A DNA stretch of 64,000 nt. Origin: Alphaproteobacteria bacterium (GTDB lineage Bacteria > Pseudomonadota > Alphaproteobacteria > SP197). The stretch is taken from contig OZ219746.1 in the NCBI GenBank assembly GCA_964291265.2, positions 160,001 to 224,000 on the forward strand, given 5' to 3'. The position numbers and the translations under genes are program-made. This document shows, piece by piece, positions 1 through 64,000 of the stretch (the stretch's first letter is position 1; each line of letters begins with the position of its first letter). Below the pieces are notes generated by a model that ran no database searches, was not told where the DNA came from, and saw nothing but the letters and a program-made list of their open reading frames with translations.

Positions 1-31
1 TGCCGCCACGGCAGGCGCGGGTGCCGGGACG

Positions 32-1294
32 TCATCGTGACGCCAGAGCGATGCCTTCAATGAGATCGAGTGCCCGGCTCAACTGATAGTCATTCATCGC
101 CTGTTCGCTGCGCCGGGAGGAATCCTTGTCCTCGTCTTCGGCGGGAAGGGTGTTTCCGGCCTCGAGGCTGTTGGCGAGATCGGCCTCGCCGAGGCGTTCC
201 ACGTCATGGGACTGGATAACCGCTTCCTCGACGATGATGTCCGGCGAGATGCCGGTTCCCTGGATCGACATGCCGGAAGGCGTGTAGTAGCGGGCGGTCG
301 TCAGGCGCATGGCGCCGCCGCTGGCCAGGGGTATGAACGACTGGACCGATCCCTTTCCGAAGGACTGAGTCCCCATGATGATGGCCCTGCGGTGATCCTG
401 CAGGGCGCCGGCGACGATCTCGGAACCCGAGGCGGAGCCGCCGTTGATCAGCACGATCATCGGCAGTCCCGACGCAAGGTCGCCGCTCTCGGAATGAAAG
501 CGCTGGGCATCGTCCTTCCGGCGTCCGCGGGTCGAGACGATTTCCCCCTGTTCAAGGAAGGAGTCGGCGACGGAGATGGCCTGGTCGAGCAGGCCCCCGG
601 GGTTGTTGCGCAGATCCAGGACGATGCCCTGAAGACCGTCGGCCGCGGCCTCTCCGATAGCCTCCATGGCGTCGTCGACGCCGCCCTGGGTCTGCTGAGT
701 GAAGGACGTGATGCGCACGTAGCCTACCTTCTTCTCGAGACGCCATCGCACCGACTGGATGGTGATGATGGCACGGATGATGGTGAAATTGATGGGCTTG
801 TCGACGCCCTCGCGGACAACGGTGAGCGTGACTTCGGAATCGGGAGGGCCGCGCAGCCGGTCCACCGCTTCGTTGAGGGTGAGACCAAGCAGGGGCTCAT
901 CGTCGAGATGGGTCACGAAGTCACCGGCCTTGATGCCGGCGCGCTGCGCCGGCGTGTCATCGATCGGCGCCACGACCTTGACGAAGCCGTTTTCCATGGT
1001 GACCTCGATCCCCAGGCCGCCAAACTCCCCGGTGGTCTGGACCTGGGCTTCGGCATAGGCATCGGGCGAGAAATAGCTCGAATGGGGATCAAGAGAACCC
1101 AGCATGCCCTCGATGGCGGCTTCGATCAGATCGGAATCGGAGACCTCCTCGACGTAGTCCGAGCGAAGGCGTTCGAATACGTCGCCGAAGAGATCAAGGG
1201 CGCGCCACGTGTCGTCGCCGGATGCCGCCGCGTACCCCGGGCCCTGCAGGACCAGAAGACCGAGGACGATCGCCAGGGAAGTCGTTCGTTTCAT
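32..1294 (-). CDS. ctpA: Carboxyl-terminal processing protease, S41 family
   Basis: Signal peptide, PDZ (GLGIEV), DLRNNPGG, SASGSE, GKGSVQ motifs; follows envC. Confidence 0.95.
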   Translation of the reverse strand: MKRTTSLAIVLGLLVLQGPGYAAASGDDTWRALDLFGDVFERLRSDYVEEVSDSDLIEAAIEGMLGSLDPHSSYFSPDAYAEAQVQTTGEFGGLGIEVTMENGFVKVVAPIDDTPAQRAGIKAGDFVTHLDDEPLLGLTLNEAVDRLRGPPDSEVTLTVVREGVDKPINFTIIRAIITIQSVRWRLEKKVGYVRITSFTQQTQGGVDDAMEAIGEAAADGLQGIVLDLRNNPGGLLDQAISVADSFLEQGEIVSTRGRRKDDAQRFHSESGDLASGLPMIVLINGGSASGSEIVAGALQDHRRAIIMGTQSFGKGSVQSFIPLASGGAMRLTTARYYTPSGMSIQGTGISPDIIVEEAVIQSHDVERLGEADLANSLEAGNTLPAEDEDKDSSRRSEQAMNDYQLSRALDLIEGIALASR

Positions 1295-2406
1295 CGTTTG
1301 CTCTCTTCGGTGAAGGTCGCGGTCAGCCAGTCCGGGGCGTGCTCGGGAATCCCCTTGTAGCGGAGTTCTACATAGAGGGTTCGCTTTTCGGTGTCATCCG
1401 TTGCCATGACGGCGACGGGCTGTCCGGCCACCAGCCACTCGCCTGTTTCGACGGTGCTGCGTTCAAAGCCGAGAAGGATCGTCCGGTAGTTGTCACCGTG
1501 ATCGATGACGAGAAGCCGCCCATGTCCGGCAAAGGGGCCTGAATACAGGACGATGCCATCGAATGGCGAGATGACCGGTTCATCCGGCGCCGTCGCGATG
1601 AAGACCCGGCGCCCCCCGTCAGGCGCGCCGCGTGCGGGGTAGGGCAGGGTCCCCTTCCGGGATTCGATGTCCGTCGCCATCAGGGCCGCACGGATATCCG
1701 CCGTCAGGATGTTGTCCGTGGACCCCTGTGTCCTCGATCCTGCTGCGATGCGGTACAGAAACGAGGTCAGGGTCTCCGGAATTCCGATCACGGGTTTCCG
1801 CACGACCGTCAACGGCGCCAGAATCTCCCGGACGCGCCTGCTCGCGGCGTCGAGTTCCTCCTGGATGGCGTGGAGACTCCCGAGTGTGTCGAGTCGGGCC
1901 GAATCCACGTCTTCTCGGATGGCGCCGAGCGCACTCAACTCCTCGAGGCGCCGTGTCATGTCCTTGATGTGTTCCTCGATGCCGGTCACAAGGGCGCGGG
2001 CGACAACCGAGGATCGGTGCACGAAGGACAACGACGCCGGCATCGCGATGACGACCCCGGGCGGGATACCGGACACCCGGTGGAGTACGCTGATACGTGT
2101 GCTCCAGGTCTCGCGATGGGGTTCGAGATCCATCAGTTCGACGTCGATCCTGCGATCGATATCGTCGAGACCCTCTTCGATCGACTCGAGGATGTCGGCA
2201 AGGCGGCGCCTTTCCGATTCTCCGGACAACAGCGTGTCGCGCAGGGACGCGAGGTCGGTCGTCGAAGGGGAAGGTTCCGCGGCCGGACCATCCTTGCCCG
2301 TGGAGATCAGGGTCTCGAGGTCGCCCGGAGTGTTCTCACCCGGAACGGGCGAGTGGACAAGGAGACCCGCTGACAGGAGCAGGGGCGCCAGGCGGAAACG
2401 GCTCAT
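1291..2406 (-). CDS. envC: Murein hydrolase activator EnvC-like (coiled coil plus degenerate M23 domain)
   Basis: Start at MSRFRLAP (ATGA overlap with the gpmI stop); C-terminal M23-like 'LLVIDHGDNYRTIL...LYVELR'; gpmI-envC-ctpA synteny. Confidence 0.8.
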   Translation of the reverse strand: MSRFRLAPLLLSAGLLVHSPVPGENTPGDLETLISTGKDGPAAEPSPSTTDLASLRDTLLSGESERRRLADILESIEEGLDDIDRRIDVELMDLEPHRETWSTRISVLHRVSGIPPGVVIAMPASLSFVHRSSVVARALVTGIEEHIKDMTRRLEELSALGAIREDVDSARLDTLGSLHAIQEELDAASRRVREILAPLTVVRKPVIGIPETLTSFLYRIAAGSRTQGSTDNILTADIRAALMATDIESRKGTLPYPARGAPDGGRRVFIATAPDEPVISPFDGIVLYSGPFAGHGRLLVIDHGDNYRTILLGFERSTVETGEWLVAGQPVAVMATDDTEKRTLYVELRYKGIPEHAPDWLTATFTEESKR

Positions 2407-3935
2407 CGACGTATCGAGAGCAGCGACGTTCCGGACATCTCGTCCGGCTGTGCGAGGCCCAGGAGGTGAAGCAGGGTGGGCGCGAGATCCTGCAGGGACC
2501 CCGAACGAAGTCTCCCGCCGGGCGGGCCATGGACCAGGGCCAGGGGAACGGGGTTGGTCGTGTGAGCCGTGTGAGGGCCGCCGTTGACCGGATCCACCAT
2601 GGTCTCGATGTTGCCGTGATCGGCGGTGACCACGAGACAGCCTCCCCTGTCGGCGACCGCGTGCGCCATGGCGCCGAGACACTGATCGACGGCTTCAACC
2701 GCCTTCACGGCTGCCGGAAGGACGCCGGTATGGCCGACCATGTCGGGATTGGCGACGTTGCAGATGATGACATCGAAGGTGTTGTCGCGCACGGCCGACA
2801 CGAGCCGCTGCGCCACCTCGAATGCCGCCATTTCGGGCTTGAGATCGTATGTGGCGACGTCAGGCGATGGCACGAGAATGCGTTCTTCCGCCGGAAAGAC
2901 CTGCTCTCGTCCGCCATTGAAGAAGTACGTGACGTGGGCATACTTTTCGGTCTCGGCGATGCGCAGCTGGCGCATGCCGGCGTCGGCAATCAGACTGCCG
3001 AAACTTCGATTCACCTCCGGGGACGGAAACATCGCCGGCAGGTGTCGATCGAGATGGGCGGCATAGGGAACCATGCCGACACACCCGGCGAGCTGCAGTC
3101 TTCTGTCCCTGTCGAAGCCGGTGAAGCCGGGGTCGACGAGGGCGCCTGTGATCTGTCGTGCCCTGTCGGCACGGAAATTCGCCATGACGAGGCCATCGCC
3201 GTCACGCATGCCGGAGTAGGCGCCGATGACTGCGGGCGTGACGAACTCGTCAGTCAGCGCCGCTGCCCGGGCACTCTCGATGGCCTCGCCGATCGTGCCG
3301 AATCGTGCGCCGTCTCCCTTGACCATGGCCGCCCAGGCCCGCTTCACCCGCTGCCAGCGCCGGTCCCGGTCCATGGCATAGTAGCGTCCGGTCAGGGTCA
3401 CGATCCGGGCGTGGGGCGCGGCGGCGGCAAAGCGTTCGAGAAAGGACCCGGCGCTTGACGGCGGGGTATCGCGACCATCGAGGAAGGCGTGGACGGCCAC
3501 ATCGATCCCCTGATCATGGAGCGTGTTGGCAATTGCTGCCATGTGGTCCTGATGACTGTGGACGCCGCCGGGCGACAGGAGCCCGGCGAGGTGGCACACG
3601 CCTCCGCTGCGTCCAAGCGCCCCGGCCAGGTCTCCAAGAAGCGGATTGCCGGCCAGGGATCCGTCGCGAACGGCAGCGTCAATACGCGGCAGGTTCTGCA
3701 TGATCATGCGGCCCGCACCCATGGTGAGATGGCCGACTTCGGAGTTCCCCATCTGGCCGCATGGCAGTCCGACGGCTTCACCGGATGTCGCGAGCGTCGT
3801 CATGGCATGGGAGTTCGCGATGGCAGACCAGGTGGGTGTTGCCGCCCGGCTGATGGCGTTGCCCGGCCCGGATTCGGCAAGACCCCAGCCGTCAAGGATG
3901 CAAAGGACCAGTGGTCGGGGGATCATGTCGGACAT
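2403..3935 (-). CDS. gpmI: 2,3-bisphosphoglycerate-independent phosphoglycerate mutase
   Basis: ILDGWG, GQMGNSEVGH, AETEKYAHVT, TADHGN motifs; start trimmed to MSDMIP. Confidence 0.95.
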   Translation of the reverse strand: MSDMIPRPLVLCILDGWGLAESGPGNAISRAATPTWSAIANSHAMTTLATSGEAVGLPCGQMGNSEVGHLTMGAGRMIMQNLPRIDAAVRDGSLAGNPLLGDLAGALGRSGGVCHLAGLLSPGGVHSHQDHMAAIANTLHDQGIDVAVHAFLDGRDTPPSSAGSFLERFAAAAPHARIVTLTGRYYAMDRDRRWQRVKRAWAAMVKGDGARFGTIGEAIESARAAALTDEFVTPAVIGAYSGMRDGDGLVMANFRADRARQITGALVDPGFTGFDRDRRLQLAGCVGMVPYAAHLDRHLPAMFPSPEVNRSFGSLIADAGMRQLRIAETEKYAHVTYFFNGGREQVFPAEERILVPSPDVATYDLKPEMAAFEVAQRLVSAVRDNTFDVIICNVANPDMVGHTGVLPAAVKAVEAVDQCLGAMAHAVADRGGCLVVTADHGNIETMVDPVNGGPHTAHTTNPVPLALVHGPPGGRLRSGSLQDLAPTLLHLLGLAQPDEMSGTSLLSIRR

Positions 3936-3967
3936 GGCTCGACCCTCGTCAGAGCCGACCAGCGGCG

Positions 3968-4294
3968 TCAGGCAGTGGCTTCCACGGGAAGCGAGGCGGG
4001 CATCGCCCACATCCGTTCCAGGTGATAGAGACTGCGCAGTTCATTGTGGAAGATATGGACGATCACATCGCCCAGATCGATCAGGATCCAGTCGCCGGGA
4101 TCGTATCCTTCCATGCGGGCGACACGTCGTCCATGGCCCTTGAGGGCTGTGGAGACCCTGTCGGCCAGGGCCGTAACCTGTCTTCGGGTCTGTCCGCCGC
4201 ACACGATCATGGAATCGGCGAACGTTGTCTTCCCGACAAGGTCGATGACCACAACGTCATCCGCCTTGCCATCTTCCAGTACCTTCGTCGTCAC
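3968..4294 (-). CDS. rsfS: Ribosome silencing factor (Iojap)
   Basis: KADDVVVIDL...WILIDLGDVIVHIF...LYHLERMW; exact start uncertain. Confidence 0.9.
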   Translation of the reverse strand: MTTKVLEDGKADDVVVIDLVGKTTFADSMIVCGGQTRRQVTALADRVSTALKGHGRRVARMEGYDPGDWILIDLGDVIVHIFHNELRSLYHLERMWAMPASLPVEATA

Positions 4295-4331
4295 GCCGAC
4301 GAGGTCCAGGTCCTCATCCCTGGAAGCGGTT

Positions 4332-4991
4332 TCATGAGGAATGGATGAATCCCCCCCTTCTCATGTCACGGTTGGTTTGGTCGGCGAAGGCGAAACGCAC
4401 ATCGCCCGATCTGATGGCCGTTGCCGAGGCGTCGTGTCTGTGGCCGACAATGAGCGCCCAGACCGGTGGTTTCCTCAAGACCAGGGATCTCGCCAGGTGT
4501 CCCGGTATGCGACAACGTCGGTAGCGTATGGCTGCCCTGCCCGTCAGACTTCTCAGAGAATAGGGAGCCCGGTCGAACACTGCAATGGGGATCATGGCAA
4601 AGAGTCGCTCCCAGTGCTTCCACAGGTGGATCTCGGCAAGGTTGTCAGCTCCCATGAGCCAGGCGAATCGACAGACCGGCGCCCGGCGCCTGAGGCAGGC
4701 GATGGTATTGACCGTGAAGTGTGTGCCAAGATCAGCCTCAAGCCCGGTCACCGAGATTCGTGCACCGCCCGCAAAGCTCCTGGCCCTCTCCAGCCGTTCG
4801 GGAAAGGGCATCATGCCGTGGACGGGCTTGAGAGGGTTGTGCGGCGCCACCAGCCACCACACCTCGTCGAGGCCCAGCTGACGGCGGGCGACGTGACTGA
4901 CAAGGAGATGCCCCTCGTGTGCGGGATTGAACGAACCACCGAGAAGGCCGATGCGCCGGCCACAACCGGCAGGGGGAATGGGATGAATCAG
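4332..4991 (-). CDS. nadD: Nicotinate-nucleotide adenylyltransferase
   Basis: GLLGGSFNPAHEGH, WLMGADNL, SATAIR; start uncertain (CTG overlapping the proA stop is proposed). Confidence 0.9.
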   Translation of the reverse strand: MIHPIPPAGCGRRIGLLGGSFNPAHEGHLLVSHVARRQLGLDEVWWLVAPHNPLKPVHGMMPFPERLERARSFAGGARISVTGLEADLGTHFTVNTIACLRRRAPVCRFAWLMGADNLAEIHLWKHWERLFAMIPIAVFDRAPYSLRSLTGRAAIRYRRCRIPGHLARSLVLRKPPVWALIVGHRHDASATAIRSGDVRFAFADQTNRDMRRGGFIHSS

Positions 4992-6274
4992 GGCCGGGTC
5001 TGTCCGCTGCCGCGCACGATGTACTTCATGGTGGTCAGCTGTTCGACGCCCACCGGTCCCCGTGCATGCAGCCTGCTTGTTGAAATGCCGATCTCGGCCC
5101 CCATGCCGAACTCGCCACCGTCGGCAAACTGTGTCGACGCATTCCACATGGCGATGGCGCTGGGCGTACGGGCGAGGAAGTACTCGGCAACGGTCTCGTT
5201 GTTCGTGACAATGGTGTCGGTGTGTTCCGAACCGTGCCGCCTGATATGGTCGAGGGCGCCATCGACCCCATCGACGGAGGCGACCGAGATCACCGCATCG
5301 AGGTACTCCGTCGACCAGTCGTTGGCGGAAGCCGGTTTCACCCTGGGATCGAGTGGCGCGGTGGAGCGGTCACCGCGGACCTCGCATCCCTGGTCCAGGA
5401 GGGCCTGGACGATGGTCCTTCTCGTGACATCGCCAAGAGAGTTGTCGAGCAGCAGCGTTTCCGCGGCGCCGCAGATGCTGGTGCGCCGCATCTTGGCATT
5501 GATGGCGATGTCGCATGCCATGTCCGGGTCGGCATCGGCATCGACATAGACGTGGCAAAGCCCGACGAGGTGGGCGAGCACGGGGACGCGGCTCTCGCGC
5601 TGCACCCGCTCCACGAGCGAAGGGCCGCCGCGTGGCACGATGATGTCGATCCAGCGGGTCATGGTGAGCATTGCGCCCACAGCGGCACGATCGGTGACCG
5701 GCACCATCTGGATGGCATCTTCGGGAAGGCCGGCGTCCGCCAGTCCCTCTCGCAGGCACCTCGCAATCACGCGGGACGTGGCGACACTCTCCGAGCCGCC
5801 GCGCAGGATGGCCGCATTCCCCGACTTGAGACAGAGCGCCCCGGCGTCCGCCGTCACGTTGGGGCGCGACTCATAGATGATTCCGATGACGCCGAGCGGA
5901 ACCGAAACCCGTGCGATATCGAGACCGTTGGGCCGGTTCCAGCGGGCGAGTTCGCGCCCCACCGGATCGTCCAGGAGCGCGATGGCGTCGAGTGCGGCGG
6001 CCATCGATTCGATCCTGGCATGATCGAGAGTGAGGCGCTCGAGCATCGGTGCCGACATGTTCGCCGCCCGAGCCCTGTCGAGATCGGCGACGTTGGCGGC
6101 AAGAATGTCGTCGCGGCCGTCCCGCAGACGGAAGGCTGCGCGATTGAGGGCACGCCGTTTTCGTGTATCCGGCGCATGGGCCAGAACTCCGGCAGCGTGG
6201 CAAGCGGCCCGGCCAAGATCCTCCATCATGTCCGTGACGGCATGGGTGTCCTCGCGTCGGGCGGTTCGGGTCAT
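4988..6274 (-). CDS. proA: Glutamate-5-semialdehyde dehydrogenase
   Basis: IYESRPNVT, NASTQFADGGEFGMGAEIGIST, HARGPVG. Confidence 0.97.
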   Translation of the reverse strand: MTRTARREDTHAVTDMMEDLGRAACHAAGVLAHAPDTRKRRALNRAAFRLRDGRDDILAANVADLDRARAANMSAPMLERLTLDHARIESMAAALDAIALLDDPVGRELARWNRPNGLDIARVSVPLGVIGIIYESRPNVTADAGALCLKSGNAAILRGGSESVATSRVIARCLREGLADAGLPEDAIQMVPVTDRAAVGAMLTMTRWIDIIVPRGGPSLVERVQRESRVPVLAHLVGLCHVYVDADADPDMACDIAINAKMRRTSICGAAETLLLDNSLGDVTRRTIVQALLDQGCEVRGDRSTAPLDPRVKPASANDWSTEYLDAVISVASVDGVDGALDHIRRHGSEHTDTIVTNNETVAEYFLARTPSAIAMWNASTQFADGGEFGMGAEIGISTSRLHARGPVGVEQLTTMKYIVRGSGQTRP

Positions 6275-7383
6275 GACAACACCAGATCGTCCCTGTGGAT
6301 CAGTTCCTCGCGACCTCGATAGCCCAGGAGCCGTTCGATTTCACTGCTTTTCTGGCCGGCGATGGATTCGGCGTCGTCCCGGGAGTAGGCAACGAGTCCA
6401 CGGGCGATCTCGACTCCGTCCGGATCTTCGACAATGACGGCATCACCCTTGCGGAAGGCGCCGGAAAACCCTGTCACGCCGGCCGGCAGAAGGCTGCGGC
6501 CGCGATTGAGGGCGGCATGAGCCCCGGCATCCACGGTGATGGTGCCGGAGGGTTTGAGGGACCCGGCAATCCAGCGCTTGCGGGCGCCGGCGGGATTGTC
6601 CCTGGCCATGAACCACGTGCAGGGCCTGCCTTCGAGAATGGCGCGCAGGGGATGCTGGATGTGCCCGTTGGAGATCACCATGTGGCAGCCCGCCGTCATG
6701 GAGATTCCGGCGGCGATGAGCTTGGTCTTCATGCCGCCTGACGAGTCGCCGGGCCGGATCCGGCCGGCCATGGCCTCGATGCGGGGCGTGACCGCGTCAA
6801 CCTGTTCCACCAGGGGCGCATCGGGATCGTCCTTCGGGTCCCTCTCGTAGAGGCCGTCGACATCCGACAGCAGGACGAGGGTATCGGCGCTCGCCATCAT
6901 GGCGACACGGGCCGACAGCCTGTCGTTGTCGCCGAACCGGATTTCGTGGGTGGCGATGGTGTCGTTTTCGTTGATGACCGGGACGATGCCGTACTTCAGG
7001 AGGCGGTTGAGAGTGTTGAGCGCATTGATGTAGCGTCGGCGATCCTCGGTATCGTCGAGTGTGAGGAGGAGTTGCGCAGTGCCCGTGTCGTGGCGGCCGA
7101 GGGATTCCTGGTAGGCGTGGACCAGCCGTGCCTGGCCGGCTGCGGCTGCGGCCTGGCTGTCGTCGAGACGCAGGCGTCCCGGGGGGAGATCGAGATGGCG
7201 TCGACCGATGGCAATGGCGCCGGAGGTGACGATCACCACCTCGCAGCCGCCGTTGCGCATGAGGGTGATGTCGTCGGCCAGGGAGTGGAGCCAGGACCGC
7301 CGGATCCGTCCTTCATGTTCGTCCACGAGCAGTGAGGATCCGATCTTGATGACGATCCTGCGGGCCTGGTCCAGCCGGGGCAC
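6271..7383 (-). CDS. proB: Glutamate 5-kinase with PUA domain
   Basis: VIKIGSSLL, INENDT, FGDNDRLSA, GGMKTKL. Confidence 0.97.
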   Translation of the reverse strand: MPRLDQARRIVIKIGSSLLVDEHEGRIRRSWLHSLADDITLMRNGGCEVVIVTSGAIAIGRRHLDLPPGRLRLDDSQAAAAAGQARLVHAYQESLGRHDTGTAQLLLTLDDTEDRRRYINALNTLNRLLKYGIVPVINENDTIATHEIRFGDNDRLSARVAMMASADTLVLLSDVDGLYERDPKDDPDAPLVEQVDAVTPRIEAMAGRIRPGDSSGGMKTKLIAAGISMTAGCHMVISNGHIQHPLRAILEGRPCTWFMARDNPAGARKRWIAGSLKPSGTITVDAGAHAALNRGRSLLPAGVTGFSGAFRKGDAVIVEDPDGVEIARGLVAYSRDDAESIAGQKSSEIERLLGYRGREELIHRDDLVLS

Positions 7384-7396
7384 GGGACGTCAGTCC

Positions 7397-8395
7397 TCAG
7401 CCGTGGTTGCGCTGCCGGACGAGTCCCGCCAGCAGACGCAGGAGTGCCGGCACGCCCTCGCCGGTGACCGCCGAAACGGCATGGGCGTCGCAGCCTGCCG
7501 AACCGGAGAGCTGCCGCAGGGCCTCGTGCCTGTCGCGGTCGCTGACGGCGTCGATCTTGGTGAGAACCGGCACCATGGTGCGTGCCGCGAGGTCATGGCC
7601 ATAGGATTCGATCTCGCGGCGCACCGTCTGGAAATCGGCGGCAGGATCGCCGGTTGTCCCGTCCACGAGATGAAGCAGGGCGGCACAGCGTTCTGCATGA
7701 CCGAGGAAGCGGTCTCCGAGTCCCGTCCCCTGGTGCGCCCCCTCGATGAGACCGGGGAGATCGGCAAGAACGAAGCCGTCGTCGTTCCGCTCGACCTTGC
7801 CGAGATGGGGGTGGAGTGTGGTGAAGGGGTAGTCGGCGATCTTCGGATGGGCCCGTGTCACCACCGAGAGCAGGGTTGACTTGCCGGCGTTGGGCAGGCC
7901 GACCATGCCGATGTCGGCGATGAGCTTGAGACGCAGCCACACCCACATCTCCTCTCCGGGGCGTCCTGGCTCGGCATTCCGGGGGGTGCGGTTGGTCGAC
8001 GACTTGAAGCGGGCGTTGCCGCGGCCGCCGATGCCGCCGGGGAGCAGGGTCATCCGTTCGCCAGGGCGTGTCAGGTCCGCGAGAACCGTCTTCCTGTCTT
8101 CGGCAAGGACCTCGGTGCCGGGCGGCAGATTGATGACGATGTCGCTGGCGCTGGCGCCGGTGCGCTGGTTGCCGCCACCGGGCATGCCGGTCCGCGCCCG
8201 GAAGTGCTGGCGGTAGCGAAAGTCGATCAGGGTGTTGAGGCTTTGGACGCAGGCAAGGACAATGTTGCCGCCGCGTCCTCCGTCACCGCCGTCGGGCCCG
8301 CCAAATTCCACGTGTTTCTCGCGGCGGAAACTCACGGCGCCCCTGCCGCCGTCACCGCTCTTCAGGCAGATTTTCGCTTCATCGAGAAACTTCAT
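7397..8395 (-). CDS. obgE: GTPase Obg/CgtA
   Basis: Gly-rich N-terminus GGPDGGDGGRGG, GLPNAGKS, YPFTT, DLPGLIEGAH. Confidence 0.97.
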   Translation of the reverse strand: MKFLDEAKICLKSGDGGRGAVSFRREKHVEFGGPDGGDGGRGGNIVLACVQSLNTLIDFRYRQHFRARTGMPGGGNQRTGASASDIVINLPPGTEVLAEDRKTVLADLTRPGERMTLLPGGIGGRGNARFKSSTNRTPRNAEPGRPGEEMWVWLRLKLIADIGMVGLPNAGKSTLLSVVTRAHPKIADYPFTTLHPHLGKVERNDDGFVLADLPGLIEGAHQGTGLGDRFLGHAERCAALLHLVDGTTGDPAADFQTVRREIESYGHDLAARTMVPVLTKIDAVSDRDRHEALRQLSGSAGCDAHAVSAVTGEGVPALLRLLAGLVRQRNHG

Positions 8396-8424
8396 GCCGG
8401 CAGTCCAGGCCAGGCATCGAAGCC

Positions 8425-8694
8425 TTACTCCGCGGCGAGGGGCGGTGGAACGACGTCGATGTAGGTCCGGGTGCGCCCTCGACGACGGAACTGCACGGTA
8501 CCGGTCGACGTGGCGAAGAGGGTATGGTCCCTGCCCATCCCGACATTGGCCCCCGCATGGAACCGCGTGCCGCGCTGGCGAATGATGATGTTGCCGGGAA
8601 TCACGTTCTCGCCGCCGAACTTCTTGACGCCGAGCCTCTGTCCCGGGGAGTCACGCCCGTTGCGCGAACTGCCGCCTGCCTTCTTGTGGGCCAT
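8425..8694 (-). CDS. rpmA: 50S ribosomal protein L27
   Basis: [16 protein letters not shown]. Confidence 0.98.
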
Positions 8695-8711
8695 GGATCA
8701 ATCCTCTCTCA

Positions 8712-9035
8712 TCAGGCGTTGCCGCCCGAGGAACTGTCGAGGATCTCCCTCACCCGGACGACGGTCTGTTGCTGGCGGTGGCCGGCGCGCCGACGATACT
8801 TCTTCCGGCGCTTCTTCTTGAAGACGAGAATCTTGGCCTGACGCTTGTGTTCCAGGATCTCGGCCTTCACGCTGGCGCCGATGGCGTTCGTGTCGATTGC
8901 GCCCTCGCCACCGACCATCAGGACTCTTGTGAACTCGACGATATCGCCGGGGCTGCCATCGAGGCGCTCCACGCTGAGCACACCCTCGGGCTCCACCCGG
9001 TACTGCTTGCCGCCGGTCTGGATGACTGCATACAT
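8712..9035 (-). CDS. rplU: 50S ribosomal protein L21
   Basis: MYAVIQTGGKQYRV...GHRQ. Confidence 0.97.
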   Translation of the reverse strand: MYAVIQTGGKQYRVEPEGVLSVERLDGSPGDIVEFTRVLMVGGEGAIDTNAIGASVKAEILEHKRQAKILVFKKKRRKKYRRRAGHRQQQTVVRVREILDSSSGGNA

Positions 9036-9133
9036 GGTCTGTTCCGCCAGTCTGCGTCCTGCCACCATGGCAGAGGAGCGTTATACTGCGGGTCCCCGCA
9101 AAGTCAACATTCCGCGAGGGCCTCACCTCGCCG

Positions 9134-9556
9134 TCAGCGATAGAGTTCGTCCCACAGGAAGATGGTGCACACCATGAAGGCGAGGAGGGAATAGAGCAGG
9201 GTGGTGAACACCTCGTGCTGTGTGCAGGCAAACAGGGCTACCCGCCCCTGCTTGTCATGGCCGAAGATCGGCGGTGCGTGATCGGGAGCGGTCCGCTGGG
9301 TCATGATGACGGCCAGAGGAACGATGCCGAGAACATAGGCAAAGGGCGCCAGGTCACTGAGGTCCAGAAAGGGAAAGTAGCCGCTGGCCCCGAAGACGCC
9401 CACAGGAAGGATGGACCAGAAGAACCCCATGTTGGCCAGGAACTCGGTGTTCATTTCCGTGGCCTTGCCAAACCCGCGGCACAGCATTGCCAGGATGGCC
9501 GCGAGCAGAAAACCGCAGAACGTCCAGATGGCAAGACCGCTGCCTGTCAGTTCCAT
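9134..9556 (-). CDS. Hypothetical membrane protein (about 4 TM)
   Basis: Hydrophobic ORF filling the gap between SDR and rplU; start at MELTGSG. Confidence 0.65.
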   Translation of the reverse strand: MELTGSGLAIWTFCGFLLAAILAMLCRGFGKATEMNTEFLANMGFFWSILPVGVFGASGYFPFLDLSDLAPFAYVLGIVPLAVIMTQRTAPDHAPPIFGHDKQGRVALFACTQHEVFTTLLYSLLAFMVCTIFLWDELYR

Positions 9557-9631
9557 GGATCGTTTCCCCGGGCGGTTGTGCAAGGTCCGCGAGCCGCGAT
9601 TATAGGGAGATCGTCAGGGCCTGCGCAACCG

Positions 9632-10393
9632 TCATCCCCTGCCGATGTACGGCATGCCGTTGGCCATGACGGTCACGAAGGGGATATTGGCATCGAGCGG
9701 CATGTTGGCGATCACGAGAATGGTGTTGACGACATGGGCGACGTCCATCACGGGTTCCGGCGCGATGCGCCCGTCGGGTTGTTCCAGGCCATCGCCCGCC
9801 CCTGCGGTCATGTCGGTCAGGGCGTTGCCGATGTCGATCTGGCTGCAGCAGATGTCATGGGCCCTGCCGTCGAGGCAGATGGAGCGGGTGAGGCCGGTCA
9901 CGGCGTGCTTGGTTGCCGTATAGGGAGCGGACAACGGGCGCGGCACGTGGGCCGACACCGAGCCGTTGTTGATGATCCGTCCGCCCCTGGGGTCTTGAGC
10001 CTTCATGAGACGCATCGCCTGGCGTGCCATCAGGAAGGATCCCGTCAGGTTGGTATCGACCACGGCCTGCCACTCGTCGATGTCCAGTTCCTCGAGAGGC
10101 GCGGCCCTGGCGCCGATGCCGGCATTGTTGAACAGGAGATCGAGGCGGGGGAAGCGCCGTTCGAAGCTGGCAAAGAGGTCACCGACCGATTCGGGTCGGG
10201 TGACGTCACACTGGATCGCGACGAGGCGTCCTGCAAGATCCGGGCGTTCCGCCACCACGCCGTCCAGGCGTTCCTTGCGGCGTCCGGCAAGAACGACATG
10301 AAAACCGTCATCGCCGAGTCCGAGCGCGACAGCCCGCCCGATACCTATGCTGGCTCCCGTCACGACTGCAACCCGCTGGCCGCTCTCACCCAT
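9632..10393 (-). CDS. Short-chain dehydrogenase/reductase
   Basis: [17 protein letters not shown]; [11 protein letters not shown] subfamily motif. Confidence 0.92.
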
Positions 10394-10505
10394 GACCTCT
10401 TCCCTTCATCCTTGCACAGGCAGGATGTCGTTTCATCAAGCCTCACGATAGGGTCTTGTCGCGGAACGGTCATCCCCTTCGTCACCTCAACGCAGGACTG
10501 ATCCC

Positions 10506-11612
10506 ATGAAGATCACCCGCATATCCGTCCATGGCCTGGATCTCCCCTTTCGGGAAGGCGCCTACCGTTGCCGCAATCATACCGAACACGGACAGACGAC
10601 GAGCATGGTCAGGATCGACTCGGATGAGGGAATCAGCGGCTGGGGAGAGATCGCGCCCCTTGGCGCCTTCTACTCCGAGGCCTTCACCGGAAGCGTGCGC
10701 GCCGGACTGGAACGCCTTGGGCCCGTGCTGCTGGGTGCCGATCCAAGGGAAACGGACAAGCTTGCCCGTATCATGGATGCGGCGATGCAGGGTCAGATGG
10801 ACGTCAAGTCGCCGCTCGACATCGCGTTGTGGGATATGGCCGCGCAAGCGGCCGGACTCCCCCTGGCCGAATTCCTCGGCGGGCGTGACGGCGCCTCCGT
10901 CGCCCTCTACCGCCCGGTATCGCAGGCCTCGCCGGAGATCATGCTGGCCTCGGCCCGCCATCACGTGGCCGAGGGGTACCGCCGTCTGCAGGTGAAGGTG
11001 GGAGACGACCCGGTCCTGGACGCCAGCCGTCTTCAGACCATTGCCGATGTCATGGGCGGCAGTGTCGTCGTCTTCTGCGACGCCAACGGCGCCTGGACCA
11101 GCCACGACGCCTTGCGTTTCGTCGAGAGGACGCGGGGAATCGACTACGTTCTCGAACAACCCTGCCGGACTCTGGGCGAGAACCTGGCGGTGAGGCGCCA
11201 CGCGGCGATTCCGATGGTGCTTGACGAGAGTGTCGACAGTCTCGATGCGCTGCTGCGCATTCACCGCAAGGGCGCGGCCGACGGCGTCACCATCAAGATT
11301 TCCAGGTTCGGCGGCATCACCCGCGCCAGGCGGATACGCAACCTTGCGGTCGATCTCGGACTCATGGTCACGGTCGAGTGTGTCGGCGGGGCCGACATCG
11401 CGAGCGCGGCCATAGCCCACATGTCGCTCTCCACTCCGCAAGCGATGCGGCTCCACACGGTCGACTTTCATAACTGGACGACGGTGTCGAATGCCGCCGG
11501 GCTTCCGGATGTCTGCGAAGGCGTCATGCGGGCGCCGGTCGATTCCGGCCTCGGCGTGACACCACGCGACGACGTCATCGGCACACCGCTGTTCTCATGT
11601 CACGCTGCCTGA
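10506..11612 (+). CDS. Mandelate racemase/muconate lactonizing enzyme family (hydroxyproline-betaine epimerase/hydroxyproline dehydratase-like)
   Basis: Enolase-superfamily motifs LQVKVG, DAN, EQP, LDE, KIS. Confidence 0.85.
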   Translation: MKITRISVHGLDLPFREGAYRCRNHTEHGQTTSMVRIDSDEGISGWGEIAPLGAFYSEAFTGSVRAGLERLGPVLLGADPRETDKLARIMDAAMQGQMDVKSPLDIALWDMAAQAAGLPLAEFLGGRDGASVALYRPVSQASPEIMLASARHHVAEGYRRLQVKVGDDPVLDASRLQTIADVMGGSVVVFCDANGAWTSHDALRFVERTRGIDYVLEQPCRTLGENLAVRRHAAIPMVLDESVDSLDALLRIHRKGAADGVTIKISRFGGITRARRIRNLAVDLGLMVTVECVGGADIASAAIAHMSLSTPQAMRLHTVDFHNWTTVSNAAGLPDVCEGVMRAPVDSGLGVTPRDDVIGTPLFSCHAA

Positions 11613-13474
11613 TTGCCGCGCCCGATGAGCCGGACGGCTGGCCTGCCTGGCGTGATGGCCTGGAGGCTTGGCGACGGTCATGCCGTCTCACCGGGGCCAG
11701 GCCTGCCCGGGACTGGGTGGGCCGCTGCTTCACGGCACACAAGATCCTGCTCTGGGACGAACGGTTCCTCGACCGCGAAACCGGGGCATGGCTCGTCGAG
11801 GACTACGTCGACGCGTTCGAGGCGCGCTTCGGCCCCCTTGACTGCGTCATCCTCTGGCATGCCTACCCCAACCTCGGCTTCGACCAGCGCAACCAGTTCG
11901 ACTTCTGGCGCGGCATGCCGGGCGGCATGGAGGGCCTCGCCGACATGATTGCCCGCCTGCACGCCTGCGGAAGTCGTGTCCTCCTCGCCTACAACCCCTG
12001 GGATGTGGCGACCCGCAGGGAAGGCCGCGACGATGCCACCTGCCTGGCCGATCTCGTGACGGAGCTCGTTGCGGACGGCCTCTACCTTGACACACTGTCG
12101 TCTGCGGCGCGTGATCTCGCCACCGTGCTCGAGGATGCCAGGCCCGGTATCGTCCTGCAGTCGCAGGCCCTCGTGCCGCCTGACAGGCTCGCCGATCATC
12201 GCATGGGATGGGCGGAGTCATGGGATGATTCCTGGGCGCCGGGGGTCCTGGCCAACAGGATTCTGGATCGCCGCCACATGATCCATGTCGTGCGCCGCTG
12301 GATGGCGGACCACACGCCGGAGATCCAGCTGGCGTGGATGAACGGCACCGGCATGGTGGTATGGGAGAACATCTTCGGGTCGTGGAATGGCTGGCGAGAC
12401 CGGGATGCCGTTCAGTGGAGTCTGGCCAGCCGGGTTCTTCGCCGGTGGTTCCGTCACTTCAATGAAGGGGTGTGGACACCGCTCGCCTGCATGCCGGCGC
12501 CCGGGGTGTTTGCCTCGAGATGGGAACTCGACGGCGTCCGGTTGTGGACGCTCGTCAATCGCAATCGCCAACCGGCGTCCGGTATCCACATTCCCGTCGA
12601 GGCTCCGGCAGCCTGTGAACCCCTGGCCGGACGCCAGCTTGTCGTCAACGACAATCAGGTCGCGATCGACATCCCGGCCGTCGGTCTCGGCGCTGTGGTC
12701 GAGGAAACCGTGGAGAGTGATTTCCTGATCAGCCAGGCAGACCGGTACCGACAACTCGACCTTGCTCCACACAAGCCGTCCCGTCTCGTTCCCAGGGCCC
12801 GCATGCGCCCCGCAACCCAGGGCTCGGCGCAGGCGCCGATCGGCATGGTCCACGTGACCGGGGGGGTGTACGTGCGGCGCGCCCGTTTCAGGCTGCGCGA
12901 GTGCGGCATGTACGAGAGCGCCCGCGCAGGCGAGAGCACGGACCTGGTTCTCCCCGGACTCCATTCCGTGGTGTCCCTGGAGTTCAGGGAGGAGCTGTCG
13001 CCCTATGCCATCGACCGGTATTCCGTCACCGTGGCGGCTTTCCGGCGCTTTGTGGAGGAAGCCGGGTACTTGCCCGATACGCCCGGGTCCTTCCTCGAGG
13101 CTGGGGCCGGGCCTCACGAGCCGGTCACGCGGGTTGATCCCGACGATGCCCGCGCCTATGCATCCTGGCTCGGGCGACGCCTGCCTACGGAAGCGGAGTG
13201 GCAACGGGCCGCCGAGGACGGACTGCTGGACGATGACCCGGTGCGTGTCTGGAACTGGACCGAGCCTGAAATGAGCGACGGACGAACACGGTTCTGCATT
13301 GTGAAGGGGGGCAGTCATCACCACCTCAAGGGCTCCGACTGGTATGCCGATGGAGGGGTGCACGATGCGGCGTTTGCCGCCAAGTACCTCCTCATGTGGT
13401 CCGGTCTCGACCGCTGTGACACCATCGGATTCCGCACCGCGATCGATCTCCGGGACCCACCTCAGGCCTCGTGA
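11597..13474 (+). CDS. Formylglycine-generating enzyme (SUMF1/EgtB/PvdO)-domain protein with long N-terminal TIM-barrel-like region
   Basis: C-terminal RLPTEAEWQRAA, VWNWT, KGGS, IGFRT; N-terminal WHAYPNLGFDQRNQFD. Confidence 0.8.
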   Translation: MSRCLIAAPDEPDGWPAWRDGLEAWRRSCRLTGARPARDWVGRCFTAHKILLWDERFLDRETGAWLVEDYVDAFEARFGPLDCVILWHAYPNLGFDQRNQFDFWRGMPGGMEGLADMIARLHACGSRVLLAYNPWDVATRREGRDDATCLADLVTELVADGLYLDTLSSAARDLATVLEDARPGIVLQSQALVPPDRLADHRMGWAESWDDSWAPGVLANRILDRRHMIHVVRRWMADHTPEIQLAWMNGTGMVVWENIFGSWNGWRDRDAVQWSLASRVLRRWFRHFNEGVWTPLACMPAPGVFASRWELDGVRLWTLVNRNRQPASGIHIPVEAPAACEPLAGRQLVVNDNQVAIDIPAVGLGAVVEETVESDFLISQADRYRQLDLAPHKPSRLVPRARMRPATQGSAQAPIGMVHVTGGVYVRRARFRLRECGMYESARAGESTDLVLPGLHSVVSLEFREELSPYAIDRYSVTVAAFRRFVEEAGYLPDTPGSFLEAGAGPHEPVTRVDPDDARAYASWLGRRLPTEAEWQRAAEDGLLDDDPVRVWNWTEPEMSDGRTRFCIVKGGSHHHLKGSDWYADGGVHDAAFAAKYLLMWSGLDRCDTIGFRTAIDLRDPPQAS

Positions 13475-13480
13475 CGATCC

Positions 13481-14035
13481 ATGATGCGGGCGATCAGACC
13501 GGACACCATCACCACGTCGCGCCTGGTTCTCGAACCACTGGACTTGCGTCACGCAACCCCCGTGACGCGTTTCTGCCGCCTGTGGGAGGTGGCCCGGTAC
13601 ACGACCAACATTCCTCACCCCTATCCTGCGGGTTGCGCCGAGGCCTTCGCCAAGGATGCCGCCAGCGAGAGGGAATCGGGAGGAGGCTGGGTCTATGCGG
13701 TCACCGTGGCTGACGGGGGTGATGTGATCGGCGTCATCGACATCACGCTCTGTGACAAGGACCGCACGGGCGAACTGGGCTATGCCTTTGCTCCCTGGAG
13801 CTGGGGCAACGGCTATGCTAGCGAAGCGGCACGGGCGTTGATCGGGTTCGCCTTCCGGATCCTGCGTCTCGACAAGGTCGAAGCCTTCGTCATGGCGGAG
13901 AACGAGGCCTCCCAGCGACTGCTCGCCAGAGTCGGCATGCGCCGGGTCGGAGAACGCATGATGCCGGCCCCGGCGAGAGAGCGGGAGGTCCTGTGCCAGG
14001 TCTTCCAGGTGTTCTGGTCATCGGTTCGCGCATGA
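13481..14035 (+). CDS. GNAT N-acetyltransferase, RimJ/RimL type
   Basis: TSRLVLEP, ELGY...WGNGYASEA, NEASQRLL. Confidence 0.88.
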   Translation: MMRAIRPDTITTSRLVLEPLDLRHATPVTRFCRLWEVARYTTNIPHPYPAGCAEAFAKDAASERESGGGWVYAVTVADGGDVIGVIDITLCDKDRTGELGYAFAPWSWGNGYASEAARALIGFAFRILRLDKVEAFVMAENEASQRLLARVGMRRVGERMMPAPAREREVLCQVFQVFWSSVRA

Positions 14036-14442
14036 CGCGGCGATCAGATCTGCTGGTCGTGGTCGCCTGTGCTCTGGTGGATACCGACAATCGGGTTCTC
14101 CTTGGCAGGCGCCCCGAGGGAAAACCCATGGCTGGTCTTTGGGAGTTTCCGGGCGGGAAGGTGCGCGCCGGCGAGACTCCGGAACACGCCCTGATCCGGG
14201 AGTTGCGCGAGGAACTCGGTATCGATGTCAGCGAGGCCTGCCTTGCGCCCTTCACCTTCGCCAGTCACGCCTGTCGCGACTTTCATCTCCTCATGCCGCT
14301 CTACGTCTGCCGTCAATGGGATGGCGTGATCGCACTCCGGGAGCACTCCGATCTCGCCTGGGTCCGTCCCCGGCGCATGGCCTCCTGGCCCATGCCACCG
14401 GCCGACACTCCCCTCGTCGCCATGCTCTGCGACCTGCTGTAG
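14032..14442 (+). CDS. mutT: 8-oxo-dGTP diphosphatase (Nudix)
   Basis: WEFPGGKVRAGETPEHALIRELREELG Nudix box; ATGA overlap with the GNAT. Confidence 0.92.
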   Translation: MTRRSDLLVVVACALVDTDNRVLLGRRPEGKPMAGLWEFPGGKVRAGETPEHALIRELREELGIDVSEACLAPFTFASHACRDFHLLMPLYVCRQWDGVIALREHSDLAWVRPRRMASWPMPPADTPLVAMLCDLL

Positions 14443-14749
14443 CGTCGGCGTTCGAACCGGTGGCATCGCCGTTGCCGCCCGGCGCCGGCATGATTTCGGC
14501 GGCCGTCCTGCCTCGTATTGCCTGAACCAGAAGCCAGTCCAGTTCCCCGGCTGTCATCGGACATTCCCGTCTGCCATGTGCAGCCATTGGATGTCGAGCG
14601 GGAGATCACGACGCCGAACACACAATCCCAGGTCAACCGGCTCCGGCTGGGACATCGTTGCGCAAGATGAAGGCCGGGGCGGACATGCCCCGCCATGACG
14701 GCGCCATCGGCAAGAGCCGGGTTCCGGGCAACACGTGCGCCACGGGCCG

Positions 14750-14803
14750 CAAGGCCGTCCCACGCTGGAATTCGCTTGATTTCTCTTGACGTCAGGCGTT
14801 CGT
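14750..14803 (+). mobile_element. Solo left end of the ISAs1-like element
   Basis: 54 bp near-identical to the element left ends at 29436 and 33361 (CAAGGCC..ACGCTGGAATTCGCTTGATTTC..GGCGTTCGT). Confidence 0.85.
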
Positions 14804-14983
14804 GGACTCACGACATGGAGGTTGCCGCACTGTCGTGACGGTGAATGCAAGGTTCGGCGTCTCTGGGACGAGGCGGTCGCGAAAAGCCTGGGCCGGGATC
14901 CGGACTGGCTGTCCGAATGGCGGCAGTTGTTGCACGGCGAGCCGCATGTGAGGGGGCTTGGCCGCAACCCGTACGGGGAGTGA
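14804..14983 (+). pseudogene. Orphan 3' gene fragment (possibly the C-terminus of a large restriction-modification-type protein)
   Basis: Protein-like tail DGECKVRRLWDEAVAKSLG...EPHVRGLG ending in TGA, joined directly to the solo IS end; family assignment is tentative. Confidence 0.35.
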
Positions 14984-15337
14984 CGCCGATCACGTCCCGC
15001 CTCTACCCCTGACCCGAAATTCCCCGACAGTTGCAAGGTTGACGCGGGACCTGAGGAAGCCCGGGGAGACCAGGCGAGGGTGGCGGCGCTGGAGCGGGAG
15101 ATGGCCTCCCTGAAGCGCAGGAACGCTCAACCTGGAGGCTGAGGCAGCGAAGCTGGGCTCAGACCCGAGCCCAACGACAATACCTCACCGCACCAACGAA
15201 CGCTTGCGGGGGAGGAATGAGGTATCGCCTTTCCCTCCGACGCTGCAACAAACCACAGGAATCAAGTGGGTTGTATCAGGTGATCAACTCCACTGGCGCG
15301 GCATGCGATGTGATTGTGTTCAACATCCGCGCCTCGG

Positions 15338-16189
15338 TCATGAGTCGCGGAGGACTTCGGTGAGGCTGATGTCGCCCGAGCCGGGGCGGAGGGGTTGCTG
15401 CTGGGAGGCGTGGGGAGCCCAGGCTGTCAGGTAGATGATGTCGAAGGTGGCGGGGATTCTCGTTTCGTGATCGGCGTAACGGTCCCGGTAGAGGGATGCG
15501 GCGTGAAGGAAGACATCCCTTCGCGCGAAGGTGCGGGGGCGATCAGCAAGGGCATTGCCTTCCCCCATGGCCCTGAGGTCGCGCATGAGGGAGAAGGCGT
15601 CGGGATAGGTCACCATGATGCGGTCGGCGTCGACGACGGGCAGGGCAAATCCGGCGCGCTGCAGGAGAGCGCCGGCGTCCCTGACATCGACCATGGGCGA
15701 GAGGCGTGGCGAGAGGCCGCCCGTGATGATGATCTCGGCCTCCGCGAGCACGTGCCTCAGTTCGACGAGCGTTTCCCCGCCGAGGAGCGCGGCGAGAAAG
15801 AGGCCGTCGGGCTTGAGCGCCATGCGGACCTGGATCAGCGTGCCGACGAGATCATTGACCCAGTGCAGGGCGAGATTGCTGATGACGGCGTCGAGCGAGG
15901 AGGGAGCGAAGGGGAGGTTCTCCTCGTCGACAGCCAGGTGGCGGGCGAAGGCGGGCGAGAGATCGGCCTCGATGAGAAGGTCGGTCTTGCGCTTGCCGGC
16001 CATGGCTCGGGCGAAGGCGCCGCGTCGGGCGCCAAGTTCGAGAGCGACGGGGAAGCGTCGCGTGATGTCGTCGAGGCGGTCAGCGAGACGGCCGGCAACG
16101 TCTGGGAAGAGGAAGTCGGCTTCGCTGCCCCTGGCCGCCGCGGCGCGGTGACGCCGGACGGCGCGGCGATCGAAGGGACCCTCGTTCAT
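15338..16189 (-). CDS. SAM-dependent methyltransferase (BioC/NDUFAF5-like)
   Basis: LELGA, LALHWVND, LQRAGFALPVVD, W-A-PHASQQQPLRPGS. Confidence 0.9.
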   Translation of the reverse strand: MNEGPFDRRAVRRHRAAAARGSEADFLFPDVAGRLADRLDDITRRFPVALELGARRGAFARAMAGKRKTDLLIEADLSPAFARHLAVDEENLPFAPSSLDAVISNLALHWVNDLVGTLIQVRMALKPDGLFLAALLGGETLVELRHVLAEAEIIITGGLSPRLSPMVDVRDAGALLQRAGFALPVVDADRIMVTYPDAFSLMRDLRAMGEGNALADRPRTFARRDVFLHAASLYRDRYADHETRIPATFDIIYLTAWAPHASQQQPLRPGSGDISLTEVLRDS

Positions 16190-16275
16190 GGGACCCATGG
16201 TGAAGGGCGGAGCGGGGTGGCACAACCCGGACCGGAGCTGCTATGGTCGCGCAGGATACGCTCGAGAGAATCGCC

Positions 16276-16539
16276 ATGGTCGAGGTCGTCGTCTACACGA
16301 CCATGTTCTGCCCCTACTGTACCGGCGCCCGGGACCTTCTCAGGTCGCAGGGTATCGCGTTCGAGGACATCGACGTGACGCTCGATGCCGCCAGGAGAAA
16401 ATCCATGGCCCGCATGGCCGGTGGCCGGCATAGCGTGCCCCAGATCTTCATCGAGGGGGAGGCGATCGGAGGCTACGACGACCTTCTCCGTCTCGAGCGC
16501 AACGGCGAACTGGCAGCCAGACTGGGGGAGCCGGCATGA
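16276..16539 (+). CDS. grxC: Glutaredoxin 3
   Basis: CPYC, SVPQIFI, IGGYDD. Confidence 0.93.
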   Translation: MVEVVVYTTMFCPYCTGARDLLRSQGIAFEDIDVTLDAARRKSMARMAGGRHSVPQIFIEGEAIGGYDDLLRLERNGELAARLGEPA

Positions 16540-17435
16540 GGCAGCTCAGGATCGCCTGCGTCCAGGTCAGCGCACAGCTCGACATGGAGGCCAACATCGA
16601 GGCGGCATCAGCCCTGGTGCACCAGGCAGCCGATGCCGGAGCCGATCTCGTCGGTCTGCCGGAGAATGTCGCACTCATGGCTGCGAGCGAGGAAGAACGG
16701 CTGGAGAACGCCTGGCGCCCCGTCGATCATCCGGCTCTCATCGCCTTCACCGGTCTCGCACGACAGCGGGGAATCTGGCTCCAGGCAGGATCCGTGGCAG
16801 CGCTTCGTGATGACGGCACACTGGCCAACCATGCCTTCCTCTTCGGTCCCGATGGCGAAATCACGGACTACGAGAAGATCCACATGTTCGATGTCGATCT
16901 ACCCGACGGATCGCGCTACCGGGAATCGGCGATGTTCCATCCGGGCGACACCGCGGTCCTCGCTCCCACGCCGTGGGGCCTGCTGGGCATGACGGTCTGC
17001 TACGATCTGCGCTTTCCCCATCTCTACCGCGAGCTCTCGAAGGCCGGTGCGGTCATGCTGACAGTCCCCTCGGCCTTCACGAAGGTGACGGGAGACGCCC
17101 ATTGGGAGGTGTTGCTGCGGGCCCGTGCCATCGAGTGCGGCGCCTTCGTCTTCGCTCCCTGCCAGACCGGTCACCATCCGGGCAACAGGCGCACCTGCGG
17201 TCACTCGCTGATTGTCGACCCCTGGGGTGTGGTCCTCGCCGATGCCGGCACGGACGTCGGGTTCTGCATCGCCGATGTCGATCTTGCCGAGGTGGCGCGG
17301 GTTCGAAGCACCATCCCGGCCCTTGAACATGACCGGCCCTATGCGCTCTCAGGTTTCCCGGCGGGCACACAGTCTCTGAAGAGCCGCCGGACGGGGCTTG
17401 ACGACGACGAGATCCTCGTACGCCAGCACGCGTAG
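16536..17435 (+). CDS. Carbon-nitrogen hydrolase (Nit1-like, deaminated glutathione amidase)
   Basis: LPEN, YEKIHMFD, VCYDLRFP, RARAIE; ATGA overlap with grxC. Confidence 0.9.
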   Translation: MRQLRIACVQVSAQLDMEANIEAASALVHQAADAGADLVGLPENVALMAASEEERLENAWRPVDHPALIAFTGLARQRGIWLQAGSVAALRDDGTLANHAFLFGPDGEITDYEKIHMFDVDLPDGSRYRESAMFHPGDTAVLAPTPWGLLGMTVCYDLRFPHLYRELSKAGAVMLTVPSAFTKVTGDAHWEVLLRARAIECGAFVFAPCQTGHHPGNRRTCGHSLIVDPWGVVLADAGTDVGFCIADVDLAEVARVRSTIPALEHDRPYALSGFPAGTQSLKSRRTGLDDDEILVRQHA

Positions 17436-17885
17436 GCTTCCGGCCACGGCCTCGAGAAGTTCTCCGGGTCCGAGGAGGAATGCTGGATTGCGCGGCCGAC
17501 CGAAACGCTCGTTGCCGACGGCGAAGGTCTCGTAGATGAGAAGGCCGCCCGGGGCGACATTGGCAACGATGTCCTTCAGTCCCGGACGCCACAGGTAGTT
17601 GGTGACGACGACGCCGGCGAAGGTCCTTCCCGAAAGGGGCCACCCGTCACCACTCTCGAGATCGCATTCCAGAAGCGTGACGCGCTCATCCCCGGCGAAC
17701 CGGGCCAGCGGTCCGGTGTCACGGTCGAGCGCGGTGACCGGATGGCCGTGTTCGAGCAGGAGTTGCGTGTGGCGGCCGCTTCCGGCGGCGAGGTCGAGCA
17801 CGTTTGCCTGCGGAGGGAGAAGGGAGATGAAACGCCGAACCCAGTCACTGGCGTCGGAGGTGGCCGGGTGCGGTGGAGGTGTCAT
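17349..17885 (-). CDS. Class I SAM-dependent methyltransferase
   Basis: VLDLAAGSGRH, VVTNYLWRP, PGGLLIYETF; start at MTPPPHP. Confidence 0.82.
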   Translation of the reverse strand: MTPPPHPATSDASDWVRRFISLLPPQANVLDLAAGSGRHTQLLLEHGHPVTALDRDTGPLARFAGDERVTLLECDLESGDGWPLSGRTFAGVVVTNYLWRPGLKDIVANVAPGGLLIYETFAVGNERFGRPRNPAFLLGPGELLEAVAGSLRVLAYEDLVVVKPRPAALQRLCARRET

Positions 17886-18056
17886 CGAGGGGCTCGGCGG
17901 CACGAACGGCGAGGCGTGGTCCGGTTGCCGTCGACGGGGACCACGGAGTGGTAGCCGAGGAATGTGATCAGGGTTCTCATGGCGTGCTCGGTGACGATAT
18001 CCCTTGTTCCGGTGAAATTTGCGCCTACATTTCATGCGACGGTTCAGGATGTTCTG

Positions 18057-18518
18057 ATGATCGTCTTCGATATCCAGTGCGGCAATGGCCATGTCTTCGA
18101 GGGCTGGTTTGCCGATTCCGCATCCTTTGACGCCCAGGTCAAGGCGAAGCATGTCGCCTGTCCCATATGCGGCGACACTGCCGTCGAGAAGGCCCTGATG
18201 ACGCCCAGCATTGCCGTGGCCCCCCGGTCCGGTGGTTCGGTGGAAGAAGAGCCTCCTGACGCCAGGACCGTGGCGCTTGCCAAACAGAAGAACGAGACCC
18301 GGAAGGTCATGGCGATGGCCCGCGCGCTGAAGGCGCACGTCGAGAAGAACTTCGAGAACGTCGGCGCGCGCTTTGCCGATGAGGCACGCAGGATTCACCA
18401 TGGTGATGCGGAAAGACGCAACATTCACGGCGTGGCGACACCGGTCGAATCCCGGGAACTGCGCGAGGAGGGGATCGAGTTCGGCGAACTGCCGGCATTG
18501 CCGAAACTCGACAGCTGA
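18057..18518 (+). CDS. DUF1178 family protein
   Basis: MIVFDIQCGNGHVFEGWF...CPICG...KALMTP...VGARFADEARRIH. Confidence 0.9.
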   Translation: MIVFDIQCGNGHVFEGWFADSASFDAQVKAKHVACPICGDTAVEKALMTPSIAVAPRSGGSVEEEPPDARTVALAKQKNETRKVMAMARALKAHVEKNFENVGARFADEARRIHHGDAERRNIHGVATPVESRELREEGIEFGELPALPKLDS

Positions 18519-18524
18519 ACCGGG

Positions 18525-19754
18525 TCACGTCCGCTGGATGACGGCACGGATTGCGGGTTCGGTCAGGACGTAGGCCATCAGGAAGACCATCAGCAGCGCA
18601 TTCATGACGAAGGGACCCGGGGTCCAGATCATGTAGAGCGGCATGGCGATCATCGGGCTCAGCACATGTCCGGCGGCGCCGGTGCCGATCAGGGTTCCCG
18701 CCGCCGTTCCCTGTTCCTTGGGCGAGACCGCGAGTGAGGCCGCCGTGGCGAATCCGGGGCGCAGCATGGCGATGCCGACACCGAAGAGCATCATGGCGGC
18801 CACCATGAGCGGGTAGGAGTCGGCAACGAGGATGACGACGAATCCCGCCAGGGCCAATGGACCGCCGGTCTTCAGAAGAAAACCCGGGCCCAGATTGAGG
18901 CGGGGCACGATGACCATCTGGAAGACGAGCGCGGCGCCGGCCGCCAGTGTCAGGCCGAAACCCACCTTGCGCGCCGCCTCTCCGGGATCGAAGAGGAGGG
19001 TGTCCATCATGTAGAAGGCGATGGTCTGCATCGACGACGCATGACAGATGCTCATGATCACGCTGCCGATGACGAAGGGCAGGATGCGGCGGTCAAGAAG
19101 CGAGATGCGCGGCATCGCCTTCCTCGACGAAGCGGACGATGATTCCGGGAGATAGAGGGCGATCACCACAAGACTGCATGCGGCAATGACGGCGACGGCC
19201 ACCAGCGGAGCCAGCAGGTGAACACCGACCAGGAGTGCTCCCAGACCCGGCCCCAGAACGACTCCGGCGGTGAAGGCCGCGTTGAGCATGGAGATGCCGC
19301 CGGTTCTCCCCGCCCGGTTGGTCCTGTCGGCGATGTAGGCCTGCGCCGCCGGGAAGGAGCCCGAGCCAAAGACGCCGTTGACGAGGCGGGCAGCAATCAT
19401 CAGGGGAAAGGCGACCATGACCGGCAACCAGCCGGCAAGGCCCGAGTGGATGGCGAGAGTGAAGAGCAGCATGGAGACGGCATAGGCGCCTACCCCCTGG
19501 GTAATGATGGGCTTGCGGCCGACGATATCGCTTCGGCGTCCCCAGAACGGGCTCATGGCCGCCCACATGCCCCCGGAAATGGCGAACACCAGTCCGACAT
19601 GCCACTCCGCGAGCTCCATGGTGCGGGCAATCGGCGGCAGGACAGAAAAAAGGAGGGACTGACCGAGCCCGACACAGACCAGGCTGGCAAGGAGGATGCC
19701 GAAGGCGGTCCTGTCCTGTCCGGGCCGACTTGTTCCCGGGGATGGTGGCGTCAA
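18525..19754 (-). CDS. MFS transporter (TetA/DHA1-like)
   Basis: About 12 TM; motif A WGRRSDIVGRKP; AQAYIAD. Confidence 0.88.
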   Translation of the reverse strand: MTPPSPGTSRPGQDRTAFGILLASLVCVGLGQSLLFSVLPPIARTMELAEWHVGLVFAISGGMWAAMSPFWGRRSDIVGRKPIITQGVGAYAVSMLLFTLAIHSGLAGWLPVMVAFPLMIAARLVNGVFGSGSFPAAQAYIADRTNRAGRTGGISMLNAAFTAGVVLGPGLGALLVGVHLLAPLVAVAVIAACSLVVIALYLPESSSASSRKAMPRISLLDRRILPFVIGSVIMSICHASSMQTIAFYMMDTLLFDPGEAARKVGFGLTLAAGAALVFQMVIVPRLNLGPGFLLKTGGPLALAGFVVILVADSYPLMVAAMMLFGVGIAMLRPGFATAASLAVSPKEQGTAAGTLIGTGAAGHVLSPMIAMPLYMIWTPGPFVMNALLMVFLMAYVLTEPAIRAVIQRT

Positions 19755-19770
19755 GACCTGTTCTCGGACC

Positions 19771-21183
19771 TCACAGCGGAGGACGTCGGTGCGCCCAGGG
19801 GCGGAGCTTCTCGATGGCCGCGCCGATCCTGAGGACTGTCAGATCCTCGAAACGCCGCCCGACGATCTGCAATGCCGTGGCCAGACCGTTCGCGGTCATG
19901 CCCGAGGGCACCGAGAGCGCCGGACACTGCGACACGTTGTTGAAGACGAGAGTCATGTCGTTCGAGAGCATCTTGCCGTCCGGCGTCTCGCCGAGCTGCT
20001 CGGCGTCCGAGCCGGACGCAGGAGGCGCCTCGGCCGGAGTCGTCGGACAGATCAGCGCGTCGTGATCGGCGAAGATCTCGCACAAACGTTCCCACTGTCG
20101 GGTCCTGACGAACTCCAGGCGCTTGAAGCTGATGGCATCCATCCTCCGGGCCGCCTCGAACATGGCGACGATGTTCGGGTCGAGATCGTCCCGCCTGGTG
20201 TCGAGATGCTGCTCGAAGAACGCGGCGAGATAGACGTTCCAGTAGTCGAGCCAGGCATCGGCGCACTCCCGCCGCCATCCCAGGTCCACGTCCTCCACGA
20301 CGGCGCCGGCACTCGTGAGAGCCTCCGCGCAGCGCTCCACGTTGGCCGCCACCTCGTCGTCGACGTGATAGAAACCAAGGTCAATATCCATGGCGATCCG
20401 CATGCCCTCGACATCGCCCGGCAGGGGATGGGGAATGTCCAGGGGCTCCGGGTTTGACATGATGTCGTATTCGTCGGGCCCCTGGCAGACGTCGAGAAAG
20501 AGGGCCGCATCGTCCAGGGTCCGGGCCAGGGGGCCGAAGTGGCTGATGTTGTCGAAGACCGACGCGAGGATGGTCATCGGGATCCGGCCCAGACTCGGCT
20601 TGAGGCCGACGATGCCGCAAAAGGCGGCCGGAATGCGCACCGATCCTCCCATGTCGGAACCCTCGGCCAGCGGTACGCAGCCTGACGCTACCGCTGCGCC
20701 CGAGCCGCCGGACGAACCACCGGGCGTGCGATCCGGATTCCAGGGATTGCGCGTCACGCCCCACAACGGGCTGTGGGTGAAGCCGTCATGGGCGAACTCG
20801 GGCGTGGTGGTCTTCCCCACCATGATGGCGCCGGCGCCAAGAAGATCGCTCACCACCCGGGCATCCTTCTGCGGCACGTGGTCACGATAGACCCTGCTTC
20901 CCATCGTCGTGGTCTTGCCGGCCGTGGGCGTGAAATCCTTGATGGCGATCGGCACGCCGTGAAGCGGACCGAGAGACGCGCCTTCCATGACGGCGCGTTC
21001 CGAGGCCCTGGCCTGCTCCAGGGCCTCCTCGGGGTAGACAAAGCAGAAGCAGTTGAGCCCGGGATTGATCTCCTCGATGCGCTCCAGGCTGTTGGCGACA
21101 ACCTCGACCGGCGACAACTCCCGCGCGGCGATGTGCCGGGCAAGCGTGACGGCAGGGGTGTAGCAAAGGTCGAGATTCACCAT
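19771..21183 (-). CDS. Amidase signature family protein
   Basis: PIAIKD, PGGSSGGSGAAVA, GSDMGGSVRIPA. Confidence 0.93.
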   Translation of the reverse strand: MVNLDLCYTPAVTLARHIAARELSPVEVVANSLERIEEINPGLNCFCFVYPEEALEQARASERAVMEGASLGPLHGVPIAIKDFTPTAGKTTTMGSRVYRDHVPQKDARVVSDLLGAGAIMVGKTTTPEFAHDGFTHSPLWGVTRNPWNPDRTPGGSSGGSGAAVASGCVPLAEGSDMGGSVRIPAAFCGIVGLKPSLGRIPMTILASVFDNISHFGPLARTLDDAALFLDVCQGPDEYDIMSNPEPLDIPHPLPGDVEGMRIAMDIDLGFYHVDDEVAANVERCAEALTSAGAVVEDVDLGWRRECADAWLDYWNVYLAAFFEQHLDTRRDDLDPNIVAMFEAARRMDAISFKRLEFVRTRQWERLCEIFADHDALICPTTPAEAPPASGSDAEQLGETPDGKMLSNDMTLVFNNVSQCPALSVPSGMTANGLATALQIVGRRFEDLTVLRIGAAIEKLRPWAHRRPPL

Positions 21184-21354
21184 GACCCGGGACTCCGATC
21201 CTGAATGATGCGGGTGCACGACCGGTCAAGGGTCGCGATACCGCGCAAGAATGGGGGTGGTCGACGATGAGTCTACACGGACGACAGCCCCGAATGCCAT
21301 GGCATCGCCGGGACAATCGGTCTAGACACCCCGCCGACAGACGGCAGCAGATCC

Positions 21355-22497
21355 ATGGAATCGAGTACGCTAGAGCACTATCTCAGCCTCGTCGCCTCCG
21401 GCGATCTCGCGTACGACGCGCACCAGAAAAGGGCAGCACGGGTTCTCGATCGACTTGCCCGGAATCTTGCCTCACCGGGACGGGGAGGCCTCATCGATCG
21501 GGTTCTCGGACGGCGCCGCCCCTCTGCCAGAGGTCTGTGGCTCCACGGGGGCGTCGGTACCGGCAAGTCCATGCTCATGGACCTCTTCTTCGAGAACGTC
21601 CGCAGCCGGAAGAAACAGCGTCACCACTTCCATGCCTTCATGCGCGAGGTGCACGGCGCCATCCAGGAGCGGCACAGGTCCTCCGGCGATGCCAGCGACA
21701 CCATCCGCTTTGCCGCCAGGGCCATGGTGGGTGAAACCGACCTCCTGTGCCTGGACGAGTTTCACGTCACCGACATCGCCGATGCCATGATCCTCGGTCG
21801 CCTGTTCCGGCAGTTTCTCGATCTGGGCACAGTCATGGTGGCAACATCGAACGAGCATCCCCGCGAGCTCTATCCGGGAGGCATCAATCGCCAGCTCTTC
21901 TCACCGTTCATCGACACTCTCGAGAAGGAACTCGACATCATCGAAGTCGATGCTGAACGGGACTACCGACTGGCATTTCTTGCCGGCACCGGCACCTACA
22001 TGTCCTCACACGATGACAAGGCGTCGTCTCGTCTCGATGAGGCCTTTCACCATCTCGCAGGCGATGCCGACGTGGCTCCCCTCGACATCCCTCTTCAGGG
22101 AAGGGTGCTTCACGTCCCCCGTCAGGCCCGCCATGTCGCGCGCTTTTCCTTCAATGAACTCTGCGGCCGTCCGTTGGCGGCGCCCGACTACCTGGCGCTC
22201 GCCAGCGCCTTCCACACCGTCATCATCGACGGCATTCCAGTCATGAACCCCGCCATGCGCAACGAGGCCCGGCGGTTCATCATCCTGATCGACATCCTCT
22301 ACGAGCAAGGGGTGGGATTGCTGTGTTCCGCTGCCGCACCGCCCGAGGGACTCTATGCGGAAGGTGACGGTTCCCTGGAGTTCCGCAGGACCGCCTCACG
22401 GCTGATGGAGATGCAGTCGGCCGAATACCTCGAGAGCCGTCGCAGGGTCAGTCAATCGGAACGTCAAGGAACGCCACGAAGGACACCAGTCCGATGA
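21355..22497 (+). CDS. zapE: Cell division ATPase ZapE (AFG1 family)
   Basis: GGVGTGKSMLMD, HFHAFM, DEFHVTDIADAMIL, RTASRLMEM. Confidence 0.93.
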   Translation: MESSTLEHYLSLVASGDLAYDAHQKRAARVLDRLARNLASPGRGGLIDRVLGRRRPSARGLWLHGGVGTGKSMLMDLFFENVRSRKKQRHHFHAFMREVHGAIQERHRSSGDASDTIRFAARAMVGETDLLCLDEFHVTDIADAMILGRLFRQFLDLGTVMVATSNEHPRELYPGGINRQLFSPFIDTLEKELDIIEVDAERDYRLAFLAGTGTYMSSHDDKASSRLDEAFHHLAGDADVAPLDIPLQGRVLHVPRQARHVARFSFNELCGRPLAAPDYLALASAFHTVIIDGIPVMNPAMRNEARRFIILIDILYEQGVGLLCSAAAPPEGLYAEGDGSLEFRRTASRLMEMQSAEYLESRRRVSQSERQGTPRRTPVR

Positions 22498-23464
22498 GCG
22501 TGACGATGATGGCGCCACCGACGTTGAACCCATGACGCACCAGCAGCGCTCCCCGCGATCCGGCGCCGTCACTTTCCACCAGACGCAGTGCCGTCTGGCG
22601 GGCGATGATGGCACCCACGCCCAGTGAGCAGATGGTGAGACCGATACCCAGCGACATGGCTGCGACGAGGAGAAAGCCCGGATAGATCATGTCGTTGGCG
22701 ACCGCATAGAGCATGATGAGCACGGCGCCGGGACAGGGCACGATCCCGGCCGCCACCGCCATCATTCCGCTTTCGACCCTTGATGTTTCCGTGGCATGGC
22801 CGTGGCCGTGATTTTCGTGGTGGCTGTGTCCGTGCTCTTCGCGGCGTGCGTCTTCGCGATCCATGGCATGCCCCTCCTCGGCGTGACTGTGACCGTGGCC
22901 GACCTCGGAAGGATCGATGTAGCCCAGGGCGGCCCTGAAAGCCTGGTAGAGCATGGTGAGACCGATGCCGGCGATGATGAGAAAACTCGCGGCCCTCACG
23001 CCGGGAACCTCCGCCAGTCCGATCCCGAATCCGGATTGCAGGGTGATGTCCGCAAGCCAGACGATGACGATCGCGGCGATGACATGAACGATCGCCACCT
23101 GAATCGCCATCACGATACCGCGGCCAACTCGGGCATCGCGGCCCAGGAAGTAGGAGACGATGATGAACTTGCCGTGTCCCGGACCGACGGCGTGCAACAC
23201 CCCGTAGACGAAGGCAATAGCGAGTCCGAGAAGGAAGGCGCCCGGACTCTGGCCGCTGTCGATGGCGTTCATATGCCGGGCCACCTCGATGTTGGCCCGG
23301 CGCTGGAAGGCGACGACGGCATCCGTCCACCGCGTCCACAGACCACTGTTCTCAGTCGTCATCTCGACGGCCGGGAGCGTCGTCTCGTCGGCGTCAACCG
23401 TTCCGGTGGCGGCACAGACAACGATAGCGAGAATGCCCAAGGCACATGCCAGGCGGCTTGTCAT
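22448..23464 (-). CDS. Nickel/cobalt transporter (RcnA/NicO family)
   Basis: YGVLHAVGPGHGK, His-rich loop, GIVPCPGA. Confidence 0.88.
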   Translation of the reverse strand: MTSRLACALGILAIVVCAATGTVDADETTLPAVEMTTENSGLWTRWTDAVVAFQRRANIEVARHMNAIDSGQSPGAFLLGLAIAFVYGVLHAVGPGHGKFIIVSYFLGRDARVGRGIVMAIQVAIVHVIAAIVIVWLADITLQSGFGIGLAEVPGVRAASFLIIAGIGLTMLYQAFRAALGYIDPSEVGHGHSHAEEGHAMDREDARREEHGHSHHENHGHGHATETSRVESGMMAVAAGIVPCPGAVLIMLYAVANDMIYPGFLLVAAMSLGIGLTICSLGVGAIIARQTALRLVESDGAGSRGALLVRHGFNVGGAIIVTLIGLVSFVAFLDVPID

Positions 23465-24030
23465 GGTGGATCTCCGCAACGCAGGGTGATGGTCGAGACG
23501 TGGCCTTCGAATGCGCCTGCTCCGGGGCCAGCCACAAAGCGGCATGCCGGATCGAGAGAGCCCTCGACCGTGAGAAAGTCGTTCCCGGCAAAGGAGAAAT
23601 CGAAGAACAGGATGTCGTCGTGGAGACTCGCGGCGAAGGGCGCCTGGAGATCGTCGAGGGAGATGGTGAGCCTCAGGCCGAAATGTTCCCGTTCAAACAC
23701 CGGTTCGACATGTCGTACATGCCAGGAGACCGGCTCACCGCCCCCCTGAATGGTAAGGTACCAGTCCTGCCCTGCAAGGGGGGCAAGGAGCGCGTTCTCT
23801 TTCGCCCGGGCTTCCTCGTTCGTGACGGTTCCGTCACCGTCGGCATCGAAGGCGTTGAAGAGGTAGCTGGAAGCGAAGGGATCGAACGTCCACTCGAGGG
23901 TCAATCCGCTGGCGGATTGCTCCGCCATCCGGAAGTGCCATGTCGTCGTGACCCAGACGTCCGGATTGGCCAGAACCGGCGAGCTGACGACAAGAACCGG
24001 GAAGATCGACATGAGGAACTTGCGAGGCAC
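23461..24030 (-). CDS. DUF1007-family periplasmic protein
   Basis: Signal peptide then NPDVWV, WTFDPFAS, EF-hand-like DADGDG; typical partner of RcnA/NicO. Confidence 0.7.
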   Translation of the reverse strand: MPRKFLMSIFPVLVVSSPVLANPDVWVTTTWHFRMAEQSASGLTLEWTFDPFASSYLFNAFDADGDGTVTNEEARAKENALLAPLAGQDWYLTIQGGGEPVSWHVRHVEPVFEREHFGLRLTISLDDLQAPFAASLHDDILFFDFSFAGNDFLTVEGSLDPACRFVAGPGAGAFEGHVSTITLRCGDPP

Positions 24031-24097
24031 GGCATCGCATCCTTGATTCCCTCAGGCATCCTGAGTATGACATGTCAGTCGACATTTCAAGGATGTC

Positions 24098-24901
24098 ATG
24101 CTGCGCGACATCGCCGAGATCCTGCGTGCGCCGGCGCCCCTGCACCTCGGACCGATGGGCTACCTCAGGGAACTGGCCGGCATGGCGAGGCGCGCCGAGG
24201 AGTGCCGGAAGGAATGGCACTCCCACCTGACGCGAACTCGGCAGGTGATCGAGCATGCCGCTCTGGGCTGCGGGGGGCACGATTCGGTCCTCGTCGCCGG
24301 TTCCGGACTTCTGCTGGATGTGCCCGTGGAGATGCTCTCCCGCACGTTCCGGCGTGTGGTTCTGGCAGATATCCATCATCGGCGGGGGACCCGCCAGGCC
24401 GTGCGCCACCTTGCCAATGTCGAACTGATGACCCTCGACGTCACCGGTGTGGTCAGAGCCTGTTACAGGTTTGCCCGAACCGGGTGCCGCGGGCCCTTGC
24501 CGGAAGGTCGCCCCCCGGCGATTGGCGATGCGCCTTTCGACCTGGCTGTTTCCGCCAATCTCGTCTCCCAGCTTGCGGTCATGCCGCGCCGGTACGTTCT
24601 CGGACACAGTCCGGCCTTTCCCCCCGATCGCTTGCGCCGGTTCGCCCGGGAGCTGATCGCGGACCACGTGGACTGGCTTGCCCGGCATGGTGATCGGGTG
24701 TGCCTCGTCACCGATGTCGAACGCCACGAACACCACGCTGACGGACGCAGGTTGGTGGTGGATCTCCTGGATGATGCCCGTCTGGGCGAGCCGGAGGAGA
24801 CCTGGACATGGTTCATCGCTCCGCAGGGCAAGGTCTTCAGGGATCGTGCGGTCCGCCATCACGTGGCGGCATGGCGTGATTACCCATCAGCGTCTCGATG
24901 A
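24098..24901 (+). CDS. Hypothetical protein (Rossmann/MTase-like)
   Basis: VLVAGSGLLLDVP, VSANLVSQL; coding-like GC3 pattern. Confidence 0.65.
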   Translation: MLRDIAEILRAPAPLHLGPMGYLRELAGMARRAEECRKEWHSHLTRTRQVIEHAALGCGGHDSVLVAGSGLLLDVPVEMLSRTFRRVVLADIHHRRGTRQAVRHLANVELMTLDVTGVVRACYRFARTGCRGPLPEGRPPAIGDAPFDLAVSANLVSQLAVMPRRYVLGHSPAFPPDRLRRFARELIADHVDWLARHGDRVCLVTDVERHEHHADGRRLVVDLLDDARLGEPEETWTWFIAPQGKVFRDRAVRHHVAAWRDYPSASR

Positions 24902-25550
24902 TCTTCATCTGACTCCCGCGTATGGCTCGCTCGGCCTCCGCCCCCGCTCGTTCGCCGTCGCCATCGAGAAGGGCCGAGAGCAGGTCGTCGTGGCGATGGT
25001 GAAACTCGACGTCCCTGTCCTCGAGGGTGAGGCAGAAGTGGACGATACGCTCGTGATGCTCGATGAGGGACATGACGAACTCCGCCAGACGGCCATTCCT
25101 GGATGACTGGACGACGTGTTCGTGGAAGGCGTAGTTGGCTTCGCGATAGGCGGTCCTTGTCCCACCTCCCCTGGCGGGCAGGCAGGCGCGCACCTCGGCA
25201 TCAAGCCGGGTCAGCAGGGATGCATCGACATGTCCGGCCGCAAGGCGCATGGCCTCGACCTCGAGCAGCAGCCGCAGCTGGAAGACCTCGTGGACGTCCT
25301 GGATGGAGATCGGCGCCACGATGTTGCCGAGCCGCTTGCGCGTGATGACCAGTTTTTCCTGGCGCAGCCGTGCCAGGGCGCTGCGCAGAGGCGCCTTGGA
25401 GAATCCATATCTCTCCACCAGCATGGTCTCCGATATCTCGGCGCCCGGAGCGAGGCGGACGAGCAGGATCTCGTTCTTGAGGATCCGGTAGACCCGGCTG
25501 GAGAGATCCTCACGTCGATCAGTCGAATCCTGCATGTCATCCATCCGCAT
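24837..25550 (-). CDS. GntR/FCD transcriptional regulator
   Basis: N-terminal wHTH (LAPGAEISE...SKAPLRSAL), FCD domain (FHEHVV...H). Confidence 0.88.
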   Translation of the reverse strand: MRMDDMQDSTDRREDLSSRVYRILKNEILLVRLAPGAEISETMLVERYGFSKAPLRSALARLRQEKLVITRKRLGNIVAPISIQDVHEVFQLRLLLEVEAMRLAAGHVDASLLTRLDAEVRACLPARGGGTRTAYREANYAFHEHVVQSSRNGRLAEFVMSLIEHHERIVHFCLTLEDRDVEFHHRHDDLLSALLDGDGERAGAEAERAIRGSQMKIIETLMGNHAMPPRDGGPHDP

Positions 25551-25604
25551 TCGCGCGTCGAACGTCAGGGTGCGTACAACGATGTGCCGCGACAGGCCTT
25601 GCGG

Positions 25605-26582
25605 TCACGCGGCGCTTCTCCGCCAGTGGTGACAGGAAACCTGATGATTCTCGGCGATTCTCTCGAGGGTGGGAACGTGCTGTCTGCACGTCTCGTCAGC
25701 CAGGGGGCAGCGCGGATGGAAATGGCATCCGGGCGGCCGGTGAACGGGGCTTGGAGGTTCCCCGTGGACAAGGCGTCCGGCGGCATCGAGACCGACTTCA
25801 TCGAGCAGCGAGGCCGCGTTGAGCGCTTTCGTGTAGGGGTGGCGCGGAGCGCTGAAGATCTGCTCGACGGGAGCTGTCTCGACAATGCGCCCCAGGTACA
25901 TGACCGCCACACGATCGCAGATGTGACGCAAGGCCCGAAGGTCATGGGAAATCATCAGCAGGGAAAGGTCGAATCGCCGGCGCATATCGTTGAGGAGATT
26001 GAGAATCTGGGCGCGAATCGACGCATCCAGCGATGATGTGGGTTCATCGCAGACGACAAACTGCGGTCGCAGGAGGAGAGTCCTGGCGATGACAATCCGC
26101 TGCAACTGCCCCCCGGAACACTGCCCGGGGTAGCGTTCGGCGAATCCCGGATCGATTCCGACTTCGCCCAGCATCGCATGGATCATCGCCAGGCGTTCTT
26201 TCCGGGTTCCGAGATCGTGCGCCGCAAGCGGGGCCATGAGGGAGTCGATCATCCTCATCCCGGGGTCGAGCGCCGCCGTTGGATTCTGGAAGATGAGCTG
26301 GATGGTCCGGCGGAATCGCCTGAGTTCTCCCGCCCTCATCGCCAGGAGGTCGCGGCCGTCCATCATGACCTCGCCGCGATCCGGCCGGATCTGGTTGACG
26401 AGCAGGCGGGCGAGCGTGGATTTGCCGCATCCCGATTCGCCGACCAGGCCCAGCACCTCCGCGCGTCCGACCGCGAGACTCACGCCGTCGACGGACCGCA
26501 CGACCAGCCTGCCTGACCCGCGAAGGGGAAAGTGCTTCACGAGGTTGCGGGCCTCGACGAGGAGACTTGCGGCGCTGCTCAC
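25605..26582 (-). CDS. Peptide/nickel ABC transporter ATP-binding protein (DppF/OppF)
   Basis: GESGCGKS, SGGQLQR, CDEPT, HPYT, GCHFHPRC. Confidence 0.92.
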   Translation of the reverse strand: MSSAASLLVEARNLVKHFPLRGSGRLVVRSVDGVSLAVGRAEVLGLVGESGCGKSTLARLLVNQIRPDRGEVMMDGRDLLAMRAGELRRFRRTIQLIFQNPTAALDPGMRMIDSLMAPLAAHDLGTRKERLAMIHAMLGEVGIDPGFAERYPGQCSGGQLQRIVIARTLLLRPQFVVCDEPTSSLDASIRAQILNLLNDMRRRFDLSLLMISHDLRALRHICDRVAVMYLGRIVETAPVEQIFSAPRHPYTKALNAASLLDEVGLDAAGRLVHGEPPSPVHRPPGCHFHPRCPLADETCRQHVPTLERIAENHQVSCHHWRRSAA

Positions 26583-27565
26583 GGTTCCGCCGCCCAGCAG
26601 TGCACCAGGTGGCCTGCGGTTGTCCGTGTCGCCGCCGGCTCGTCAAGGGCACAGGCACTCCCCTTGCGGCGTGCGAGGGCATGAGGGCATCGCGGGTGAA
26701 AGCGGCATCCGGAGATCGACCGGGCGGGAGGCGGAATGGTGCCGGGGATGGACTCGAGATCACCGCTGCCCGCCTTGCGCATCAGCGAACAGTTGATCAG
26801 GGCCTTCGTGTAGGGGTGTTGCGGCGTACGCATGATCGATGCGACAGGGCCTTGCTCGACGATGCCGCCGGCGTACATCACGACAACCCGGTCAGCCATG
26901 GCGGAGACGATGGAGAGGTCGTGGGTGATGAGAAGAATGGCGAGGGCTCTTTGTTTGCTCTCCTTTTTCAGAAGTCCGAGGATCTGCGCCTGGACCGTGA
27001 CGTCGAGCGCTGTCGTGGGTTCATCGGCAATCAGGAGGTCCGGATCGCTGGAAAGGGCTGCGGCAATCATGACACGCTGCGCCATGCCGCCCGACAGTTG
27101 ATGGGCAAAGGAACGGGCGCGCCGGCCGGCTTCCGGGATACCCACCTCCCGCAGGAGTTCGACGGCGCGTTCGAAGGCTGCGCCGCGCGACGCCCGCTTG
27201 TGCAGGCGCAGAGCCTCACTGACTTGATGGCCCACCCTGCAACTCGGATCCAGCATGCTCGCGGGTTGCTGGAAGATCATGCCAACGCGGTTGCCCCTGA
27301 TACGATTGAGGACGTCAGAGGTTGCGTTGGTCACAACCTGGCCGCAGATCGAGACCGTGCCTCGCGTCACCCTGAGCGGCGGTGGCAGGAGATCGATGAG
27401 AGACAGCGCCGTCACGGTCTTTCCGGACCCTGATTCTCCGACGAGGGCGACCGTCTCGCCCCGGCGGATCTCGAGGTTGATCCCTCTTGCAACGGCAACG
27501 GCGTCACCGATCGATATGTCGAGAGTCTCGACCTCGAGGCAGGGCGCTTCACTCGGGGACGTCAC
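26579..27565 (-). CDS. Peptide/nickel ABC transporter ATP-binding protein (DppD/OppD)
   Basis: [25 protein letters not shown]; GTG start overlapping the permease stop. Confidence 0.92.
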
Positions 27566-28419
27566 GAGGCGTCCGTGCGAAGGCGGCGGGACCTGTCGGC
27601 GTCGATCTCCAGCCCCTGCCCCATCAGGGTGACGCTGAGGGCCGTCACCGTGATGGCGATGCCCGGTGCAAGCACGAGCAGCGGCTGACGGGCGGCAAAC
27701 TGTCTGGCGTCGGCCAGCATGGCGCCCCAGTCGGAGTCGGGAGGCTGAACGCCCAGGCCCAGATACGAGAGCGCGCCGACGGTGATCAGCTTGTGTCCGA
27801 AGCGAAGGAAGGTCATGGCGGATATCGGACGCAGCGCATTGGGAATGACATGGCGCAGAAGAATGAAGCTCCGCGTACAACCGAGCACCTCGGCTGCCAC
27901 GATGTAGTCCCGCGACGACATGTCGAGCGCAACGCCGCGGGCGAGACGGGCGAAGGGTGTCCAGCCGACGAGCGTGAGGGCGAGAACAAGGGTGCCGAAC
28001 CCGGGGCCGATGATGGCGATCAGAAAGAGCGCGACGATGACTTCGGGAAAGGAAATGAGGACATCGACGACACGCATCACGAACTCGTCGATGGCGCCTC
28101 CGACCCGTCCGCACCAGGCGCCGATGAGTGTGCCGATCGTGACCGACAGGACGAGGGTGATGCCGGCCACCAGGACGGAGAAACGACCCCCGTGGAGCAG
28201 GCGCGCCCACAGATCGCGGCCGAGCTGGTCGTTGCCCAGCCAGTGGTCGTCGCCGGGTCCCTGAAGGCGCATGGAGAGGTTCTGGGCAACCGGGTCGTGG
28301 AGCGAAATGACCGGCGCGACGATGAGCAACAGGGCGACGGCTGCGCCGCAGGAAAGACCGGCGATGAATGTCCAGTGCTGGCGCCCGATCCAGCGCCCGA
28401 TTCGCGTGACCATCGTCAT
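27562..28419 (-). CDS. Peptide ABC permease (DppC/OppC)
   Basis: HWLGNDQLGRD, EAA-loop YIVAAEVLG, LGLGVQPP..WG. Confidence 0.92.
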   Translation of the reverse strand: MTMVTRIGRWIGRQHWTFIAGLSCGAAVALLLIVAPVISLHDPVAQNLSMRLQGPGDDHWLGNDQLGRDLWARLLHGGRFSVLVAGITLVLSVTIGTLIGAWCGRVGGAIDEFVMRVVDVLISFPEVIVALFLIAIIGPGFGTLVLALTLVGWTPFARLARGVALDMSSRDYIVAAEVLGCTRSFILLRHVIPNALRPISAMTFLRFGHKLITVGALSYLGLGVQPPDSDWGAMLADARQFAARQPLLVLAPGIAITVTALSVTLMGQGLEIDADRSRRLRTDAS

Positions 28420-29363
28420 CGCGTGTCCTCTGAAACGGTGACGGTCGGATTGAGGACGCCGTAGAGAACATCGGCTGCCGAGCTGATGATGATGGCAAGG
28501 CCGACGATGCAGATGATGCTCCCCTGGAGCATCGGCATGTCGTTGTTGATCACCGCCGAATAGATGAGGCGGCCCATGCCGGGAACGGCAAAGATGACCT
28601 CGACGACGACCGAACCGCCGAGCAGTCCGGCCAGCCACAGGGCGAAGACCGTCAGGACGGGCTGAATGCCGTTTCTCAGCCCATGCCGGACCAGGGCGCC
28701 TGCAAGACCGAGGCCCCGGCTCCTGGCGGCCAGGATGTAGTTCGCATGGAGGACGTCGATCATCGATGCCCGCATGATCTGCGAGAAGTAGGCGAGCGGG
28801 CGCAGGCAGAGCACGACGGCCGGGAGGATCAACGTTTCGAGTCCGGACCAGCCGGCGGAAGGCAGCCAGCCGAGTTCGACGGCAAACAGCAGGACCAGCA
28901 CCGGCGCCAGCCAGTACTCCGGGATCGAGACAAACCCCTGGGCGATGAAGGTGACAATGCCGTCGAAGCGGCGTCCCTGATGCACGGCTGCCAGCGTGCC
29001 CACGGGGAGGGCTATGGCCAGCGCCAGGAAGAGGGCGCTCAATGCGAGGGCGGCCGACACGCCCATGGCCCGCAGGATCTGGTCGGTCACGGGAAGCCTG
29101 CTGGCAAAGGACAGGCCGAGATCCCCCTGCAAGGCGCGGCCGAGCCACGTGAAGAACTGATGCAGCAGCGGCTGGTCGAGGCCGAGCTCGACGCGCAGCG
29201 CCTCGACCGCGGCACTGTCGAGCGCCAGGTCCGCCACGCGCGAGCGGATGATGGCGCGCGCAGGGTCGGTGTCACCGAGCCATGGGACCAGAAAGGCGAG
29301 GAAGGAAACAAGTGTCAGAGTGATAACGAGGACAATCGCTCGCTTGAGCAAAAACCGTTCCAT
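28416..29363 (-). CDS. Peptide ABC permease (DppB/OppB)
   Basis: GDLGLSF, YILAARSRGL, VEVIFAVPGMG. Confidence 0.92.
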   Translation of the reverse strand: MERFLLKRAIVLVITLTLVSFLAFLVPWLGDTDPARAIIRSRVADLALDSAAVEALRVELGLDQPLLHQFFTWLGRALQGDLGLSFASRLPVTDQILRAMGVSAALALSALFLALAIALPVGTLAAVHQGRRFDGIVTFIAQGFVSIPEYWLAPVLVLLFAVELGWLPSAGWSGLETLILPAVVLCLRPLAYFSQIMRASMIDVLHANYILAARSRGLGLAGALVRHGLRNGIQPVLTVFALWLAGLLGGSVVVEVIFAVPGMGRLIYSAVINNDMPMLQGSIICIVGLAIIISSAADVLYGVLNPTVTVSEDTR

Positions 29364-29435
29364 GGTCCCGGCCGACAGGTTTACCCCTCATGCTATCACG
29401 GCCCCGTGCCCTGTCATCCACCGCCCGACCCAGGA

Positions 29436-30540
29436 CAAGGCCTTCCTACGCTGGAATTCGCTTGATTTCTCTTGACGTCAGGCGTTCGTATGTTGCACGC
29501 GCGCGCGGACATTTCCCGCTGGCCATCCCGCTTGGGATGTGCGACGGCCCGGTCATGTTGACGATTCGCAAGCGCATGAAAGCTGTTCCGATCCATCAGG
29601 AAGCACCTGAGGGTTTTTCCCTGTCTGAGGTTGAGGTTCGCCTGGTGAGGCCGGAGGAGCGTCCGCTGTGGGACGCGTTGATGAACGAGTACCACTATCT
29701 CGGCTTCCTTCGCCTGGCGGGTCTGAGGTCTGCGCTACGTTGCGACCTTCAGGGGCCATTGGCTGGGTCTGGCGGCGTGGCAGAACGGCGCCTTCAAGTG
29801 CGCTCCCCGCGACCGGTGGACCGGCTGGAAGCCTTAAGCAGCAGTTCCAGCGGCTCTCGATGGTGGCCAACAACACGCGGTTCCTGATCCTCTCCAAGCC
29901 CGGGGTGTTTGCGAACCTTGCTTCCTGTTTCCTTGCGTGCATGACGCGCCGGCTCTGTGACGACTGGCTGAAGGTGCACGGCCACGGGGTGCTGCTGGCG
30001 GAGACGTTGAAGCGATCCGGAGATCTTTGCCGGCACGATGTTGAAGGCTGCGGGCTGGACGTGTCTGGGTGAGACCAAGGGGTTTGCCCGCTCCAACGGG
30101 CGTTACACCGATCCTCACGGCAAGCCCAAGGATATCTACGTTACGGCACTGAGGCGCGATGCCCGGGCGCTGCTGTCGAGCCCGCTGCCGCTTCCCCCCG
30201 ACGTGGCGCCGCCCTCATGCCCCGAACTGGCGCCCCGGGACCCCAAGGTGCTGCGCTCGCTCTACGCCGAGCTCGCGGCCATTCCCGACTTCCGCCGGGC
30301 GCAGGGAAGGAAGCATACCGTGGCATCGGTGCTCACCGTGCACGTGCTCGCCGAGATCGCCAACATGAAGGGCTGTGTCGCCGCCGCGCAGTTCGCGCGG
30401 TCCCTGTCCCAGGAGGAGTTGGAGGCCATCGGCGCGTGGCTTAACCCGAAGACGGGGCTTCGCGAGCCCGTCTCCAAGTCCACCATCCACCGGGTTATCC
30501 AGTCGATCGACCCCGAGGCTCTGGAGGATGTGCTCGCAAG
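29436..30540 (+). mobile_element. Truncated, frameshifted DUF4338-ISAs1 family transposase element (left end plus N-terminal and middle part)
   Basis: Left IR CAAGGCCTTCCTACGCT; HHYLG..WLGLAAW..NNTRFLIL split over frames; H-repeat-associated IPDFRRAQGRKH; near-identical to 33361-33853. Confidence 0.85.
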
Positions 30541-30712
30541 GACCATGCATGGCGAGCGGCCCATGCGGTTCGAGCGACTGTGTTTCCGTGCCCTGTCGGA
30601 GGGAGCGATTTCTGAGGCCAAGGCTGCTGAACCGCTCGGCCACTCGGTTCACGAGCTCAACCGCCGGATGCATGAACCTCCGAGCCTAGAGCCGGAACTT
30701 GCAGGGGCGTGA
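30541..30712 (+). pseudogene. C-terminal fragment of an XRE-ImmA/IrrE family regulator
   Basis: ERPMRFERLCFRALSEGAISEAKAAE.LG tail fused in frame to the transposase relic; adjacent PIN-like gene. Confidence 0.6.
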
Positions 30713-31019
30713 GTTTCGTGAAGATCTTGGTGTCCGACAACTCTGTCCTGATTGTCGACTTGTCGAAGCCACTTTCGGCCTACCGTTCGAGTTCACTGTT
30801 CCCGACTTGCTTTGCGAGCGTGAGCTCAAGGAACACGGCCGGCCGAACTTTGTCAGGCTGGGTCTTCGCGTCGAGGAACTGGATGGCGATGGAATTTTGC
30901 TTGCGCTGGGTTACCGCCGAAAGCGGAGATCGCTGTCTCTTCCGGACAGCTTTGCCCTTGCTCTCGTGAAAACAAATGCGCTTAACCCGGATTGCGGTTG
31001 GACGGCAGGCTTTAGTTGA
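30709..31019 (+). pseudogene. Frameshifted PIN-like toxin gene
   Basis: MSFVKILVSDNSVLI in one frame continues as PFEFTVPDLL.ERE...LSLPDSFALALVK in another; GTGA overlap with the upstream tail. Confidence 0.6.
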
Positions 31020-31492
31020 CAGAGTGGAGCAGCCGGTTGACCTTCGGCGCCGAGGGCGGCGGCAAGGCGGTACGCTCAGCGCAGCGAACGTCCCGGGTCT
31101 CCGTGCGTCGCCGACTCAAGATGGAACTCCAGCACCCTCACCAGGTCCGGGTCCTCCTCGGACATGCGCTTGCGGCCGCCGCCGGGACGGCGGGTCCGCC
31201 TGGCCGGTACCGGCAACGTCGCCGTCGCGCCCTTGTCCAGTTCACTCAAACCGGAACGGACCGTGTTGCGGGACCTCCCCGTCGCCTCGACGACCCGGGC
31301 GATGCCGCCGCAGCCGAGCGCCCGCGCCGCGGCCGCCACCCACAGGCACCGCGAGCGCCCGTCCAGAACAGCCTCCAGCGCCACGTACTTGGATCCAATC
31401 GTCTCCGACCCCCATCCATGGTGTACGCATGGCACCGCAGCACAATATAGTCAAACTAGTTTGGTAAGTAACCTTAGCTTGAAAGCAGCCTA
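31016..31492 (-). mobile_element. ISAzo13-family transposase, N-terminal relic
   Basis: LWVAAAARALGCGGIARVVEATGRSRNTVRSGL...RRPGGGRKR...HGDP; premature stop. Confidence 0.8.
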
Positions 31493-31538
31493 GGTCCATG
31501 CCTAAATACAGATACGTAAACCCCGCTGAGGATCAATC

Positions 31539-31910
31539 GTGAACAGCCTAGGACACAAAAACTTGCAGCGCGTCGTCGTCGAATACGAAAACCTGGACAT
31601 CCCTCCGGCCTACGTGGAATCAGTGCAAGGAGCAGCAAGCCCCAACGGTGTGCTCCATGTCAGCTTCTTTTCGGAACGCATCAAGGGCCTTGAGAGCATC
31701 CCGGGCACTGTGACAGTGCAAGTGGATGAATCAGGAATGACCAGTCTCTCATCTATGGTTGCCGACCCCTATGGGATGGACAGAGAGGAGTTTAGGGTCA
31801 TTCGCCGAGTGGAGGCCAACCTAATCTTCACAGCAAACGCGATAGAGAGGCTGATCCCTTGGCTCCAGCATCAGCTCGATGCAATGCGCAAGAAGGAGGC
31901 CTCGAGTTGA
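31539..31910 (+). CDS. Hypothetical protein, gene A of the low-GC triplet (DUF3467-like, putative chaperone/adaptor)
   Basis: GAGGA SD then GTG; Y.ESVQGAASPNGVLHVSFFSER...RVEANLIF...WL. Confidence 0.75.
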   Translation: MNSLGHKNLQRVVVEYENLDIPPAYVESVQGAASPNGVLHVSFFSERIKGLESIPGTVTVQVDESGMTSLSSMVADPYGMDREEFRVIRRVEANLIFTANAIERLIPWLQHQLDAMRKKEASS

Positions 31911-32542
31911 GCACTTCGTTTCTTTCCATAGTCGTTCCACAGCTGAGTGAACAGCAAATTGCTGAGTTCTCCGGCGACATAAACGTCTTGGCTCTAACGT
32001 TTCACGTTCCTCCTCTTATGGCGGACCCCGCCATTCAAGAAGAAACAGGGGATGTTTTGTGCTACTGGATCGGTTGGCCCAAGATGAATGCACCGGCACC
32101 ACCTGTTGCAGCTCAACACCATCCTCAGACGCATGACGTTGCCTATTTCATTTATCAGGGACGTAACTATCAGCAGTGCCAAAACACGATCAACGAACTC
32201 CGCGAGACTGCTAAAGAACGCAACTGGGATGGCGAGGACAGCAAACCGATTTCCGATGAGGTGATTTTACTGGCCTTGAGAGTTGCTGCCAACTTACCTG
32301 GAGATCTTCCCGTTCCCGAAATCTACCCCGATCCGGAGGGGCGCATTGAGTTCGACTGGGCACTGGAAAATGGCACTATATTCACGCTAACCGTGGGTCC
32401 GAAAGGAGATGCGGCAATGTCCGCTAAGCGCACGAACGGTGGCTTTCTTCGCGGCTGGGCCAAGAATGACGACGACGATGATACGATCCCTGATTTTGTA
32501 GCCTTTAGCTTGAACTGGTTGAAAAGAATGGCGGTGAAATGA
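31907..32542 (+). CDS. Hypothetical protein, gene B of the triplet (NWDG-motif protein, putative antitoxin)
   Basis: AAGGAGG at 31893-31899, TTG start overlapping the gene A stop; NWDGEDSKPIS...PEIYPDPEGRIEFDW. Confidence 0.75.
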   Translation: MSTSFLSIVVPQLSEQQIAEFSGDINVLALTFHVPPLMADPAIQEETGDVLCYWIGWPKMNAPAPPVAAQHHPQTHDVAYFIYQGRNYQQCQNTINELRETAKERNWDGEDSKPISDEVILLALRVAANLPGDLPVPEIYPDPEGRIEFDWALENGTIFTLTVGPKGDAAMSAKRTNGGFLRGWAKNDDDDDTIPDFVAFSLNWLKRMAVK

Positions 32543-32931
32543 CGGATAATTCAGGGAAGCTATTTGCCCGATATTGTTTTGAAAAATCAAAAATAAAGAA
32601 GAGTGGTTTGCACCATAGGCTGTTTCACCCAAAAGACGATAGATTGTCGGTCCAACTCATTGACGATATTCAAACTCAACAAATTGAGATTATCGGTCGT
32701 GAGATTGGAATAGAACAAGGTCGAAATTTATACGGATGGGGTCAGGTCAGCAGGTCAGTTTTCGAGAAGGAAGGACTTCGTGTGTGCGTGGACAATGATC
32801 CAAGGCCAGGCCACACCAATATACGGGGGTGGCCTAAAGATCCTGATGTTCTGCTTGATGTAAGACAAAAGCTGGCCGTTGCCGCAAATGTTGTGGGCGC
32901 TGTTTACGTCTCATGCTGTACAACTGCCTAG
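32539..32931 (+). CDS. Hypothetical protein, gene C of the triplet (putative ART/RES-like toxin)
   Basis: ATGA overlap; LFARY...F.P...LSV...GHTNIRGWP pattern. Confidence 0.7.
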   Translation: MTDNSGKLFARYCFEKSKIKKSGLHHRLFHPKDDRLSVQLIDDIQTQQIEIIGREIGIEQGRNLYGWGQVSRSVFEKEGLRVCVDNDPRPGHTNIRGWPKDPDVLLDVRQKLAVAANVVGAVYVSCCTTA

Positions 32932-33477
32932 GCAAGAGTGCCGCTCATCCGCGATGCCGGCTTCCCAGGTCGGAGATCCGCAAGCGGCGTCTCGCCTATT
33001 CCGGTTGCTCAACCGGTCACGGCAGTCCATCGCTGATGTCAAGTCATGCTACCGTCGCAATCGTTGTCGTCTGGTTCGTGTGTATGGGATACAAAGGGTT
33101 GCATGGTGTTTCGGGCGTGGCGCTGCTTGCCGCCTCATCGGTTTGCAGTGACATGTCTCTGGTCCCTGCGACTCCCCTTGTTGAATGTGGCGCGAGTGCC
33201 CTTTCGGTCACCCGTGAGCGAGAAACTTGCGCAAGCCGGATTTCGGCACTCCTTGCGTGGCAGGCGAGGTTCGTCAGGGCCCCGGTGCGCTGCGGCCGGC
33301 CGAAGTCCGAAGTGGCGAAAGTTCAGACTGCACTCCGACTTGTTTCTGACGTCCCTGCAGCAAGGCCTTCCCACGCTGGAATTCGCTTGATTTCACTTGA
33401 CGTCAGGCGTTCGTATGTTGCACGCGCGCGGACATTTTCCGCTGGCCATCCCGCTTGGGATGTGCGACGGTCCGGTC

Positions 33478-33876
33478 ATGTTGTCGATTCGCAAGCGCAT
33501 GGAAGCTGTCCCGATCCATCAGGAAGCACCTGAGGGTTTTTCCCTGTCTGAGGTTGAGGTTCGCCTGACGAGGCCGGAGGAGCGTCCGCTGTGGGACGCG
33601 CTGATGAACGAGCACCACTATCTCGGCTTCCGTCGCCTGGCGGGTCGCGGTCTGCGCTACCTTGCGACCTTCAGGGGCCATTGGCTGGGGCTGGCGGCGT
33701 GGCAGAACGGCGCCTTCAAGTGCGCTCCCCGCGACCAGTGGACCGGCTGGAAGCCGGAGCAGCAGTTCCAGCGGCTCTCGATGGTAGCCAACAACACGCG
33801 GTTCTTGCTCCTCTCCAAGCCCGGGGTGTTTGCGAACCTTGCTTCCTGTTTCCGTAACTACTCACTCCCCTACTGA
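33478..33876 (+). pseudogene. Truncated DUF4338 N-terminal part of the transposase
   Basis: HHYLGFRRLAGRGLRY...NNTRFLLL; homology to the first copy ends at 33853. Confidence 0.8.
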
Positions 33877-34196
33877 TGACGAATGGTTTTTCCTGACGGG
33901 TTCGGATCCGGCATTTTCTCTTGCCGCCTTCACTGGCTCGCTGCCGATGATCGGATGTGCGTGTTCCGACTGACAAGAAGCGGATCGATCTTCGGCTTCA
34001 GCTCCACGTTCCGGCCTTATGGGGAGGGGGCTGCGACGTGATCCGGCACCCCGCGCCGAGGTTGCGTGTCAACCGTTCTGTCCGGTGGAGCGGGTTCCGT
34101 TGGCTGCCTTTCCAATCCTCTGGAGATATGCGCTTGACATTGTAGGAGGGGCGCTCTACATGCAGGCCATCGGGGCGGATTGCGTCGGAGATATTG

Positions 34197-35420
34197 ATGG
34201 CGGCATGGTATGGATCGAAGGCGACGACGGGTCTGAGCCAGGCGATCGTCGCGGCCATGCCGCCGCATGACGTGTACATCGAGGCGTTCCTTGGGGGCGG
34301 CGCGATCATGAAGCGCAAGCCTCCGGCGCTACGCAGCATCGGCATTGACCTCAACCGCCGGGCGATCGACAGCTTCCGCTGTGACTATCCGGTGGAGCTT
34401 CACCAAGGCTGCGCCCTGCGTTTTCTCGAGACCTTCGCCTTCCAGGGCCGCGAGCTGGTCTACTGCGACCCGCCTTACGTGCAGTCGACGCGCCGGTCGC
34501 AGCGCCGCTACCGCTTCGACTGCACGGACGATGACCATGTTGCGCTCCTCGACATCCTGACGTCGCTGCCCTGCCAGGTGATGATCTCCGGCTATCCCTC
34601 GCGGCTCTACGACACGCACCTCGCCGGCTGGCGCTCGGCCGAGGTCCAGGTCAACAACCAGGCCTGCGTTGTCACCCTCGACGCGCTGCACACGACACGC
34701 CATACCGCGAAGCTGATCACACAACGCGCGGATTACGTCTTCGTCGTCAAGGGCAACGCTCCGGAGACCTTCGCCATCCTCGACAGCATCAATTGGCAAA
34801 AGGACGCCACCGGCCACTTCACGGAGCCGTTCGACAAGGCGCACGGTCGACTGGAGCAGCGTTCGATCAGCGTCCTCGTCCCGTTGGACGGTCTGATCAA
34901 CTATCCGGGCGTCCGTCAGGTCGCCCGCATCACCCGCTATCGGGAGCCGTGGAAGAAAGGCTCCGGCGATGCCGGGAAGGAAGGCTCCGGCGATGCCGGG
35001 AAGGAAGGCCCCGGCGATGCCGGGAAGGAAGGCTCCGGCGATGCCGGGAAGAAAGGCCCCGGCGATGCCGGGAAGAAAGGCCCCGGCGATGCCGGGAAGC
35101 AAGAAGAGAAGGATTACACGGAAACCGATTACATCATCACCTCTCTCGATACGGGGGCCACGTCGCCGGAAGAGTTGCTGCGACTGAACCGCCGCCACTG
35201 GGCCGTGGAAAATCTGAACCATCGACAAAGGGATTGCGTCTTCGGCGAAGACGCCTGCCTGACCCGCACCGACAACGGCCCGGCGAACCGGGCCAGCCTC
35301 AACAACATCGCGCTCGCGGTGATCTTCGCCAACCGCCGCGAGGCCGAAAGCCTCGCCGAAACCCGGCGCCGCCTACAACTGGACCGTCGCGAGGCCATCA
35401 ACGCCCTGACCCGGCCCTGA
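34197..35420 (+). CDS. Chimeric ORF: Dam/D12-class adenine methyltransferase N-terminal part fused to the ISAs1 DDE transposase C-terminal part
   Basis: YGSK, EAFLGGGA (motif I), YCDPPY (motif IV); then VTLDALHT, VKGN, HGRLEQR, HWAVEN, D..FGED; GGAG SD. Confidence 0.8.
   Translation: MAAWYGSKATTGLSQAIVAAMPPHDVYIEAFLGGGAIMKRKPPALRSIGIDLNRRAIDSFRCDYPVELHQGCALRFLETFAFQGRELVYCDPPYVQSTRRSQRRYRFDCTDDDHVALLDILTSLPCQVMISGYPSRLYDTHLAGWRSAEVQVNNQACVVTLDALHTTRHTAKLITQRADYVFVVKGNAPETFAILDSINWQKDATGHFTEPFDKAHGRLEQRSISVLVPLDGLINYPGVRQVARITRYREPWKKGSGDAGKEGSGDAGKEGPGDAGKEGSGDAGKKGPGDAGKKGPGDAGKQEEKDYTETDYIITSLDTGATSPEELLRLNRRHWAVENLNHRQRDCVFGEDACLTRTDNGPANRASLNNIALAVIFANRREAESLAETRRRLQLDRREAINALTRP
34953..35096 (+). 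repeat. 6 x 24-bp in-frame tandem repeat (K[K/E]G[S/P]GDAG)
   Basis: AAG(A/G)AAGGC(T/C)CCGGCGATGCCGGG repeated six times. Confidence 0.97.
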
Positions 35421-35893
35421 GACGCCTTGAGCGTCCGGGGACCCCGGAACGCTGCTAGAACATCAAGAACCAAGCATCCGGGCCGAAAACGCTGCCGGTG
35501 TCGCCATGCGGACGGCACTGAAGCCACGGAATCCGTCCAGGACATCCCGATTCGGCCTCGATTCGTCGGCCTCGCGAAAGATCAGATGGCCGATTCGGGC
35601 GCGATTCATCGGCTTCCCGAAAAATCAGCCGTAGCGTAGGAAAGTCCTGTCCCTGCAGCCTTTCGCCCTGATGGTCCCGGCCTCTTCCCTGAGTATCGAG
35701 ACTGCGGTGGCTGAAGGCGCGAGAAAACAGGACGCAAATTCGACTGCAGGCCGGCAAGGTCCGTGACGAAGCCATGCAGGTCGACCGCAACGGTTGCCAG
35801 GTCGACCAGGGGAGCCGGCCCGATCATCGGATGGCGTGGGCCTGAAGAGGAGCAAGGCCTTCGCATGCGCTGTCTCGAATCGGTTTCGGCTGT

Positions 35894-36568
35894 TCACAGG
35901 CCGAGCAGGCCGGGAAGGTGGGTGATGTCGGGGATTTCGCGGTAGCCGAAGAAGGGGACGGACGGCTCGTAGCCGCGATTGACATAGACCTTGTTGACGA
36001 TGCGCATGTGGTGACACGGTATCAGGTCGTAGTAGAGGCTCGCCGAGACGTGCAGGATCTCGTGGCGTCGGCAGTCGAGCTGGTCAAGCATGTACTCGAA
36101 GGCCGCGAAGCGGGGTTTGTAGCTCCTTGCCTGTTCCGCCGTGCAGATGGCGTGGAAGGGAGCGCCAAGCTTGTCGACGTTGTGCCTGATCTGCTCGTCG
36201 TTGGCATTCGAGAGAATGACGAGAGGGTAGGCCTCGGCTGTCCGCGCCAGGGCCTCCGGCACGTCGGGATGCGGGCCCCAGGAAGGGATCGCATCCACGA
36301 TCGCGTCGGCTGTCTCGCTGTCATACGCCATGTTCCAGAGAGCGCAGGTCCGCCGGAAGGACTCGGTGATCACCTGCGCGTAGGGCTTGAAGGTTCCCAG
36401 CACCTCGTCACCGCGAAAGGCCTCGAAGTCGTCCAGGAACGCGCCCATGTCGCGTTCATCCAGGCGTTCCGCCATCAGCTCCGCGGTGACGTCGGACATC
36501 TGGAAGTCGGTCAGTGTTCCATAGAGATCGAAGGTGATGAACTTCGGCCTCGGGTGATCACCTGTCAT
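35894..36568 (-). CDS. Haloacid dehalogenase type II (HAD)
   Basis: FDLYGTL, ILSNAND, YKP, LHVSASLYYD. Confidence 0.9.
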   Translation of the reverse strand: MTGDHPRPKFITFDLYGTLTDFQMSDVTAELMAERLDERDMGAFLDDFEAFRGDEVLGTFKPYAQVITESFRRTCALWNMAYDSETADAIVDAIPSWGPHPDVPEALARTAEAYPLVILSNANDEQIRHNVDKLGAPFHAICTAEQARSYKPRFAAFEYMLDQLDCRRHEILHVSASLYYDLIPCHHMRIVNKVYVNRGYEPSVPFFGYREIPDITHLPGLLGL

Positions 36569-36598
36569 GTCGGTCTGCTCCCCGGGTTCCGGTACCGG

Positions 36599-38128
36599 TC
36601 AGTCGAGTGCCAGATCCCTGGTGAAGAGGTAGTGGCCGTCGGGATGGACGGCGTAGTTGGCCACGTTCGAGCGATGCCCGTCGCTGGTCAGCTGATGAAC
36701 AAGGAAAACGGTGACGGCCCTCGACTGGAGCTCGCGGGCGATGTCCCGGTAGAGCGCATACCGTTCCGCTTCGCTTTCCGCACTGCTCGCCTCGTCGACC
36801 ATGGCGTCGATATCCGGATCGCAGAATCGCGACAGGTTGTAGCCGCCTTCGCAGGTGTAGTCCGCCGTCAGAAAGCCGATGGGATCGGCCACATCGGACA
36901 GGTAACCCCGCGACAGCACCAGCATGTCGAACTCGCCGCTCAGGAGGTCCGGTTCAAGGGCGCCATAGTTCGCCACCTTCAGTTCCACGCTGATGCCGAT
37001 GGTGCCGAGCTGTGCCTGGATGACCGCGGCGACATCGGGAAGTTCGGCACGTTCGACATAGGCATGGAGAACGAGGTCGAGGGACTCCGGGTCGACACCG
37101 GATTCGGCGATGAGCGCCCGGGCGCGCTCCACGTCCTGGGACACTGCCATTGCGTCTTCGGGAGCCCAGGGGTCGTCGGGTCCGAAGGGGCCGACAGCAG
37201 CCCGGGCCGAGCCCTCGTAGATCGTCTGGGCGATGGCTGTCGCATCGATGGCGCTCTGGATGGCCTGACGCACCGCCATGTTGTCGAACGGCGCCTTCCG
37301 GTTGTTGAGATAGAGGCTGTTGGTGCGCGCCTGAGCGACAGTCTGGACCACGACATCCGTTTCCGACTGCAATCCGAGAACCTCCGTGACCGGCAGGCGG
37401 GCCGAGATGTGCGCCTCGCCGGTCCGCAGTTGCGTCGCCCGTCCGCTGCCCTCCGGAATGAAACGCATCTCGCCGCTTTCGAGCTGGGCCGGTCCGCCCC
37501 AGTAGTCGTCATGACGTTCGAGCATCAGGGACTGCTGGGGAACATGTTCGACGATGTCGAAGGGTCCGACGCAGTGACCCACGGGGTCGACGGCGTCACC
37601 GTCAAGGGCGGCCGGCGCCAGGAACCCGGTGTTGGGGGACGAGACGCGCATCGGTGTGAGAACGCTTGGATTGACCGATTCGATCCTCAGCGTCATGTCG
37701 TCGAGCACGGAGACCGATGCAATGCGCTTCGGCGTGAAGGCCCGCGGCGGCGCCGTAGCCGTCAGCATGCGGTTGAGGGACTCGGCGGCGACGGCAGCGT
37801 TGAAGGACGTTCCGTCACTGAACGTCACGCCTTCGCGGATGGTGAAGTCCCACTCGGTGGGAGAATGCCGCGCCCAGGATTCCGCGAGCGCCGGTTCCAG
37901 GGCGCCGTCCGCAGTGCGCCGCGTGAGCGATTCGACGCATCCGGCTCGGGTCAGGATGTAGGCGTCGTCGGTTTCCATGGCCCACCCCGCCTGTGGCGCA
38001 AAGGCGTCCGTGGCGACAAGATGGAGATGTCCGTCCGCCTGGACAGAACCCTGCGACAGTCCAAGGGACAGGAGGCCGACAGCTCCCAGGGTGGCCATGC
38101 GGCCGGAAACGGGATGTCGAATGATCAT
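36599..38128 (-). CDS. ABC transporter substrate-binding protein, family 5 (DppA/NikA-like)
   Basis: PALAESW, REGVTFSDG, PFDNMAVRQAI; signal peptide; start could be 38098. Confidence 0.9.
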   Translation of the reverse strand: MIIRHPVSGRMATLGAVGLLSLGLSQGSVQADGHLHLVATDAFAPQAGWAMETDDAYILTRAGCVESLTRRTADGALEPALAESWARHSPTEWDFTIREGVTFSDGTSFNAAVAAESLNRMLTATAPPRAFTPKRIASVSVLDDMTLRIESVNPSVLTPMRVSSPNTGFLAPAALDGDAVDPVGHCVGPFDIVEHVPQQSLMLERHDDYWGGPAQLESGEMRFIPEGSGRATQLRTGEAHISARLPVTEVLGLQSETDVVVQTVAQARTNSLYLNNRKAPFDNMAVRQAIQSAIDATAIAQTIYEGSARAAVGPFGPDDPWAPEDAMAVSQDVERARALIAESGVDPESLDLVLHAYVERAELPDVAAVIQAQLGTIGISVELKVANYGALEPDLLSGEFDMLVLSRGYLSDVADPIGFLTADYTCEGGYNLSRFCDPDIDAMVDEASSAESEAERYALYRDIARELQSRAVTVFLVHQLTSDGHRSNVANYAVHPDGHYLFTRDLALD

Positions 38129-38286
38129 CGTTGTGTGCGTTGTTCCAGGTTGTTGGTGACTGTTTCGTGACGCTTGACGGCGTCGCTCGGATCCCACGGT
38201 ACACCGATTGTCAACACGGACAATCCGGTTGGCCTGAGAGGTGTCTGGTGATACTCCCGTCCTCTGGAATCGACAGTGGAGGCGAC

Positions 38287-39231
38287 GTGACCGGAGCGGC
38301 ACACAGTCACGGTCATTCCCACGGCATGGCGGACATCGAGAACAATGGCCGCATGCTGGGGCTGGTGGCGCTGCTGATCGGCAGCTTCATGATCGCCGAG
38401 TTTGTCGGTGGCCTGCTGTCGGGATCGCTGGCGTTGCTGGCGGATGCCGGACACATGCTTTCGGATTTCGTCAGCCTGACCCTCGCCTGGTACGCCTTTC
38501 GCCTGTCGAGGCGCAAGCCGACTCCACGGATGAGCTACGGTGTCGATCGCTTGCAGATCCTGGTCGCCTTCGGCAACGCGATGCTGATGATCTTCCTGTG
38601 CGTCTGGATTGTCTCGGAAGCTGTCCACCGGATCATCGAGCCTGGAGCCATCCTGAGCGAGATGATGCTCGTCATTGCCGCGATTGGCCTCGTCGTCAAC
38701 GTCCTTGCCCTTGTCATCATTTCCAGGGCCAACCGGGACAACCTGAACGTGCGTGGCGCCCGGCTCCACGTGATGGGCGATCTCCTTGGGTCGCTGGCGG
38801 CCATTGCCGCGGCCGGGATCATCATGGTGACCGGGTGGACGGTTGCCGATCCGCTGCTCTCCCTTGTCATGGTCGCCATCATCCTGAGGAACACCTGGCC
38901 CGTGATGAAGGACTCCGCGCACATCCTGCTGGAGGGGTCCCCGGACCATCTCACCCGGCGGGACATCGGCGAGGATCTCGCCGGACATATCGACGACATC
39001 GTCGACGTCCATCATGTCCACGTCTGGTCGATCACCCAGGCGCGCACCATGGCGACCCTTCATGCAAGGGTGCGGGAGTCCGCGGTGCCGCACGACGTGA
39101 TTGTCCGCGTCAAGGAACGGCTGCGCGACGGGTACGGTATCGAGCACGCCACGGTCGAAATCGAATTCGATCACTGTGCCGACGACATCCACCAGAGCGC
39201 CCGTTCGCAGGGCATCGAGGCCCCGCGATGA
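38287..39231 (+). CDS. Cation diffusion facilitator (CzcD/ZitB-like)
   Basis: His-rich N-terminus, SLALLADAGHMLSD, LHVMGDLLGS, VHHVHVWS. Confidence 0.92.
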   Translation: MTGAAHSHGHSHGMADIENNGRMLGLVALLIGSFMIAEFVGGLLSGSLALLADAGHMLSDFVSLTLAWYAFRLSRRKPTPRMSYGVDRLQILVAFGNAMLMIFLCVWIVSEAVHRIIEPGAILSEMMLVIAAIGLVVNVLALVIISRANRDNLNVRGARLHVMGDLLGSLAAIAAAGIIMVTGWTVADPLLSLVMVAIILRNTWPVMKDSAHILLEGSPDHLTRRDIGEDLAGHIDDIVDVHHVHVWSITQARTMATLHARVRESAVPHDVIVRVKERLRDGYGIEHATVEIEFDHCADDIHQSARSQGIEAPR

Positions 39232-39353
39232 TGGCCGGGAACCTCCGGCGGGATGGCGTGTCGCAACGCCCGCTTGAGCGGTCATGAACGAGCGCGCACC
39301 CTCGTCGGGCGCCCGATGGTGCATGAGGGATGGATGATGCGCCGGTTGTCGGA

Positions 39354-39614
39354 TCAACAGGCGCACGGGGCGCAGTGGCAGTCATCGCAAGCGCAGTGCG
39401 GATTGCCACAGGCCCTGACGCCGAATCCGCCATCGCGTATGGCGCCATGGACGGCGGCGGCCGTCATGGCGGCATCACCGATGATGGAGACCGTTCCGGT
39501 CTCGTGATCGACCGTAGCGGATTCGACCCCCGTCTGGGAGAGGACCATCGTTCTGACGGCATTCGAACAACCCTCGCAGACCATGCCGGTGACGTCGAAT
39601 TCAAGGGTTGTCAT
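39354..39614 (-). CDS. CopZ-like HMA chaperone with Cys-rich C-terminal tail
   Basis: GMVCEGC plus tail CGNPHCACDDCHCAPCAC. Confidence 0.85.
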   Translation of the reverse strand: MTTLEFDVTGMVCEGCSNAVRTMVLSQTGVESATVDHETGTVSIIGDAAMTAAAVHGAIRDGGFGVRACGNPHCACDDCHCAPCAC

Positions 39615-42021
39615 GGCGCAGGTCCTCCAGTTGCGGGCGCCAGCCACGCAGGATCAGTGAATTGCCGACGACGCTCACGCTCGAGAGCGCCATGGCGAGG
39701 GCGGCCAGGGACGGACTCAAGTGACCCAGCGCCGCCAGGGGCAGGCCGATGACATTGTAGACGAAGGCCCAGAAGAGATTCTGCCTGATCTTGCGCCACG
39801 TCCTTCGCGAGATGTCGATGGCGGCGGCCACCAGTCGGGGATCGGGACGCATGAGCGTGATGGCCGCCGTCTCCATGGCGACGTCCGTGCCGGACCCCAT
39901 GGCCATGCCGACCGTGGCCCGGGCGAGGGCCGGCGCATCGTTGATGCCGTCGCCCACCATGCCGACCTTCCGGCCGCCCTCCATGAGTTCGTCGATCATG
40001 GCCACCTTGTCTTCCGGACGCACGCGGGCGCGGAAATCGTCGATCCCGGTGGCAACGGCCATGCGCCGGGTGGCAGCCGTGGTGTCGCCCGATGCAAGAA
40101 ACGGCGTGATCCCCAGTTGCCTGAGGGCGTCGACCGCCTCGTTCGCACCGGGCCGCATGTCATCGGCGAGGGCAAACCGGGCCAGCCAGACATCACCGTC
40201 GTCGCTGCGGGCGCCGAGCCACACTCCGCCGTCGTCGTCCGGCTCGACGTGATCGGGTGCGGTGAAGGCGAGGGCGTCGAAGAGGCGGCGGTTCCCCGCA
40301 AGGTATCGGGTGCCGTTCACGATGCCCTCCACACCCAGGGCCACCCGGCTGGAAAACTCCTGCACCTCCCGGAGAGGGAGCCGGCGTTCCTCGGCCGCCA
40401 CGCGAAATGCTTCGGCGACCGGGTGTTCGCTCCCCTGCTGCAGGGAGGCCATGATCTCCAGGGCCGTGTTCTCATCGAGATCATCGACGAACAGCCGGAT
40501 GGTTCCCAGACGCGGCGTGCCGGTGGTCAGCGTGCCGGTCTTGTCGAGCACCATGTGCTTCAGTCCGTGCGCCTGTTCGAGGACCTCGACATCCTTGATG
40601 AGGATGCCGGTCCGCGCTGCAGCTCCGGAGCCGGTCATGATGGCGGTCGGTGTGGCCAGTCCCAGAGCGCACGGGCAGGCGATGACGAGGACCGATACCG
40701 CATTGACGACGGCGACCTCGATACCGGCTCCGGCCACAAGCCAGCCCAGCAAGGCGATGGCCGCGATGGCAACCACCAGGGGGACGAAGATCCCGCACAC
40801 CCGGTCCGCCAGACGTTGAACGGTCGGCTTGGCGGCCTGGGCGTCCTCGACCAGGCGAATCATCCGCGCCAGGGTCGAATCGGCGCCGGTGGCCCGGGCT
40901 TCGATGGTCAACAGGCCATCGATGTTGAGGGATCCGGCGATGACCGGATCGCCTTTGCCGCGTGAAACCGGCGTGCTTTCGCCGGTCACCAGCGATTCAT
41001 CCACCTCGGCCACGCCACCGGCGACGATGCCGTCGGCAGCGACCTGCATGCCGGTGCGGCAGACGAGTCTGTCCCCCACCCTGACCTCCCGCACAGGCCT
41101 TTCGTGAACCGTGCCGTCTTCAGCCTCGACGAGAGCGGTCCGCGGCCTGAGTGCCAGAAGTTCCCTGATGGCCTGTGCGGCGCCGCGCCGTGCCCTCATC
41201 TCCAGTTGCTTGCCGACGAGAACCAGCGTGATGATGATGGCCGAGGCCTCGAAGTAGAGTTGACCCGACGCCGCATGGCCCAGCGTCGCGTACTGGTACC
41301 AGCTGAAGAAGTAGGCGGCCGTGGTTCCCGTCACCACCAGAACCTCCATGTTCGCGCCGCCCCCACGCAGGGCATTGAGGGCGCCACGATAGAGCCGGGC
41401 GCCGATCAAGAACTGCAGCGGCGTGGCGAGAAGGGCCTCGAGGAGCGGGGGCATGGCCCAGCCGATCGTCGGGGCCTGGTGTGCCGCCATCTGCACGACA
41501 AATGGGGCGGAAAGAAGGATGGCGGCCCCGAGGGCCATGTGATGTCGGAGATCACGCCGGTCCTCGACCGGCCCTGCATTGCTGGAGGCAAGGACGCATC
41601 CGGCCTCCCTGGCACGCTCTTCGAGACTCTCGTCGCTCACGGCGAGGGCGTAGCGCTGCACTTCGATCAGCGCGCGGTCGCCGACGATCGTCGCGGCCAC
41701 CACACCGGGCGTTCCTTCGAGCGCCGCCCGGACCACTCCCGCAGCGGATTCGTCCGCCGCTTCCGAGATCCGATAGGACCGGATTTCCTTCCTCGCATCG
41801 AAGCCGGCCCGGCGCACCACCTGAACCACCGAGTCGAGGGAGGTTCCGTCATCGATATCGATCGTGGCCCGCTCCGTGGCCAGGTTGACGGCAGCGGTTG
41901 CAACCCCCGATGCCGCCGACAGCATCCGTTCCAGGCGGGTCGAACAGGCGCTGCACGTCATGCCGTCGATGAGAAGCTGATAGCGGTGTGTCGCGGTTCC
42001 GGCAATCGACGGGATTGTCAT
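39601..42021 (-). CDS. copA: Copper-translocating P1B-type ATPase
   Basis: GMTCSAC, TGES, CPC, DKTGT, GDGIND, YN, MALSS. Confidence 0.93.
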   Translation of the reverse strand: MTIPSIAGTATHRYQLLIDGMTCSACSTRLERMLSAASGVATAAVNLATERATIDIDDGTSLDSVVQVVRRAGFDARKEIRSYRISEAADESAAGVVRAALEGTPGVVAATIVGDRALIEVQRYALAVSDESLEERAREAGCVLASSNAGPVEDRRDLRHHMALGAAILLSAPFVVQMAAHQAPTIGWAMPPLLEALLATPLQFLIGARLYRGALNALRGGGANMEVLVVTGTTAAYFFSWYQYATLGHAASGQLYFEASAIIITLVLVGKQLEMRARRGAAQAIRELLALRPRTALVEAEDGTVHERPVREVRVGDRLVCRTGMQVAADGIVAGGVAEVDESLVTGESTPVSRGKGDPVIAGSLNIDGLLTIEARATGADSTLARMIRLVEDAQAAKPTVQRLADRVCGIFVPLVVAIAAIALLGWLVAGAGIEVAVVNAVSVLVIACPCALGLATPTAIMTGSGAAARTGILIKDVEVLEQAHGLKHMVLDKTGTLTTGTPRLGTIRLFVDDLDENTALEIMASLQQGSEHPVAEAFRVAAEERRLPLREVQEFSSRVALGVEGIVNGTRYLAGNRRLFDALAFTAPDHVEPDDDGGVWLGARSDDGDVWLARFALADDMRPGANEAVDALRQLGITPFLASGDTTAATRRMAVATGIDDFRARVRPEDKVAMIDELMEGGRKVGMVGDGINDAPALARATVGMAMGSGTDVAMETAAITLMRPDPRLVAAAIDISRRTWRKIRQNLFWAFVYNVIGLPLAALGHLSPSLAALAMALSSVSVVGNSLILRGWRPQLEDLRHDNP

Positions 42022-43466
42022 GGCGACGTGCCGGCGTCGATGGCCCGGTCGCGGCACGGCGACTGTGGCGCGTTGGTGTTCCGCAACCAGTGGGGCAGTC
42101 GCTGGTTGGCGAAGAGACTGTCGAGGGTCTCGCGCTCGCGCACCACTGCGGCTTCTCTCCGCCGCACCATCACCGTTGCCGGGCGTGGCACCCAGTTCAG
42201 CTGATGGGAATCGGACTCGGCGTACATGCCGGCATCAAGAATGGCGATCGCATCGTCTCGCGAAAGCGCAGGAAGGGAGCAGTCCTCGCCGAGGACGGAG
42301 GGAATGCAGATCGGCCCGACGACATCGGCGCACCAGGCAATCGGCCGATGCATCGAGGAGGCGGCGATGACAAGGTTGCGGGTGCCTTCCTCACCGGCGC
42401 CGATGAGCGGCATCAGGTTGGTGCTGGCATCGACATTGACCCAGGTCATGCCGCCGTCGTGCTTGATGGAACCCACGCGCGACACCAGGACACCGGCATT
42501 GCCGGCGATGTAGCGCCCAGGTTCCAGCCACAGGGCGGGCAGAGGCAGGCCGGCGCGCGAGAGTTCGCCCGCGAGTGCCGCGGCCGACGCGTTGGCGTAG
42601 TCCTCGATGTCATGGGCATTGGGCCGCGTATCCTTCGATTCAGGGTCACGCTTTCGGGCCCAGCCGCCGCCGATGTCGATCACCGACGGCGCAAACCCCG
42701 TCTCCCCGTGAAGGAGGACCGCCAGGCGCCCGACTTCGGCATCGAAGGCGGCGCGGTGGCGCAGATCGGCGGTCATGCGTCCGAGGTGGGCATGGTATCC
42801 GGTGAGTTCAAGTTCATCGATGGCGGCGATCCGGCGGATCATGCGGCAGGCTGCAGGGGGAGTGACACCCCATTTCCAGCGGGCAAGCTGCGGCCTCAGG
42901 TCGCCCGAGAAGGAAACGAGATCGCTCTCGAATGCGGCGAAGGACTCGGGAACCACCTTCAGCCTGATGTTGACCCGTGCCCGGCGCCCGTCCGCCCGCG
43001 CCACGCTGGCCAGGCGTTCGATCTCCTCCTCGTCGTCGAGATTGATGCAGACACCCAGTTCCACCGCCCTGGCGAGCGCGGCGATGGTCTTGCTGGAGCC
43101 GTTGAGGGCGATGAGCGACGGATCGGCGCCTCCGGCAAAGGTCGCCTCGAGTTCGCCGCTGCCGAAACAGTCACCGCCGGCGCCTTCCTGGTGCAGCACC
43201 GCCCGCACGGCGAAGTTGGGATTGCACTTGATGGCGTACATCACGTTGACGGGCCCCGGCCAGGCGGTTTCGAACGCTACGCGGATTCGCCGGTAGTTGG
43301 CGCGCAGCGTGGCGTCCGAGAGAACGAAGAGAGGAGACCCGAATTGCCGGAGCAGGTCGGTGACCCTGGCGTCCTCGATGCGGAGCACGCCGTCTGTCGA
43401 GACCGAGAGATGGTCGCTCGGGGTCAGCACCCGGTCGAGCAGATCGGCTGTCGTGTCTTCGGTCAC
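42018..43466 (-). CDS. Diaminopimelate decarboxylase-family (type III PLP) enzyme
   Basis: YAIKCN, HAHLG, DIGGG, EPGRY, GPIC; GTG start VTEDTT. Confidence 0.85.
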   Translation of the reverse strand: MTEDTTADLLDRVLTPSDHLSVSTDGVLRIEDARVTDLLRQFGSPLFVLSDATLRANYRRIRVAFETAWPGPVNVMYAIKCNPNFAVRAVLHQEGAGGDCFGSGELEATFAGGADPSLIALNGSSKTIAALARAVELGVCINLDDEEEIERLASVARADGRRARVNIRLKVVPESFAAFESDLVSFSGDLRPQLARWKWGVTPPAACRMIRRIAAIDELELTGYHAHLGRMTADLRHRAAFDAEVGRLAVLLHGETGFAPSVIDIGGGWARKRDPESKDTRPNAHDIEDYANASAAALAGELSRAGLPLPALWLEPGRYIAGNAGVLVSRVGSIKHDGGMTWVNVDASTNLMPLIGAGEEGTRNLVIAASSMHRPIAWCADVVGPICIPSVLGEDCSLPALSRDDAIAILDAGMYAESDSHQLNWVPRPATVMVRRREAAVVRERETLDSLFANQRLPHWLRNTNAPQSPCRDRAIDAGTSP

Positions 43467-43491
43467 GCGTGTTCCCCCTCGAAGGGACGCG

Positions 43492-44436
43492 TCATCCCCC
43501 GGGACCTGTCGCCGGGCCGGTGGTCCAGGCGTCGGCAGCGAAAGCATTGTTGTAGAAGTCCCGCTGACGCCGGGCACCGGCGATGGTGTTGTGCATGAGC
43601 ATGGCGACCGTGACCGGACCGACGCCGCCCGGCACGGGCGTGATCCAGCCTGCCACCTCGCGGCAGCTTTCGAGATCACAGTCGCCGACGACACGGCGAC
43701 TGCCACCCGCATCTGTCACCGGGTTGATGCCGATATCGATGACGCAGGCGCCAGGCTTGATCATGTTGCCCGTCACGAGACCAGGTCTGCCGACGGCCAC
43801 GAACACGGCGTCTGCCTGGCGGCTGTGCACGGCGAGATTGCGGGTCCGGTGATGGCACACGGTGACCGTGGCGCCCTCGGCCATGAGCAGGAAGGCGATC
43901 GGCTTGCCGACGATGTCGGAATGGCCGATGACCACAACTTCGAGACCGGAGAGATTGAGACCCGTCGTCTTGAGGATGTGGACCGATGCCATCGCCGTGC
44001 AGGGACCGAGGTCGAGTTCGTTGTAGACGATGTTGCCGACGGATGCGGGATGCAGGCCCTCCACGTCCTTGAGCGGGTGGATGGCGCTCTGCAACCTCTT
44101 GATGTTGATCTGCTCCGGCACCGGACGCTGCACGATGATGCCGGTGACTCGGGGGTCGGCATTCATGGCCTGGACCGCCGCCAGCATTTCCGCTTCGCTG
44201 ATGTCTGCCGCGAAGTGGCGTTCGTCAAACGCGATGCCGAGACGTTCGGCTGTCCGCTTCTGGTTGCGCACATAGATGGACACGGCGTCTGCATCACCGA
44301 TCACCACGGAGACGAGGCGCGGCGCCCAGCCCCGTTCCGTCAGTTCATCGACGGCTCTGCGTGTCTCCTCGTGGAGTCCGGCGGCGATCCTGCGGCCGTC
44401 CAGTTCCTTGTGTTTCCGCTGGGATTCATCGGTCAC
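43492..44436 (-). CDS. folD: Methylene-THF dehydrogenase/cyclohydrolase
   Basis: YVRNQKR, KDVEGLHP, SDIVGKP, TPVPGGVGPVT. Confidence 0.93.
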   Translation of the reverse strand: MTDESQRKHKELDGRRIAAGLHEETRRAVDELTERGWAPRLVSVVIGDADAVSIYVRNQKRTAERLGIAFDERHFAADISEAEMLAAVQAMNADPRVTGIIVQRPVPEQINIKRLQSAIHPLKDVEGLHPASVGNIVYNELDLGPCTAMASVHILKTTGLNLSGLEVVVIGHSDIVGKPIAFLLMAEGATVTVCHHRTRNLAVHSRQADAVFVAVGRPGLVTGNMIKPGACVIDIGINPVTDAGGSRRVVGDCDLESCREVAGWITPVPGGVGPVTVAMLMHNTIAGARRQRDFYNNAFAADAWTTGPATGPGG

Positions 44437-44458
44437 GAACGCCCTCTCCCCGGGTTGC

Positions 44459-45442
44459 CTACTCGATCCTGGCGAAGGGCGAGGGATCGTTGCTGAACGT
44501 TCCCATCCAGGCGATCACGGCGGCGCGATCCTCTTCGTCGGAGATGCCGCGGAAACCCATCTTGCCGCCGGGAACGTCCATGCGGGGATTTTCGAGGTAG
44601 GCCCACAAACGACGCCAGGTCCAGGTTCCGCTCTCGGCTTCCAGCGCATCGGAATAGGTGTATCCATCCACGCTGGCGATGTCGCGGTCCACCATGTTCC
44701 AGAGATTGGGACCGACGCGGTTGGCGCCGCTCGGTGTGAACGTGTGACAGGCCCTGCACGCACGGGCGACACGTCCGCCCTCCTCGGCGGAGGCTCCGGT
44801 GATCATGGCCAGAACAGGATCTGCCGCCTCGGCTTCGACAGGGTGAACATCCGCATCAGCCGGTTTCAGCATCGACGTGTCGTCCCTGGCGGCTTCGGGC
44901 AGGGCGAGTGGCGCATCGCTCTGGGAGTTGAGCCAGGCGATGAGGTCGGCGCGATCCTCGTCGTCGGAGATACCCTTGAACACCATCTTGTTTCCAGGTG
45001 CGTAGCCCCTGGGATCGGTGATGTAGAGGCTCAGTTCCTCGAACGTCCAGATTCCGCCCAGACCGGCGATGACATCGGAGTAGTTGAAGGTGTCGCGTCC
45101 TCCCTGCGGTGCACCGACCACACCGTAGAGGTTGGGTCCCTGTCCATCCCGGCCGCCCGCCTCGACGCTGTGGCAACTCTTGCACTTGCGAAACTGCTTT
45201 TCGCCGTTGGCGAGGTCCGCACTGGCCAGCAGGGTGGCGATCGGCACCAACCCGGCAGGAACCTCGACAGCAGGTGTTTCGTCGACGGCTTCGGCGTCAG
45301 CCATCATGTTCTCGGCGTGTTCGGGCGCTGCATGTTCCACGGCCGGACCGTAGAGCGTGTTGACCAGCTTGCCGATGCCAAAGGCAAGCAAGAGTCCGAC
45401 CAGCAGGCCGGCGGCAATCTTGTTGAACTCCAGAGCATCCAT
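44459..45442 (-). CDS. Membrane-anchored cytochrome c with two tandem class I domains (CycM-like)
   Basis: MDALEFNKIA anchor; CKSCH...PGNKMVF and CRACH...PGGKMGF. Confidence 0.88.
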   Translation of the reverse strand: MDALEFNKIAAGLLVGLLLAFGIGKLVNTLYGPAVEHAAPEHAENMMADAEAVDETPAVEVPAGLVPIATLLASADLANGEKQFRKCKSCHSVEAGGRDGQGPNLYGVVGAPQGGRDTFNYSDVIAGLGGIWTFEELSLYITDPRGYAPGNKMVFKGISDDEDRADLIAWLNSQSDAPLALPEAARDDTSMLKPADADVHPVEAEAADPVLAMITGASAEEGGRVARACRACHTFTPSGANRVGPNLWNMVDRDIASVDGYTYSDALEAESGTWTWRRLWAYLENPRMDVPGGKMGFRGISDEEDRAAVIAWMGTFSNDPSPFARIE

Positions 45443-45637
45443 GTGCACCGGCCCCGAAAAGGAGTGGTCCCGGTTGGGGAAGTGGCGCCTCCGTCGAGGC
45501 GGTTCGCAGATTAGTCAAGTCGCGCCTGTGTTCAAGTCCCTTCTCGACTGCCCTGCCGTGGCCTGATTGTCGCCGCGGCATGTCCCGAATAGTCTCCCCC
45601 ATGGCGCAGGACGGCGTCTTGAGGGCGCGAAGGGAGT

Positions 45638-46195
45638 GTGGGCATGGCGGGAAGCCGCATGGTGGATGTCCCCGGGTACTCGAATGGCTGGACTGTCGTG
45701 AACGGTGGCCAGCACGATCACGAGGAATTCCCGAGTCCGTCGGTCACCCGGCTTCGCGACGGCAGCCTCCTTGCCGCAACGGGGCAGTGCTTCTTCACCA
45801 ACCGCGATCGCCCGGTCTTCACCTTCATCGCCGGCGCGTCGCCGGGATGCCACGACATGCTCCATGCCTCGTGCAACCGGGACTGTCGCGCCGGCCAGGG
45901 GGTGGCGGATCATCCCGACCGCCGTGACAGCCATTCCGAGGCGGCATGCCATGCCGGGATCGGGCATGTCCTGCAACCTGATCCGGTCAGCCTGTTCCAG
46001 ATCACGTCCCCCGGGCGGGACGGCCGGTTCGTCATCGGCAACACCCTGAGCGCAGCCGGTGACAGCGTCACGCCGAGGGCAGACATCGACTGCATCCTCA
46101 TCCTCACGGCCTGTTCTTCGGAGCGCATTGTCGGCGGACGCTCCACGCCTCTTCGTCTCGAAGCCCATGATCGCCGCCCCCCTGCCGGTTGTTGA
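45638..46195 (+). pseudogene. Degenerate DUF1989 (urea carboxylase-associated) family gene
   Basis: PGCHDML..C, PDPVSLFQ, S.AGDSV..RA..DCI..TACS; N-terminal part short or decayed. Confidence 0.55.
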
Positions 46196-46928
46196 CCCCC
46201 TGTCTGCGATCATCGTCATTCCGGCGCGCATGGCGTCCACCAGGTTGCCGGGAAAACCCCTGTTGAGGGTCGGTGGCGAACCGATGATCGTCCAGGTATG
46301 GCGGCGCGCCATCGAAGCCGGCGTCGGGCGTGTCGTCGTTGCTGCCGCTGACCGCGTTATTGCCGATGTCGTGGAACAGGCGGGCGGAGAGGCCGTCATG
46401 ACGGATCACGATCTCCGCTCTGGGTCGGATCGCGTGCACCAGGCCCTGGCCCGCATCGACAGTCCGCACGGCATCGGCGTCGTGGTCAATCTGCAGGGGG
46501 ACCTGCCGACCCTGCAGCCGAGCGACCTCGGCCGCGTTGTCGACACGCTCGCCGGGAGCGGCGCCGACGTGGCCACTCTCGCTGCACCGACGACGGACGA
46601 GGAAGAGGCCCGTGACCCCAATGTCGTCAAGGTGGTGGTGGCCTGGAACGACGGGGAAGAGATGGGCAGGGCGCTTTGTTTCACGAGAGCCCGCGCACCC
46701 TGGGGCGAGGGTCCCCTGTGGCACCATGTCGGTATCTACGCCTACCGCCGGGAGGCGCTCGAACGCTTCGTTGCGTTGCCGGCAAGCGCCCTGGAGCGAA
46801 GGGAACGGCTTGAACAGATGCGAGTCCTCGAGGCTGGCATGAGCATGGCCGTGGGCCGTGTTGACAGTGTTCCGGTCGGTGTCGATACTCTCCGGGACCT
46901 TGAGCAGGCGCGTTCCTTCTTCTGCTGA
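46167..46928 (+). CDS. kdsB: 3-deoxy-manno-octulosonate cytidylyltransferase
   Basis: IPARMASTRLPGKPL, SGSDR, NLQGD, HVGIYAY, LEQMR. Confidence 0.95.
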   Translation: MIAAPLPVVDPLSAIIVIPARMASTRLPGKPLLRVGGEPMIVQVWRRAIEAGVGRVVVAAADRVIADVVEQAGGEAVMTDHDLRSGSDRVHQALARIDSPHGIGVVVNLQGDLPTLQPSDLGRVVDTLAGSGADVATLAAPTTDEEEARDPNVVKVVVAWNDGEEMGRALCFTRARAPWGEGPLWHHVGIYAYRREALERFVALPASALERRERLEQMRVLEAGMSMAVGRVDSVPVGVDTLRDLEQARSFFC

Positions 46929-46956
46929 GGGACGTTTTCAGTCCCCGATCCAGGCC

Positions 46957-47835
46957 ATGACCGCCAGCGACAACACCATCGCCTTTCAGGGCAAGCCAGG
47001 TGCTTATTCACACCTTGCCTGCCAGGAAGCCTTTCCCTCCATGACGCCCCTGCCGTGCGCCTCCTTCGAGGATGTCTTCCGGGCCGTGGAAGGCGGCGAC
47101 GCGCGTCTGGCCATGCTGCCGATCGAGAATTCCGTTGCCGGGCGGGTCGCCGACGTCCACCACCTGATGCCTCTGTCGTCCCTGCAGATTGTCGCAGAGC
47201 ACTTCCACAAGGTGAACCACAGCCTACTGGGGGTGCCCGGCGCCGGGGTGCAGGACCTCGCTGTCGTTCACTCCCATATCCAGGCGCTCAGTCAGTGCCG
47301 TCAGGCCTTGCGGCGTCTTGACCTCGAACCGGCCTCCCATGCGGACACCGCCGGCGCTGCCCATGACGTTGCCGGCAGGGGCGATCCGGCCCATGGCGCC
47401 ATCGCTTCGGAACTGGCGGCCCGCATCTACGGTCTCGACATCCTGGAGCGGGATCTCGAGGACGCGGACCACAATCACACCCGGTTCCTCGTCCTGTCCC
47501 GGCCCGCTCCCCTCCCTGAACCGGGCGGCGACTCCCTCATGACCAGCATGATCTTCCGCGTTCGCAGCGTCCCCGCGGCGCTCTACAAGGCACTGGGCGG
47601 CTTTGCCACCAACGGTGTCAACCTGACGAAGATCGAGAGCTACATGATCGACGGGACGTTCAGCGCCGCCCAGTTCCATGTCGACGCCGAAGGTCATCCC
47701 GACGAACGCCCGATGCGCCTTGCCCTGGAGGAGCTGGGGTTCTTCGCGCTCGAAGTGAGGATTCTCGGGACCTACACGGCGCATCCCTACAGGGAGGCCA
47801 TGCACGAGGACGCCGGCGACCGGGGGAGTGTCTGA
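46957..47835 (+). CDS. pheA: Prephenate dehydratase
   Basis: FQGKPGAYS, PIENS, NHTRF, NLTKIES. Confidence 0.95.
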   Translation: MTASDNTIAFQGKPGAYSHLACQEAFPSMTPLPCASFEDVFRAVEGGDARLAMLPIENSVAGRVADVHHLMPLSSLQIVAEHFHKVNHSLLGVPGAGVQDLAVVHSHIQALSQCRQALRRLDLEPASHADTAGAAHDVAGRGDPAHGAIASELAARIYGLDILERDLEDADHNHTRFLVLSRPAPLPEPGGDSLMTSMIFRVRSVPAALYKALGGFATNGVNLTKIESYMIDGTFSAAQFHVDAEGHPDERPMRLALEELGFFALEVRILGTYTAHPYREAMHEDAGDRGSV

Positions 47836-47859
47836 CGACAACGGCGCACTCGGGCGTCG

Positions 47860-48040
47860 TGCCGGACCTGGCCGAAGGACCACCGGCCCGTTCTTGACCT
47901 CCCTGTCGAGATCATCGACCGCCGGCCAGCTGTTGTGCGGATTGGCAGAGATCACATCCAGGTCCGCTCGTGGTGTTCCCCTCGCCGCATCCCTGTCGCC
48001 ATCCCGGTCCCGCTCGGTTCCGCGGCCGACGGTCATGACA
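47860..48040 (-). pseudogene. Possible amidohydrolase C-terminal relic
   Basis: ADLDVISANP...VKNGPVV resembles the amidohydrolase C-terminal motif; heavily decayed. Confidence 0.3.
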
Positions 48041-48489
48041 TCCGAGCAATCCTGGAACGTCCGGGTTTGTCAGGCCGACGCTGGCCGGGCGCCGGTCCCC
48101 TGCTCGCGCCGCGGCCGGGTGAAACGCGTTCCGGCTCCCGGTTGCGGCGACGGCGCGCTCAACGGGAAGACCGTCCTGGGAGTCGAGTCTCGATCGTGAT
48201 TTCCGGCGTCCATCATCCCACGAATGACAGCACCTTGCAGGCAGGCCCGGACGCTCCCGTGCGGGCTTCCCCGGAGCTGCTCCGACAGACGTCACCGCAT
48301 GGATTCTGTCGCGGCGTTCGACCTTGTCGGCTTCACCATCCGCCGGAGCGGTCTCCGCAACGCAAGGACATCGTTCGCCGGATGAAGGCGAAGGACCGGT
48401 TCGATGAACTCGAGCAGACCGAGAAGGTCGTCGGCGGGCCGCTCATGGCCGCCCGGACTGCATCGCCCATGATCTCGTTGTCCGCAGCG

Positions 48490-49180
48490 CTACCACGGCA
48501 CGGGCGTCCGGTCGCGGAAGAATCCGCCGGTCGGTCCGTCGTCGGGCAGCGTCGCAAGGAAGAGCGCGGTGTCGGCGCCTTGCGCAACCGAGCGCGTCGC
48601 TGTTGCGCCGCCCATCCGGGTGCGAACCCAGCCCGGGCACATGCAGTTGACCAGGACCCCCCGGTCCGGCCTCACGCGCCAGACGCACGGTAAGAGCATT
48701 GAGCGCTGCCTTCGAGACGGCGTAGGCCGCCGGACCCTCGAGCCCGGAAGCGAACGATCCCCAGCCGGACGAAACGTTGACCACCCGTCCCCAGCCCCGC
48801 CTGGCCATGTCGGGCATGAAGGCGCACGCGGTGCGGTAAGGGCCGAGGAAGTTGACCGCGACTGCCTCGTTCATCGGTGCGGAACTTCCCGAAAGAAGGT
48901 CACCCTCTGCAAGCACGCCGGCGTTGTTGACGAGCACGTCGATGTGGACCCCGGCGCCGGCGAGATCGCTCGCACACACCCGGACCGAATTGTCGTCGGA
49001 GACGTCGATCGCCACGACGCGAACGTCATGACCGGCGCTGCGCAGATCGGCTGCGGCCTCCTCGCCGGACGCGGAATCGCGGGAGCCGAGCACGATCGCA
49101 TGTCCCTCGCGGGCAAGCTGGCGGCAGATCTCGAGTCCGATGCCCCGGTTGCCGCCGGTGACGAGCGCAGTATGGACCAT
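48490..49180 (-). pseudogene. SDR (carbonyl reductase-like) with a +1 frameshift in a G6 run
   Basis: TGGNRGIG, NNAG, YAVSK in one frame; [17 protein letters not shown]...GGFFRD in another; shift at 48657-48662. Confidence 0.85.
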
Positions 49181-49264
49181 GGTGGCTTCCTCCGTTGTGA
49201 TCAGCTCGGCAATCTGCCGCTGCGACATTACAGGCGCCCGCAGCGCGGTGCAGTGGACGCACGC

Positions 49265-49456
49265 GCCCTTCCGGTCTTGATTCGCGCCTTCGCGCTCGAG
49301 GTCGACAACGACCCGCGAGGACAATGTGATAGCGCATGGTCCATGGGCACGGCAATGACAAGGCGGCGGAAAGCCGCCGTTGTCCCCGGCTCCCTGGGCA
49401 GGCGGAGCGGCTCCGATGGTGCAGCGCGCCTGGACGATATCATGCGTGCGCGGCCG
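49265..49456 (+). repeat. Diverged ~190-bp direct repeat, copy 1
   Basis: Shares TCGCGCCTTCGCGCTC..GTCGACAACG..AGCGCATGG.CCATGGGCACGGC.ATGACAAGGCG..GCGCGGCCG with 53172-53374. Confidence 0.8.
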
Positions 49457-49479
49457 AAGCAGAGCGTCAAGTCCCGGAG

Positions 49480-49900
49480 AGCGCCAGTCTGACGCGCGAT
49501 GGCAGGTTCCGGTGAAGCGCGAGACGAAAGAAGAACGCCTGCGCAGATGAGGGCCGGGTATTCGTGCGCGGCTTCGGTGGTAAGCGGACAGCCGCCGAAG
49601 GTCTGGGGCCAGGCACGCTCGGGCGGCTGGTTCCGCATGCGTTCCGGGCCAGGAATGACGAACCGGAACGTGTTCGCGACAAGATACAGGCGCCGGAACT
49701 GCTGCCGAGTCAGCGGTCGCGCGCGGCGCTTGCACTCAGCCAGGCTGCCAGTCGACCAGCCTGATCGCAGGCCCTCTGCGATGATGCCGTGACACCGCAG
49801 GTCGTGATGCTCCTCCACCAGGTGGTCCCGGAGCCGTTGCTCACGTGCGCCACGGGTCCATCAACCGTCACCTCGCGAGGAATCCGGGAGCTTCGCCATG
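49480..49900 (-). pseudogene. Heavily decayed DUF4338-type transposase relic
   Basis: EEHHDLR...QQFRRLYLVANTFRFVI...FTGTCHRASDW across frames. Confidence 0.65.
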
Positions 49901-50515
49901 GCCGGCACACTGCCACAGCGAAAACGGGGTGTTCAGCCCAACACCGGTATGTGCCGGTATACGGGACGACGACGGAAGGGTCCTGACCGATGCACCGACC
50001 AGGGAGGATTCCTTCCGGGATGCGGTGGCGGATAGTTTCAGACATCCTGACCTCGTCCAACGTCAAGTGAGACGATTTTGGAGTGTTGCGCCGTGGATGT
50101 CGTAGACGCCGAGGTTTGTTCCCGGATGGACGGTCCTGGTTTGATTGAGCGGGATGGCAGTCGAAGGGCTCGAGCTTGGAGAAGTACCACGCCTGATCGC
50201 CGGTGACGGCCCACGAGAAGAACGAGGTGGGTGTGGCATGGGCTCCCTGGAGTGGCAGGGACGGCGCCATGGCGAGACAAAAATGCAACATGGGACATTG
50301 GACATGCTTGTCGCCACATGCCAAGCGAAAGCCGCGTTGAAACAGCCAGAAAGACAGGAAAACGGTGGATTTCCTGACCGGTGCGATATGCCTCCTCAAA
50401 AGAACAGGTCAGGATGTCTGAGCTTCCCGCCTTGCCATCGCTGGCCAGGACCCTTCACTGGGCCTGTCCCGGTGCCATGCGCATCCTTCAGCTCCGCCAA
50501 GGGCTTGCAGTTCCT

Positions 50516-50722
50516 TCACCCGGGCCAGCGAATCAGCAGGCCAAGAACTGCGACGGCGAAGGCCAGGAGCCCTGCAAACGTCAAGATCAGCCGAGTTTCC
50601 CGCCTGGCATTGTCCTCGGCCAGCCGGGAGATATCGGTCTTATACTCGGCTTGCATGGTCTTCATGCGCTCCTCCAGTACGGCCAGCTTGGTTGCCAGTT
50701 CCACGGTGCCTGGGTCGGTCAT
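50516..50722 (-). CDS. Small coiled-coil protein with C-terminal TM helix
   Basis: KLAVLEERMKTMQAEYKTDISRLAEDNARRE followed by hydrophobic LILTFAGLLAFAVAVLGLLI. Confidence 0.6.
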   Translation of the reverse strand: MTDPGTVELATKLAVLEERMKTMQAEYKTDISRLAEDNARRETRLILTFAGLLAFAVAVLGLLIRWPG

Positions 50723-50809
50723 GCGCAACATGATAGTCGATGCGCATGGGCTTGGCGAATTCACCCGATCAATGGGCTGCCGCCATAATGAAGTGAGCAT
50801 TATGTCCGT

Positions 50810-51990
50810 GGCGGTGAGAGTGTAGTTCCACTCGCCGTGGCACGGGTCTCTGCGGATAGCGAGGCCATCCATCTCATCGTCGCTGACCTTGACCCCGAGC
50901 GGATAGCTGTTCTCGTCAAGGTCCGAGCGTATGGTGAGGCCAGCGCCGGTGGTGGTCGCGGCGATCACCTGGTGGCTGACGAGAGGCCGGCCGCGCCAGT
51001 TCTGGGTGATATGACAGAACATCCGGTGCTCGATCTTGTTCCACTTGCCGGTTCCGGGCGGGAAGTGGGCCACCGATACCTTCAACCCGAGTTCGTCGGT
51101 GAGGCGCTGCAGTTCCAGCTTCCACAGACGGTTGCGGCTGCTGTTGGAGCCGCCGCCGTCGGCGGTGATCAGCAGGCGCCTGGCATCGGGATAGAGCAGC
51201 TGGCCCATCTGCCGCCACCAGCGGCGCAGGGTCTCGACCGCAAACGCCGCCGTGTCGTGATCGATCCCGACGCTGACCCAGCCAGCATTGGCGGTGAGAT
51301 CGTAGACCCCGCAAGGGGATCGCCTTGCCGAGCTCCGGATCGGGGAAGTCATGCACGTTGACGGCTTCAGGGCCGCCATTGCGGTACTGGCCAACGATTT
51401 CCTCCTTCTTGGTGTCGACCGACACCACAGGCTGGCCCAGCCTCTGGAACGCGCGCACCCGGCGGTCAATGCGTCGGAACCGCGCATCCCGGTCCGGATG
51501 CTGGCGGCCTTCCAGCGTCTTGCGATGGGCCTGAGGGCTCATACCCCAGATCGTGGAGTAGCCGGTTCACCGTGCGCTCACTGACGCCTTGGCCCTCGAC
51601 CGCAAGACGGGCCGCCAGCCGTGCGGCACTGTGATACGTCCAGCGCAACGGACTCTCCGGATCGCCGCGCGTCATCGGTTCAAGCTCGCGCTCCAGCGCC
51701 GCCACCAAACCCGGATCCACATCCGTCCCCCGCTTGCGCCCGCCGCCGGGGCGACGCAAACGTCCTGAAGGAATCTCACTCGAAGGCCCCGAGACCGCGT
51801 CCGCATCGAGCTCCTTCAGCCCGGCGCGAACGGTGCCGCGCGACATCCCCGTCGCCTCGGCCACTCGCTCAATGCCTTGAGCGCCCGATGGCACGGGCCT
51901 GCGTCGTCGCCCACAGGCGCCGCACACGTTCGTTCAGAACCGGACACAACACCACCGACTCGCTTCCGAACGACGGCAAGGTGATCGACG
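50810..51990 (-). mobile_element. ISAzo13-family transposase pseudogene
   Basis: RRPGGGRKR, RGDPESPLRW, VSVDTKK, ITADGGGSN, PPGTGKWNKIEHR, HGEWNYT over several frames. Confidence 0.88.
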
Positions 51991-52126
51991 ATCAGTTGAG
52001 CTGCAACTGAGGTTCGGCGGCCGGTGACGGGAGAGCGCTCCTCTTCCTGAGCAACATAAAAGGTATTGACTATAGTTACCCTCGTGCAGATATTCTGCAG
52101 CACGACATGTTGAAAGTCAAATCTCG

Positions 52127-52564
52127 GTGGCGAAGTATCAACCTCTGGAAACCCACCTGCGTCATAAAAGGCAAAACCAAATCCTTATGACCTTCGATGA
52201 AATCGAGGAGATCATTGGGGCCAGGCTGCCTGCGTCAGCCTTCAAACACAGGGCATGGTGGTCAAACAACCCTTCCAACAGTGTCATTACTCATGCCTGG
52301 CTTGACGCAGGATACAAGTCGGCGAATGTGGACATTCCAGGCCGCAGGCTGGTGTTTCGCAGAGTCGCGAAGGGAGGTCCGCCGTCCACCGCGTCTGTCA
52401 GCCGCCCTTCGGAACCCGGTCATGCAGGACCGACAGGGGACCTTGAGGCTATCGGCGGTAGCTTGTTCTCGCGCATCCACGGTGCTCTGAAGGGAACGGT
52501 GACGATTCGGCCGGAAACGGACCTGACCGCGCCGGTCGACACCGAATGGGATGCTGCGCGGTAG
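52127..52564 (+). CDS. Putative antitoxin: KY.PL..L/WWSN domain (DUF7662-like) plus a VapB-like C-terminal tail
   Basis: MAKYQPLETHL...TFDEIEEIIG..LP.SA...WWSN; tail GALKGTVTIRPETDLTAPVDTEWDA; directly upstream of vapC. Confidence 0.7.
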   Translation: MAKYQPLETHLRHKRQNQILMTFDEIEEIIGARLPASAFKHRAWWSNNPSNSVITHAWLDAGYKSANVDIPGRRLVFRRVAKGGPPSTASVSRPSEPGHAGPTGDLEAIGGSLFSRIHGALKGTVTIRPETDLTAPVDTEWDAAR

Positions 52565-52570
52565 CCGGAT

Positions 52571-52984
52571 GTGACCGCCGTCCTGCTCGACAGTTGCGCT
52601 GCGATCTGGATTGCGAACGGCGACCCGATAGGGGAACCGGCTGCGTCCGCCTTGCGGGCGATGGATGGCCATGACGACAAGCTCCTGGTGTCGCCCATGA
52701 CCGCATGGGAAATCGCCATGCTGGCGGCCAGCGGAAGACTGGCGCTCTCGCTCGAACCCGAGGCCTGGTTCCATCGCCTTTGCAGCTTGCCCGGAGTGGA
52801 GCTTGCAGGCATGCCGCCTGCCGTGCTGATGGCCTCATGCGCCCTTCCCGGCTCGCCGCCTGCCGATCCGGTGGACCGTATTCTGGCCGCCACAGCGCGT
52901 GCTTTCGGCCATGTTCTGGTGACCCGCGACCGCGAACTGCTCGACTATGGTGGCTTGGGTCATATACGTGTGATGCAGTGCTGA
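52571..52984 (+). CDS. vapC: VapC family PIN toxin
   Basis: LLDSCAAIW, SPMTAWEI, DPVDRILAATA, LVTRD. Confidence 0.9.
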   Translation: MTAVLLDSCAAIWIANGDPIGEPAASALRAMDGHDDKLLVSPMTAWEIAMLAASGRLALSLEPEAWFHRLCSLPGVELAGMPPAVLMASCALPGSPPADPVDRILAATARAFGHVLVTRDRELLDYGGLGHIRVMQC

Positions 52985-53171
52985 TGACACTTGGAACCGT
53001 CACGCCTTGCGGGCGGCATCGGCGACCGTGGCCGCTGGAGAAGGCTCGATGACCTGGCTTAACCAATGAACGATGGATCAAGGACTTCGGGGCAGGCTTC
53101 GCCGCGCCTCCGGACCGGCCTGGAGTTATGCGGGTGCCCGGCGAGCGCAACGCAATGGCGGGCCCACTACA

Positions 53172-53374
53172 GCCCTCCCGACCATGAATCGCGCCTTCGC
53201 GCTCATGTCGACAACGCCCCGCGACGGCAGTGTCGCAGCGCATGGACCATGGGCACGGCCATGACAAGGCGAGCGGAAGGCTGCTGCTTTCCCCTGGCCC
53301 CTGGCCAGGCGGCGTTCGGATGGCGCACCGCGTCGCTGGACATCGTCGTTCTGGACGCCATGCACACGCGGCCG
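53172..53374 (+). repeat. Diverged ~190-bp direct repeat, copy 2
   Basis: See copy 1 at 49265-49456. Confidence 0.8.
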
Positions 53375-53747
53375 CCCCAACCATCGAGACCTTGTTGCGG
53401 CGAACTCCTCGCCGCCCCTGGCGAGACAGCGGCGAACGGCTGCATCGCCCTGATCCACCGTGTTCGAGACCGACGGCCAAAGCGGTCCCGCTGGATCGGC
53501 CATGGTCCGGGTCGTCGATACCCGGCGAGACCGTGACCACGGTCCAGGGGAGCGCCACCGGGACACATGCCATGCCGGGGCCGCCATCGCTTTCGACGAC
53601 GCCCGCACAACATCCGAATTTCCGCGTCTCGATGGCTGGAACCGATGCACAGACCCGGTTGACATGTCTTCGAGTCTGTTCGACCACTTGCGCTGGATGT
53701 CCGGCGATGGCCGCGGGCAGCATGCCACCTTCATCGGGGGTCAAGCC

Positions 53748-54401
53748 TTGAGTACCTTCGTCCCCAGCGAACGCAGCCGCGTCAAACGGCTCTTCAGGCG
53801 CGCTCATTATGACACTGATACCGTGCACCGGCTGATCGACGAGATCGGCACTGGTTCGGTCGGCTACGTGATCGAGGGCCAGCCCCACGTTACGCCGACC
53901 CTGGTCTGGCGCGAGGGTGAACGTGTTTACTGGCATGGCTCGTCGGCCAGCCGCATGCTGCGCAGGGTTCATGGCGGGGTGCCGGTCTGCGTCAACGTCT
54001 TTCACCTCGACGGCTTCGTGCTGGCGCGCTCGGGCATGCATTCCAGCGTCAACTACCGCTCGGCCACGCTTTTCGGCACGGCCGCCTTGATCCGGGACGC
54101 AGCCGGGAAGGAAGCCTCTCTCAAGGCCTTTCTGGACCGCTTCGTTCCGGGCCGCTGGGAGACCCTGCGTCCGGTGCAGGCTCAGGAGCTCAAGGCCACC
54201 TCGGTCGTCGGGATGACCATCGAGGAGGCGAGCGTCAAGATAAGGACCGGCCATTGCGAAGACGACGAGGAGGACTACACCCTCGACATCTGGGCCGGGC
54301 TCGTGCCCGTGCGCACCGTGATCGGCGAGCCCGAGGACGACCCGCGCCTGAAGCCTGGCGTTCCGCGCCCCGAGCACCTCAAGGGCATTCGTATCGGTTG
54401 A
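53748..54401 (+). CDS. Pyridoxamine 5'-phosphate oxidase / NimA-like flavin-binding protein
   Basis: RAHYD, YWHGSSASRMLR, DGFVLARSGMHSSVNYRSA, WAGLVP; TTG start. Confidence 0.88.
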   Translation: MSTFVPSERSRVKRLFRRAHYDTDTVHRLIDEIGTGSVGYVIEGQPHVTPTLVWREGERVYWHGSSASRMLRRVHGGVPVCVNVFHLDGFVLARSGMHSSVNYRSATLFGTAALIRDAAGKEASLKAFLDRFVPGRWETLRPVQAQELKATSVVGMTIEEASVKIRTGHCEDDEEDYTLDIWAGLVPVRTVIGEPEDDPRLKPGVPRPEHLKGIRIG

Positions 54402-54468
54402 CCCGTATCCGTCACCTTGGTGGCGGCCTATGAAGGATCAGGCTGCTTGCCCGTCGAGCGAGGTCGAC

Positions 54469-55938
54469 TCAGAAGAGATTGAACTGCTCGGTATCGCTGC
54501 GTTTCCCGCGCGTCCTGCGGCGCGACTCCTTGCTTGCGTCTCCCGTGACAGCGTCGATCGTGCCGTCGGCGAACTCGATGGCAAGGCTGTCGCCTTCACC
54601 GACCCCTGCTGCCCGTGTCACGGGCGTTCCACCTGATCGCACGACCGCATACCCGCGTTCGAGAACGGAACGGTAGCTGAGACTTTCCAGGAGCTGGTTG
54701 AGCTGGTCGATGGCGTGGACCGGCGCCGCCAGCCGTTCTCCGAGGGCCCGGTCGAGATTGCCGACCAGATGGGTGAGCCGGTCTCCGGTGCGGGCCACGC
54801 GTCCGGCAAGGAGTTCTGCATTGATGCCCGCGGCAACGCTGGCGAGCCGGGCGTGCCTTTCCGCGATCCAGGCGCCCGGTTGCGGCATCGCGAGGATGCG
54901 CTCGTCAAGAGCGCGGCCAAGCTCGGCGAGCCTGAGTGACATCACCCGGTCGAGGCCCGAGACGGCGTGATCGAGATCCTGGCTCCTTTGTTCGAGAATG
55001 CGACCGGGGCGTGGCAATCCGCGGACGAGGCCTGCCAGGTGGCTGGCAAGGCGTTGATGCAACTCCGTCGTCGCTCGCACCAGCCTGCCGTCAGTCTCGA
55101 TCAGGCGCGCCATGAGTTCGGCTCGTACCGGTACGGCAATCTCCGCTGCCGCTGTCGGTGTCGGCGCTCTCAAGTCCGCGGCATGATCGATCAGGGTGGT
55201 GTCCGTTTCGTGTCCGACGGCCGATATCAGCGGTATGGCGCTGGCGGCGGCGGCCCGCACCACGCTTTCCTCGTTGAAGGGCATGAGGTCCTCGAAGCTG
55301 CCGCCGCCGCGGGCGACGATGATGAGATCGGGATGCGGCACCTGGTCGTCGAGGCCAATGGCGTTGAATCCTTCGATGGCGGCCGTGATCTCGGGCGCTG
55401 CGGCATCCCCCTGCACCGTCACCGGCCACACCAGGACATGGCGGGGAAAGCGTTCGCGCAGGCGGTGCAGGATGTCACGGATCACCGCACCCGTCGGTGA
55501 CGTCACGACACCGATGACGTCGGGCAGTGACGGCAGCGGCAGCTTCCTCGCGGGATCGAAGAGCCCTTCTGCTTCGAGCTGCTTGCGCCGCCTCTCGAGA
55601 AGCACCATCAGGGCGCCGAGCCCGGCAGGCTCGAGGCTCTCGATGATCAGCTGGTAGCTGGAACGGCCGGGATAGGTCGTCAATTTGCCCGTGGCCACCA
55701 TTTCCAGACCCTGTTCGGGTCGGTGAGCCAGACGCATTGCCGTCCTGGACCAGCAGACGCAGTCGAGGACCGCCTTGTCTTCCTTCATGGAGAGGTAGAC
55801 GTGTCCTGATGCCGCCCTCGTGACGCGGCCGACTTCGCCGCGGATTCGGACGCGCTCGAAGGCCGCCTCGACCGTCGAGCGCACCTGTTGCGATATCTCC
55901 GCGACGCCGAATTCGGGAATGTTGCCGGATGTATTCAT
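54469..55938 (-). CDS. xseA: Exodeoxyribonuclease VII large subunit
   Basis: SGHVYLSMK, VTSPTGAVIRDI, ARGGGSFEDL, SAVGHETD, APTPTAAA. Confidence 0.96.
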   Translation of the reverse strand: MNTSGNIPEFGVAEISQQVRSTVEAAFERVRIRGEVGRVTRAASGHVYLSMKEDKAVLDCVCWSRTAMRLAHRPEQGLEMVATGKLTTYPGRSSYQLIIESLEPAGLGALMVLLERRRKQLEAEGLFDPARKLPLPSLPDVIGVVTSPTGAVIRDILHRLRERFPRHVLVWPVTVQGDAAAPEITAAIEGFNAIGLDDQVPHPDLIIVARGGGSFEDLMPFNEESVVRAAAASAIPLISAVGHETDTTLIDHAADLRAPTPTAAAEIAVPVRAELMARLIETDGRLVRATTELHQRLASHLAGLVRGLPRPGRILEQRSQDLDHAVSGLDRVMSLRLAELGRALDERILAMPQPGAWIAERHARLASVAAGINAELLAGRVARTGDRLTHLVGNLDRALGERLAAPVHAIDQLNQLLESLSYRSVLERGYAVVRSGGTPVTRAAGVGEGDSLAIEFADGTIDAVTGDASKESRRRTRGKRSDTEQFNLF

Positions 55939-56043
55939 GACGGGCCATGATACAGGACTGGAGCCGGTGGGCCAGCGGCAGGGGAGAAGACACATGGCGA
56001 GAGCCAGCAGGAGGTGCCCCTGCGTGCGGGATCCCCTCCTTCC

Positions 56044-57315
56044 ATGAGGGTTCTTGTCATGGGCGGCGGCGGCCGGGAGCATGCGCTTGTGAAGGCCATC
56101 GTCAGGTCACCGCTCGTCACGGCGCTCTTCTGTGCTCCCGGCAATGCCGGTATCGCTTGCGACGCCGACCCGGTCGACATCCCAGCGGACGATGTGGCCG
56201 GCCTCGTCAGCTGGGCCCGGGCGAACGCCGTCCATCTGGTCGTGCCGGGTCCCGAAGCCCCCCTGGTCGCCGGGATTGTCGACGCGATGGAAGGTGAGGG
56301 CATCGCCTGCATCGGACCGGACGCCGCCGCCTCCAGGCTGGAGGCGTCAAAGTCGATGATGAAGGAGATCGCGGATGCCGCAGGCGTGCCCACGGCCCGC
56401 TGGCGGCGTTTCGATGATGCCGAAGAAGCGAGGGCCTGGATTGCCACGACCGGAGCGCCCATCGTCGTCAAGGCGGATGGTCTGACCGGAGGTAAGGGCG
56501 TTACGGTGGCGTCAACCGTGGCCGAGGCCTGTCGCGCTGTCGACGAGGCGCTGGCGGAACGCGTGTTCGGCAGCGCCGGTTCCTCCGTCGTCATCGAGGA
56601 GTTCCTCGATGGTGAAGAGGCGAGCTATCACGTGCTGGTGGACGGCGCGTCGGTCCTGCCGTTGGCCACGGCCCAGGATCACAAGCGGGTCGGAGACGGC
56701 GACACCGGTCCCAATACCGGAGGCATGGGATGCTATTCGCCGGCGCCGGTGGTCACGCCTGACATCGAGGCACGGATCCTCGACGAGATCATCCGTCCGA
56801 CCATCGCCGCCATGAGGCGGCGCGGCACGCCGTTTCGCGGTGTTCTCTATGCCGGGCTGATGATCACCTCCGAGGGTCCCAGACTCCTTGAATACAATGT
56901 CCGTTTCGGCGACCCGGAATGCCAGGTCCTGCTGGCCCGCCTCGAAGACGATCTGATGCCGGCCCTCCTTGCCACCCGGGACGGCACACTCGACGGCATG
57001 AGCCTCGCCTGGCGCCGCGAGTCGGCGCTGACCGTGGTGATGGCGACAAGGGGCTATCCGGGCACCTATCCCCGGGCCACACCCATTCACCGGCTCGACG
57101 AGGCGGCGGGCGAGGATGGCGTGATCCTCCATGCCGGCACGGCGCGAAGGGGCCATGACTGGGTGTCGGCGGGTGGGCGCGTGCTGGGTGTGACGGCGTG
57201 CGGAGCCTCTCTCGCCGAGGCCCGCGACCGCGCCTATCGCATTGTCGACAGGATCGACTGGCCCGAAGGATTCTGCCGCCGTGACATCGGTCTGAAGGGA
57301 CTCGTGCGCCAATAA
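56044..57315 (+). CDS. purD: Phosphoribosylamine-glycine ligase
   Basis: GGGGREHAL, QDHKRVGDGDTGPNTGGMG, EYNVRFGDPE. Confidence 0.97.
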   Translation: MRVLVMGGGGREHALVKAIVRSPLVTALFCAPGNAGIACDADPVDIPADDVAGLVSWARANAVHLVVPGPEAPLVAGIVDAMEGEGIACIGPDAAASRLEASKSMMKEIADAAGVPTARWRRFDDAEEARAWIATTGAPIVVKADGLTGGKGVTVASTVAEACRAVDEALAERVFGSAGSSVVIEEFLDGEEASYHVLVDGASVLPLATAQDHKRVGDGDTGPNTGGMGCYSPAPVVTPDIEARILDEIIRPTIAAMRRRGTPFRGVLYAGLMITSEGPRLLEYNVRFGDPECQVLLARLEDDLMPALLATRDGTLDGMSLAWRRESALTVVMATRGYPGTYPRATPIHRLDEAAGEDGVILHAGTARRGHDWVSAGGRVLGVTACGASLAEARDRAYRIVDRIDWPEGFCRRDIGLKGLVRQ

Positions 57316-57607
57316 CCCCCGAGTCTGCCCGAAAGCGGGTTTCTCGGTGACGGGGAGAACGCCATTCCGGCGGTCAGAACTTGCAACGTTCCAAGCACCA
57401 TTCCTGCAGGAATGTCCTGCCGCTCATCGCGGTCAAACCGAACGAGGTTCTTGCTCGCCATTCCGGCCGACATCGATGCGCGCAAGGGTGAACCTCATCT
57501 GCAAGCCCCCTGTGTATGAGCATGTCCTTGTTGTTGACGACTCATCCCGGAGTGCTTATTCAACGAGGCAATTGCTCCCCGCCGGACTCGCCGAAAGGCC
57601 CCGGCGG

Positions 57608-57733
57608 GGTAAGCGTTCGCCCAAGGGGTGACGATGATGAGGATGACAGTGGCGACTACGCGTTGCTCCGGGACTCGCCAGCATTCGCTCAGTGCTGTGA
57701 TCGCCCCGATCACCGCGTGACCGAACACTTACC
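57608..57733. repeat. ~125-bp palindromic repeat, copy 1
   Basis: GGTAAGCGTTCG...CGAACACTTACC; core CCGGGACTCGCCAGCATTCGCTCAGTGCTGTGAT shared with copy 2. Confidence 0.9.
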
Positions 57734-57786
57734 GTCGACGAGATGTTCATGGATCCTGATTCTAGGGTCAGAGGAGAGCGGTTTCA

Positions 57787-59007
57787 GTGATTAATGACGA
57801 TTCTGGCATAGGCGAACCAGATAAGGTGGACGGTGAGGGATCCAACCTGCGCGTTCGGGTACCGTTGTTTCCTGTTTACTCAGAGCTGCGCTATCTCTTG
57901 CGCGTGTGGCCCGGACGACCGAGAAAGCAGGTGACTGGGCTTCGCGCGAAAATTCTTGATTTGTGCGGTACTCCAGAGCACTCGGTGGATTGGACCGATC
58001 CCGCGACTTGGATCCCAGAGCGCTTGGACGGCAATGATCGTGAGTTGGCACAGCAGATCTGGGACGACTCGAATGGTGCGGTGAATCCCAGGCACGTCTA
58101 CGGACACTGGCTTCTAGCCATGCGATACGGCCTTCTCCAAGAAGATGGCGACGGGCTTCTCCAAATCACTGAAGATGGTCGCAATTTTCTTGAAGAGCCG
58201 GGAGGCAGGATAGAGGCTTTTGTTGACGAAGCGGAAGGGCTAGCCAAGTTGTTATCCATAGTGGCAGATACCGGACCTAGCCTGCGTGGAGGCCTACTCG
58301 ACCAGTGGGCAGACTACCTCAAGCGCAGTTCTTCAATCCGCGCAGAGTCCATGATCAAGAACACGATGGGTCGGCGTCTTGTCAATCTCGTAGCTCGTGA
58401 TCTGATTGAGCGAAGGGGGAGGCTGTATTCCGCGACACCCAACGGCTTGCGTTATCTCCAGGAGACCAGTAACGAAGGGAATGCTGTAGCCGGAAACCAC
58501 AATAAAGTGTGGGCATTGGTACAGCAGTACACCAAAACGGTGCGCGATAGTCTGCATGATCGGCTTCAGGACATGGAACCGTTTGCCTTTGAACACCTGA
58601 TCAAACGACTGTTGGAGGAAATGGATTATCGGAACGTGGAAGTCACCTCCCGATCAGGTGATGGCGGAGTGGATGTCGTCGCCGATATCGAGGTTGGTAT
58701 CACCTCGATCCGGGAAGTGGTCCAAGCCAAGCGCCACCGCAACCCGATACAGCGAAAGGATCTCGACGCGCTTCGAGGTTCCCTGTACCGCTTCGAAGCA
58801 GTTCGTGGAACTATCGTCACGACTTCTCGGTTCTCGAAGGGCACTCAGGACGCCGCATTCGCCACAGGAGCCGCCCCCATCACACTTGTGGATGGCGAGA
58901 AGCTGGTCGATTTGCTCGTCGAGCACGGCATTGCCGTCCGCAAGCGCACCATAGAGATGCTGGAAGTGGACGCAGATGCTATTGTCGCCATCGAGAAAGA
59001 CAGTTGA
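57787..59007 (+). CDS. mrr: Mrr-family type IV restriction endonuclease
   Basis: C-terminal FEHLIKRLL..M.Y, DGGVD, VQAKR, TTSRFS, LVDGEKLVDLL; lower GC than the backbone. Confidence 0.88.
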   Translation: MINDDSGIGEPDKVDGEGSNLRVRVPLFPVYSELRYLLRVWPGRPRKQVTGLRAKILDLCGTPEHSVDWTDPATWIPERLDGNDRELAQQIWDDSNGAVNPRHVYGHWLLAMRYGLLQEDGDGLLQITEDGRNFLEEPGGRIEAFVDEAEGLAKLLSIVADTGPSLRGGLLDQWADYLKRSSSIRAESMIKNTMGRRLVNLVARDLIERRGRLYSATPNGLRYLQETSNEGNAVAGNHNKVWALVQQYTKTVRDSLHDRLQDMEPFAFEHLIKRLLEEMDYRNVEVTSRSGDGGVDVVADIEVGITSIREVVQAKRHRNPIQRKDLDALRGSLYRFEAVRGTIVTTSRFSKGTQDAAFATGAAPITLVDGEKLVDLLVEHGIAVRKRTIEMLEVDADAIVAIEKDS

Positions 59008-59017
59008 CCGGATACTT

Positions 59018-59144
59018 GCAAGCGTTCGGTCAAAAGGTGACGATGATGAGGAGGGTCACGGTGGCAACTGCGCATCGTTCCGGGACTCGCCAGCATTCGC
59101 TCAGTGCTGTGATTGCCCCGATCACCGCGTGACCGAACGCTTGC
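59018..59144. repeat. ~125-bp palindromic repeat, copy 2
   Basis: Perfect 15-bp terminal IR GCAAGCGTTCGGTCA/TGACCGAACGCTTGC. Confidence 0.92.
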
Positions 59145-59155
59145 CCGGCGGGGTT

Positions 59156-59340
59156 GTTTGTCAGGAGCCTGCAACGAAGCGGGCCATGTCGTTCATCGAC
59201 GGCCAGAACCTTCTCCGACATGCCAAGCACGCCTTCGGGCACCATCATCCGCACTACGCCCGAACAAGCCCGCGGCAGCGGTGTGCGCGGCCAAGGGCTG
59301 GGTAGCTGCTGGCGTTCGCTTCCATACAGGCGTCCGGATG
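59156..59340 (+). pseudogene. NYN-domain (PIN-like) gene relic
   Basis: EPATKRAMSFIDGQNL..AKHAFG...; shifted AVCAAKGW..GVRFHTGV; truncated. Confidence 0.6.
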
Positions 59341-59546
59341 TTGCCGCATCATGCTCCACGCACAAGTATGGTGCCGCAGCTCAAGCTACCTCACCTCCAT
59401 GGCGGCACTCGGCTGCAATGATCACGTTGCCATCCAGATCTTCCCCGACGGAAAGACCGTAGACCGTACACATGATCAACGAACACGAATTCACAAGGTT
59501 CACACAACTCAATACGATCCTGTGCTGACCTGGCATCGTGGTTCCT

Positions 59547-59873
59547 TCAGCGAACCTCGATCAGTACCTCACCCGCTTCCAAGGCAACCTCAATCTCCCC
59601 AAGCAGATGAGCCAACCGGGTGCGAAGGGCAGCATTGCTCGTGTTGCCGCAACGTATCCAGACCACCTGCAAGCCAGGTGACTGCCGCACCCTCTCGGCG
59701 AAGTCCGCATCCTTGGACCATATGACAGCACGCCTGTCGCGTGCCCAGGACTCGATACACTCATCTGTCGCGGAACCCAGTCCGATATCGTTCACGTGAT
59801 CACACGCGTGACCTCTCGCCGAAAGCCATTGCGCCAGACCTGGCGGCAGCTGCGCATCGACCAGAAAGCGCAC
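59547..59873 (-). CDS. DUF5615 PIN-like toxin
   Basis: MRFLVDAQLPP..A, ATDE.I, SKDADF, WIRCGNTS. Confidence 0.88.
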   Translation of the reverse strand: MRFLVDAQLPPGLAQWLSARGHACDHVNDIGLGSATDECIESWARDRRAVIWSKDADFAERVRQSPGLQVVWIRCGNTSNAALRTRLAHLLGEIEVALEAGEVLIEVR

Positions 59874-59876
59874 GGA

Positions 59877-60518
59877 TCAGGTTGCAAACATCACACGATG
59901 GTCGACTGCGTCCACAGCCCACATCAGGGCCGCTCCAAGGTCCGCTTCATCGAGATAGGGGTAGTCGTCAAGAATCTCCCCTGAGGACACGCCGGACGCC
60001 ATGAGTTGCAGGATGTCGGATACCCGTACACGGGTGTTTCGGATATGCGGCCGCCCAGCGCAGATGGAGGGATCGATAGCCACTCGGCCCGTGGTCTCGG
60101 GAACGCTGGCCACATGATCGAGAACCTCGGTAAGGAGGGATATTCTGGCGCCCTTGCGCGGGCCTGAATGTCCATGGCTCCGAAGGAATTCGAGCAAAGC
60201 CTGTTCCAGCGTATCGGCCTGGCGTGTGCCGGGCTCAATGGGATGGAACCATTGCCGGAGAGTGTGCTCGGTCTTCCGTCCGTCTCTCGCTCGTCTCTCC
60301 AGAAAGTACGCCGCCGCAGTGTTGTCCACGTATCCCACGAACTTCGAGGGAGCAAAGAGCCATCGCTCACCATCTGGCCTGACCGCATACCAGGCGTGTT
60401 CTCGCGACATCAGGCTTCTCAGTTGCACGCCTCTCTGCTCGTCTTCGATCGCCACCTGGTAGCGTAGAATGTTCTCGATCGCCTGTTCGGGACTGGCAAC
60501 CAATGCTGTGTCTTTCAT
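59877..60518 (-). CDS. DUF433 antitoxin with an extra ~140-aa N-terminal domain
   Basis: C-terminal IDPSICAGRPHIRNTRVRV..IL..DYPYL; N-terminal HAWY...FAPSKFVGY...DGRKTE. Confidence 0.82.
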   Translation of the reverse strand: MKDTALVASPEQAIENILRYQVAIEDEQRGVQLRSLMSREHAWYAVRPDGERWLFAPSKFVGYVDNTAAAYFLERRARDGRKTEHTLRQWFHPIEPGTRQADTLEQALLEFLRSHGHSGPRKGARISLLTEVLDHVASVPETTGRVAIDPSICAGRPHIRNTRVRVSDILQLMASGVSSGEILDDYPYLDEADLGAALMWAVDAVDHRVMFAT

Positions 60519-60735
60519 CAGGAGCATTCCGCTCTGCGACTGTTGCACCCGTTACAGGACGCACATTGACCGGGGCAGTGCTGCAGGTCAAGAACCGGGA
60601 CTGCAACGCAACACTGGCGTCACTTCACGACATAGGAGCGCGTTGAGCCTGCTTGAGAACCGATGCCGGTTCATCCGGGCCGCGACGAGAGGCTCAACGC
60701 CCGACACGTCAAGTTCCTTGGCTGCACTGTTCATC

Positions 60736-60860
60736 CGCAAGCGTTCGGTCGTGTGGTGATGGGGGCGACGATGGCAATGAGCGAGCGAATGCTGAGTCCC
60801 GGGGCATGCGTGGTGGCCACAGTCATTCTCATCATCCTCACCCTTTGAGCAACGCTTGCG
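60736..60860. repeat. ~125-bp palindromic repeat, copy 3 (inverted, more diverged)
   Basis: CGCAAGCGTT...AACGCTTGCG; the reverse complement contains GGTGAGGATGATGAG and CCGGGACTCAGCATTCGCTC. Confidence 0.85.
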
Positions 60861-60906
60861 ACAAACCCGTGGCCTCAAGGGCGAAGCTGACACGCAAGCG
60901 GTCCTC

Positions 60907-61395
60907 TCAAGCCCCGGGGGCGAGCGGTGGCCTCGGTCTTGCGGAATCACCAGGTTGCCTCGCGCGCCGTCGCGCCAGAGGCCGGTCGAGGATCTCCTTG
61001 ATCACGAATGCCTCGCGCAGCGCATCCGGAGTGTCAAGGCGAGCACGGATGCGCGCCAGGAGCGCGTGGGCGCAAGGGATCGTTCGCGACCCGGCCATGT
61101 CCCAGGGCGAGCGATCGGTGGGTTGCTCACCATGCCTCCCGGGTGCACGTCGCGTCGCGCTCGCTGGCGCCGGATTCTCCGATGGCCCGCGGCTCCAGGG
61201 GCTCTGCGTGGTGTTCGACCTCCACGGTCGCGGCGGCTCCTGCCGTGGTTCCCACACGGCATCGGGTTGCGGTTGCTCCCTGTCGTCGCGGGCGTCGTGC
61301 CCGGATCCGGTCCCCGGATCGGCGCCGCTTTGCCGGGCGGCGGCTTCCTCGACGACTCGGAAGATCTGCCCGAACAACGCTCTCAGACCCACCAT
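60907..61395 (-). CDS. YqfB-like protein of the floA operon
   Basis: Low-complexity middle; C-terminal LREAFVIKEILDRPLARR; downstream of floA. Confidence 0.6.
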   Translation of the reverse strand: MVGLRALFGQIFRVVEEAAARQSGADPGTGSGHDARDDREQPQPDAVWEPRQEPPRPWRSNTTQSPWSRGPSENPAPASATRRAPGRHGEQPTDRSPWDMAGSRTIPCAHALLARIRARLDTPDALREAFVIKEILDRPLARRRARQPGDSARPRPPLAPGA

Positions 61396-61470
61396 ACCTC
61401 AACCTCCCGGGCCTTCGATGCACCCGTGATGTCGGCGATTCGCGGCCCGGTTGTCGAATGGTTCCATGCG

Positions 61471-62484
61471 TCAGGTCTCCTGAGCAGGCGCTGCGTCATC
61501 CCCGCTGCCGGCGATGCTGGTGCGCATCCTGGTGTCCGAGATGACGTTCTGCATGCCGTAGTAGTCCATCACGCCGAGGTTGCCGGCCCGGAACGCGTCC
61601 GCCATGGCCTTGGGTACCTCGGCCTCGGCGAGGACCACCTTGGCACGGTTCTCCTGCACCAGCGCGACCATCTCCTGTTCCCTCGCGACGGCGAGTGCGC
61701 GCTGGCGCTCGGCCTGGGCCTGGGCTACCTGCTTCTCGGCCTCCGCCTGGTCGATCTTCAAACGCGCCCCGATGTTGTCGCCGACATCGATGTCCGCGAT
61801 GTCGATCGAGAGGATCTCGAACGCGGTGCCGGAATCGAGGCCACGCTCCAGCACAACTTTGGAGATGCGGTCGGGATTCTCCAGCACTGACATGTGGTTC
61901 TCCGACGAGCCGATCGTGGTGACGATGCCCTCGCCGACCCGGGCCACGATGGTCTCCTCGGTCGCGCCGCCGACCAGGCGGTCGAGGTTGGTGCGCACCG
62001 TGACCCGCGCCTTGACCTTGAGCTGGATGCCGTCGCCGGCGATGCCGTCGATGGTGTTGCGCGCCATCTGGCCCGAGGGCACGTCGATGACCTTGGGGTT
62101 GACCGAGGTGCCGACCGCCTCCTGCACGTCGCGCCCGGCCAGGTCAATGGCGCAGGCGCGATCGTAGTCAAGCGTGATGTTGGCCTTGTGTGCCGAGATG
62201 AGAGCCTGCACCACGCGCGCGACGTTACCGCCGGCGAGGTAGTGGGCTTCGAGCTGGTCGCCGGATAGGTTGATGCCTGCCTTCTTCGCGGTGATTCGCA
62301 CCGTCACGATGACCGACGGCTTCACCTTGCGGAAGCGCATGAAGATGATCTGGAGAAGGCTCACCGGAGCATTGGAGAGAATCGATTGCCACCACAGCCA
62401 GAACGCGCTCCAGATGAACGCGAAGAACACGATGGCCAGGAGGACGACGACGATCACGAACACGAGACTGAGATCGAATGACAT
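61471..62484 (-). CDS. floA: Flotillin-like protein FloA (YqfA)
   Basis: [54 protein letters not shown]. Confidence 0.95.
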
Positions 62485-62505
62485 GGTGTGTGTTGCCTCC
62501 TCGAA

Positions 62506-63021
62506 TCACGACGTGATGTCGTGCGATTCACTGTCCACCGCCGGTGTGACGAAGACGATGGGACCGTCGATGCGCAGCACGACAATCTTCTCGCCGCGCC
62601 CCAGGCTGCCGCTCTGCACCTGAACGTCGCACTCCCCGCCAGCGAAACGCGCCCGTCCCGAAGGCTGCGCGCGGGTCACCATAACGCCTTCGGCGCCGGG
62701 ATGCACACCGACCTCTTGGGCGTGGTGACGATAGCCTGCATCGGACGTGATCTCGCTCTTGGTCACCATCCGGCGCGACTCGCGGATACCCGCAAGACCC
62801 CAGCGCACCAGCGCCACCGCCACGACGGGAACGATCACCGCCATGGTCCAGCCGGCCACCGCAGTAGCGGCGAACGCGTAGTGGATCGCGGCGACAGTCG
62901 ATGCGATCGAAGCGATAAGCAGCATCCCGAAAGACACCACGAAGAGCTCGAGGATCAGCAAGGCGACGGCGAGGATGAGCAGCCCGACAGAGAGCCCGAG
63001 GATCGGCCAGTCGATGTCCAT
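62506..63021 (-). CDS. Short NfeD family protein
   Basis: 3 TM helices (LELFVVSFG) plus OB fold (AQPSGRARFAGGECDV); start may be 63048. Confidence 0.8.
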   Translation of the reverse strand: MDIDWPILGLSVGLLILAVALLILELFVVSFGMLLIASIASTVAAIHYAFAATAVAGWTMAVIVPVVAVALVRWGLAGIRESRRMVTKSEITSDAGYRHHAQEVGVHPGAEGVMVTRAQPSGRARFAGGECDVQVQSGSLGRGEKIVVLRIDGPIVFVTPAVDSESHDITS

Positions 63022-63040
63022 GGCAGCCGCAAGGGTGGCG

Positions 63041-64000
63041 CTATCCACTCCCGTCCTCCATGTTTGCGCCGGCCACCGATCGCACCACCACCTCGCCGAA
63101 CTCGACCGACACCACCTCCACCGCCGCCCCCGCCGGGACGTAGGCGCCGTGTTCGGCCCGCCCACGAAGAGTCTCGGCGCCGAGCCGCACCGTTCCACCC
63201 GGGTGCAGCGCCTCGGCGGCCGTGCCGCGTCTGCCCAGCAACGCGCCGGCGCGGGCCTCGATCGCGCCGGCGCTAGTCGCGGTCACCTCGTCCGCTACCG
63301 CAAGGCGCCGGCGCAGTGCGGCGCTGCGCGGAAGGTATCGCATGACGAGCACGGCGCCGACCAGCACGACGCCCACCGCGGTCGCTCCGCTGAACGCGGC
63401 GTCGCTCAGGGCATCGACGAAGACCGGGTCCTCGAAATCGAACGTCAACTCGTTCGGCAGGAACGCGAGCACGAGACCGGTGAGTCCTGCCACCCCGCCG
63501 AGTGCTCCGAGCAGGCCTCCTCCCGCCATCGTGTACATTTCGGCGGCGATGAACCCGATGCCGATCACGATCAGCAACAGTTCGGCGTTCTCCAAGAGGT
63601 CGAGGGAGTACTGGGCGAAGAGGAATCCCGCCCCGAGCAGGCCGGCAAGCGCTACCCACAGGCCGACCCCCGGTGTCTTCAGTTCGAACAGCAGGAAAAG
63701 CACCGCAAGTCCCGCGAGGATTGGTGCGAAGCGCGAGAGCGCTAAGGCCGCCCGCTCGATTCCCCGCGGCGAGAGATCCACGACATCGTCCTCGGTGACG
63801 CCGAGCCGTTCGTGCATGGTGTCGAGATCGGCGACATTGCCGGTCGCCATGCCGAACGCTGCCGCCTCCAGGCCGGTCAGCGTGAGCAGGCGATCCGGGC
63901 CTCGGTAGACGATGACCTGGTTCGGATCGTCGCGGTCGATACCGGGGTGCGCGGCGAGGAACTCCGGAAGATCGTCCTCGATGACGTACTCCGCGGATCC
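63041..64000 (-). CDS. Long NfeD family protein (YqeZ-like), 5' end outside the window
   Basis: LLTLT..EA..FGMA, FELKTPGVG, TM cluster, C-terminal OB fold (LHPGGTVRLG). Confidence 0.85.
   Translation of the reverse strand, partial: GSAEYVIEDDLPEFLAAHPGIDRDDPNQVIVYRGPDRLLTLTGLEAAAFGMATGNVADLDTMHERLGVTEDDVVDLSPRGIERAALALSRFAPILAGLAVLFLLFELKTPGVGLWVALAGLLGAGFLFAQYSLDLLENAELLLIVIGIGFIAAEMYTMAGGGLLGALGGVAGLTGLVLAFLPNELTFDFEDPVFVDALSDAAFSGATAVGVVLVGAVLVMRYLPRSAALRRRLAVADEVTATSAGAIEARAGALLGRRGTAAEALHPGGTVRLGAETLRGRAEHGAYVPAGAAVEVVSVEFGEVVVRSVAGANMEDGSG

What the first reader, a model, noticed from the sequence alone, without database searches (positions are those of the whole stretch)
31539..32931. 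Intact low-GC, translationally coupled three-gene cassette: candidate new chaperone-antitoxin-toxin defence system
Seen: three uninterrupted ORFs (123, 211 and 130 aa) with TTGA and ATGA stop/start overlaps and a perfect AAGGAGG SD before gene B. They are much more AT-rich than the backbone and stay intact among decayed IS and TA relics. Inference: gene C has an R...F.P...LSV...H.NI.GW pattern resembling ADP-ribosyltransferase/RES-like toxins. Gene B has a compact NWDG...P.P.G.I.F.W domain preceded by a ~85-aa N-terminal extension. Gene A resembles DUF3467-type small beta proteins. By analogy to toxin-antitoxin-chaperone systems such as CmdTAC (ART toxin, SecB-like chaperone; established), this could be a reversed-order tripartite anti-phage module with a non-SecB adaptor, in which the gene B extension acts as the sensing or addiction element.
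Basis: partly seen in the sequence, partly recalled or inferred. Interest (0 to 1): 0.8.

Follow-up and report, generated by a model that had tools for sequence, protein, structure and literature searches.

The report
Three-gene toxin module, swappable first gene
These three coupled genes are a real, recently inserted module whose last gene is predicted to fold like an NAD-using ADP-ribosyltransferase; it likely works as a toxin, an antitoxin and an exchangeable helper protein, probably against phages, though none of these roles has been tested.

Summary
In detail: three intact, overlapping, low-GC ORFs. Gene C folds confidently (pLDDT 93) into the ADP-ribosyltransferase (ART) fold, nearest to Tpt1/KptA and Tse2, with a conserved R11-S37-H92 set instead of R-S-E or H-Y-E. 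B and C form a widespread pair: a B-family gene lies directly upstream in 29 of 30 C loci. Both are distant relatives of PADLOC's untested candidate PDC-M32. The first gene is interchangeable: TIGR04255 (12 loci), A family (5), an unnamed 240-aa gene (3), true DUF3467 (2), a fusion to B (PDC-M32A, 2) or other small genes (2). The A family sits with two distant B-C subfamilies, which points to module swapping. In this genome the cassette is a strain-specific insertion that splits the PIN gene of an older toxin-antitoxin pair, so its intactness may reflect recency, not selection. It is not CmdTAC: gene order, catalytic residues and degron position differ. Toxicity, B-C or A-B binding, a chaperone role for A and phage defence are all inferred; A's DUF3467 kinship is only a lead. 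Verdict: new variant of a known kind, interest 0.6.

The parts
31539..31910 (+). Gene A, 123 aa; small protein with three core strands, an inserted hairpin and a long C-terminal helix; exchangeable first-slot gene, proposed adaptor or sensor
   Evidence: 17 proteins, self included; pLDDT 65; COMM domains Z 4.6-5.0; DUF3467 cluster at 0.88, lead only
31528..31532 (+). Ribosome-binding-site-like GAGGA, 6 nt before the GTG of A
   Evidence: sequence
31893..31899 (+). AAGGAGG, 7 nt before the TTG of B, inside the end of A
   Evidence: sequence
31907..32542 (+). Gene B, 211 aa; about 89-aa variable N-terminal extension plus conserved NWDG core; proposed antitoxin; core related to the C-terminal domain of PADLOC PDC-M32A
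   Evidence: (E 1.8e-6, residues 93-158)
32539..32931 (+). Gene C, 130 aa; ART-fold protein with conserved R11, S37, H92; proposed NAD-using toxin; family related to PADLOC PDC-M32B
30992..31477 (-). Truncated insertion-sequence end that came in with the cassette (ISAzo13-like; family name recalled)
   Evidence: 74% to a longer copy on C2; inside the skipped stretch
30545..30712 (+). 3' remnant of an XRE/peptidase-type antitoxin gene, cut by the upstream IS
   Evidence: 59% to residues 307-362 of WP_220664807.1
30709..30983 (+). 5' part of a PIN-domain toxin gene, frameshifted, broken off at the left junction of the insertion
32928..33002 (+). 3' part of the same PIN gene, resuming at the stop codon of C (right junction)
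   Evidence: (residues 133-161)
29433..30537 (+). Truncated copy of a multi-copy IS (DDE_Tnp_1-associated; ISAs1-like, name recalled), left flank
33361..35652 (+). Second copy of the same IS in the same direction, interrupted at 33854-34676 by another repeated element carrying a DNA adenine methylase fragment; right flank

Best explanation
The three genes are one translationally coupled, horizontally moved module in which C is predicted to be an NAD-using ADP-ribosyltransferase-fold toxin, B likely binds and silences it, and A likely acts as an exchangeable adaptor that keeps B stable until a trigger, probably phage infection, would release C. Shown: coupling, conserved order, ART fold by model, conserved R-S-H residues, the fixed B-C pair, swapping of the first gene, the variable B extension, recent insertion. 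Inferred: C transfers ADP-ribose to a nucleic acid or nucleotide-phosphate target, or destroys NAD, and so arrests the cell; A (a probable dimer) holds B's N-terminal extension as SecB-like chaperones hold the addiction tail in TAC systems; a phage protein displaces A, B is lost, and the infected cell stops growing before phage matures. My odds for the steps: C toxin with B antitoxin 0.7; anti-phage role 0.55; A acting on B as chaperone or sensor 0.4.
For: ART fold: ranks 1-37 of the structure search are ART-superfamily entries by title and my knowledge; best KptA 9ld3 Z 7.9, rmsd 3.1, 90 aligned; Tse2 5ako Z 5.8, rmsd 3.0, 99 aligned; model pLDDT 93. R11 123, S37 132, H92 133 of 134 sequences, invariant in 15 of 15 across both subfamilies; they lie on strands 1, 2 and 5, the ART active-site positions. 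B-family gene directly upstream in 29 of 30 C loci. First slot holds unrelated genes of four or more kinds. A-type cassettes need at least 2 label changes on the C tree, 0 of 200 bootstrap trees allow 1; L012 and L014 share 68% in A but 23% in B. B extension 5-49% identical to six close homologues against 55-80% in the core. Patchy spread: A absent from 22 of 22 same-genus genomes. Relatives inside or beside type I restriction genes (L010/L025, L006) and a TIR-type gene near L011. PDC candidates were picked for being embedded in defence systems.
Against: No experiment. Every structural Z for C is under 8 and Foldseek gives no E below 0.001. The ART catalytic glutamate is replaced by histidine, and the best matches (Tpt1/KptA) are RNA-processing enzymes, not toxins. 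A's model is weak (pLDDT 65, 17 sequences) and its best matches are COMM and PUR/PC4 domains at Z 5 or less, which also fit a nucleic-acid binder. B's extension is no more disorder-prone than its core by composition (0.08 against 0.09) and B does not end in the LAA degron of CmdA. No defence genes were seen within about 5 kb in the window. Only 2 of 8 widened related loci had a strong PADLOC hit among the ORFs I sent, both to generic helicase-type models; no enrichment control was run. No relative of C was found in phage, plasmid or viral-contig sets with the single protein.
Confidence: 0.5

Rival explanations
1. A selfish addiction module: C is a toxin and B an antitoxin, but the unit only secures its own upkeep or that of the mobile DNA that carries it, and does not sense phage.
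For: It arrived with an IS fragment, sits between two copies of another IS and replaced part of an older TA pair. Most widened related loci show no clear defence island.
Against: Repeated swapping of a third gene and a fast-changing B extension fit a conflict with outside partners; relatives are embedded in type I restriction operons. No match on 72,556 plasmids with the single protein.
Confidence: 0.2
2. A is a nucleic-acid-binding or scaffold protein of PUR/PC4/COMM-like fold that regulates the operon or senses phage DNA or RNA, not a chaperone of B.
For: The best structural matches of A are COMM domains (Z 4.6-5.0), then PUR-alpha and PC4 (Z 2.9-3.7). DUF3467 genes in 30 other loci lie mostly beside non-defence genes.
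Against: The matches are weak and the model poor. A is acidic in make-up rather than basic. The slot is also filled by TIGR04255 and other unrelated genes, always with a B that keeps an N-terminal extension.
Confidence: 0.15
3. C is not a suicide toxin but a Tpt1- or Arr-like modifying enzyme that repairs or marks RNA ends or a small molecule, with B as its required partner subunit.
For: Top three structural matches are Tpt1/KptA NAD-binding lobes (Z 5.9-7.9); C lacks the catalytic glutamate; C also lacks Tpt1's RNA-binding lobe, which B's folded core could supply.
Against: Tpt1 uses H-H-hydrophobic, C has R-S-H. Sporadic spread, low sequence conservation (mean column identity 20%) and partner swapping are unlike a housekeeping enzyme.
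Confidence: 0.12
4. A chance cluster of three unrelated foreign genes caught in an IS graveyard.
For: The window copy is a recent insertion in decayed surroundings; L015 holds a broken A with no B or C.
Against: Same order with overlaps or gaps of 11 nt or less at most junctions in four other genomes; B upstream of C in 29 of 30 loci.
Confidence: 0.02

Closest known systems
PDC-M32 (PADLOC phage defence candidate, genes M32A and M32B; Payne et al., bioRxiv 10.1101/2024.01.29.577857)
   Same: B's core matches the C-terminal part of PDC-M32A (E 1.8e-6); 14 of 134 C-family members match PDC-M32B (best E 5e-7); a full PDC-M32 pair in a type I restriction operon was found by both my B and my C search (L010/L025).
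   Different: PDC-M32A is a 375-aa protein with a 260-aa N-terminal part; here B is 211 aa and a separate gene A precedes it. C itself does not match PDC-M32B. PDC-M32 is unvalidated, and I saw no mechanism for it in the passages read.
CmdTAC / PD-T4-9 (Vassallo et al. 2024, PMC11618068; Mets et al., bioRxiv 10.1101/2024.02.24.581848)
   Same: Three genes, an ART-fold effector, a partner with a variable tail, a small third protein.
   Different: CmdTAC runs toxin-antitoxin-chaperone, has an H-Y-[E,D,Q] ART, a SecB-like tetramer, and a mostly unstructured antitoxin with a C-terminal addiction tail ending in LAA. Here the order is reversed, the residues are R-S-H, B has a conserved folded-looking core with the variable part at the N-terminus, and A has a different strand-helix layout.
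Tse2 of Pseudomonas aeruginosa (PDB 5ako)
   Same: Small ART-fold antibacterial protein blocked by a bound immunity protein; Z 5.8, rmsd 3.0 over 99 residues, 13% identity. I recall an Arg-Ser-His active site for Tse2; no call confirms this.
   Different: Tse2 is a secreted type VI effector; no secretion genes were seen beside C or its relatives, and no sequence match to Tse2 was found.
Tpt1/KptA RNA 2'-phosphotransferase, NAD-binding lobe
   Same: Best structural match (Z 7.9, rmsd 3.1, 90 residues).
   Different: H-H-hydrophobic site and an extra RNA-binding lobe; housekeeping spread.
TIGR04255 family and DUF3467 (PF11950)
   Same: Both fill the first slot before B-C in related loci (12 and 2 loci).
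   Different: Neither has a described function in my searches; A matches neither by profile.

Membership tests
ART superfamily (gene C) | Split six-strand beta core | tested here: met
   Model pLDDT 93 with six strands; ranks 1-37 are ART-superfamily entries, best Z 7.9, rmsd 3.1, 90 aligned. Each Z is middling; the agreement of the list carries the claim.
ART superfamily (gene C) | Conserved polar residues on strands 1, 2 and 5 | tested here: met
   R11, S37, H92
ART superfamily (gene C) | Canonical triad R-S-E, H-Y-[EDQ] or H-H-h | tested here: not met
   R-S-H; His in 133 of 134 at the strand-5 position; clade definitions
ART superfamily (gene C) | NAD binding and turnover | not testable with these tools
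   needs an assay
CmdTAC / TAC systems | Gene order toxin, antitoxin, chaperone | tested here: not met
   A-B-C puts the ART gene last
CmdTAC / TAC systems | SecB-like chaperone | tested here: inconclusive
   A's model is of low confidence; its best matches are COMM and PUR-like domains at Z 5 or less; no Pfam or NCBIfam match
CmdTAC / TAC systems | CmdT-type H-Y-[E,D,Q] ART | tested here: not met
   R-S-H
CmdTAC / TAC systems | C-terminal disordered addiction element with a ClpXP tag | tested here: not met
   B's conserved core is C-terminal and ends MAVK; 2 of 28 B proteins end in LAA; the variable part is N-terminal
CmdTAC / TAC systems | Antitoxin needs the chaperone; phage protein triggers release | not testable with these tools
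   needs experiments
PADLOC PDC-M32 | Full-length PDC-M32A (about 375 aa) | tested here: not met
   B matches only profile positions 260-324
PADLOC PDC-M32 | PDC-M32B match for the second gene | tested here: inconclusive
   C itself has no match; 14 of 134 relatives do
DUF3467 (gene A) | Pfam PF11950 match or significant profile match | tested here: not met
   No match for A or 8 of 8 relatives tested; HHalign probability 1-2%, no better than a reversed control. Language-model neighbour at 0.88 is a lead.
Type II toxin-antitoxin pair (B-C) | Fixed coupled pair, partner gene upstream of the toxin | tested here: met
   29 of 30 loci
Type II toxin-antitoxin pair (B-C) | Direct binding, toxicity and rescue | not tested

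The most novel reading that the evidence does not exclude
B-C is the core of a widespread, undescribed class of reverse-order tripartite anti-phage systems that need no SecB: unrelated first-slot proteins (the A family, DUF3467, TIGR04255 and others) act as plug-in chaperone-sensors that grip the variable N-terminal tail of one conserved antitoxin domain, and the effector is an ART with R-S-H chemistry. This would give a function to two families of unknown function and to PDC-M32 at once.
Probability: 0.3. Interest if true: 0.8.

Novelty: new variant of a known kind. Interest (0 to 1): 0.6.

Why it matters
All TAC systems in the papers I read use a SecB-like chaperone as the phage sensor. If A, DUF3467 and TIGR04255 can each take that place before the same antitoxin-toxin core, chaperone-style sensing arose more than once and the sensor is a swappable part, which natural swaps here make directly testable. 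C would also add an ART with a histidine where the catalytic glutamate usually sits, so its target and chemistry are open. C-family genes occur in about 2-3% of sampled genomes (10 of 401 and 13 of 401, own genome included) yet carry no Pfam or NCBIfam name.

Tried and rejected
Pfam and NCBIfam gave no useful match for A, B or C; weak NCBIfam rows (E 0.01-0.07) were set aside as chance. Sequence search of solved structures with the C and B profiles found nothing significant. Foldseek on A against PDB and viral models gave no E below 0.001; SecB was not among the 50 rows of the wide search, which does not exclude it. A against DUF3467 and against TIGR04255 by HHalign: not significant. L016/L017 (one phage contig) match A only through a short motif in a 734-aa protein and were dropped. 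L007 (B-like gene, downstream ORF not matched by either C profile) and L008 (PDC-M32A-like gene, no C seen in the stretch held) were left out of the 30 C loci. The idea that B loses its extension when the first gene is missing could not be tested: 2 of the 3 partner-less loci have broken B genes. No relative of C in 72,556 plasmids, 50,697 phages or viral contigs with the single protein; these searches see close relatives only. No sigma-70-type promoter or terminator on the coding strand. No RNA holder listed. The DruA Pfam matches at 29668-30072 and 33397-33876 belong to the repeated IS, not to a Druantia system. An integron-like reading of the right junction was dropped: the flank is the tail of a PIN gene. 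The idea that C's last codons were borrowed from the PIN gene was dropped because three homologues share the same Cys-Cys ending. Look-ups of earlier scan notes found nothing on this module.

Full report
Observation. The three ORFs, both 4-nt overlaps, the AAGGAGG site and the low GC are as described. GC of 0.504 over 1393 bases is matched by only 14 of 3463 genome windows (mean 0.647, sd 0.031). Each gene is single-copy in the genome. Pfam and NCBIfam name none of them.

Gene C. One search found 201 relatives at E up to 0.001 among 50%-identity representatives; I aligned C with 133 of the 150 listed, leaving out fragments and odd lengths. The model is confident (pLDDT 93). In the wide structure search ranks 1-37 are all NAD-using ART-superfamily proteins by entry title and my knowledge: KptA/Tpt1 (Z 7.9, 6.6, 5.9), Tse2 (5.8), AvrPphF (5.5), then Tne2, Scabin, DarT, RES, Arr, MbcT and others. 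No Z reaches 8 and Foldseek gives no E below 0.001, so the claim rests on the agreement of the list. R11, S37 and H92 are kept in 123, 132 and 133 of 134 sequences and are the only invariant residues in a 15-sequence alignment that spans both subfamilies. They lie on strands 1, 2 and 5, where ART active-site residues sit (passage). So C reads R-S-H, which is none of the three standard clades. That Tse2 uses Arg-Ser-His is recalled, not from a call.

Gene B. Six close homologues keep 55-80% identity over residues 90-211 but 5-49% over the extension. The extension is not more disorder-prone by composition. The core matches the end of PADLOC PDC-M32A. A second subfamily that lacks the WDG letters is linked to it by profile comparison (probability 93%, E 2.6e-7; reversed control 0.1%), as are the two C subfamilies (99%, E 2e-17).

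Gene A. Seventeen proteins, self included. The model is weak (pLDDT 65): three core strands, an inserted hairpin, one long helix. Its six best matches are COMM domains (Z 4.6-5.0), then PUR/PC4; these folds form dimers (my knowledge). It is not a DUF3467 member by Pfam or HHalign, although a language-model search lists a DUF3467-named cluster at 0.88.

Co-occurrence. Of 5 other genome loci found with the A alignment, 4 run A-B-C (L011-L014) and 1 is a broken A alone (L015). L014's C is frameshifted, and L013's B is only a weak profile match (E 0.037). Three contig lengths (3400, 9053, 195292) recur among the A and B database hits, 9053 also for C, an indirect sign of more cassettes. Searches of 401 phylum, 401 class and 46 order genomes with C alignments hit 10, 13 and 4 genomes (the sets overlap). 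Merged with the A loci this gives 30 distinct C loci. A B-family gene lies directly upstream in 29; some of these were in the alignment the profile was built from, others were confirmed when left out. The first slot holds TIGR04255 in 12 (all over the curated cut-off), the A family in 5, an unnamed gene of about 240 aa in 3, DUF3467 over cut-off in 2, other small genes of 138-142 aa in 2, and a PDC-M32A match in 2; 3 have no first gene and 1 is a lone C fragment. On a tree of 26 C proteins, built before L085-L088 were found and including the doubtful L007, A-type cassettes fall in two groups (at least 2 changes forced by well-supported branches). A stays 41-49% identical to the window's while B and C fall to 19-25% and 22-37%. 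The simplest reading is that the first gene is exchanged between B-C pairs.

Setting. A was not found in 150 relatives, 22 of them of the same genus. A contig from run X2 joins 30983 to 32928 with 133 other bases between. The two flanks are the front and back of one PIN-domain toxin gene that follows an XRE-type gene remnant, and genome G409 holds the two halves 127 bases apart. So 30984-32927, an IS fragment plus A-B-C, replaced the middle of an older toxin gene in this strain. The block lies between two same-direction copies of a multi-copy IS. Its intactness may therefore reflect recent arrival. Evidence for a defence setting is mixed: relatives lie inside or next to type I restriction genes (L010/L025, L006) and near a TIR-type gene (L011), but only 2 of 8 widened loci had a strong PADLOC hit among the ORFs I sent (79 proteins in all, chosen from a longer list), and I ran no control.

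Mechanism. Best reading (0.5): C is an NAD-using toxin, B its antitoxin, A an adaptor that steadies B through the variable extension and is displaced on infection. The steps after fold and gene context are inference by analogy with TAC systems. Rivals: plain addiction module (0.2), A as nucleic-acid binder (0.15), non-toxic modifying enzyme (0.12), chance cluster (0.02).

Comparison. It may work like a TAC system but is not a CmdTAC member: order, triad and addiction-tail position were tested and differ; SecB likeness is inconclusive. It is a distant relative, not a member, of PDC-M32. Full-text searches for TIGR04255, DUF3467, PDC-M32 and PF11950 returned 2 papers: one was read in passages and only lists PDC-M32 hits, the other was seen as a listing on an unrelated subject. 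Searches for related terms showed no description of this module in their listings. The library lacks most subscription journals.

Papers seen. PMC11618068: parts 1-2 of 12. bioRxiv 2024.02.24.581848: part 1 of 11. Passages only: PMC12429752, bioRxiv 2024.01.29.577857 (53), PMC13392464, PMC13069673, PMC9503650, bioRxiv 2020.07.21.169896 (85), PMC9846239, PMC6099711, 10.64898/2026.10.19.760177 (127), bioRxiv 2025.01.08.631726 (128), PMC8120803. I read no supplements; Tables S3-8 of the PDC preprint may already annotate PDC-M32, and candidate lists in the supplements of the large screens may hold relatives.

Verdict. A real, widespread, unnamed module with an ART-fold effector of unusual residue set and an exchangeable first gene; function untested. 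New variant of a known kind; interest 0.6.

Noticed in passing
L014:7086-8803 (minus strand): A second TIGR04255 gene (over cut-off) followed, after a gap, by an unnamed 203-aa ORF, facing the A-B-C cassette. TIGR04255 may head modules with other effectors too.
   Followed up: partly
L036:2592-3329, L038:2564-3274, L087:2461-3186, L007:356-1084: Unnamed genes of 236-245 aa fill the first slot; no Pfam or NCBIfam match. They may be remote TIGR04255 relatives.
   Followed up: partly
window 29433-35652: Two same-direction copies of a multi-copy IS enclose the cassette like a composite transposon; the left copy is cut at 30537, the right carries six 24-nt tandem repeats in its transposase (34927-35118).
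   Followed up: partly
window 33854-34676: A repeated element of about 820 bases, with many copies in the genome, carrying a D12-class adenine methylase fragment, inserted in the right-hand IS.
   Followed up: no
window 33141-33210: A 70-base element with at least 9 diverged copies elsewhere in the genome.
   Followed up: no
G000:C1:156714-158275 (just outside the window): A second XRE-PIN pair, apparently full length, about 32 kb from the broken one.
   Followed up: no
L011:1621-4348: A TIR-type gene matching PDC-S65 in two pieces and a gene resembling the C-terminal part of DarG lie just upstream of A-B-C.
   Followed up: partly
G409:C2:55900-57830 and G405:C13:21955-22403: The same XRE-PIN pair is broken independently in two other genomes of the genus (an IS and a 4-base loss in one, a truncation in the other).
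   Followed up: partly
window 32914-32919: C ends with a Cys-Cys pair shared by three homologues; role unknown.
   Followed up: no
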